A stretch of DNA of 64,000 bases from Schmidtea polychroa (lineage: Eukaryota), in NCBI GenBank assembly GCA_044892525.1, contig CM097885.1, positions 29,638,001 to 29,702,000 of the forward strand. The letters are read 5' to 3'. The translations under genes and the position numbers were made by a program. The stretch's first letter is position 1. Each line of letters opens with the position of its first letter. This document shows, one piece after another, positions 1 through 64,000 of this stretch. The notes below the pieces were generated by a model, which was not told the DNA's origin, ran no database searches, and was given only the letters and a program-made list of their open reading frames with translations.

Positions 1-1
1 T

Positions 2-871
2 ATCGAACAAGCAGAGATTGAAAGATCCCTCGAGAGTACAGCTAAGACTAGTTTACAAACCCCAACAGAATCAGAAATAAAATATGCCAACGAATTACAC
101 CATGAATTTAGAAAAAATAAAAAATATTTAAAAGTTCAAGTACATGAAAAAGATCAAACATGGTCTGCTGACTTAGTCTTTATGCCAACCAAATCATCAG
201 ACCCTGAAAAATATAAAATAATTTTAACTATTATAGATTTATATACAAGATTTGCTTTTGCAAGATGTTTAGAAAATAAAACAGGATATTCTATTACAGA
301 AGCATTTGAAAATATATTTGAACAACATCAAAGAATTCCAAAATATTTATGGTGTGATAAAGGAACAGAATTTTATAACAAAGTTTTTACAAAGTTTTTA
401 AATGAAAATGATATTAAATTATATTCAACAGAAAACGAAGGAAAAGCAGTCGTAGTTGAAAGATTAAATAGAACATTAAAAAATAAAATGTGGAAATATT
501 TTACTGCTATTGGAAAACAAAAATGGAACAATGAATTGTTACAAATGATTGTAAATGAATATAATAATGATGTACATAGTTCTATAAAATTAACACCTTT
601 AAATGCTTCCATGAAGCCTGAAACCATTAAAGTGGTAAATATTGAAAATGATGTTATTGAAAAACCAAAGTTTAAAATTGGTGACCGAGTAAGAATATTT
701 AAATATAAAAATAAATTTGAAAAAGGATTCACAGCAAAATGGACAAATGAAATTTTTATTATAAATAAAATACATTATACAACTCCAATAACATATAGCA
801 TCATTGATTTAAATAATGAAAAAATATTAGGTAGATTTTATAATAATGAACTACAGAAAACAGATTTTTAA
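2..871 (+). CDS. Polinton retroviral-like (rve, DDE) integrase, 5'-partial
   Basis: Frame is open from base 2 (..YANELHHEFRK..DQTWSADLVFM); DDE motifs WSADL, WCDKGTEF and VVERLNRTLK; C-terminal PKFKIGDRVRI..FEKG...W typical of Polinton integrases. Confidence 0.93.
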   Translation: MEQAEIERSLESTAKTSLQTPTESEIKYANELHHEFRKNKKYLKVQVHEKDQTWSADLVFMPTKSSDPEKYKIILTIIDLYTRFAFARCLENKTGYSITEAFENIFEQHQRIPKYLWCDKGTEFYNKVFTKFLNENDIKLYSTENEGKAVVVERLNRTLKNKMWKYFTAIGKQKWNNELLQMIVNEYNNDVHSSIKLTPLNASMKPETIKVVNIENDVIEKPKFKIGDRVRIFKYKNKFEKGFTAKWTNEIFIINKIHYTTPITYSIIDLNNEKILGRFYNNELQKTDF

Positions 872-882
872 GTCGACAAGCC

Positions 883-1676
883 CTAAAACAAACTTTTCCA
901 TATTTCAGCTTCTTCTCTATCCAAATAAATATAATTATATTTTTCTTTCCAATGATTATCAACAAACATATCAAACATATTCTTATCAGGTTCAACATTT
1001 GAAAATAAATCATTATAAATCATATTCTTATCACGGCGATCTAATTTAAAAAATATAAAACAATTGGAATTATTTCTTATTGAATTTTTATCTAAAGCAT
1101 AATAAGTTTGAGATATATAAATAACATTACAATTATTATGTCTTCCTCTTGTAAAGTAACTCTTTTGAATCTCTTGATTTTTCATGTTGACAACATCATC
1201 AAATATAACTAGATTCTTTTTATCTTTAGGAAGTAAATCACAATGTAAAACATCTTCAGGTTTATTAGAGAATAAAACTTGAATTGCCTCCTGCCCCCTT
1301 CTTCACAAATATAATCATTTTTATTACTAATATCTGATTCTAAAATATTTTCCTTATACCAATCAACCATATCACAAGGTTGAAAAACTTCTTCAGGACA
1401 TCTATGTTGATTTTTAAAAATATCAATTATTGCTTTTTTAGTTAATTTATTTTCAAATCCACATTTCAAAAGTTGTAATTCTGGTTGATTTATGGTTGTA
1501 GAATAAAAGATTAAATTATTATAATCTAAAAAATCATCTTCAAGTAACATTCTCAAAACAAGTACATTCTTTCCACATCCAGAAGAACCAACAATTAATA
1601 ATCTAAAATTATCAGGAAATACTTTATTATTAAATTTACTCTTATATCTATTTAAAATTGGTTTCCAAATATCCAT
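883..1676 (-). CDS. Polinton packaging ATPase (A32/FtsK-like), split by a 1-nt frameshift
   Basis: Walker A LIVGSSGCGKN in ORF 1209-1715; Walker B KNLVIFDDV and arginine motif FTRGRHNN..ISQTYY in the frame of ORF 883-1185. Adding one G to the G5 run (C5 at 1294-1298) joins the frames. Confidence 0.9.
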
Positions 1677-1691
1677 TTTGTTTATTATAAA

Positions 1692-2260
1692 ATGACAACT
1701 GAAGAATCTTTGCAAGAATTAATAAATTCAAATAAAAATAAATCAGTAGTAATTGATGGTAAAAAATATTTTATTGGAAAACATGTAAAAGAACAAGTTA
1801 AAGAACGTATTAGAGAAGGTGGCATTCTTCCATTAGCTGCTTTAATACCTGCAATCATTGCTGCTTTATCAGGTGCTGCTGGAATAGCTGGAGGAATTGC
1901 AACTACAGTTCAAAAAGCTAAAGAATCTCAAAAGACAGACCTTGAAAAAGAAAAACTACAAACTGAAATCGATTCAATGAAGAAGGTAGGGCAAGCTAAA
2001 TGGGAAGTGTCCGTTGGAAAGGGTCTCTATCTTAATCCATATGAGGGAGTCGGCAAAAGTCTCAGGGCAAAGGTCTCTATCTTGATCCTTATAAAGGTAG
2101 AGGTTTAAATGATTTTTTAAAAAATCGAATTTCTACATCTGAATCTTTATCTTCAAAAGATAAAGAAGATTTAAAAAAAATATGTAAATCTTTAAAGAAT
2201 GGATGCCTTTGTAAAACTAAAAATGGTAAAGGATTATACTTGAAGCCCTTCGAACTATGA
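1692..2260 (+). CDS. Polinton core/membrane-active (pX/pVI-like) protein with GxG repeats, frameshifted near 2055
   Basis: REGGILPLAALIPAIIAALSGAAGIAGGIA hydrophobic segment followed by three repeats, GKGLYLNPY, GKGLYLDPY and GKGLYLKPF. The last two are in a shifted frame ending at TGA 2258-2260. Confidence 0.7.
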
Positions 2261-2282
2261 TACCATTTTTGATACCATTAAA

Positions 2283-3143
2283 ATGGTATATGAAGAAAGA
2301 TTAGCACTTTTAAAAAAATTACAATCAGAACAAGATAAATATAATAAAAAAGATACAACTCAACATGCTGAATCTATAATATTAAATGAGGTAATAACAC
2401 AACAACAGGGGCCAACAATTAAAGCTATAAAAGAGTTGGAAGATTTCAATGAACAAGCAAAATTTAAAGAGTTAGAAGATAAAAAACAAAAAATAAAAGA
2501 ACTAGAGTGGCAGGATAAAGAAAAAGAATCCAGTGAAAACCATCCTGAAAGAAATCAAAGAAAACGCAGAAGAATTTCTAATGTGGAAGAAGAAGAAATG
2601 TTTTTAAAAACAAAACCTCTTAAAGTTGATCCTAAAATTAGAGATGATTTACCTCCTTCAATTAGACCCACATTTAATACTAATACTGAAGGATATCAAA
2701 TAATAACAATTAATAAACAAAACTTTACTTTATATTCAAATTCAGAAAATAAATCACGTATTCATTCACAAAATGTTTATAATAATGAATATTTAGACTT
2801 TGAATTTACAGATGATTTTTATAGATTACTTTGTGGATATTCTTCAGATGATGTTGAAGAAATTAAAAAATATTTAAATTTAATAAGATTAATAAGAGCT
2901 AGTTCTAAAGCAAAATATATTCAAGATTTAAAGAATTATTTAAATAAAAATGAAAAGGGTTATGTTGTTACAGAGAGAGAGGGATTGGATCCCATCAATC
3001 TTTTTATTGAATTAAGAAAACTATTAGCTGCAAGGAAAGCAGGACATAATAATTTAGATTCTGATATTTTAAAGATTTCTAAAGATTTGTTAAAACAAGG
3101 AATAATTTCAAAAGATAAATTTAATAAGTATACGAAGTTATAA
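2283..3143 (+). CDS. Polinton conserved hypothetical protein
   Basis: 286-aa ORF; C-terminal ELRKLLAARKAGHNNLDSDILKISKDLLKQGII resembles a motif I recall from Polinton ORFs. Confidence 0.7.
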   Translation: MVYEERLALLKKLQSEQDKYNKKDTTQHAESIILNEVITQQQGPTIKAIKELEDFNEQAKFKELEDKKQKIKELEWQDKEKESSENHPERNQRKRRRISNVEEEEMFLKTKPLKVDPKIRDDLPPSIRPTFNTNTEGYQIITINKQNFTLYSNSENKSRIHSQNVYNNEYLDFEFTDDFYRLLCGYSSDDVEEIKKYLNLIRLIRASSKAKYIQDLKNYLNKNEKGYVVTEREGLDPINLFIELRKLLAARKAGHNNLDSDILKISKDLLKQGIISKDKFNKYTKL

Positions 3144-3165
3144 ATACGAAGTTTTAAAATACAAA

Positions 3166-3630
3166 ATGACTCCTTCAATATTAGATTTTTTAAAAACATT
3201 TGGAATAAATACAAAAACAAATTTCAATTTAAAAGATTATGCAAATTATTTAAATTTAAAAATTAAAATATTAATGAATGATGAATTATCAAGTCTGGAG
3301 AGTCCCCTGAATATAATAATCAATTATCAAAATTCAAATGAAAAAGGATCTCATTGGGTTTGTATATATAAGAAATCTATCTACTTTGATTCTTTTGGGA
3401 TTAAACCTACTAAAGAAGTTGAAGATTATCTCTTGAGGGGTTCTCCGATTGATTCCCCAAATGGTTATACTTTTAACTCTTTACAAGTTCAACCTTTGAA
3501 TACTAAAATATGTGGTATTTTAAGTTTATATGTTTTGTATAGATTGAATAAGGGAGAGGGAAAGGGGCATACGCAGGATTTTGAATCTATAATTCAAGAA
3601 ATTTATAATGATCTAGAATCTCTACTATAA
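3166..3630 (+). CDS. Adenain-like cysteine maturation protease (Polinton PRO)
   Basis: GSHWVCI..YFDSFG..QVQPLNTKICG provide the His/Asp/Gln/Cys catalytic set. Confidence 0.92.
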   Translation: MTPSILDFLKTFGINTKTNFNLKDYANYLNLKIKILMNDELSSLESPLNIIINYQNSNEKGSHWVCIYKKSIYFDSFGIKPTKEVEDYLLRGSPIDSPNGYTFNSLQVQPLNTKICGILSLYVLYRLNKGEGKGHTQDFESIIQEIYNDLESLL

Positions 3631-3678
3631 GGATTTTTACTATAAGGATTTTTACTATATGAATTTACTACTAAAGAA

Positions 3679-4442
3679 ATGGAGCTTCACAACCCTCCGG
3701 AAGATAATTTAAAAAAAATGGTAAACATAATGTCAGATAAATATTCAAGAACTTTATCTATAAATTCAAAAGAATCAGACTTTACTATAAACTTTCAAGA
3801 TTCAATTAAATTAGATCAAAATTTAAATTATGAATTGGGGCTATTATGGTTTTGTGCTTATAATACTATTTTTAATATAACTAAAGATAATAATAAATTT
3901 ACTATTCAAACTCGTGATGGACATAAACCAGAAATTATAACAATAGAACCTGGGGCATATGAGATAAAAGATTTAAATGATATACTTTCTAAAAAAACAA
4001 ATGAAGGTATTAAAATTAAAATGGATATACCAACTTCAAAATGTGTAATGACTTTGAAGAATATAAAAATTAGTTTTTAGATAATTGTTTCTTTCACACA
4101 GTTTTAGGATTTAAACCTATGGATATAACAATAAAAGAAGATAAAATAATAACATCAGAAAATATTATAAAAATAATAAATACAAACACAATAAATATTC
4201 ATTGTGATTGTATAACAGGTTCTTATAATAATGGTAAACAAACAAATGTTTTATATTCCTTTCCCTCAAACACAGTTCCAATGGGATATAAAATAGTTGA
4301 AAGAATGAATCCTCCAAATTATTTACCTTTATGTAGAAAATATATAATGGATATTAATTTTAAAATTCTTAATCAAGAAGGAGAATTGATTGATTTTAAT
4401 GGAGAAGAGATTTCAATGTATTTACATTTGAAACAGGTTTGA
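3679..4442 (+). CDS. Polinton minor capsid protein (penton-like), split by a 1-nt frameshift
   Basis: YNTIFNITKDNNKF..IEPGAYEIKDLN and INIHCDCITGSYNNG..GYKIVE..Y.P..NQEGELIDFNGE..LHLK motifs. One extra T in the T5 run at 4074-4078 gives ISFLDNCFFHTVLGFKPM and joins the two ORFs. Confidence 0.82.
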
Positions 4443-4466
4443 AGATTCATTTTAAATTATTAATAA

Positions 4467-5477
4467 ATGAGTTCTTATATTCCATGTAATAGAGGTGGTG
4501 GAACAATAAAAACAGGGTTTAATACAGAAGAAATATTAACTTTAACAGAAAATAAATATATTAATGAAAGAGGTGATTCAATGAAGGGTGATTTAATTTT
4601 AAATGGACACAAGATAAAAGAATTATCTTTTCCAACTGATGAAGCTGATGCAGTTAATAAGAAATATGTAGATGGTGTTAAAAAATATACTGATTTAACA
4701 ACAACAAGAATTGAAAGTTCATTAACAACAAAAATTGATTCAATGGAATCAAAGCTTAATAATATCGAACAACGATTTAATGATAAATTTGACAAGTTAC
4801 AAAGTCTGTTAACTGAACAAGTTGTAAAGTTAAATACTACCATATTAAATTCTAAAGATAAACAAATTATGAATACTAAATTTAATACAATATATAAGAT
4901 AATAAATGAGATGATTACATCATTTAATAAAAGAATTTCAAATTTAGAGTCTCATGGAACACACATTAATACCACACATAGTATTAGAAAAAGAGCTGCT
5001 GAATTAGAACAGAATAAAACATTATTACCCCATGCATATAAACATTTTATAGAACCAAGTTTAATAACAACAAACAGTAAAGAATGGGGTGTTTTTATGG
5101 TTGTAAAGATTATTGATCCTTATTTCTTTTTTTTTGATGATGATAATGAAAGAATGAAATGGTTTGTGAAATGTGATTATAATAGTAAGCTTGAAAAGGG
5201 TGATGTTATAATGACTAGTTATGATTTACCACACGGAGATTGGTATGTTAATACTCATTCACATGGACTACATAAAGTTAAAAGTAAGAATATTATTTTT
5301 AAAAGCACACTTGTACAATATATAGATTTAATATTTTATGAAAAAAAGGTTGATGTTGATGAAGTTCGTAAAGCATTAAGAGAATTGTATAAAGATATCC
5401 TCTCAACAAGAGTTTCTTTTGATATCCGAGTATTGGTACCAGATGGTGCTCAGAAGAATAAAGTCTTATTTTTTTAA
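4467..5477 (+). CDS. Putative fibre/spike-like protein with coiled coil
   Basis: GDSMKGDLILNGHKIKELSFPTDEADAVNKKYVD motif, then a heptad-rich coiled coil and a probable globular C-terminus. Confidence 0.55.
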   Translation: MSSYIPCNRGGGTIKTGFNTEEILTLTENKYINERGDSMKGDLILNGHKIKELSFPTDEADAVNKKYVDGVKKYTDLTTTRIESSLTTKIDSMESKLNNIEQRFNDKFDKLQSLLTEQVVKLNTTILNSKDKQIMNTKFNTIYKIINEMITSFNKRISNLESHGTHINTTHSIRKRAAELEQNKTLLPHAYKHFIEPSLITTNSKEWGVFMVVKIIDPYFFFFDDDNERMKWFVKCDYNSKLEKGDVIMTSYDLPHGDWYVNTHSHGLHKVKSKNIIFKSTLVQYIDLIFYEKKVDVDEVRKALRELYKDILSTRVSFDIRVLVPDGAQKNKVLFF

Positions 5478-5485
5478 TTATTAAA

Positions 5486-6082
5486 ATGGAAGAAGTAAGA
5501 GAAGAAAAAATTTACCCAGAATTGAGATCATCAGGATATTATTCTTCCAAGGCCTCGGCTCCCACAGAACTTGAAATTATGAGAGTAAAAGAATTTAAAT
5601 CAGAAACCTTACATTTACAAGATTTATTAAAGCATTATAAAAAAATTAAAAATAGATGGAATAAAGGGAATACAGTTTTAAAAGTTATAGGTTATTCTTT
5701 AGGATTTGCATCTGCAATATTAACAGTTATTTTACCCATAACTTTACCAGTTGTTACTCTTGCACCTGTAATACTTGGAAGTATTTCTGTAGCTGATGGT
5801 TTCTTAACTGAAATAGTTTCATTATCTTATACTTCTAAAAAGAAAAGTTTATATAGAGAAGTTTCTTTATCAATAGAATTAGGAATCTCTAAATTATTTT
5901 TATTTCAATTAAAAGCTTTGGAAGATGGAATCCTGACTGACGAAGAAATAATGAAATCAAATCAAATAATACAAGATATAAAGAATGAGGTTATAAGATT
6001 AAAAAGGGAGGGCATGGTGGCTAATGTTATAAGTAATAAAAAAACATCTCGAGAAAAATGGTTAAAGAATTCTTACTTATAA
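5486..6082 (+). CDS. Putative membrane protein of the Polinton
   Basis: Long hydrophobic stretch VIGYSLGFASAILTVILPITLPVVTLAPVILGSISVA; N-terminal IYPEL; C-terminal ALEDGILTDEE. Confidence 0.65.
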   Translation: MEEVREEKIYPELRSSGYYSSKASAPTELEIMRVKEFKSETLHLQDLLKHYKKIKNRWNKGNTVLKVIGYSLGFASAILTVILPITLPVVTLAPVILGSISVADGFLTEIVSLSYTSKKKSLYREVSLSIELGISKLFLFQLKALEDGILTDEEIMKSNQIIQDIKNEVIRLKREGMVANVISNKKTSREKWLKNSYL

Positions 6083-6083
6083 A

Positions 6084-6386
6084 ATGGATGTATTTTTAAA
6101 AAAAGTAGATCAAGTTGCTATAGTTGATACTTCTAAATTAAACATGTTTTTATTAAAAGAAAAAGCTTTAGAGTTTACTAAGATTTTAAGTGAGAATCCT
6201 AATTTTACTCAATCTCAAATTTGTAAAATGTTAGGTACTTCGGATTCTACTATGAGACAAACGATAATAAAAATCTTAATAAGAAATATTCTTGAGATCT
6301 GTATACTATTATTTTTCAATCGAAGAAATTCATTAATTAAATCATTAAATAATGTTTTAGATAAAATAACTTTTGAATCGTTATAA
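6084..6386 (+). CDS. Small helix-turn-helix protein (C-terminus uncertain)
   Basis: ILSENPNFTQSQICKMLGTSDSTMR fits an HTH pattern; the 3' half overlaps the opposite-strand ORF 6215-6448. Confidence 0.45.
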   Translation: MDVFLKKVDQVAIVDTSKLNMFLLKEKALEFTKILSENPNFTQSQICKMLGTSDSTMRQTIIKILIRNILEICILLFFNRRNSLIKSLNNVLDKITFESL

Positions 6387-6448
6387 TATGATTTTATATT
6401 TTCATATATTATTTTTAAATCTTCATTAGTCAGGATTGGATTACTCAT
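6215..6448 (-). CDS. Small hypothetical protein downstream of PolB
   Basis: 77-aa ORF with AAAAATG start context, co-oriented with and 24 nt downstream of PolB. Confidence 0.3.
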   Translation of the reverse strand: MSNPILTNEDLKIIYENIKSYYNDSKVILSKTLFNDLINEFLRLKNNSIQISRIFLIKIFIIVCLIVESEVPNILQI

Positions 6449-6472
6449 TTTTAAATCTAAAAAACAATAGAT

Positions 6473-9400
6473 TCAGTCATGACTGAAAGTCACTGAAAGT
6501 CTACTTAACTGATTTTTATTATAATTAAATTCTTCATCAGTTAGATTTTTTATATATTCTTCTTCAGTGTTGAAACATTTTTTCTCTATAGAGATTGAAT
6601 TTTTAACTTGACAATATAAAGGTTTGTTATCAAGGTAATCGAATTGAGGAGGGATCTCTGGGTATATAATCTCAACTTTATAAATATCAAGATCAGTAAT
6701 CTTTAAATTATAAACTTCATTTATTTTTTCAAGATTTTTTATTATAGGTATTAAATCATTTCCAATTGGGAGAGTTGTTTTTAAATCACTTAGAATAAAT
6801 CTTTTATCATCATAATTTGATAGTGATATCTTGGCTGATTCTTGTTGATACATATTATGCTTCTCAGATTTAAGTTGATGAACCTCTTCTATTTTATCTT
6901 GATGGTTTTCTTTTAGTGCATCTTTATAATCTTGATGAGTGATATTCTTAGATACTGATTTTTGTATACCTTTACATTTGTTATCTTTAAAAGTTTTTGT
7001 GTTTGTTATTATTGGTCGTTCAAATGTATAATCCATTTCTTCCATTTCCTTAGTTATTGGATTTTTATACATGATTTTAATTGTTTGCTTTTCTGTTTTT
7101 GGTTTTTCTGTCTCTTCAAGAGAATATTGTTTAGCTCTAATAAATACTGCATCTAATATTATCTTATTTGGTTTTTCATCTTTGAAGGTGAATAATTCTC
7201 CAGATGAATTTATTAGTTTTGAAAGTATAGGATTTTCAGCTATTTCTTTTTTCACATCTTTACCATGTATTTTTAAAAAGAAACTATCTGTATCCATTGC
7301 ACATAAGCATACTCGATCTCCAAAATGTGGAGTAAAAACATCATAATAGGTTTCATACATTTGTAATTTAGAAAGCTCTAAGATTGCAAAGCCCATAGAG
7401 ATTGGTTTATTATAAGTTTTTTCATTATTTTTTATTTCAATTGCAACTAGATTCTTTGAAAATACTTCAGCATTTTTAAATGTAGGTTTTCCAAGCATTC
7501 GATTATATCTATTAAAATCCTTTTGAGTATTTGTTAGGAGTTCTATTCGTGTGTATTTGTCAACATTTTCCATAGTCTTGCCAAAGACTGCATTATTTAA
7601 AAGTTTATAAATCACATCTAGATAGATATTTCCAACTCTTTTTGCTTCATTTCTTTTCTTGATATTTCCTTCTATGAAGTTTTTCATAAATGGTGCTTGT
7701 TTGAATTTTATAATATTATGAATCTTCTTCAAACGCATTCCATGAGAAAGATAAAATTGAAGGAGTCTATAATGACAAAGATAATATTCTCTATCAGTTT
7801 GGTCACATAAAAGTTTTATTGCAGTTGCTATAAGTTTTAAGATTTGCCAAGGTGAAAGTTCTTCTAGATCTATCATTCTTTTTATTGGTGAATAGGGAAG
7901 AAATCTAGTTCTAGATTTTATTCTATTTGGGTATTCGAGATCACATTCTATAGCATATCCAATATCAGAATCTTTAGGGGTTAATAGTATTTTTTTTATA
8001 AGAGCATCTAGTTTTTCTTTTTCTTTAGGAATATCAACCCAGGAGAACTCACCAGTTGGTAAATGTTGAGACATTACACCCCCATATAGAGCAGTTGCAT
8101 CACAATAAAATATTTCAAATGGATCGGTTAAACCCTCTGTTATTAATTTAGAGTCTTCTGGAGTTTCTATTTTAATATAGTCTGCATCAGTATCTTTAAA
8201 ATATTTTCTAGTAAGAGTTATGGAATTATTTGCAGTTATTTCTCTATCCCCCATTACAGAAGAAATACCCCCTCTAATATTATGTTTAAATACATTAAAC
8301 ATGTCAAGATCTTTTATTAATTCTATTTTTTTATTCTTATCAGAATGACTTTCAGAATCCCCCTCAGAAATCCATTTATTATATAACATTATATCCCAAG
8401 CTAGAGCTGGCAGTGTTATATAATTATATGGTTTTAATTCAAAGGTTTTACAGAAGATTTCAAAACAGTCTGCTAAAATATAAACATCAAGGGATAAATA
8501 CATGTCAGTATATTCTCCAAGGTTTTTACAGTTAAATAATTCCCACATTTTATTTGCTCGAGAATATTCTTGATCTGTAATATTTGATAGTTGTAGTTTT
8601 GAATAGAATGCTTCTTTCTCTGGTAATTTTGTTTCATTATATCTTTCAAATGAATTCATATAATCATAAGGGTAGATTCCTTTTGATAGACATGTTGGAT
8701 ATTCTTCTGGAGGAATATTATATTTTATCAAAACTTGCTCTGTTGTATATTTAAAGTCTTCTGGTTTCATTGTTTTAGCTATTGCATCTAGAGACATTTG
8801 AAGAAAGTTTAACGAGTCTATAAATTTTAAACAACCAAATTGCACACATTTATATTTTTCTTTTGTTAAGCCAATTACCTTGAAAGAGCTTTTAGCATTT
8901 ACAGCTAGAGCCTTTATAAATAAATGTAAATCATACCCAAAAAGATTATGAAATATAACTGGTATAAATTTAGGAGTATAACAATTAAGATTGCAATTTT
9001 TATGGGCTGCTCCTCGATAATTATTTTCACTTTTAAAATGATCATGATCAGGGACTTTAGTGTTTGAAGATTGTTGTCCTTCATGAAACATTCTTTGTTC
9101 CTCTTCTTCAATAATATTAATATAAGACTCAATGTCCGAAGGTCCTATGTCCAAAGACTCAAGATCCTCAGGGAGTTGATCCTCAGGATGACTTTCAGAA
9201 TGTCCTTCAGAATGACTTTCAGAAATTGAAGTTGTAAAGCCCTCAAATGGTTGTTTACACATCCAACAATTTGAAGCATTTTCATATTCTTCAAATTGTT
9301 CATCTGAGAAATTTATTTTATAATCTGTTTTTAATATATTAAATAATTCATGTTCTAAATCATTTACACTATTAACAAAATGATTTAAAGCATCTTCTGA

Positions 9401-20769: not shown

Positions 20770-21778
20770 ATAATATAATTTAATGATTTAATTTTTTTAA
20801 TTTTTTTATTTATTTTTAATTATATATAAGTTATTGATTAAACTGTTAATTATTTTTTTTACTATTAATTGGCATTTAGTTATCGTTGTTTTTCATCTTG
20901 GATGCTGGTGGAAAGTTATTTAGGGCTTTTTCCAATTTCATTTGGACGAGGTTCTGAATTGTTCTGAATTTCGAATTTTTCATTGTTTTAAAATTCTTTT
21001 TCATTGAATTAGTTAAACTAAAAAAATGTATTTATATAACTGTTAGAGTTATTATAAATCTGTTGGTACTTCAATATTTTTTGTTAAAATATATTTGAAA
21101 TTTTAATATATTTTTTATCTTTAAAATCATATTCTGATATAATTTTCTTTAAAGTTTGATATTTTAGATATATTTTTCATAAATATAATTGTAACATTCT
21201 AATTGTTTATTATCATCTTGATCTAAAATTTCAATATTATTATTATAATTAAATGTTTTTTTTAAATTTGGATTAAAATATTTTTAAATTCGATATTTGA
21301 CCTTCCATTTTCAAAAAAAATAATTAAATTTTAAAAATTGTTTTAACTTTTATTTCTAAATATTTTTATTGATATTTTTAAATTTAAATTTTTTTTGTAT
21401 ATTTTCAATTATTTTTAATAATAAATTAATTTTTATCATTTAAATTTTCTTATGATATTTATGACTTACATACACACTTACATTTTTAACTTTAAAAAAA
21501 TACAAATAATTCAACTATAATTAAATAAACCCATTCTGCCAAAAAAAATTTTTTTAATTCAATATTTGAACTTTCAATTTTAAATAATTATTGTTTACAT
21601 TTTAATTTCTAAAAATGTTTATCTTAGCCAAAAGATATTTTTATATTTTATTTGATTTTTGTATATTTTAAATTATTTTTAATAATAAATTAACTTTCTA
21701 ATAAAAGACCCATATACTCTAATTTTGAGATATTAATCTTAGGCAATAGATATTTTTATATTTTATTTGTTTTTTGTA
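20770..21778 (-). repeat. Inverted copy of the AT-rich unit 16268-17277
   Basis: Reverse-complement match checked at both ends and internally (TTTGGACGAGGTTCTGAATTGTTCTGAATT); a further copy lies at 41475-42483. Confidence 0.88.
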
Positions 21779-23591
21779 ATTGCAATCATTTTTCTGGATG
21801 GAAGTTATGAATTCCAAAAACCTATTGACCAGCATAATGCAATACACTGGTTCAACTTCTTTATCAAAAGAACGATAGTCGGAGTACCAAGATCCTTCAA
21901 TCTAAGGAAAAGTATACCATATCTTAATAAAAGCCAAACAGTTCCGCAGACCAATGTGGAAACAAATGGAGACATAACCAACCACTCTAACCTGAAAGGT
22001 CTACAATGCCGAGATATTAGTAGAAAAAGGAGAAAATGCTCAACTAATGAATCCGTAGAACATCAATCAAAGAGAAAAAATAATGAGGAAAATACTGAAC
22101 AACCAGTAAATCAGGAAGAAGAAACACATGTAACTCATCAAACCACAACAAGTCCCAATCAATCATTAAATGAACAAGCATGACGGGATGGGGAAAGGAC
22201 AACAAGTGCAGTCCTACCCCCACAAGAAAATACTATCATTTCAACACTCCAAAACCCTGACAACCGTCTAATAGGAGGAACAATGCAAATCAAACAAATT
22301 GAAGCTTCAATCGATCTAATAATTGACAATGAATGCAGAATAGTTTGTGCAAAAGAAGGTTGCAACAAAACCTATACTGATATCTTCCATGCTGAGCACC
22401 ATTCCAGAAATAAACATAATCTACCTTCTGGAACAAGAACAAAGGTCAAATGTGTACAATGTGAGAACCCAATCGAAGGAGATCAAGTAAATGACCATAT
22501 CAACAACCACAAAGACGAAAGAAAAGAAGACCTGATTAGACAAATGAATATCATCCTACCAAATAAAAGAGATACGCCTTACGGACCATATGATCTACTA
22601 TCACAAGCGGCGTTGGAAATATATATTAGGAATCTAATAATGTATGACAAAAGGGAAATAGCATACATTGGCCCCAGAGCATCAATATACCTTAACAACA
22701 ACAATAAACACGCTCTGCTCAAAGAAATACAACTGCACAACCTTGTCGGCTGGAAACTGGCAATCTGGCTCATCCACTGGAATGGTAACCACTGGGCAGT
22801 GTACCTAGCTAATAAAAACACTAGACAATCCATAATCCTGGATTCAGCTAACTCATTTACAATCAACCAAGAATTTTTAATGAAAAAGAATATGGATTCA
22901 ATTCTTAATACCGCATCAGAAGAGGATAAACCCTTCCTGAGATTGCAGATTGAGCATAAACCTACCCAATCTAACCAATATGACTGCGGCCCATATGTAC
23001 TACAATTCATAAAGGACTTTCTAAATAATCCTGAAAGAACTAGATACAACGAGCCAAACACGAAAGAAATTAGAGAAAAAATATGCGAATTAATAACGGA
23101 AGAATTAAAAAATAAAGATAATGGAATAAAACAAATCAATGATCCTGAAATCGCAGAGCTACTGAAAAAATTCTCACTACATCAATACACAATTGAACAG
23201 ATCCTAGAAAATTTCAGAAGAATATACGAAAGAGACAATCTAAAACCAAAAAGAAATTCTAAACTAAAGATTCCAATGGCTAAATGCTCTTATCAGATCC
23301 AACGATTATATGCCATCAATCCTGGAAGAGCTATTAATGAAATAAACAAAGCCACTGATTCTACTCCAGAACTACAAACAGAAGTAATGAACATCTACTT
23401 CACCAGACAAAATCCACAAACAAATCCAGAAAATATTCTAATATCGAAAAGAACCGCTGACTGGATAACCGACAAAAAGATCAAAAACAAGGAAATCACA
23501 ATAACAATCAAAAGAATGGAAGATAAAGCACCAGGAGCAGACAAAATTCCTATACGACAATGGAAAACCTGGAACAAAGATAGGGCATTAA
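21779..23591 (+). pseudogene. Non-LTR retrotransposon, upstream part (Zn fingers, Ulp1-like protease, pre-RT), interrupted by the palindromic element
   Basis: CAKEGC..HHSRNKH, CVQC..HINNH, IHWNGNHWAVY..ILDS..QSNQYDCG and KAPGADKIP; continues at 38118. Confidence 0.9.
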
Positions 23592-23714
23592 AGTAGTATG
23601 ATGTGAGCTCCCCAGATCAGGAGCTCCCCGCGCCACATATACCCCCTCCCCCCCCCCCCGGGAAAAAAAAAATTTTTTTTTTAATTTTTTGTTTTAATTA
23701 ATTGGCCTGGCGGG

Positions 23715-24782
23715 CTCACACTTTTTTTCATCCCAAAAATTAATGTTCCCACCAACGGATTTTATTGGACGATACCTCATCTTAAAGCTCAGTCCAAGAC
23801 CTTTCGATTGATCCATAGAAGGTATCATCATCATTAATATTGACAAAGTTATTAACAATTGATGACCACCATCTTTTCAACGTTAAATTATTATTATTAT
23901 TCAAAATATTATTAATTGGCCGGGCGGGGACATACTTTTTCTCATCCCAAAAATTAATGTTCCCATTATCCGAATTTATTAATAGATAGCTTATTTTGAA
24001 GCGTAGTCTAAGACCTTTCAATTGAGCCATAGAAGGTATCATCATCATTAACATCGGCAAAGTTATTAAAGTTTTACCGAGACCATTTTTCAAGGTCATT
24101 TATTTTTCAAAATATTATTTTCAAGGTCAAGGTCAAGGTCATTTATTTTTTCAAGGTCATTTATTTTTTCAAGGTCATTTATTTTTTTCAAGGTCATTTA
24201 TTTTTTCAAGGTCATTTATTTTTTCAAGGTCATTTATTTTTTCAAGGCCATATTTTAAAATTTAAATGTACAGAGTTCCCGACAACGATAATTATTCAAC
24301 GATAGCTGATTTTAAAGCCCAATGCAAGACCTTTCGATTGATTCATAGAAGGTATCATCATCATTATTATTGACAAAGTTATTAACAATTGATGACCACC
24401 ATCTTTTCAACGTTAAATTATTATTATTATTCAAAATATTATTAATTGGCCGGGTGGTGACATACTTTTTCTCATCCCAAAAATTAATGTTCCCACCAAC
24501 GGATTTTATTGGACGATACCTCATTTTAAAGCCCAATGCAAGACCTTTCGAATGAGCTAATGAAGGTATCATCATCATTATTATTGACAAAGTTATTAAC
24601 ATTTTACCAAAAATCATTTTCAAGGTCATATAATTATTAAGTGGTCTGGCGGGCCCCTACTCTTTTTCATCCCAAAAATTAATGTTCCCATTATCCGAAT
24701 TTATTGGACGATACCTCATCTTAAAGCTCAGTCCAAGACCTTTCGAATGAGTCATAGAAGGTATCATCATCATTAATATTAA
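23715..24782. repeat. Subterminal ~200-bp degenerate tandem repeats
   Basis: CATCCCAAAAATTAATGTTCCC..AAGACCTTTC..GAAGGTATCATCATCATTA recurs near 23728, 23943, 24473 and 24668, with a partial unit near 24320; mirrored at ~36900-37990. Confidence 0.88.
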
Positions 24783-25040
24783 CAAAGAGAATGACTCACC
24801 CAATGACTCACCCAACGATGTCTAATATTTTTAGAACGATGACTCATCAAGGTCATTCCCAAGGTCATATGACTCATCAAGGTCAAGGTCATTTTTTTTT
24901 AATTTAATTTTTTTGTTTTAATTAAGTAATCTTTTTATTTTCAAGGTCATTTAATTTTCAAGGTCATTTAATTTTTCAAGGTCATTTAATTTTCAAGGTC
25001 ATTTACTTTTCAAGGTCATTTACTTTTCAAGGTCATTTAT
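24090..25040. repeat. 17-19-bp TCAAGGTCATTTA-type repeat clusters
   Basis: Clusters at 24090-24250, 24847-24891 and 24941-25040; mirrored as TGACCTTGA at ~36645-37615. Confidence 0.9.
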
Positions 25041-25078
25041 TAAAATAATTATTATTTTCTAAGTTTTTAGTTTCTAAG

Positions 25079-25080
<2 letters not shown>

Positions 25081-25150
<70 letters not shown>
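25081..25150. repeat. (TTA)n microsatellite
   Basis: Perfect trinucleotide run; others at 25678-25717 and 26338-26418, with (AAT)n mirrors at ~35263-35340, ~35961-36010 and ~36538-36603. Confidence 0.97.
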
Positions 25151-25675
25151 CAATATATATACTCTTAATCTATCCGACAAGATATTCTGTCTCCCTAAGG
25201 GTATTGCTCACAAGGGCACTACTCACATGGGTAATTGTCACAAGGGTACTACTCACATTCAACATGTCGTAAATTATTTTCAAATACAAGTTCAAAGTAT
25301 TATTATTTATTTTAACACGCACGGGAGTTATTATTATTATTATCATATATAGTCAGAGTTTATCCGACAAGATATTCTGCCCCCCTATGTGTACTGCTTA
25401 CATAGGTAATGGTTACAAGGGTACTTCTCACATTCAACATGTCTCAAAGGGTATAATATAATTATTATTAAATTCCGACCAACTTAAATCAATGAAGGGG
25501 TAGAACAAAATATATTACGTTGCGGTATTTTAAAATTTAAATATATTTTAAAAACGTATTTTGATACTAAAGTTTACTTAATTAACAAAGACATAATTAT
25601 TGCACATGCTTTGCATAAATATTATTATTTTTTAAATTTTCAATATTTTCTTTTAAAGTATTAACACGCGCGGGA

Positions 25676-25717
<42 letters not shown>

Positions 25718-25719
25718 GT

Positions 25720-26336
25720 TAATGAAAACTCTAAAATATGGTTTACACACACACACATGCACAACTCATTAACCATTATTATTATTATCATTATTAGTGA
25801 AAACCTAAAATATTTTCTACACACACACACACACACACGACCCATTAACAATTATTTGTATCAATATTAGTGAAAACCTAAAATATCTTCTACACACATA
25901 TACAACCCATTAAACTTTATTATTATTATTATTATTGCAAATATTAGTCAAAAACATAAAAACACACACTCAACCAATTAACAATTATTATTATCAATAT
26001 TATTATTATTGCAAATACTAGTCAAAAACTTAAAATTTTATTTTTTTTTTACACACACACACAACCCATTAAACTTATTATTATTATTATTATTATTGCA
26101 AATATTAGTCAAAAACCTAAAATATTATTTACACTCACACAACCCATTAACAATTATTATTATCAATATTAGTGAAAACCTAAAATATTTTCTACACACA
26201 CACACACACAACCCATTAACCATTATTATTATTGCAAATATTAGTCAAAAACATAAAAACACTCATAAACCATTATTATTATCAATATTCGTGAAAACCT
26301 CAAATATTTTTTACACACATATACAACCCATTAAAC

Positions 26337-26340
<4 letters not shown>
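25720..26340. repeat. Degenerate ~70-bp minisatellite with CA and TTA tracts
   Basis: Repeated AATATTAGT(G/C)AAAA(A)CCTAAAATATT..ACACACACAACCCATTAA; mirrored at ~35340-35960. Confidence 0.85.
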
Positions 26341-26402
<62 letters not shown>

Positions 26403-28444
26403 ATTATTATTATTATTAGTGAAAAAACCTTAAATAATTTTTACATACTAAGTTATGGGGTAGAGTATTATTATGTTTGCAGTATTCTGTGTTTGCCTTT
26501 ACAGGAAGTTGTCAATAAGGAGCGATAATTTTACACACACATTCTATATACACATACCTTGTTTAACATGGGTGTATATACTCCTAGTCTATCCGACAAA
26601 ATATTCTGTCCCCCTATGGGTATTGCTCACAAAGGTACTACTCACACTCAACATATCGCAAGGGTATATTAATTATGGTTAGTAAATAAAACCTATCACA
26701 CATACTTTAATATTTAAACGAAAAAAAAAATCAAGACAAGAGAGGACAAGGCAAAGTTTATGCATTTAGTATTGCCAGGTCTAATGAGCAGTGACCAAAT
26801 ATCTGTGCCTGAAAGACACGGTGGATATTTGTTCGCGTCCACAAGGGTCGTCTGTGCCTCCCCCAAGTGGGGTCAGAAGAACCTGGGCATTATAGCTTTC
26901 CGTACGGAACATTACGCCTAGCATGGGTAGTCAACTACCAGCACATTCGAAACGTATAATTTCAAAATACATGCGTCATTGGCACTATAACCAAATTAAT
27001 TAATGTTTTCACTAACACAAATATATATTTACAGAGGCCTCCCACTAGTTGGATTACAACCGCCCACCACGACGATCAGCTTGTAAATATATATTAATTA
27101 AGGGATAAAGAGGACCCACCCAACCCTATTATATTTAATTTACAAATTTTTCTCGCTCTTCTGCTGGTATTCTATCTCAAAATTATCATCTCCATCGGGC
27201 CATTTGGAATACATCTTGCGAATTGGACATATTTCTTAGTTTCTGATGTGGTGTCAACTATCATTGCTAAAATTTATATTGATTTAAAAGCAATTAACTT
27301 ACATTATCTAACATTTTATCGTCACAGGCTTGATAAATTAGGCAACTGTTATTTGTGGTATACTTTTCAATGTCATTTCCCACCATAAAACACAGATACC
27401 TAAATATAATATATATATATTTTAAAGAATTAATTCATGTCTTACATTAATAATAATATTCTTCAGGTAGTACTTTACAATATCTAATTGCTAAAACATC
27501 GGTTTTTCCCATTTTTCTTGACATTCGTTGAAAGTTTACATAATTTAAGTAAACATTCATGTTGAAGGACACCCACAATCAGCTAATTCATTTAAGAAAT
27601 CCGGAACATAGCAATGTTTCACCATTTTGTCTGGTTCATTTTCTTCTATAATTCATGTTTTATTAAGAAATTTCTAAATCCAGAACATAAGTCATTTAGT
27701 GTTTCACCATTTTGTTCATCTTCTTCATAATCATATAATTCATTTTCTTCATTACTAAGTAAAATAATTAAAATATTGTAGTAAATTCTTTATTTACTTA
27801 CTTTATGGATACTAAAACGAAAGAAATAAAGTTATATCAAAAGTATATTTAAATAAATTAAATTTAAATAATTTAATTTAGTTATTTAAAAATATTTAAA
27901 CAATTTAGTTATTTAAGCATATTTAAACATTAACATTATTATATAGTATAATTTTATATAATATTATAATTTTATGTACACTTATATATCCTTCATTTAA
28001 TTTTTTAAATTCAAAATTTATAATGAAGATTCTTTGAATTAAAAAATATTCTGTTAGTATTTCCAAACAGTAAACAACGAATTCAATAATTAAAATCTTA
28101 ATTTTCATGTTGTTAGGGTTGTGGCCAGAATTTAATCGCCATCTAATCGTTTGTTCTCAATTTCGCTCATTTTTGTTCAAAACATTCAGGTGAGTTGTTA
28201 TCTGGAAAGTTTCTTTGAGCTCAGTTTTGTTAAAACACTCACGGTATTTTTGAGGGACGTGTCACTGTAAATAAATTAACAATGGGTGGTCATCCATACA
28301 TGTTGTTGGTTTGAACTATTGATTTATTTTAGAAATATGTATATTAAAAACATTTAAGGTATCATTCAGTAAAATAATATAGTATTTTTGAGTATTTTTA
28401 GTTGATTTATAAATAACAGTATTTTGATATATCAATAAAGACCA

Positions 28445-30340
28445 TATACTCCTAGTTTATCCGACAAAATATTCTGTCCCCCTATGGGTATTGCTAGCAA
28501 GGGTACTGGTCACACTCAACAAGTCGCAATATTAATCATTTAGAAATTCTTAGGTAAGATAATCAGAAATTTGTGAATATTTTAAATGTAACTTTACACT
28601 TATGTCGAGCGACTAATTTATTGGTTAACTTTTTAGACATTTAAAGCAAAAATTAATTTATTCATCTAATGTTCGTTACAATAGTTAATAATATGAGAAA
28701 AACATGGTCATTATTCATTGATAATTTTAAATTCTTTATCATTTAGAGTAAATTTGTTTGAGGCAAAAAATAATTAAAGGAGTCATAATAGAAATATGGT
28801 TATCATTTATCCAATTAAGGGGCTTATTAGTTAGAAATATAAAGTAACAATTATTTTCTAATTTAATTAGATGATCATTAGACGTAATATATCTTTGCGA
28901 GAAATTTAAGATGTTTGAGTAACCAAAACATGGACATTTTGTGCGATAAATTTATGAATATTGCTTAATTTTGTTATTTTTAGTCATTTAAAATAATATT
29001 TAGCAAAGGTAATTTAGCAAAATATCATTTATCCACCCGATAACAATATTCCTTCAATAGATTAACTGATATTCAACCTATTTAATTTCTGGAAATATAA
29101 TTAAAATCATAAATTTCCTTCATGAAAGTTTAATTTTCTTTAGTTGTCGATGTCTAACTCTTTTAAGTCAATATTTTTGTTACCGTTATCTTCATAATGA
29201 ATGTCCGTCTTTAAAATGTTAAATAAAATAATTTAAAGCAATAACCTTTGATATCAATCCCAATTAATTCTAAAGATTTCAAATATTGCATTGTCAAAAC
29301 CAAGTAAATTAGTCATTACCCATTAATAAAACCGTGGATAATTAATAAAAACTGGTTCTGAAACATAAATTACTGTGCAATAACATTCATCACAACCTCT
29401 AAAACGATATAATTTCACAGGAACTATTCATAGCTGACTATTTCCCTTGAAAATTTGATATTTTACCAATAAGAATATATAAATATTCAAAACATTAACC
29501 GATCCCTCACCAAATATCTTTACCCCTTAAAACACCTTAAATCGTATATATTACCATCTTAACCTTCACTAAATCCAACCGAATATAATTTCATCCACTT
29601 GTGCCCTTTAATAAATCTTAAAATCTATAGAAAATTCTTCAAAATATGAATTTTATTTAATTGTCACAGACATTCCTCCATTGAAATAATTTAGTAGCTA
29701 AATTCAAAGAGTCCACTAAAAGATCAAAATTCATTAAAATAAATATTTAACCACATGTGTCATCAAATACCTAACTAGAGATGATAATATCTCATTGATT
29801 GATCATAATTATAACCATTATAACATGATATATCTTTCAAACTAAATTTAGGTATATTTTACAATAATTTTCAAGTAGATTTTAAATATATCATCATCGT
29901 GAAAAAATTAGATTGTTTCAACTTTAGATTTTCAATATTTTAAAGTTCATCAATGTGTAAATATTCTTAGAAAAATATATGAAAAAATTATTTAGTCAAA
30001 TTATCATTACAAAGTCATCATCATCATCAAAATTAATAAAATATAGCAAATTATCAATAAATTAATTAAATTTATCTTAGAATTAACACTAAACCTTAAA
30101 TATTCTTTCAATTAACATGAAATTCACAAAAAAAAATGTTAGTAAAATCCCGCTAACTCTAAAAAATTACCAATGAATTTAATGCCAAATAATAACCAAA
30201 TATTTGCCTAAATAAAATCATTAAAACACACCAGTACCTTTACGACCAGTACCCTTACGACCAGTACCCTTACGACCAATACCCTTACAAGCAGTACCCA
30301 TAGAGGGAGAAAATATTTTGTCGGATAAACTCCGAGTATA
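28445..30340. mobile_element. Possible nested TIR element (MITE-like, TA-flanked) within the left arm
   Basis: TATACTCCTAGTTTATCCGACAAAATATT at 28445 and its inverted near-copy AATATTTTGTCGGATAAACTCCGAGTATA ending at 30340; subterminal 16-bp ACCAGTACCCTTACG-type repeats; mirror copy at 31341-33236. Confidence 0.5.
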
Positions 30341-30506
30341 TATATAATAAAACGAATTAACAATAACTCCATCAAATTGAATCAGTCAAATTATCACAAA
30401 TTTTAATAAAAAATCTTATTCTAAAGTGGTAAGCAGCGTAAAATCGAAAGATAATTTTAATAACACAGAGATAAAATTAACAATATTATTCTCAGGTGGT
30501 AAGAAT

Positions 30507-31174
30507 ATTTTATTTTTGAGTCTGTTATCCCTCTATTATCATTGCTTACTTGATGTTTTCATAAATTTAAGTAAAGTTAATGCTGGGTATGTGTTCTGAC
30601 ACACTTTGTTATTTTCTTAACTTTGAGAGATTATTTTGATTAAAAAGAGTAATGTATCTTGAATTATCTTTTAGAATAACTGTTTTTGAAATATTTAATG
30701 TAAAATAGTAAATCTCATAATTATTAATTCAATATTAAAGGAGTTAATCAAAATTTAAAATATAAAGTTATCATAATTGCTTAGTCAAATACCATTTGTT
30801 ATGTATGTTTGTCATTTTTGGATTAAATACTTTATCAAAATAATTGTTTATCACATTATTATTATTCGTTAGTCACTCATATATTAGAAATAATTTATAA
30901 ATACTCATCACTTATAGCCCCACCATTTTCCACTAATCCTCCCAACAACTATTTCTTTGAACATTGAATTAAATATTTTTTTTTATTAAAGTGATCATTT
31001 TTATAAATTTTTATGAATTTCATGAAATAATTTTAAATAAATGCAATTAATATATTTCCATCTTATCTATGACACTTCTCGGTATATTTACGTTTACGTT
31101 CCATTAATGAATAATTCAAACCCTTATTTTCACCTTTTTGAATTTCATTATTAATTAATCATAGAATAATGATG
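30507..31174. other. Unique 668-bp AT-rich spacer at the palindrome centre
   Basis: Arm complementarity stops at 30506/31175; no ORF of 60 aa or more in the track. Confidence 0.9.
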
Positions 31175-34100
31175 ATTCTTACCACCTGAGAATAATATTG
31201 TTAATTTTATCTCTGTGTTATTAAAATTATCTTTCGATTTTACGCTGCTTACCACTTTAGAATAAGATTTTTTATTAAAATTTGTGATAATTTGACTGAT
31301 TCAATTTGATGGAGTTATTGTTAATTCGTTTTATTATATATATACTCGGAGTTTATCCGACAAAATATTTTCTCCCTCTATGGGTACTGCTTGTAAGGGT
31401 ATTGGTCGTAAGGGTACTGGTCGTAAGGGTACTGGTCGTAAAGGTACTGGTGTGTTTTAATGATTTTATTTAGGCAAATATTTGGTTATTATTTGGCATT
31501 AAATTCATTGGTAATTTTTTAGAGTTAGCGGGATTTTACTAACATTTTTTTTTGTGAATTTCATGTTAATTGAAAGAATATTTAAGGTTTAGTGTTAATT
31601 CTAAGATAAATTTAATTAATTTATTGATAATTTGCTATATTTTATTAATTTTGATGATGATGATGACTTTGTAATGATAATTTGACTAAATAATTTTTTC
31701 ATATATTTTTCTAAGAATATTTACACATTGATGAACTTTAAAATATTGAAAATCTAAAGTTGAAACAATCTAATTTTTTCACGATGATGATATATTTAAA
31801 ATCTACTTGAAAATTATTGTAAAATATACCTAAATTTAGTTTGAAAGATATATCATGTTATAATGGTTATAATTATGATCAATCAATGAGATATTATCAT
31901 CTCTAGTTAGGTATTTGATGACACATGTGGTTAAATATTTATTTTAATGAATTTTGATCTTTTAGTGGACTCTTTGAATTTAGCTACTAAATTATTTCAA
32001 TGGAGGAATGTCTGTGACAATTAAATAAAATTCATATTTTGAAGAATTTTCTATAGATTTTAAGATTTATTAAAGGGCACAAGTGGATGAAATTATATTC
32101 GGTTGGATTTAGTGAAGGTTAAGATGGTAATATATACGATTTAAGGTGTTTTAAGGGGTAAAGATATTTGGTGAGGGATCGGTTAATGTTTTGAATATTT
32201 ATATATTCTTATTGGTAAAATATCAAATTTTCAAGGGAAATAGTCAGCTATGAATAGTTCCTGTGAAATTATATCGTTTTAGAGGTTGTGATGAATGTTA
32301 TTGCACAGTAATTTATGTTTCAGAACCAGTTTTTATTAATTATCCACGGTTTTATTAATGGGTAATGACTAATTTACTTGGTTTTGACAATGCAATATTT
32401 GAAATCTTTAGAATTAATTGGGATTGATATCAAAGGTTATTGCTTTAAATTATTTTATTTAACATTTTAAAGACGGACATTCATTATGAAGATAACGGTA
32501 ACAAAAATATTGACTTAAAAGAGTTAGACATCGACAACTAAAGAAAATTAAACTTTCATGAAGGAAATTTATGATTTTAATTATATTTCCAGAAATTAAA
32601 TAGGTTGAATATCAGTTAATCTATTGAAGGAATATTGTTATCGGGTGGATAAATGATATTTTGCTAAATTACCTTTGCTAAATATTATTTTAAATGACTA
32701 AAAATAACAAAATTAAGCAATATTCATAAATTTATCGCACAAAATGTCCATGTTTTGGTTACTCAAACATCTTAAATTTCTCGCAAAGATATATTACGTC
32801 TAATGATCATCTAATTAAATTAGAAAATAATTGTTACTTTATATTTCTAACTAATAAGCCCCTTAATTGGATAAATGATAACCATATTTCTATTATGACT
32901 CCTTTAATTATTTTTTGCCTCAAACAAATTTACTCTAAATGATAAAGAATTTAAAATTATCAATGAATAATGACCATGTTTTTCTCATATTATTAACTAT
33001 TGTAACGAACATTAGATGAATAAATTAATTTTTGCTTTAAATGTCTAAAAAGTTAACCAATAAATTAGTCGCTCGACATAAGTGTAAAGTTACATTTAAA
33101 ATATTCACAAATTTCTGATTATCTTACCTAAGAATTTCTAAATGATTAATATTGCGACTTGTTGAGTGTGACCAGTACCCTTGCTAGCAATACCCATAGG
33201 GGGACAGAATATTTTGTCGGATAAACTAGGAGTATATGGTCTTTATTGATATATCAAAATACTGTTATTTATAAATCAACTAAAAATACTCAAAAATACT
33301 ATATTATTTTACTGAATGATACCTTAAATGTTTTTAATATACATATTTCTAAAATAAATCAATAGTTCAAACCAACAACATGTATGGATGACCACCCATT
33401 GTTAATTTATTTACAGTGACACGTCCCTCAAAAATACCGTGAGTGTTTTAACAAAACTGAGCTCAAAGAAACTTTCCAGATAACAACTCACCTGAATGTT
33501 TTGAACAAAAATGAGCGAAATTGAGAACAAACGATTAGATGGCGATTAAATTCTGGCCACAACCCTAACAACATGAAAATTAAGATTTTAATTATTGAAT
33601 TCGTTGTTTACTGTTTGGAAATACTAACAGAATATTTTTTAATTCAAAGAATCTTCATTATAAATTTTGAATTTAAAAAATTAAATGAAGGATATATAAG
33701 TGTACATAAAATTATAATATTATATAAAATTATACTATATAATAATGTTAATGTTTAAATATGCTTAAATAACTAAATTGTTTAAATATTTTTAAATAAC
33801 TAAATTAAATTATTTAAATTTAATTTATTTAAATATACTTTTGATATAACTTTATTTCTTTCGTTTTAGTATCCATAAAGTAAGTAAATAAAGAATTTAC
33901 TACAATATTTTAATTATTTTACTTAGTAATGAAGAAAATGAATTATATGATTATGAAGAAGATGAACAAAATGGTGAAACACTAAATGACTTATGTTCTG
34001 GATTTAGAAATTTCTTAATAAAACATGAATTATAGAAGAAAATGAACCAGACAAAATGGTGAAACATTGCTATGTTCCGGATTTCTTAAATGAATTAGCT

Positions 34101-35278
34101 GATTGTGGGTGTCCTTCAACATGAATGTTTACTTAAATTATGTAAACTTTCAACGAATGTCAAGAAAAATGGGAAAAACCGATGTTTTAGCAATTAGATA
34201 TTGTAAAGTACTACCTGAAGAATATTATTATTAATGTAAGACATGAATTAATTCTTTAAAATATATATATATTATATTTAGGTATCTGTGTTTTATGGTG
34301 GGAAATGACATTAAAAAGTATACCACAAATAACAGTTGCCTAATTTATCAAGCCTGTGACGATAAAATGTTAGATAATGTAAGTTATTTGCTTTTAAATC
34401 AATATAAATTTTAGCAATGATAGTTGACACCACATCAGAAACTAAGAAATATGTCCAATTCGCAAGATGTATTCCAAATGGCCCGATGGAGATGATAATT
34501 TTGAGATAGAATACCAGCAGAAGAGCGAGAAAAATTTGTAAATTAAATATAATAGGGTTGGGTGGGTCCTCTTTATCCCTTAATTAATATATATTTACAA
34601 GCTGATCGTCGTGGTGGGCGGTTGTAATCCAACTAGTGGGAGGCCTCTGTAAATATATATTTGTGTTAGTGAAAACATTAATTAATTTGGTTATAGTGCC
34701 AATGACGCATGTATTTTGAAATTATACGTTTCGAATGTGCTGGTAGTTGACTACCCATGCTAGGCGTAATGTTCCGTACGGAAAGCTATAATGCCCAGGT
34801 TCTTCTGACCCCACTTGGGGGAGGCACAGACGACCCTTGTGGACGCGAACAAATATCCACCGTGTCTTTCAGGCACAGATATTTGGTCACTGCTCATTAG
34901 ACCTGGCAATACTAAATGCATAAACTTTGCCTTGTCCTCTCTTGTCTTGATTTTTTTTTTCGTTTAAATATTAAAGTATGTGTGATAGGTTTTATTTACT
35001 AACCATAATTAATATACCCTTGCGATATGTTGAGTGTGAGTAGTACCTTTGTGAGCAATACCCATAGGGGGACAGAATATTTTGTCGGATAGACTAGGAG
35101 TATATACACCCATGTTAAACAAGGTATGTGTATATAGAATGTGTGTGTAAAATTATCGCTCCTTATTGACAACTTCCTGTAAAGGCAAACACAGAATACT
35201 GCAAACATAATAATACTCTACCCCATAACTTAGTATGTAAAAATTATTTAAGGTTTTTTCACTAATAATAATAATAAT

Positions 35279-35341
<63 letters not shown>

Positions 35342-35960
35342 GTTTAATGGGTTGTATATGTGTGTAAAAAATATTTGAGGTTTTCACGAATATTGATAAT
35401 AATAATGGTTTATGAGTGTTTTTATGTTTTTGACTAATATTTGCAATAATAATAATGGTTAATGGGTTGTGTGTGTGTGTGTGTAGAAAATATTTTAGGT
35501 TTTCACTAATATTGATAATAATAATTGTTAATGGGTTGTGTGAGTGTAAATAATATTTTAGGTTTTTGACTAATATTTGCAATAATAATAATAATAATAA
35601 TAAGTTTAATGGGTTGTGTGTGTGTGTAAAAAAAAAATAAAATTTTAAGTTTTTGACTAGTATTTGCAATAATAATAATATTGATAATAATAATTGTTAA
35701 TTGGTTGAGTGTGTGTTTTTATGTTTTTGACTAATATTTGCAATAATAATAATAATAATAAAGTTTAATGGGTTGTATATGTGTGTAGAAGATATTTTAG
35801 GTTTTCACTAATATTGATACAAATAATTGTTAATGGGTCGTGTGTGTGTGTGTGTGTGTAGAAAATATTTTAGGTTTTCACTAATAATGATAATAATAAT
35901 AATGGTTAATGAGTTGTGCATGTGTGTGTGTGTAAACCATATTTTAGAGTTTTCATTAAC

Positions 35961-36011
<51 letters not shown>

Positions 36012-36536
36012 TCCCGCGCGTGTTAATACTTTAAAAGAAAATATTGAAAATTTAAAAAATAATAATATTTATGCAAAGCATGTGCAATAATTATGTCTTT
36101 GTTAATTAAGTAAACTTTAGTATCAAAATACGTTTTTAAAATATATTTAAATTTTAAAATACCGCAACGTAATATATTTTGTTCTACCCCTTCATTGATT
36201 TAAGTTGGTCGGAATTTATTAATAATTATATTATACCCTTTGAGACATGTTGAATGTGAGAAGTACCCTTGTAACCATTACCTATGTAAGCAGTACACAT
36301 AGGGGGGCAGAATATCTTGTCGGATAAACTCTGACTATATATGATAATAATAATAATAACTCCCGTGCGTGTTAAAATAAATAATAATACTTTGAACTTG
36401 TATTTGAAAATAATTTACGACATGTTGAATGTGAGTAGTACCCTTGTGACAATTACCCATGTGAGTAGTGCCCTTGTGAGCAATACCCTTAGGGAGACAG
36501 AATATCTTGTCGGATAGATTAAGAGTATATATATTG

Positions 36537-36605
<69 letters not shown>

Positions 36606-38111
36606 CTTAGAAACTAAAAACTTAGAAAATAATAATTATTTTAATAAATGACCTTGAAAAGTAAATGACCTTGAAAAGTAAATGACCTTGAAAATTAAAT
36701 GACCTTGAAAAATTAAATGACCTTGAAAATTAAATGACCTTGAAAATAAAAAGATTACTTAATTAAAACAAAAAAATTAAATTAAAAAAAAATGACCTTG
36801 ACCTTGATGAGTCATATGACCTTGGGAATGACCTTGATGAGTCATCGTTCTAAAAATATTAGACATCGTTGGGTGAGTCATTGGGTGAGTCATTCTCTTT
36901 GTTAATATTAATGATGATGATACCTTCTATGACTCATTCGAAAGGTCTTGGACTGAGCTTTAAGATGAGGTATCGTCCAATAAATTCGGATAATGGGAAC
37001 ATTAATTTTTGGGATGAAAAAGAGTAGGGGCCCGCCAGACCACTTAATAATTATATGACCTTGAAAATGATTTTTGGTAAAATGTTAATAACTTTGTCAA
37101 TAATAATGATGATGATACCTTCATTAGCTCATTCGAAAGGTCTTGCATTGGGCTTTAAAATGAGGTATCGTCCAATAAAATCCGTTGGTGGGAACATTAA
37201 TTTTTGGGATGAGAAAAAGTATGTCACCACCCGGCCAATTAATAATATTTTGAATAATAATAATAATTTAACGTTGAAAAGATGGTGGTCATCAATTGTT
37301 AATAACTTTGTCAATAATAATGATGATGATACCTTCTATGAATCAATCGAAAGGTCTTGCATTGGGCTTTAAAATCAGCTATCGTTGAATAATTATCGTT
37401 GTCGGGAACTCTGTACATTTAAATTTTAAAATATGGCCTTGAAAAAATAAATGACCTTGAAAAAATAAATGACCTTGAAAAAATAAATGACCTTGAAAAA
37501 AATAAATGACCTTGAAAAAATAAATGACCTTGAAAAAATAAATGACCTTGAAAAAAAAATAAATGACCTTGACCTTGACCTTGAAAATAATATTTTGAAA
37601 AATAAATGACCTTGAAAAATGGTCTCGGTAAAACTTTAATAACTTTGCCGATGTTAATGATGATGATACCTTCTATGGCTCAATTGAAAGGTCTTAGACT
37701 ACGCTTCAAAATAAGCTATCTATTAATAAATTCGGATAATGGGAACATTAATTTTTGGGATGAGAAAAAGTATGTCCCCGCCCGGCCAATTAATAATATT
37801 TTGAATAATAATAATAATTTAACGTTGAAAAGATGGTGGTCATCAATTGTTAATAACTTTGTCAATATTAATGATGATGATACCTTCTATGGATCAATCG
37901 AAAGGTCTTGGACTGAGCTTTAAGATGAGGTATCGTCCAATAAAATCCGTTGGTGGGAACATTAATTTTTGGGATGAAAAAAAGTGTGAGCCCGCCAGGC
38001 CAATTAATTAAAACAAAAAATTAAAAAAAAAATTTTTTTTTTCCCGGGGGGGGGGAGGGGGTATATGTGGCGCGGGGAGCTCCTGATCTGGGGAGCTCAC
38101 ATCATACTACT
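31175..38111 (-). repeat. Right arm of giant inverted repeat (~6.9 kb)
   Basis: Reverse complement of 23592-30506 apart from a few SNPs and repeat-number differences. Confidence 0.97.
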
Positions 38112-38117
38112 CATTAA

Positions 38118-40497
38118 AAGTGCTATTTAACCATATCATAAAACAAAAGAAGATACCAATAAACTGGAAAACATTTATGACAAAACTAATTATAAAACCA
38201 GGAAAAGCCGAAGAAGCATCCAATCCATCTAACTGGAGACCGATAGCACTAATGCCAACGGCCTATAGAATCTTAATGAAACTACTAAATAAAAGATTAT
38301 TAAAATGGATCCATGACGGAAAGCTACTATCTCCATGGCAAAAAGCATTTTAGAAAAAGAAAACGGATGCGATGAGCACAATTTCATAATCAATTGCCTT
38401 ATGGAAAAAGCAAACAGAACAAGATACAAAGGCGAACAGATACACCTAGTATTCTTGGACCTCGCAGACGCCTTTGGCAGTATGCCACACGAGGTGATTT
38501 GGTACACATTAGAGAGAATGGGGTTAAATAAAAACACCATTGAACTAATTAAAAATAGCTACCAAGACTGCTTCTCAATATACGAAAGCGGCGAATCCAA
38601 ATCAGACAAAATTAAAATTGATAAAGGGGTCAAACAGGGATGCCCCTTGTCCATGACGCTATTTAGTCTATGTATAGAATTCCTCATAAAAGCTGTAGAG
38701 GATCTAAACAAAGGTGCCAAAATAGCAGAAACAAAAATAAGTATTCTAGCCTACGCAGACGATTTGGTACTAATCGCAAATAACAAAGAGGACATCCAAA
38801 TAATGCTTAACACCATATTCGAAGAGGCAAATAAAGCATGTCTAACCTCTAAACCTGCCAAATGTGGATATTTCAGTGAACAAGAAAACAATGATATCCC
38901 AATAATGATCAACAACCAGACAATTAGGAAAATCAACAACAATGAACTGTACACATACCTAGGAGTCAGAATAGGAGGACCTAAAAAAAGGAACTTAGAC
39001 CAACTATTCAAGGAAGCAATCACCTACTCTGAAAAGATATTCAAATCAAAACTTAAAGCATGTCAAAAAATAGAAGCATACCAAACATTTATACACTCCA
39101 AATTCGTATTCCCTCTCCAAGGAGAAGACATAAACAAAGGAAACATCGAAGAATACGATAACCAAATCCGAACAAGAATCAAAAAAGATGTTATTGACCT
39201 ACCTACAAATAGTCCATTTATGGATGCAATAATCTATTCCCCAAGAGCAAAAGGAGGTCTAGGAATAACAAAAGTCGCAGACGAGCAACTTATCCAGACC
39301 ATCGCTAGATACCTAAGGCTATTTAACAGTAGCCACATGGACATCAGAAGAATCCTAACAGAAGAAACAATTGATATTGCCAAGATCAGAACAAACCAGA
39401 CAATCTATACCATTAAAGACGCAATAAAATGGCTAGATAATACGCATACCAACTCAAAAAGGAACGACACAAAATACAGTTGGATCACTAGAATCAAAAC
39501 AGCAATAATGGGAATCATGAGAACCCATAAAATTGAGATAAAACTGTCCATTAATGAGGATGACCAACTAGAAGCAAGAGTCAAATGTGCTACTGAAGAA
39601 ACACCAGTAGAGGTCAAAGAAACGAATAAAATTTCAGCAACACTACACTGGATGATCAAAGAAAGCTATTTCAATAAATGGAAAGCAGCTAAATGCCAAG
39701 GCTACATCATAAGCCTCCCATATTCCAAGAAAATGGAATGGGAACTCCCACGGAACTTAGATGATTCAGATTGGCAATTCATAATAAAAGCACGTGCCAA
39801 CATGCTTGACCTAAGGAACAAGCAAGCAAACCAAGGAGGAAGACTAGCAGCAATAAACTGCAGGAAATGCGACTACCCAAGAGAATGCCAAGCACATGCC
39901 ATCAACCACTGTGACTATGGTAAAAACAGTAGAGTAACAAAACACAACGAAATCCAAAGATTGCTTACCGAATTACTCGAAACAAAAAAGTTAAATTACG
40001 AGACAGAAGCAATACCAAAAGAATCATCTGTGAACCTAAAACCAGACATCCTAATCAGAGGAGAATCAAAAAATACCATCATTGACATTAAATGTCCTTT
40101 CGATGACTAGGATACCATTGAACTGGCAAGAAACAAAAACCAAGACAAATATCGAAACTTGGCCACAGAGATCCAAAAGAAGTCTGAAAAACCTACCACT
40201 GTAGAAACATTTGTGGTGTGTTCCCTTGGAACCCGGGATAAGAGAAATAACGAAATCCTCAGAAAACTTCAATTCAAATTTGACGAATATTCAAAAAAAA
40301 AGACAAAATGATCAAAGCCGTAATCAAAGGATCCAGATACACATTTGACCAGCACAGGGGCTTCATGACCTGATGCTTTAAATATACCAGTGACTAGTTC
40401 ACTCAAGAATCCAGATATCCCACCTATTCTGTTTACAGAAAGGTTCTTAACTCATCCTTGTGATGACACTTTTTGTTATATTAATAAATATTTTGTA
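38118..40497 (+). pseudogene. Non-LTR retrotransposon, downstream part: RT, CCHC knuckle, restriction-like endonuclease, 3' UTR
   Basis: NWRPIAL, FLDLADAFGS, GVKQGCPLS, LAYADDL, YTYLG; CRKC..HAINHC; KHN..LKPDI..IIDIK. Frameshift near 38350, stop at 40108-40110, AATAAA at 40483. Confidence 0.93.
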
Positions 40498-40548
40498 TTT
40501 CTGACACCTCTTGCTACAAACTCTGTAAAAATCAAAAGGATCGATAGG
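40498..40548 (-). rRNA. 51-nt 28S rRNA remnant at the retrotransposon 3' junction
   Basis: TTTCTGACACCTCTTGCTACAAACTCTGTAAAAATCAAAAGGATCGATAGG resembles the antisense 28S sequence that normally follows ..CCTGTGGTAAC. Confidence 0.8.
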
Positions 40549-41072
40549 GAACAAAACCAATCAATGAATAAAACCATCAAATACATTGAACCAAGACTGG
40601 CAAACTTGCTTATCAATCGAAACTTGAGAACATTTCATAATGAAATCAAGATAGACTCCTTGATTGGATGGGAACTAATAATCTGGCTTATACACTGGAA
40701 CAACTGCCATTGGATTGTCTACCTTGCTAATTTCGAGGATAAAACCTCCATTATCTTGGATTCAGACAATCAGATGACAACATTGCAAAAGTGTTATATA
40801 AAAGACAGACTAGATAAATTCCTAGAAAATACAGTGGAAGAAAGAACCATCTTTAAATCACTTGAAAACAGATTAATTCCTCAACAATCAAACGACTATG
40901 ATTGTGGAACATATGTCCTTCAATTCATAGAGGACTTTGTGAATGAACCTGAAAGACTAAATTATCAGACTCCAGACTCAATTAGAATTAGAAACATAAT
41001 CGGGAAGCAGATTATGGAAGAATTAAAAGATGCCAAAAAGAATACACCAAAGAAGTCAAATAAAGAAATAGA
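40549..41072 (+). pseudogene. Ulp1-like protease fragment from another retrotransposon subfamily
   Basis: WLIHWNNCHWIVY..ILDSD..QQSNDYDCG. Confidence 0.85.
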
Positions 41073-44000
41073 CGAGAAGGGCATGCAGAAGCGAAAATAA
41101 AAAACCCAATCTATGCTCATACCAAATACAGAGATTATACTCAATAAACTCTGGCAAAGCGATAATGCAAATACATAATGAATCATGCAAGGTTATTGAC
41201 CTAACATCAACGTCAATGGACCTGCATTTTACAAAACCAAAGCCACCAAAAATACAGAACATGATTAATATTGCGGACAAAAGACCAGAATGGGAATCCT
41301 CAAAGCCTATTTCAGAGAAAGATGTATTCTTTGCAATAAAAAATAGCAAAGATACAGCGCCAGGAGAGGAAGGAATTCCGGTCAGAGCATAGAAAGAATG
41401 GATGCCTGAGGACCCATTGACTCCAATATTCAATAGAATAATCGAATCCAAAACTATCCCTGATTCTTGGAAAAATAATATAATTTAATGATTTAATTTT
41501 TTTAATTTTTTTATTTATTTTTAATTATATATAAGTTATTGATTAAACTGTTAATTATTTTTTTTACTATTAATTGGCATTTAGTTATCGTTGTTTTTCA
41601 TCTTGGATGCTGGTGGAAAGTTATTTAGGGCTTTTTCCAATTTCATTTGGACGAGGTTCTGAATTGTTCTGAATTTCGAATTTTTCATTGTTTTAAAATT
41701 CTTTTTCATTGAATTAGTTAAACTAAAAAAATGTATTTATATAACTGTTAGAGTTATTATAAATCTGTTGGTACTTCAATATTTTTTGTTAAAATATATT
41801 TGAAATTTTAATATATTTTTTATCTTTAAAATCATATTCTGATATAATTTTCTTTAAAGTTTGATATTTTAGATATATTTTTCATAAATATAATTGTAAC
41901 ATTCTAATTGTTTATTATCATCTTGATCTAAAATTTCAATATTATTATTATAATTAAATGTTTTTTTTAAATTTGGATTAAAATATTTTTAAATTCGATA
42001 TTTGACCTTCCATTTTCAAAAAAAATAATTAAATTTTAAAAATTGTTTTAACTTTTATTTCTAAATATTTTTATTGATATTTTTAAATTTAAATTTTTTT
42101 TGTATATTTTCAATTATTTTTAATAATAAATTAATTTTTATCATTTAAATTTTCTTATGATATTTATGACTTACATACACACTTACATTTTTAACTTTAA
42201 AAAAATACAAATAATTCAACTATAATTAAATAAACCCATTCTGCCAAAAAAAATTTTTTTAATTCAATATTTGAACTTTCAATTTTAAATAATTATTGTT
42301 TACATTTTAATTTCTAAAAATGTTTATCTTAGCCAAAAGATATTTTTATATTTTATTTGATTTTTGTATATTTTAAATTATTTTTAATAATAAATTAACT
42401 TTCTAATAAAAGACCCATATACTCTAATTTTGAGATATTAATCTTAGGCAATAGATATTTTTATATTTTATTTGTTTTTTGTAATTGCAATCATTTTTCT
42501 GGATGGAAGTTATGAATTCCAAAAACCTATTGACCAGCATAATGCAATACACTGGTTCAACTTCTTTATCAAAAGAACGATAGTCGGAGTACCAAGATCC
42601 TTCAATCTAAGGAAAAGTATACCATATCTTAATAAAAGCCAAACAGTTCCGCAGACCAATGTGGAAACAAATGGAGACATAACCAACCACTCTAACCTGA
42701 AAGGTCTACAATGCCGAGATATTAGTAGAAAAAGGAGAAAATGCTCAACTAATGAATCCGTAGAACATCAATCAAAGAGAAAAAATAATGAGGAAAATAC
42801 TGAACAACCAGTAAATCAGGAAGAAGAAACACATGTAACTCATCAAACCACAACAAGTCCCAATCAATCATTAAATGAACAAGCATGACGGGATGGGGAA
42901 AGGACAACAAGTGCAGTCCTACCCCCACAAGAAAATACTATCATTTCAACACTCCAAAACCCTGACAACCGTCTAATAGGAGGAACAATGCAAATCAAAC
43001 AAATTGAAGCTTCAATCGATCTAATAATTGACAATGAATGCAGAATAGTTTGTGCAAAAGAAGGTTGCAACAAAACCTATACTGATATCTTCCATGCTGA
43101 GCACCATTCCAGAAATAAACATAATCTACCTTCTGGAACAAGAACAAAGGTCAAATGTGTACAATGTGAGAACCCAATCGAAGGAGATCAAGTAAATGAC
43201 CATATCAACAACCACAAAGACGAAAGAAAAGAAGACCTGATTAGACAAATGAATATCATCCTACCAAATAAAAGAGATACGCCTTACGGACCATATGATC
43301 TACTATCACAAGCGGCGTTGGAAATATATATTAGGAATCTAATAATGTATGACAAAAGGGAAATAGCATACATTGGCCCCAGAGCATCAATATACCTTAA
43401 CAACAACAATAAACACGCTCTGCTCAAAGAAATACAACTGCACAACCTTGTCGGCTGGAAACTGGCAATCTGGCTCATCCACTGGAATGGTAACCACTGG
43501 GCAGTGTACCTAGCTAATAAAAACACTAGACAATCCATAATCCTGGATTCAGCTAACTCATTTACAATCAACCAAGAATTTTTAATGAAAAAGAATATGG
43601 ATTCAATTCTTAATACCGCATCAGAAGAGGATAAACCCTTCCTGAGATTGCAGATTGAGCATAAACCTACCCAATCTAACCAATATGACTGCGGCCCATA
43701 TGTACTACAATTCATAAAGGACTTTCTAAATAATCCTGAAAGAACTAGATACAACGAGCCAAACACGAAAGACATTAGAGAAAAAATATGCGAATTAATA
43801 ACGGAAGAATTAAAAAATAAAGATAATGGAATAAAACAAATCAATGATCCTGAAATCGCAGAGCTACTGAAAAAATTCTCACTACATCAATACACAATTG
43901 AACAGATCCTAGAAAATTTCAGAAGAATATACGAAAGAGACAATCTAAAACCAAAAAGAAATTCTAAACTAAAGATTCCAATGGCTAAATGCTCTTATCA

Positions 44001-45968
44001 GATCCAACGATTATATGCCATCAATCCTGGAAGAGCTATTAATGAAATAAACAAAGCCACTGATTCTACTCCAGAACTACAAACAGAAGTAATGAACATC
44101 TACTTCACCAGACAAAATCCACAAACAAATCCAGAAAATATTCTAATATCGAAAAGAACCGCTGACTGGATAACCGACAAAAAGATCAAAAACAAGGAAA
44201 TCACAATAACAATCAAAAGAATGGAAGATAAAGCACCAGGAGCAGACAAAATTCCTATACGACAATGGAAAACCTGGAACAAAGATAGGGCATTAAAAGT
44301 GCTATTTAACCATATCATAAAACAAAAGAAGATACCAATAAACTGGAAAACATTTATGACAAAACTAATTATAAAACCAGGAAAAGCCGAAGAAGCATCC
44401 AATCCATCTAACTGGAGACCGATAGCACTAATGCCAACGGCCTATAGAATCCTAATGAAACTACTAAATAAAAGATTATTAAAATGGATCCATGACGGAA
44501 AGCTACTATCTCCATGGCAAAAAGCATTTTAGAAAAAGAAAACGGATGCGATGAGCACAATTTCATAATCAATTGCCTTATGGAAAAAGCAAACAGAACA
44601 AGATACAAAGGCGAACAGATACACCTAGTATTCTTGGACCTCGCAGACGCCTTTGGCAGTATGCCACACGAGGTGATTTGGTACACATTAGAGAGAATGG
44701 GGTTAAATAAAAACACCATTGAACTAATTAAAAATAGCTACCAAGACTGCTTCTCAATATACGAAAGCGGCGAATCCAAATCAGACAAAATTAAAATTGA
44801 TAAAGGGGTCAAACAGGGATGCCCCTTGTCCATGACGCTATTTAGTCTATGTATAGAATTCCTCATAAAAGCTGTAGAGGATCTAAACAAAGGTGCCAAA
44901 ATAGCAGAAACAAAAATAAGTATTCTAGCCTACGCAGACGATTTGGTACTAATCGCAAATAACAAAGAGGACATCCAAATAATGCTTAACACCATATTCG
45001 AAGAGGCAAATAAAGCATGTCTAACCTCTAAACCTGCCAAATGTGGATATTTCAGTGAACAAGAAAACAATGATATCCCAATAATGATCAACAACCAGAC
45101 AATTAGGAAAATCAACAACAATGAACTGTACACATACCTAGGAGTCAGAATAGGAGGACCTAAAAAAAGGAACTTAGACCAACTATTCAAGGAAGCAATC
45201 ACCTACTCTGAAAAGATATTCAAATCAAAACTTAAAGCATGTCAAAAAATAGAAGCATACCAAACATTTATACACTCCAAATTCGTATTCCCTCTCCAAG
45301 GAGAAGACATAAACAAAGGAAACATCGAAGAATACGATAACCAAATCCGAACAAGAATCAAAAAAGATGTTATTGACCTACCTACAAATAGTCCATTTAT
45401 GGATGCAATAATCTATTCCCCAAGAGCAAAAGGAGGTCTAGGAATAACAAAAGTCGCAGACGAGCAACTTATCCAGACCATCGCTAGATACCTAAGGCTA
45501 TTTAACAGTAGCCACATGGACATCAGAAGAATCCTAACAGAAGAAACAATTGATATTGCCAAGATCAGAACAAACCAGACAATCTATACCATTAAAGACG
45601 CAATAAAATGGCTAGATAATACGCATACCAACTCAAAAAGGAACGACACAAAATACAGTTGGATCACTAGAATCAAAACAGCAATAATGGGAATCATGAG
45701 AACCCATAAAATTGAGATAAAACTGTCCATTAATGAGGATGACCAACTAGAAGCAAGAGTCAAATGTGCTACTGAAGAAACACCAGTAGAGGTCAAAGAA
45801 ACGAATAAAATTTCAGCAACACTACACTGGATGATCAAAGAAAGCTATTTCAATAAATGGAAAGCAGCTAAATGCCAAGGCTACATCATAAGCCTCCCAT
45901 ATTCCAAGAAAATGGAATGGGAACTCCCACGGAACTTAGATGATTCAGATTGGCAATTCATAATAAAA
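41073..45968 (+). repeat. Segmental duplicate of 20368-23591 plus 38118-39789, lacking the palindromic insertion
   Basis: Offsets are 20705 before and 6179 after the insertion; the difference 14526 equals 14520 plus the 6-bp TSD. Confidence 0.95.
42484..45968 (+). pseudogene. 3'-truncated non-LTR retrotransposon copy (ZnF-Ulp1-RT)
   Basis: ORFs 42988-44532 and 44514 onward; same frameshift (GCATTTTAG) as the first copy; truncated at WQFIIK before the CCHC and endonuclease. Confidence 0.92.
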
Positions 45969-46220
45969 TTCATAACAAATTCAACAATCGAAGAGGATGA
46001 AAACATCGCAACGGAATCAGAAATACAGAAAATTCACGAAAAAACCAATAAATTAGAGTCTGGAATACTGATGATGATGAAATGGATACAAACTCTAACC
46101 AATGAAATAAAAACTCTATCGGAAAAATTGGACAAATCGCAAAATGGGAATGAATCAGACGGAGGAATTCAAAGGAAAAGCTATGCCAAAATTGCCAAAA
46201 AATCAAATACAAATTTAAAT

Positions 46221-46450
46221 CTCAAAGAAAATAACAAAAATTTAAATTTTACGAATTATAAAAATTCAGAAAATCCAGAAAATCCAGATAATAATTTAAC
46301 TTTCAAAGAAAATAATGAAAATTTAAATTCTACGAATTATAAAAATCCAGAAAACCCAGAAAATTCTGATAATAATTTAATTTTCAAAGAAAATAATGAA
46401 AATTTAAATTCTACGAATTATAAAAATTCAGAAAATCCAGAAAATTTAAA
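46221..46450 (+). repeat. 81-bp (27-aa) Asn-rich tandem repeat, about 2.7 units
   Basis: KENNENLNSTNYKNPENPENSDNNLIF-type units start at 46224, 46305 and 46386; copies at ~56054-56283 and ~60167-60396. Confidence 0.9.
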
Positions 46451-46470
46451 AGATTTTAAAAATTTAAAAA

Positions 46471-47706
46471 ATGGAAAATCAATTAAAAATTTTAAAACTC
46501 AGTATACCTACTCCAAACACCGTGGCCTATATCAAACCAACGTGCGCCACGGACTTAATAGAAAATAATAAGGCTGGTCTCTACAGAAACATCCATATGG
46601 ATACAATCGTGGGCTCTGATAGGGTCGTATGGCTGATCCATTGGAATCTCTGTCACTGGTCAATATACCTAGCGGACAAAGAAAATAGGGAGTCGGTAAT
46701 CCTTGATCCTGATGACCAAATATCCGAATCAGAAAAAAACACAATAAAAGCCAAAATGGACGAAATTCTAAGAATGACCACACAAGAATACCAATTGACG
46801 AATACCCCAAACTATGACTGTGGGGTGTTCGTACTCCAATACATATCCGACTTCCTATCCAGTGACAGAGGGATCAGATTTACGACCCCAAACTCAATGG
46901 AAATCAGAGAGCAAATTAAAAATATCTTAATGGAAAATATAGACAAATATGATAGCCTAGCCTCAATCAAGAAAAATGAGGCTATTGAGGCTATCATAAC
47001 CAGCTTCCGCCTACACAAGACAAACATCGACCAATTCCTCAAATGGTTCACTGATTTATTCAATAAAGATCGAAAGCCACAAAGGAATCATAGAGATAAA
47101 ACATATACAATTACCAAATGCTCCTACCAGATACAGAGAATATTCACAGTGGCACCTGGTAGGGCTATCAAAGAGATAGACAGAATCCTGGAACCGGCTA
47201 CCGATTTAACAACAGCGGTGATAGACACATACTTCGAAAGACCCACTCCTCCAAAAATGAGAGAAAAACCAGCACCCATTAAAAGTGCTCCGGAGTGGGA
47301 AACAAATAAACCAATAACCAGGGCAGACATCGATGAAGCAATAATAAACAGCAAAGATGCTGCACCTGGTATGGACCAAATCCCACTTCGACAATGGAGG
47401 GAGTGGATGGCATTTGATGCGCTAACACCAATCTTCAACAAAATCCTGGAGACGCATCAAATTCCCGAAGTATGGAGAAAATATTTATTTGAATTAAAGA
47501 ATGAGAATCGTCAATTAAGTTTGGAAATGAAAAACATGAAGAAAATGATGGAACAAAAGATAAAATCAATTGAAACTTTAGAACAAATTATCAAAGACTC
47601 TGCCAAAATTTCTACAGAAAATAGGAAAACACAACCAAATTCAGATCAGATTGTGAAAATTCGAGAAAAAGAGCATTATTTAAACAAAGTGTGTGTTACA
47701 CATTAA
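46471..47706 (+). pseudogene. Chimeric 411-aa Ulp1-like/pre-RT ORF derived from retrotransposon fragments
   Basis: WLIHWNLCHWSIY..ILDPD..NYDCG; no RT core; copies at 56304-57539 and 60417-61652. Confidence 0.8.
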
Positions 47707-50040
47707 TTGTACACAAGATTGTTATCACAAGATTGCTTGTTTTTATTAATAAATTTTTGACTCTGACACCTCATGCTGGTGTTCCTCATCTGGGAAAAGT
47801 TTGCTGACTTATCTAAGATTTTTTAATTTTTAATTGAGCTTAATTCTGAATTTATTTCTTTTTGTAATTTTTCTATTGGTTTAAAAATATTTTAAATTGA
47901 TTTTAAATTTTTTAAATGATTTTTATTATTACTTTTAAAATTTCTTGGATTAATTTTATTATTTTTTGTATTTTTAATATTTAAATTTAAATCATGGGTA
48001 TTTCCTTGAAAGTTTTTAAATTTTCTTGGATATTTATTTGAAAATTTAATTTCATGTTTAAATTTTTATTGTTTTCTTGAAATATTTTATTATTCTTTGA
48101 AATTAATTTTTCTTGTATTTTCTTGTATATATAATAAAATTCATGTTTTTATCCAAATTTAACATTATTTCCAAGCTTTTTTCTTGATAAATAAATTTGT
48201 CTTGGATATTTTCTTGAAGATTTGACATATTGTGTATCACTTTTATTATTTCCATCTGTAATTTTCAAATTGAAGTTTTGTTTTTAGTATTTTTTATCTG
48301 GGAAAGGTTTAAAAAAATATCGAAAATATTAAAACAATACCATTTAATATTTATAATTTTATTGAAAATTTAGATCAAGATGATATTAAAAAAACTAGAA
48401 TGTAAAAATTATATTTATAGAAAATTTATCTAAAAATTTATATAAGAATTTTGATAAAAAATAAATGATTAAACTACAAATGCTTAAAAATTATATATAA
48501 CATTAAAAATATATCTAAACATTTAAACTTTAAAGAAATATATATTAAAATATAATTTTAAAGATAAAAAATCTTTAAATTTAAAAGAAATATGTTACCA
48601 AAGAATATTGAACTATCAACAGAAAATAATAAAAACTCTGAATGATAATTGAATAATAATTTTTAAAATGTTACTTATTCAATTACAAACAAAAAACGAA
48701 TCCAGATAATATTCAGGAAAGCAATAACAATGCCAAAAAACCAAGATCCAATAATGAAAAACGCAGCAACTCTGCCCAAAAAAATGAAATCAAAAATTCA
48801 GAGACTCCCATAAAACCATTAAACTTTGACAATAATGTCAAATCTAATGATATAAATATATTTCTATTCCATGAAAATACCAGATTATCAAAAACATATA
48901 TAGAAATAGAATATTATAAGAAGAAATTTGTAAAAATCTGTCAAAAATGATAAAAAATAGTGAATGTTATAAAAACGATAAATTTGTCGTTTAAATTATC
49001 GTTTTTATTGCAGTTTTAATTTTTAATGTTTTGAGTATGATTTAATTATTTCAAGATTCATTAATAATAAAAATCAAGATTAAATTAATTTTTGAAATAT
49101 TAAATTTATCACAGAAAATATCTCAAAGTTAGAGGATATGGGTCTTTTATTAGAAATAAAATATAAAAATATCTATTGAATAAAATAAGCATTTTTAGAA
49201 ATAAAAATGTAAACAATTTTAAAAATTCAATATTTATTTGAAATTTGGAAGTTCAAATATTAAATTAAAAAAAATCTTTTTTGGCAGAATAGGTTTATTT
49301 AATTATAGTTGAATTATTTGTATTTTTTTAAAGTTAAAAATGTAAGTGTGTAAAATATTATTGATATAAATAAAAAAAATATCATAAGAAAATTTAAATG
49401 ATAAAAATTAATTTATTATTAAAAATAATTGAAAATATACAAAAAACAAATCAAATTTAAAAATATCAATAAAAATATTTAGAAATAAAAGTTAAAACAA
49501 TTTTTAAAATTTAATATTTTTTTTTAAAAATGGAAGGTCAAATATTGAATTTAAAAATATTTTAATCCAAATTTAAAAGAAACATTTAATTATAATAATA
49601 ATATTGAAATTTTAGATCAAGTTGATATTAAAAAATTAGAATGTTACAATTATATTTATGAAAAATATATCTAAAATATCAAACTTTAAAGAAAATTATA
49701 ACAGAATATGATTTTAAAGATAAAAAATATATTAAAAGTTCAAAAATATTTTTACAAAAAATATTGAAGTACCAACAGATTTATAATAACTCTAACAGTT
49801 ATATAAATAGTTTTTTTAAATTTAACTAATTCAATGAAAAAGAATTTTAAAACAATGAAAAATTCGAAATTCAGAACAATTCAGAACCTCGTCCAAATGA
49901 AATTGGAAAAAGCCCTAAATAACTTTCCACCAGCATCCAAGATGAAAAACAACGATAACTAAATGCCAATTAATAGTAAAATAAATAATTTACAGTTTAA
50001 TCAATAACTTATATATAATTAAAAATTAAAAAAAAAATTA

Positions 50041-50597
50041 AAAGAAGGTTGCAACAAAACCTATACTGATATCTTCCATGCTGAGCACCATTCCAGAAAT
50101 AAACATAATCTACCTTCTGGAACAAGAACAAAGGTCAAATGTGTACAATGTGAGAACCCAATCGAAGGAGATCAAGTAAATGACCATATCAACAACCACA
50201 AAGACGAACGAAAAAGAGCAATAAAGGAAATATATAAAAATGAGTCAGCCCCAGCAGACCTTCCGAAAAGCATCTTAGATGCTTACTTCATAAAAGAAAA
50301 TTGATCTCGGAATGGCAGTAGGCAGTAATGGCTGTGATGAGCACAATTACATCATCCAGGCACTGATTGAGAAATCGAACAGAATTAAATACAAACACGA
50401 ACAATGTCACCTGGCTTTCTTGGACTTGGCTGATGCATTCGGAAGCATCCCATTTTCTGTCATTTGGCATACAATGAGCATAATGGGACTCGATAAAACA
50501 ACTATCGACCTATTAAAAGAATTGTATAAAGATAATGTCACAAGATACAAAAGTGGAAAAACTGAATCGGAAAGGATAAACATTGTAAAAGGCGTTT
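50041..50597 (+). pseudogene. Short retrotransposon fragments (ZnF piece matching ~22352-22525; RT piece from another subfamily)
   Basis: KEGCNKTYTDIFHAEHH..; NGCDEHNY..FLDLADAFGSIP..IVKGV. Confidence 0.85.
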
Positions 50598-51624
50598 AAA
50601 AAAATATCGAAAATATTAAAACAATACCATTTAATATTTATAATTTTATTGAAAATTTAGATCAAGATGATATTAAAAAAACTAGAATGTAAAAATTATA
50701 TTTATAGAAAATTTATCTAAAAATTTATATAAGAATTTTGATAAAAAATAAATGATTAAACTACAAATGCTTAAAAATTATATATAACATTAAAAATATA
50801 TCTAAACATTTAAACTTTAAAGAAATATATATTAAAATATAATTTTAAAGATAAAAAATCTTTAAATTTAAAAGAAATATGTTACCAAAGAATATTGAAC
50901 TATCAACAGAAAATAATAAAAACTCTGAATGATAATTGAATAATAATTTTTAAAATGTTACTTATTCAATTAAAAACAAAAAACGAATCCAGATAATATT
51001 CAGGAAAGCAATAACAATGCCAAAAAACCAAGATCCAATAATGAAAAACGCAGCAACTCTGCCCAAAAAAATGAAATCAAAAATTCAGAGACTCCCATAA
51101 AACCATTAAACTTTGACAATAATGTCAAATCTAATGATATAAATATATTTCTATTCCATGAAAATACCAGATTATCAAAAACATATATAGAAATAGAATA
51201 TTATAAGAAGAAATTTGTAAAAATCTGTCAAAAATGATAAAAATAGTGAATGTTATAAAAATGATAAATTTGTCGTTTAAATTATCGTTTTTATTGCAGT
51301 TTTAATTTTTAATGTTTTGAGTATGATTTAATTATTTCAAGATTCATTAATAATAAAAATCAAGATTAAATTAATTTTTGAAATATTAAATTTATCACAG
51401 AAAATATCTCAAAGTTAGAGGATATGGGTCTTTTATTAGAAATAAAATATAAAAATATCTATTGAATAAAATAAGCATTTTTAGAAATAAAAATGTAAAC
51501 AATTTTAAAAATTCAATATTTATTTGAAATTTGGAAGTTCAAATATTAAATTAAAAAAAATCTTTTTTGGCAGAATAGGTTTATTTAATTATAGTTGAAT
51601 TATTTTTATTTTTTTAAAGTTATA

Positions 51625-54600
51625 TAGAAGGGCAAAAATAATATTAACAAAGCCGAATTCGGAAAAGGAATCCAAAAAGGAATTCTCAACATTTGACTTT
51701 GCAAACTTGAGGAGATTCTTCATGATATCGATAATATATCATGAATCAACCCTGGAGAATAACTCAAGATTCATGCACCTAACAGAAACTATACTGAGGA
51801 AATCATCTCCAGACCTAAAGGACATAAACTGGAACAATTTTCTGCACACATATAAAGTCCCAGACTCTTGGCTCAGAAAGCTAAAAGATACACCGAAATT
51901 CCCACAACTGAGGAAAGAGGATCAGTACCTCATCAGTATCATCATAGATACCTTGAGGTCATATAGATTTGACTGCCAAAAGGATCAGACAGATGCTATC
52001 CAATTCTTCCAGTTTACGATAAACAGAACAATCGTAGGGATCACGAAATGGTTCTCACTAAGAAGGAGGATTGAACCTTTTAAAAGAGAGACAAATGATG
52101 TTCAAATAAACACCCAAAATGAGATAGATCAAGGAATCCATGAAACAGATGTAATGGAGTCAGAAACAATGGAAGTACACATTGAAGTAGAGGAAAAACA
52201 TGACGATTCAATTTCCTCCTCTGATATGGTAGATGCAGTCATTGAGGAACCAGTCCAAGATACTGTGGACCTGCCAATACCAATAGAGCCCACAGTTGTC
52301 GAAGAACCACAGATAACCACAAACAACGAAAATATAGAAATTAGTGAAACAGATAGAGATTTGGTAGAGAAACACACAACACCTGCACCAACATCAGTCA
52401 GCAAATCAAAACAACAACCAAAAAATATCCGGTCCAAGAGCATAAAGAAAAGAAGACAAGTGGATGACACCGAATACCAAGAAAACACAAAGGATAACAA
52501 AAAAATACGTACCGGTGGAGGACCGTCAACGGCAAATACTCCACTGACCAATCTTATTATACCAAATATGAAAATCAACGATGAACTAAAAATCCAATGC
52601 AATTGCAAAAAAATAGATACTCGTACTCAACAGATACCAATGCCACCAAACACTTCAAAGAGTTACATCCACAATCCGGAGATCCAATAATAGAGTGCGG
52701 AATATGCAAAGCCATCATCACTATCAATGAAGCAATAGAACATATAGCAGTCCATAGAGAGAACAATACAAAAGAAAGGAACATACAGCAGCCCGCAATC
52801 AAACCAACAGAGGAGGACATCCCTACGGAGACCAGCTGACTATCACAGACAGCGATAGAATATTACATAAAATTTCTATCGCTCAGTATACCTACTCCAA
52901 ACACCGTGGCCTATATCAAACCAACATGTGCCACGGACCTGATAGAGAATAATAAGGCTGGTCTCTACAGTAACATCCATTTGGATACAATCGTGGGCTC
53001 TGATAGGGTCGTATGGCTGATCCATTGGAAACTCTGTCACTGGTCAATATACCTAGCGGACAAAGAAAATAGGGAGTCGGTAATTCTTGATACTGATGAC
53101 CAAATATCCGAATCAGAGAAAAGTACAATAAAGGCCAAAATGGATGAAATACTAAGGATGACTACACAGGATCAAGCCCCATTCAACAGAATATCAATTG
53201 ACGAATACCCCAAACAAGATAACGATTATGATTGTGGAGTGTTCGTTCTTCAATATATAATGGACTTCTTAGAAAATCCAGAGAGACCCTTATTCAATAT
53301 GCCTGATTCAGATAAAATAAGAACACAAATTACAACGAGCATACTAGAAGATATCAAAAAATACAAAAAATGCAACAATGAAACAAAGAATGAAGACATA
53401 GAAGACGCCATAAATCAATTTAGACTACACCAATTATCAATAAATGACATACTTAATTGGTTCAAGAACAGATTCCTAAAAGATCAAAAGCCGAGAAGAG
53501 CATGCAGAAGCGAAAATAAAAAACCCAAGCTATGCTCATACCAAATACAGAGATTATATACAATAAACTCGGGCAAAGCAATAATACAAATTCACAATGA
53601 AACATGCAAAGTTATTGACCTAACATCAACGGCAATGGACCTGCATTTTATAAGAACAAAGCCTCCAAAGATACAAAATATGATTAATATTACGGATAAA
53701 AGACCAGAATGGGAATCATCAAAGCCATTTACAGAGAAAGATGTATCCATTGGAATAAAAAACAGCAAAGATGCAGCACCAGGAGAGGATGGAATTCCAA
53801 TAAGAGCATGGAAAGAATGGATGCCTGAAGACCCATTAACTCCAATATTCAACAAAATAATAGAATCCAAAAACATCCCAGATTCATGGAAAACTTATGT
53901 TACAAAGTTAATTAAAAAACTAGGCAAAAGTAACCAAGCACACAATCCGGCAAATTGGAGACCAATAGCATTAATGCCCACAAGTTATAGAATTTTTATG
54001 AAAATCCTTAACAAAAGAATTCTCCAATGGATCCACGAACACAGGTTAATTTCGAAATGGCAAAAGGCAGTGAATATATCCAATGGGTGTGATGAACATA
54101 ATTACATCATCACTGTTCAAAAAGAAAAGCCCAACAGAAAAAGATACAAAGGATGTGAATGCCACCTAGTGTTCTTGGATCTTGCGGATGCCTTCGGCAG
54201 CATTCCACACAAAGTGATCTGGCATACTTTAGAACAGAAAGGCCTAAATAAAAACACCATAAGCCTATTGCAAGAATGCTATAAAGACTGTCACACTATA
54301 TATCAAAGTGGTGACACCAGATCAAGCCAAATCAAACAAGTAAAAGGTGTTAGACAAGGATGCCCACTATCAATGACCATCTTCAGCCTCTGTATTGAAT
54401 ATCTAATACAAGCTGCAATAAATAGTGGGAAAGGAGTCGAGATAGCTGGAGAGAAAATAAGCATTTTAGCATATGCGGACGATCTCGTTCTTATGGCACC
54501 ACAACACTATCAAATCCAAGAAATGCTCAACATAATAGTGGAACAAGCAAAGATGGCTCACCTTATATTTAAACCCGAAAAGTGTGGTTACTACCTAAAT

Positions 54601-55400
54601 AAAAAAGATGCTATTGGATGGGAAAACAACATCTTTCTCGACGGAACAAAGATCAAACATATAAATGAGGAAAATCTTTACACTTACCTTGGTGTCACAG
54701 TTGGTAGCACAAAGAAAAACGATCTAAATCAAATTTTCAAAGAAGTTGAAGACAAAGCAATCAGCATTTTCAGATCTTCGTTGAGGGCTCACCAGAAAAT
54801 CGAGGCATATAACATCTTTTGCCATTCAAAATTCATATTCATCTTGCAAGCCGAAGAAATAGCTAAAAGCGAAGCTGGAAAATTTGATGACAAAATTAGA
54901 ATGCTAATAAAGGATAAAGAGGTGCTTGACCTACAACATAAAAGCCCTCTAATGGACGCAATTTTTTACTCCCCGACCGAAAAAGGAGGCATTGGTATTA
55001 CAAAGATAGTAGACGAACAGATCATACAAACAATTTCTCGTTTCCTAAAGTTGATAAACAGCAGTCATTCGGCAATAGTAAACATAATAACGGAAGAATT
55101 AATAGATGTAGCCGAAACAAGAACCGATTCCCCCATCAACTCATTGTCAGATTCGTTAAAATGGTTAGATGAAACATATGCCCATAAAAGAACAAATTCG
55201 GCAAAAAAATCATGGTTAGATAGAGTAAAGAATGCAATAACTCAATTATACAACGATCATGATATCAAATTGACTTTCCTATCACGAAATATTGGCACTG
55301 GATGTAACATCAAATCCTACAATCAAGAAAAACCTGAGGAAGTCTTTCCTCCATTCTTAGACGAAGCCTCAAAAAAGCTACACAAAATGATCAGAGAAGG
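51625..55400 (+). pseudogene. Long non-LTR retrotransposon copy: N-terminal region, Zn fingers, Ulp1-like protease, RT; 3'-truncated
   Basis: ORFs 51707-52690, 52597-52839 and 52906-55443; IHWKLCHW..QDNDYDCG, NWRPIAL, FLDLADAFGS, GVRQGCPLS, LAYADDL; no endonuclease. Confidence 0.92.
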
Positions 55401-55717
55401 CCTATATCAAACCAACATGTGCCACGGACCTGATAGAGAATAATAAGGCTGGTCTCTACAGAAACATCCATTTGGATACAATCGTGGGCTCTGATAGGGT
55501 CGTATGGCTGATCCATTGGAAACTCTGTCACTGGTCAATATACCTAGCGGACAAAGAAAATAGGGAGTCGGTAATTCTTGATCCTGATGACCAAATATCC
55601 GAATCAGAGAAAAGTACAATAAAGGCCAAAATGGATGAAATACTAAGGATGACTACACAGGATCAAGCCCCATTCAACAGAATATCAATTGACGAATACC
55701 CCAAACAAGATAACGAT
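55399..55717 (+). repeat. Internal re-duplication of the Ulp1 segment 52908-53226
   Basis: GGCCTATATCAAACCAACATGTGCC...CAAGATAACGAT is repeated; again at ~59512-59830. Confidence 0.9.
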
Positions 55718-55762
55718 TAAGAAGTTTTTGCAAATGAGTAGTCAAACAAAAATTTGGAAGAA

Positions 55763-55803
55763 ATGAAAGCTTGGGCCGCCACAACCAGTTATCCCTGTGG
55801 TAA
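55763..55803 (-). rRNA. 41-nt 28S rRNA remnant at a retrotransposon 5' junction
   Basis: ATGAAAGCTTGGGCCGCCACAACCAGTTATCCCTGTGGTAA closely matches 18699-18739. Confidence 0.85.
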
Positions 55804-56303
55804 ACACACAAATTCAACAATCGAAGAGGATGAAAACATCGCAACGGAATCAGAAATACAGAAAATTCACGAAAAAACCAATAAATTAGAGTCTGGAATA
55901 CTGATGATGATGAAATGGATACAAACTCTAACCAATGAAATAAAAACTCTATCGGAAAAATTGGACAAATCGCAAAATGGGAATGAATCAGACGGAGGAA
56001 TTCAAAGGAAAAGCTATGCCAAAATTGCCAAAAAATCAAATACAAATTTAAATCTCAAAGAAAATAACAAAAATTTAAATTTTACGAATTATAAAAATTC
56101 AGAAAATCCAGAAAATCCAGATAATAATTTAACTTTCAAAGAAAATAATGAAAATTTAAATTCTACGAATTATAAAAATCCAGAAAACCCAGAAAATTCT
56201 GATAATAATTTAATTTTCAAAGAAAATAATGAAAATTTAAATTCTACGAATTATAAAAATTCAGAAAATCCAGAAAATTTAAAAGATTTTAAAAATTTAA
56301 AAA

Positions 56304-57539
56304 ATGGAAAATCAATTAAAAATTTTAAAACTCAGTATACCTACTCCAAACACCGTGGCCTATATCAAACCAACGTGCGCCACGGACTTAATAGAAAATA
56401 ATAAGGCTGGTCTCTACAGAAACATCCATATGGATACAATCGTGGGCTCTGATAGGGTCGTATGGCTGATCCATTGGAATCTCTGTCACTGGTCAATATA
56501 CCTAGCGGACAAAGAAAATAGGGAGTCGGTAATCCTTGATCCTGATGACCAAATATCCGAATCAGAAAAAAACACAATAAAAGCCAAAATGGACGAAATT
56601 CTAAGAATGACCACACAAGAATACCAATTGACGAATACCCCAAACTATGACTGTGGGGTGTTCGTACTCCAATACATATCCGACTTCCTATCCAGTGACA
56701 GAGGGATCAGATTTACGACCCCAAACTCAATGGAAATCAGAGAGCAAATTAAAAATATCTTAATGGAAAATATAGACAAATATGATAGCCTAGCCTCAAT
56801 CAAGAAAAATGAGGCTATTGAGGCTATCATAACCAGCTTCCGCCTACACAAGACAAACATCGACCAATTCCTCAAATGGTTCACTGATTTATTCAATAAA
56901 GATCGAAAGCCACAAAGGAATCATAGAGATAAAACATATACAATTACCAAATGCTCCTACCAGATACAGAGAATATTCACAGTGGCACCTGGTAGGGCTA
57001 TCAAAGAGATAGACAGAATCCTGGAACCGGCTACCGATTTAACAACAGCGGTGATAGACACATACTTCGAAAGACCCACTCCTCCAAAAATGAGAGAAAA
57101 ACCAGCACCCATTAAAAGTGCTCCGGAGTGGGAAACAAATAAACCAATAACCAGGGCAGACATCGATGAAGCAATAATAAACAGCAAAGATGCTGCACCT
57201 GGTATGGACCAAATCCCACTTCGACAATGGAGGGAGTGGATGGCATTTGATGCGCTAACACCAATCTTCAACAAAATCCTGGAGACGCATCAAATTCCCG
57301 AAGTATGGAGAAAATATTTATTTGAATTAAAGAATGAGAATCGTCAATTAAGTTTGGAAATGAAAAACATGAAGAAAATGATGGAACAAAAGATAAAATC
57401 AATTGAAACTTTAGAACAAATTATCAAAGACTCTGCCAAAATTTCTACAGAAAATAGGAAAACACAACCAAATTCAGATCAGATTGTGAAAATTCGAGAA
57501 AAAGAGCATTATTTAAACAAAGTGTGTGTTACACATTAA
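56304..57539 (+). pseudogene. Copy of the chimeric 411-aa Ulp1-like ORF
   Basis: Same translation as 46471-47706. Confidence 0.8.
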
Positions 57540-59875
57540 TTGTACACAAGATTGTTATCACAAGATTGCTTGTTTTTATTAATAAATTTTTGACTCTGAC
57601 ACCTCATGCTGGTGTTCCTCATCTGGGAAAAGTTTGCTGACTTATCTAAGATTTTTTAATTTTTAATTGAGCTTAATTCTGAATTTATTTCTTTTTGTAA
57701 TTTTTCTATTGGTTTAAAAATATTTTAAATTGATTTTAAATTTTTTAAATGATTTTTATTATTACTTTTAAAATTTCTTGGATTAATTTTATTATTTTTT
57801 GTATTTTTAATATTTAAATTTAAATCATGGGTATTTCCTTGAAAGTTTTTAAATTTTCTTGGATATTTATTTGAAAATTTAATTTCATGTTTAAATTTTT
57901 ATTGTTTTCTTGAAATATTTTATTATTCTTTGAAATTAATTTTTCTTGTATTTTCTTGTATATATAATAAAATTCATGTTTTTATCCAAATTTAACATTA
58001 TTTCCAAGCTTTTTTCTTGATAAATAAATTTGTCTTGGATATTTTCTTGAAGATTTGACATATTGTGTATCACTTTTATTATTTCCATCTGTAATTTTCA
58101 AATTGAAGTTTTGTTTTTAGTATTTTTTATCTGGGAAAGGTTTAAAAAAATATCGAAAATATTAAAACAATACCATTTAATATTTATAATTTTATTGAAA
58201 ATTTAGATCAAGATGATATTAAAAAAACTAGAATGTAAAAATTATATTTATAGAAAATTTATCTAAAAATTTATATAAGAATTTTGATAAAAAATAAATG
58301 ATTAAACTACAAATGCTTAAAAATTATATATAACATTAAAAATATATCTAAACATTTAAACTTTAAAGAAATATATATTAAAATATAATTTTAAAGATAA
58401 AAAATCTTTAAATTTAAAAGAAATATGTTACCAAAGAATATTGAACTATCAACAGAAAATAATAAAAACTCTGAATGATAATTGAATAATAATTTTTAAA
58501 ATGTTACTTATTCAATTACAAACAAAAAACGAATCCAGATAATATTCAGGAAAGCAATAACAATGCCAAAAAACCAAGATCCAATAATGAAAAACGCAGC
58601 AACTCTGCCCAAAAAAATGAAATCAAAAATTCAGAGACTCCCATAAAACCATTAAACTTTGACAATAATGTCAAATCTAATGATATAAATATATTTCTAT
58701 TCCATGAAAATACCAGATTATCAAAAACATATATAGAAATAGAATATTATAAGAAGAAATTTGTAAAAATCTGTCAAAAATGATAAAAATAGTGAATGTT
58801 ATAAAAATGATAAATTTGTCGTTTAAATTATCGTTTTTATTGCAGTTTTAATTTTTAATGTTTTGAGTATGATTTAATTATTTCAAGATTCATTAATAAT
58901 AAAAATCAAGAGGCATCTCTTTCAAAAAATTCAAAAATTCAAAATTCATATTCATCTTGCAAGCCGAAGAAATAGCTAAAAGCGAAGCTGGAAAATTTGA
59001 TGACAAAATTAGAATGCTAATAAAGGATAAAGAGGTGCTTGACCTACAACATAAAAGCCCTCTAATGGACGCAATTTTTTACTCCCCGACCGAAAAAGGA
59101 GGCATTGGTATTACAAAGATAGTAGACGAACAGATCATACAAACAATTTCTCGTTTCCTAAAGTTGATAAACAGCAGTCATTCGGCAATAGTAAACATAT
59201 TAACGGAAGAATTAATAGATGTAGCCGAAACAAGAACCGATTCCCCCATCAACTCATTGTCAGATTCGTTAAAATGGTTAGATGAAACATATGCCCATAA
59301 AAGAACAAATTCGGCAAAAAAATCATGGTTAGATAGAGTAAAGAATGCAATAACTCAATTATACAACGATCATGATATCAAATTGACTTTCCTATCACGA
59401 AATATTGGCACTGGATGTAACATCAAATCCTACAATCAAGAAAAACCTGAGGAAGTCTTTCCTCCATTCTTAGACGAAGCCTCAAAAAAGCTACACAAAA
59501 TGATCAGAGAAGGCCTATATCAAACCAACATGTGCCACGGACCTGATAGAGAATAATAAGGCTGGTCTCTACAGAAACATCCATTTGGATACAATCGTGG
59601 GCTCTGATAGGGTCGTATGGCTGATCCATTGGAAACTCTGTCACTGGTCAATATACCTAGCGGACAAAGAAAATAGGGAGTCGGTAATTCTTGATCCTGA
59701 TGACCAAATATCCGAATCAGAGAAAAGTACAATAAAGGCCAAAATGGATGAAATACTAAGGATGACTACACAGGATCAAGCCCCATTCAACAGAATATCA
59801 ATTGACGAATACCCCAAACAAGATAACGATTAAGAAGTTTTTGCAAATGAGTAGTCAAACAAAAATTTGGAAGAA

Positions 59876-59916
59876 ATGAAAGCTTGGGCCGCCACAACCA
59901 GTTATCCCTGTGGTAA
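59876..59916 (-). rRNA. 41-nt 28S rRNA remnant (duplicate of 55763-55803)
   Basis: Same sequence at +4113. Confidence 0.85.
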
Positions 59917-60416
59917 ACACACAAATTCAACAATCGAAGAGGATGAAAACATCGCAACGGAATCAGAAATACAGAAAATTCACGAAAAAACCAATAAATT
60001 AGAGTCTGGAATACTGATGATGATGAAATGGATACAAACTCTAACCAATGAAATAAAAACTCTATCGGAAAAATTGGACAAATCGCAAAATGGGAATGAA
60101 TCAGACGGAGGAATTCAAAGGAAAAGCTATGCCAAAATTGCCAAAAAATCAAATACAAATTTAAATCTCAAAGAAAATAACAAAAATTTAAATTTTACGA
60201 ATTATAAAAATTCAGAAAATCCAGAAAATCCAGATAATAATTTAACTTTCAAAGAAAATAATGAAAATTTAAATTCTACGAATTATAAAAATCCAGAAAA
60301 CCCAGAAAATTCTGATAATAATTTAATTTTCAAAGAAAATAATGAAAATTTAAATTCTACGAATTATAAAAATTCAGAAAATCCAGAAAATTTAAAAGAT
60401 TTTAAAAATTTAAAAA

Positions 60417-61652
60417 ATGGAAAATCAATTAAAAATTTTAAAACTCAGTATACCTACTCCAAACACCGTGGCCTATATCAAACCAACGTGCGCCACGGAC
60501 TTAATAGAAAATAATAAGGCTGGTCTCTACAGAAACATCCATATGGATACAATCGTGGGCTCTGATAGGGTCGTATGGCTGATCCATTGGAATCTCTGTC
60601 ACTGGTCAATATACCTAGCGGACAAAGAAAATAGGGAGTCGGTAATCCTTGATCCTGATGACCAAATATCCGAATCAGAAAAAAACACAATAAAAGCCAA
60701 AATGGACGAAATTCTAAGAATGACCACACAAGAATACCAATTGACGAATACCCCAAACTATGACTGTGGGGTGTTCGTACTCCAATACATATCCGACTTC
60801 CTATCCAGTGACAGAGGGATCAGATTTACGACCCCAAACTCAATGGAAATCAGAGAGCAAATTAAAAATATCTTAATGGAAAATATAGACAAATATGATA
60901 GCCTAGCCTCATTCAAGAAAAATGAGGCTATTGAGGCTATCATAACCAGCTTCCGCCTACACAAGACAAACATCGACCAATTCCTCAAATGGTTCACTGA
61001 TTTATTCAATAAAGATCGAAAGCCACAAAGGAATCATAGAGATAAAACATATACAATTACCAAATGCTCCTACCAGATACAGAGAATATTCACAGTGGCA
61101 CCTGGTAGGGCTATCAAAGAGATAGACAGAATCCTGGAACCGGCTACCGATTTAACAACAGCGGTGATAGACACATACTTCGAAAGACCCACTCCTCCAA
61201 AAATGAGAGAAAAACCAGCACCCATTAAAAGTGCTCCGGAGTGGGAAACAAATAAACCAATAACCAGGGCAGACATCGATGAAGCAATAATAAACAGCAA
61301 AGATGCTGCACCTGGTATGGACCAAATCCCACTTCGACAATGGAGGGAGTGGATGGCATTTGATGCGCTAACACCAATCTTCAACAAAATCCTGGAGACG
61401 CATCAAATTCCCGAAGTATGGAGAAAATATTTATTTGAATTAAAGAATGAGAATCGTCAATTAAGTTTGGAAATGAAAAACATGAAGAAAATGATGGAAC
61501 AAAAGATAAAATCAATTGAAACTTTAGAACAAATTATCAAAGACTCTGCCAAAATTTCTACAGAAAATAGGAAAACACAACCAAATTCAGATCAGATTGT
61601 GAAAATTCGAGAAAAAGAGCATTATTTAAACAAAGTGTGTGTTACACATTAA
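60417..61652 (+). pseudogene. Copy of the chimeric 411-aa Ulp1-like ORF
   Basis: One substitution (ASIKK to ASFKK) relative to the other copies. Confidence 0.8.
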
Positions 61653-64000
61653 TTGTACACAAGATTGTTATCACAAGATTGCTTGTTTTTATTAATAAAT
61701 TTTTGACTCTGACACCTCATGCTGGTGTTCCTCATCTGGGAAAAGTTTGCTGACTTATCTAAGATTTTTTAATTTTTAATTGAGCTTAATTCTGAATTTA
61801 TTTCTTTTTGTAATTTTTCTATTGGTTTAAAAATATTTTAAATTGATTTTAAATTTTTTAAATGATTTTTATTATTACTTTTAAAATTTCTTGGATTAAT
61901 TTTATTATTTTTTGTATTTTTAATATTTAAATTTAAATCATGGGTATTTCCTTGAAAGTTTTTAAATTTTCTTGGATATTTATTTGAAAATTTAATTTCA
62001 TGTTTAAATTTTTATTGTTTTCTTGAAATATTTTATTATTCTTTGAAATTAATTTTTCTTGTATTTTCTTGTATATATAATAAAATTCATGTTTTTATCC
62101 AAATTTAACATTATTTCCAAGCTTTTTTCTTGATAAATAAATTTGTCTTGGATATTTTCTTGAAGATTTGACATATTGTGTATCACTTTTATTATTTCCA
62201 TCTGTAATTTTCAAATTGAAGTTTTGTTTTTAGTATTTTTTATCTGGGAAAGGTTTAAAAAAATATCGAAAATATTAAAACAATACCATTTAATATTTAT
62301 AATTTTATTGAAAATTTAGATCAAGATGATATTAAAAAAACTAGAATGTAAAAATTATATTTATAGAAAATTTATCTAAAAATTTATATAAGAATTTTGA
62401 TAAAAAATAAATGATTAAACTACAAATGCTTAAAAATTATATATAACATTAAAAATATATCTAAACATTTAAACTTTAAAGAAATATATATTAAAATATA
62501 ATTTTAAAGATAAAAAATCTTTAAATTTAAAAGAAATATGTTACCAAAGAATATTGAACTATCAACAGAAAATAATAAAAACTCTGAATGATAATTGAAT
62601 AATAATTTTTAAAATGTTACTTATTCAATTACAAACAAAAAACGAATCCAGATAATATTCAGGAAAGCAATAACAATGCCAAAAAACCAAGATCCAATAA
62701 TGAAAAACGCAGCAACTCTGCCCAAAAAAATGAAATCAAAAATTCAGAGACTCCCATAAAACCATTAAACTTTGACAATAATGTCAAATCTAATGATATA
62801 AATATATTTCTATTCCATGAAAATACCAGATTATCAAAAACATATATAGAAATAGAATATTATAAGAAGAAATTTGTAAAAATCTGTCAAAAATGATAAA
62901 AAATAGTGAATGTTATAAAAACGATAAATTTGTCGTTTAAATTATCGTTTTTATTGCAGTTTTAATTTTTAATGTTTTGAGTATGATTTAATTATTTCAA
63001 GATTCATTAATAATAAAAATCAAGATTAAATTAATTTTTGAAATATTAAATTTATCACAGAAAATATCTCAAAGTTAGAGGATATGGGTCTTTTATTAGA
63101 AATAAAATATAAAAATATCTATTGAATAAAATAAGCATTTTTAGAAATAAAAATGTAAACAATTTTAAAAATTCAATATTTATTTGAAATTTGGAAGTTC
63201 AAATATTAAATTAAAAAAAATCTTTTTTGGCAGAATAGGTTTATTTAATTATAGTTGAATTATTTGTATTTTTTTAAAGTTAAAAATGTAAGTGTGTAAA
63301 ATATTATTGATATAAATAAAAAAAATATCATAAGAAAATTTAAATGATAAAAATTAATTTATTATTAAAAATAATTGAAAATATACAAAAAACAAATCAA
63401 ATTTAAAAATATCAATAAAAATATTTAGAAATAAAAGTTAAAACAATTTTTAAAATTTAATATTTTTTTTTAAAAATGGAAGGTCAAATATTGAATTTAA
63501 AAATATTTTAATCCAAATTTAAAAGAAACATTTAATTATAATAATAATATTGAAATTTTAGATCAAGTTGATATTAAAAAATTAGAATGTTACAATTATA
63601 TTTATGAAAAATATATCTAAAATATCAAACTTTAAAGAAAATTATAACAGAATATGATTTTAAAGATAAAAAATATATTAAAAGTTCAAAAATATTTTTA
63701 CAAAAAATATTGAAGTACCAACAGATTTATAATAACTCTAACAGTTATATAAATAGTTTTTTTAAATTTAACTAATTCAATGAAAAAGAATTTTAAAACA
63801 ATGAAAAATTCGAAATTCAGAACAATTCAGAACCTCGTCCAAATGAAATTGGAAAAAGCCCTAAATAACTTTCCACCAGCATCCAAGATGAAAAACAACG
63901 ATAACTAAATGCCAATTAATAGTAAAATAAATAATTTACAGTTTAATCAATAACTTATATATAATTAAAAATTAAAAAAAAAATTAAAAGAAGGTTGCAA

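Follow-up and report, generated by a model that had tools for sequence, protein, structure and literature searches.

A whole-length palindromic, gene-less element with Polinton ends in Schmidtea polychroa, a probable satellite of a resident Polinton family

The 64,000-nucleotide stretch of the Schmidtea polychroa genome analysed here, hereafter the window (assembly GCA_044892525.1, contig CM097885.1, positions 29,638,001 to 29,702,000), carries a palindromic Polinton-ended element of 14,520 bp (23592-38111) that begins with AGTAGT, ends with ACTACT and has no recognisable protein gene. The element belongs to a large genomic family whose exact terminus is also found on gene-bearing Polintons, and it is probably a non-autonomous, fully palindromic satellite of that resident Polinton family, mobilised in trans and kept symmetric via a self-annealed intermediate. 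Gene-less hitch-hikers that exchange halves with a Polinton would make the copying and reshuffling of such elements unusually visible. Throughout, N denotes the non-coding arm, S the structural half and P the polymerase half of an element.

The palindrome is recovered as one inverted alignment at 99.4% identity; its arms account for 95.4% of the element length, and the spacer has no decayed-palindrome structure of its own (Table 1). Upon re-measurement, the termini, target-site duplication (TSD), arm lengths and spacer length reported in a preliminary description of the window all agreed with our values. The arm differences noted there are likewise present, although one substitution (25468/36219) had been overlooked; the full set comprises this and two further substitutions (27294/34387 and 27368/34313), four homopolymer or microsatellite length changes and one additional 21-bp unit. 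The insertion breaks the open frame of a non-LTR retroelement, which resumes from 38112 on. An uninterrupted copy of the target elsewhere in the window had been taken for the empty allele; the empty site is real, but it is a paralogous copy within a tandem duplication, with flanks 99.97% and 99.94% identical. Across the genome there are 58 exact matches to the empty junction, compared with three to the left junction of the filled site.

Table 1. Features of the palindromic element and its host site, in window coordinates (strand ".", none assigned)
Feature	Position	Strand	Evidence
Host site: 5' part of Ulp1-protease/reverse-transcriptase frame of a non-LTR retroelement	22283..23596	+	Pfam, empty paralogue
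TSD CATTAA, left copy, 6 bp	23586..23591	.	
Left N arm, 6915 bp, non-coding	23592..30506	+	
Terminal region common to helper family: AGTAGT terminus and tandem sub-terminal repeats	23592..24592	+	
~85-bp motif, five copies per arm	26576..26660	+	
Other copies of ~85-bp motif	25157-25227, 25347-25408, 28444-28528; 30290-30341 (inverted)		
GC-rich module	26750..27150	.	
7SL (SRP RNA) Alu-domain-like segment, model positions 1-44	27037..27080	-	Rfam
Inner arm segment, 65-71% identical to inner arm of sister family B, same end motif	29027..30509	+	
Unique spacer, 668 bp, fold-back loop	30507..31174	.	
Right N arm, 6937 bp, inverted copy of left arm	31175..38111	-	
Mirror copy of Alu-domain-like segment	34601..34644	+	
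TSD CATTAA, right copy	38112..38117	.	
Empty paralogous target site, single CATTAA, uninterrupted frame 42988-44532	44291..44296	.	

The palindrome is one member of a genomic family and not an artefact. All 30 of the best spacer matches in the genome are flanked by inverted arms, and the palindromic copies are estimated at about 500. Other copies with distinct 6-bp TSDs, which the preliminary description had proposed to look for, were found: duplications are perfect in each of the 13 family insertions for which both termini were located, seven of these being N-N, and their sequence differs from insertion to insertion. Paired termini lie about 6 to 17 kb apart, indicating that element length is not tightly held. 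The element termini gave no match among viral contigs.

The initial impression that the element encodes no recognisable protein was borne out. In the unique part of the arm and the spacer, the longest stop-free stretch is 96 aa, a length reached by 13.5% of 200 shuffles, and tblastn with 16 helper and neighbour proteins yielded no match to the element at E<0.01. By these searches the element contains no gene for a protein-primed B-family polymerase or RVE integrase (ORF length and tblastn), nor for an ATPase, protease or capsid protein (tblastn), and it thus falls outside the definition of an autonomous Polinton/Maverick. Hidden or decayed genes in N were also sought by six-frame reading, tblastn and the shuffle control, and none was found.

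The candidate helper was identified among gene-bearing Polintons of the same genome that carry the exact terminus of the palindrome, a partner whose existence had been anticipated. Its S half holds integrase, ATPase, capsid and protease genes and its P half a B-family polymerase; the genes match rve integrase, A32 ATPase and adenain protease as well as DNA_pol_B_2 and double-jelly-roll clusters. The polymerase itself has no Pfam or PDB match; its assignment rests on its Atlas clusters, on B-family motifs visible in the sequence and on a 27% match to the polymerase of the neighbouring Polinton in the window; identity this low bears out the earlier suggestion that the helper comes from a different family than that neighbour. 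The terminal region of the element is 97.8% identical to the end of a P-P copy and 93-96% identical to an S-N copy. Past the terminal 1-1.5 kb, the N arm shows no match to the helper save for a short motif and simple repeats, and it is therefore a satellite-type arm rather than part of a plain defective copy. The snap-back or defective-interfering-like satellite first proposed accordingly stands as to satellite type, but not as a plain fold-back or defective copy of the helper. With (AGT)2//(ACT)2 ends, a 6-bp TSD and a gene-bearing partner, the element is consistent with a non-autonomous Polinton derivative.

Satellite and helper arms occur in several combinations, namely S-P, S-N, N-N and P-P. 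Among 17 elements chosen by position from exact-terminus lists, ten are N-N, three S-P, three S-N and one is unclassified, with no N-P or S-S form. Neither form was found upstream of 30 polymerase starts, and none of 11 P markers has an N marker closer than 7 kb. A pair of protease markers near 213.09 Mb on C1 faces outward. The junctions themselves are varied: S-N junctions begin in an (ATT)n tract that follows the protease gene, and their entry points into N number at least four; a P-P copy turns inside tandem repeats that contain a 10-12-bp palindrome, and a marker spacing of 768 vs 652 bp implies a second P-P centre; and one N-N copy (L180) lacks the spacer and has a new centre at window position 29748. 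These combinations and junctions indicate that halves recombine between satellite and helper.

The two arms within a copy are almost the same, whereas separate copies diverge, which shows that variants are copied from one arm to the other. Across whole arms, five N-N insertions show 3, 2, 5, 7 and 2 arm-to-arm substitutions and a P-P copy four, compared with 79-272 when the window arm is set against four other copies. Near the centre (1418 columns; 26 of 30 copies, four loci with rearranged or unlike arms having been left out), substitutions average 0.9 within a copy vs 5.8 between copies. Shared minor alleles in this region occupy both arms in 51 cases and a single arm in 11. Of the private changes in one copy, 25 are present in both arms and one in a single arm. 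Three copies (L184, L185 and L191) carry matching indels in both arms. Symmetry has exceptions: the arms of L161/L162 are 40 substitutions apart in a middle tract, two family-B copies have arms unlike in the outer 2.5-3 kb, and one-sided deletions affect about half of 18 centres picked for unusual spacing, from which it follows that persistence does not require symmetry. The terminal 880 bp differ by 5-31 substitutions in S-P and S-N copies vs 0-2 in palindromes; we considered these unequal ends as a case against panhandle repair, a case weakened by the outer 520 bp, which are identical within two of three S-P copies. End-directed panhandle repair and centre-outward self-copying would both fit these patterns, and chromosomal gene conversion would predict a similar one.

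In the mechanism that we favour, the element would contribute cis sequence alone, namely the family termini and the non-coding N arm. The helper's protein-primed polymerase would start from the termini, and the displaced single strand would self-anneal over the full length of its 7-kb arm, leaving the 668-nt spacer as a loop, a hairpin formed outside the chromosome; self-annealing would restore a duplex end and allow one arm to overwrite the other. The helper integrase, as the shared ends and TSD length suggest, would then insert the product with a 6-bp TSD. Fold-back template switching in the course of such replication may be the origin of the palindromes; a switch to another molecule replicating alongside would exchange halves with the helper, giving rise to S-N chimaeras and occasional unlike-armed copies. 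A satellite replicated with helper proteins in this way might also be packaged and might interfere with its helper.

Several other explanations were weighed against this mechanism. An assembly or fold-back read artefact is scarcely credible: no single record spans the whole element and the four runs examined are short-contig sets, but the flanks are distinct, removal of one TSD copy restores the empty site, the same insertion is separately assembled on contig C94 and the spacer is constant among all 30 copies; moreover, all four runs cover all 30 bins, and contigs from two other runs read exactly across the empty site, with 23585 followed directly by 38112. Classical foldback elements are cut-and-paste transposons with very long inverted arms and internal tandem repeats, a resemblance that might suggest one moved by a different transposase with merely Polinton-like ends. 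This reading is very improbable and largely refuted by 93-98% identity to Polinton ends over about 1 kb at the terminus, by terminal haplotypes common to N-N, S-N and S-P copies, and by the physical joining of N to the structural half. Also unlikely, if less so, is a reading that keeps mobilisation by the helper but has the arms equalised after insertion, by host gene conversion in the chromosomal palindrome, instead of during extrachromosomal replication. Patchy tracts are present, and identity peaks beside the centre in the partly unequal copies L161/L162, L166/L167 and L152/L153, as expected if the loop seeds conversion. Single-arm private changes nevertheless accumulate (14 vs 7 in both arms, with L066 set aside), arm differences common to the window copy and its counterpart insertion on C94 are retained, copies with poorly matched arms persist (83-90% alike in L188, 93-96% in L178 and L183), one of them with an intact TSD, and the outer ends, which lie 16-17 kb from each other, are likewise equal within individual S-P copies.

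A further proposal, which we regard as doubtful, treats the N arm as a selected module whose small RNAs, a 7SL Alu-like RNA or a hairpin, would aid or restrain the helper, with S-N and P-P forms complementing each other. All Alu-domain pairs are kept though the sequence departs from host 7SL, the Alu-like bin has 2 substitutions in 900 compared bases (far below neighbouring bins), and an exact 30-mer occurs 1539 times; the module is common to family C, and the inner arm is 65-71% identical to that of family B, about as alike as the polymerase genes of these two families (64%). However, the compared copies are related mosaics, so that low variation is weak evidence; folding of the GC-rich module is not significant (z between -1.9 and +1); the Rfam score lies under the cut-off; family B arms have no Alu-like motif; and P-P copies are rare, with none among the 17 census elements and 4 among 77 marker matches on C1, while ordinary S-P copies are plentiful. 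A broader scheme, taken as a whole, seems improbable to a similar degree: the half-genome would be the unit of heredity, with S, P and N arms each replicating from its own terminus and re-paired by template switching, such that the family would resemble an endogenous virus with reassortment and optional segmentation, S-N and P-P being able to complement each other. N, whose arms would exceed helper arms several-fold, would then be an old satellite arm moved between differently ended Polinton families and perhaps kept for a 7SL Alu-domain mimic, by analogy with adenoviral VA RNA, or for hairpin-RNA dampening of the helper.

Returning to the trans-mobilised satellite, we know of no direct demonstration of Polinton replication, for which a self-annealed single strand is a proposed model. 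Hundreds of whole-length palindromes, arm copying, fresh fold-back junctions and half-genome swaps are the footprints that this model predicts, and a 7-kb duplex with a 668-nt loop would be its concrete molecule. Non-autonomous Polintons attributed to Kapitonov and Jurka 2006 and to Repbase are reportedly gene-less or gene-poor with Polinton ends and 6-bp TSDs, as is the window element; whole-length palindromes or arm swapping are, to our knowledge, not among their features. A literature search, covering few subscription papers and Repbase entries, returned no description of whole-length palindromic gene-less Polintons. Polintons/Mavericks share with the present family the end motif ((AGT)2//(ACT)2 in a vertebrate survey), perfect 6-bp TSDs, a length near the 12.7-24.6 kb range and, in the helper, core genes held in two modules (PMC8097293, PMC6431247). 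The window element differs from them in being gene-less and in having 6.9-kb arms as opposed to terminal inverted repeats (TIRs) of 46-1447 bp in that survey (PMC8097293), and the family in that its halves reassort into S-N, N-N and P-P (PMC8097293, PMC6431247). Snap-back defective genomes of AAV are self-complementary and derive from one virus end, in left- and right-end versions (PMC8235507). The window element is likewise self-complementary with both ends from one terminus; its N arm does not derive from the helper, whereas the arms of the P-P form do, making P-P a direct analogue. Unlike AAV snap-backs, the forms described here are integrated with TSDs in hundreds of copies, and their commonest arm is not from helper coding sequence (PMC8235507). 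In the adenovirus/PRD1 panhandle model, a displaced strand is proposed to pair through its inverted terminal repeats, so that replication restarts and the ends regain their homology, with direct evidence for panhandles described as still lacking (PMC11886824); pairing here would cover 95% of the molecule. In Polisuviricotina, the replication module is partly decoupled from the structural one, as here, and an ancient exchange through either tandem integration or mobile replicases has been inferred, unlike the recent half-genome swaps within one family, involving a non-coding arm, that we describe (bioRxiv 10.64898/2026.10.13.758929). Half swapping would be a simple route to such decoupling. At an estimated ~1% of the genome, and invisible to gene-based surveys, the palindromic copies would add a layer of satellites or defective genomes to a group of endogenous DNA viruses in which none is established.

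The non-coding modules of the arm also connect the element to sister families. N shares homology with the arms of two more palindromic families, whose termini differ from its own, and the ~85-bp motif recurs in sister families and at the inner edge of both helper TIRs. The GC-rich module, which varies less than any other part of the arm when six other copies are compared, is also present in palindromic family C, which has other termini. A ribozyme reading of this module, considered by eye, was dropped, and its only Rfam match is to SRP RNA: the Alu-domain-like segment aligns well with RF00017 at model positions 1-44 only and scores 29.6 of the 70 bits required for gathering (E 9e-5), short of a full-length SRP RNA, with true host genes scoring 235-241 bits. 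ARAGORN found no tRNA genes in N, and tRNA-like boxes picked up in a motif scan are located in another element (L174). In family C, by contrast with N, 42 aa of the first helper ORF survive as a remnant in the outer arm.

The insertion in the window (coordinates tabulated below) breaks a Ulp1-protease/reverse-transcriptase frame, an intact paralogue of which lies at 42988-44532 with a single CATTAA at 44291. The target belongs to a tandem array whose units recur at about 20-kb spacing; across the genome the exact empty junction of this array occurs 58 times and the filled left junction three times. The same insertion was assembled separately on contig C94, the empty site is joined exactly by contigs of sequencing runs X5 and X8, and all 30 bins of the element are covered in 4/4 runs examined, with no single record spanning the whole element. 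Its arms differ from each other by 3 substitutions, by the length of simple repeats in 4 places and by one extra 21-bp unit. No gene was found in the element: in its unique part no stop-free stretch exceeds 96 aa, a length that 13.5% of shuffles reach, and tblastn of 16 candidate proteins against the element gave no match. Elsewhere in the window, a large-subunit rRNA fragment (18366-18786, minus strand) lies among nested, near-identical pieces of Ulp1-protease non-LTR retroelements (12123-64000), a unit that recurs every ~20 kb in arrays on contig C1 and several unplaced contigs. At about 11390-11625, an AGTAGT-initial stretch whose first bases return inverted about 240 bp on, at the edge of an N-gap, may be a very small palindrome with Polinton ends or else a hairpin at the end of the neighbouring Polinton.

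Features of the palindromic element in the window
Feature	Position	Strand	Remarks
Element proper	23592-38111 (14,520 bp)		Flanked by two CATTAA copies; starts AGTAGT, ends ACTACT
Left arm	23592-30506		
Right arm	31175-38111		
Spacer	between arms (668 bp)		
7SL Alu-domain-like segment (44 nt)	27037-27080	minus	Model pairs kept; score below cut-off

The palindromic element represents a real family. Inverted arms flank the spacer in all of the best 30 of 41 spacer matches, and two exact terminal 24-mers, among more variants that exist, occur 139 and 219 times. An exact arm 30-mer occurs 1539 times in the genome, and 70 of its first 100 matches form 35 inverted pairs in the orientation of the window copy, from which we extrapolate to roughly 500 palindromic copies, a figure that takes in copies of a related family as well as ones with partial deletions. 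The target-site duplications (TSDs), each of 6 bp, are perfect and mutually different in 13/13 insertions with both termini located, a count that leaves out 7 other fetched copies in which the search pattern missed one or both termini. A U3 snoRNA match (L035, 1-126) lies about 200 bp from one insertion with two non-coding arms.

The same terminus is present on 16-17 kb gene-bearing elements, the helper Polinton, whose left, structural half (S) carries TBP-like, A32 ATPase, rve integrase, capsid-type and adenain protease ORFs, and whose right half (P) carries a 1365-aa B-family polymerase. The TBP-like ORF of one copy (L041, 3294-3755, minus strand; 154 aa) matches the TATA-binding protein family (Pfam PF00352, E 9e-16). 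The polymerase has no match in Pfam or PDB, its Atlas clusters carry DNA_pol_B_2 at 0.94-0.98, and it is 27% identical to the polymerase that the Polinton at the window start encodes; that neighbour therefore belongs to a different family, as the preliminary description had supposed. Exact-marker counts are 237 for S, 216 for P and 1539 for the non-coding arm (N). At one locus (L049/L048), a gene-bearing copy is apparently nested in, or adjoins, one of the family's own N arms.

These halves recombine among copies of the family. A census of 17 elements, picked by position and typed at each end, gave 10 N-N, 3 S-P, 3 S-N and 1 unclassified. Loci fetched at the S end run on to the helper middle region in 22/30 cases and into N in 8/30; all 30 fetched at the polymerase start are S-P, a sample biased to its query; and 43/91 S markers on C1 have a P marker behind them. 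No N-P or S-S form was seen in these samples. The S-N joints begin in an (ATT)n tract that follows the protease gene, and their entry points into N are 29536, 29871, 30894 or 31111/30433, and 29478 in another copy; since two of the entries run through opposite spacer ends, at least one S-N kind appears to derive from a pre-existing palindrome. A 12.1-kb P-P copy, with two polymerase genes facing outward, folds back within ~60-bp tandem repeats holding a 10-12-bp palindrome, and marker spacing implies a second P-P centre. On C1 near 213.086-213.089 Mb, two outward-facing protease-gene markers stand 2.7 kb apart, possibly a fold-back centred inside the structural half.

Sequence is copied from arm to arm within a copy. 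Counted over whole arms, six N-N insertions have 3 (window), 2, 5, 7, 2 and 40 substitutions between their arms, and the P-P copy has 4, versus 79, 107, 150 and 272 when the window arm is compared with four of the N-N copies (a fifth comparison, inflated by misaligned repeats, was left aside). Near the centre (1418 columns; 26/30 copies, four loci with rearranged or unlike arms being excluded), substitutions average 0.9 within a copy and 5.8 from copy to copy. In a set of 25 copies, minor alleles that are shared occupy both arms in 51 cases and a single arm in 11; for private changes the corresponding figures are 32 (25 of them contributed by one copy) and 14. Three copies carry an identical indel in both arms, and one (L180) is a palindrome without spacer, with a new centre. 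The outer 520 bp are highly variable among copies (162/393 columns), versus within-copy differences of 0, 0 and 21 in S-P, 8 and 2 in S-N, 0 in P-P, and 0, 1, 0, 0, 0, 0 and 8 in N-N elements; end equalisation thus acts in every arm class, and it extends further in the palindromes.

The main rival explanation for this symmetry is gene conversion by the host once the element has inserted, against which both the persisting single-arm changes and the copies with unlike arms argue mildly. The symmetry itself is untidy: of 18 fetched centres, most of them selected for an unusual spacing, about half carry deletions on one side only and 3 have unlike arms (83-96%). The same internal deletion, confined to one side, is found in two copies 300 kb apart (L179, L192); an asymmetric form may thus have spread in its own right. 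The palindromic structure, the TSDs, the common ends, the helper, the arm classes, the copying between arms and the fold-back joints are observed; in the proposed mechanism, the helper polymerase and integrase would act in trans on the element, its displaced strand would fold over the full length, panhandle-like as modelled for adenovirus and PRD1, and template switching would generate new palindromes and half swaps. According to PMC11886824, the panhandle model has likewise been put forward to explain how end homology is restored, direct proof still being lacking.

The element is not an autonomous Polinton and agrees, in the features tested, with a non-autonomous Polinton derivative. Kapitonov and Jurka (2006) reportedly listed non-autonomous Polintons; that work lay outside the scope of our literature search, which found no whole palindromic form of this kind. 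The accessible parts of PMC3014272, PMC11414722, PMC6431247 and PMC4028283 describe no equivalent palindromic element, and those of bioRxiv 10.64898/2026.07.28.741278 report 52-nt terminal palindromes and no equivalent of the element. Vertebrate Maverick TIRs measure 46-1447 bp (PMC8097293). The element would work like the snap-back genome of PMC8235507, but differs in that the N arm is not helper-derived.

Beyond its terminal 1-1.5 kb, the sole match of N to the helper is an ~85-bp motif, which marks the inner margin of each of the two helper TIRs and is present in five copies per N arm. The Alu-domain-like segment has diverged in sequence from host 7SL; its bin shows the lowest variation in the arm among six other copies (2/900 bases), and no significant folding signal was found around it. 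The host 7SL genes themselves form a tandem array with a period of 593 bp (L142, G000:C2 near 31.93 Mb). Two further palindromic families share segments with N, from which N arms appear to be mosaics handed between Polinton families. Family B (four copies with other termini, TSDs seen in 3/4) matches at 65-71% over the inner arm (29027-30509), with the same motif at its inner end; one of its copies adjoins a polymerase-bearing palindrome (64% nucleotide identity). Family C has 26265-27146 in common with N, about 89% alike. At L174 8250-9030, within a palindromic element that belongs to another family and bears a polymerase, ARAGORN missed three tRNA-like units that have A- and B-box motifs.
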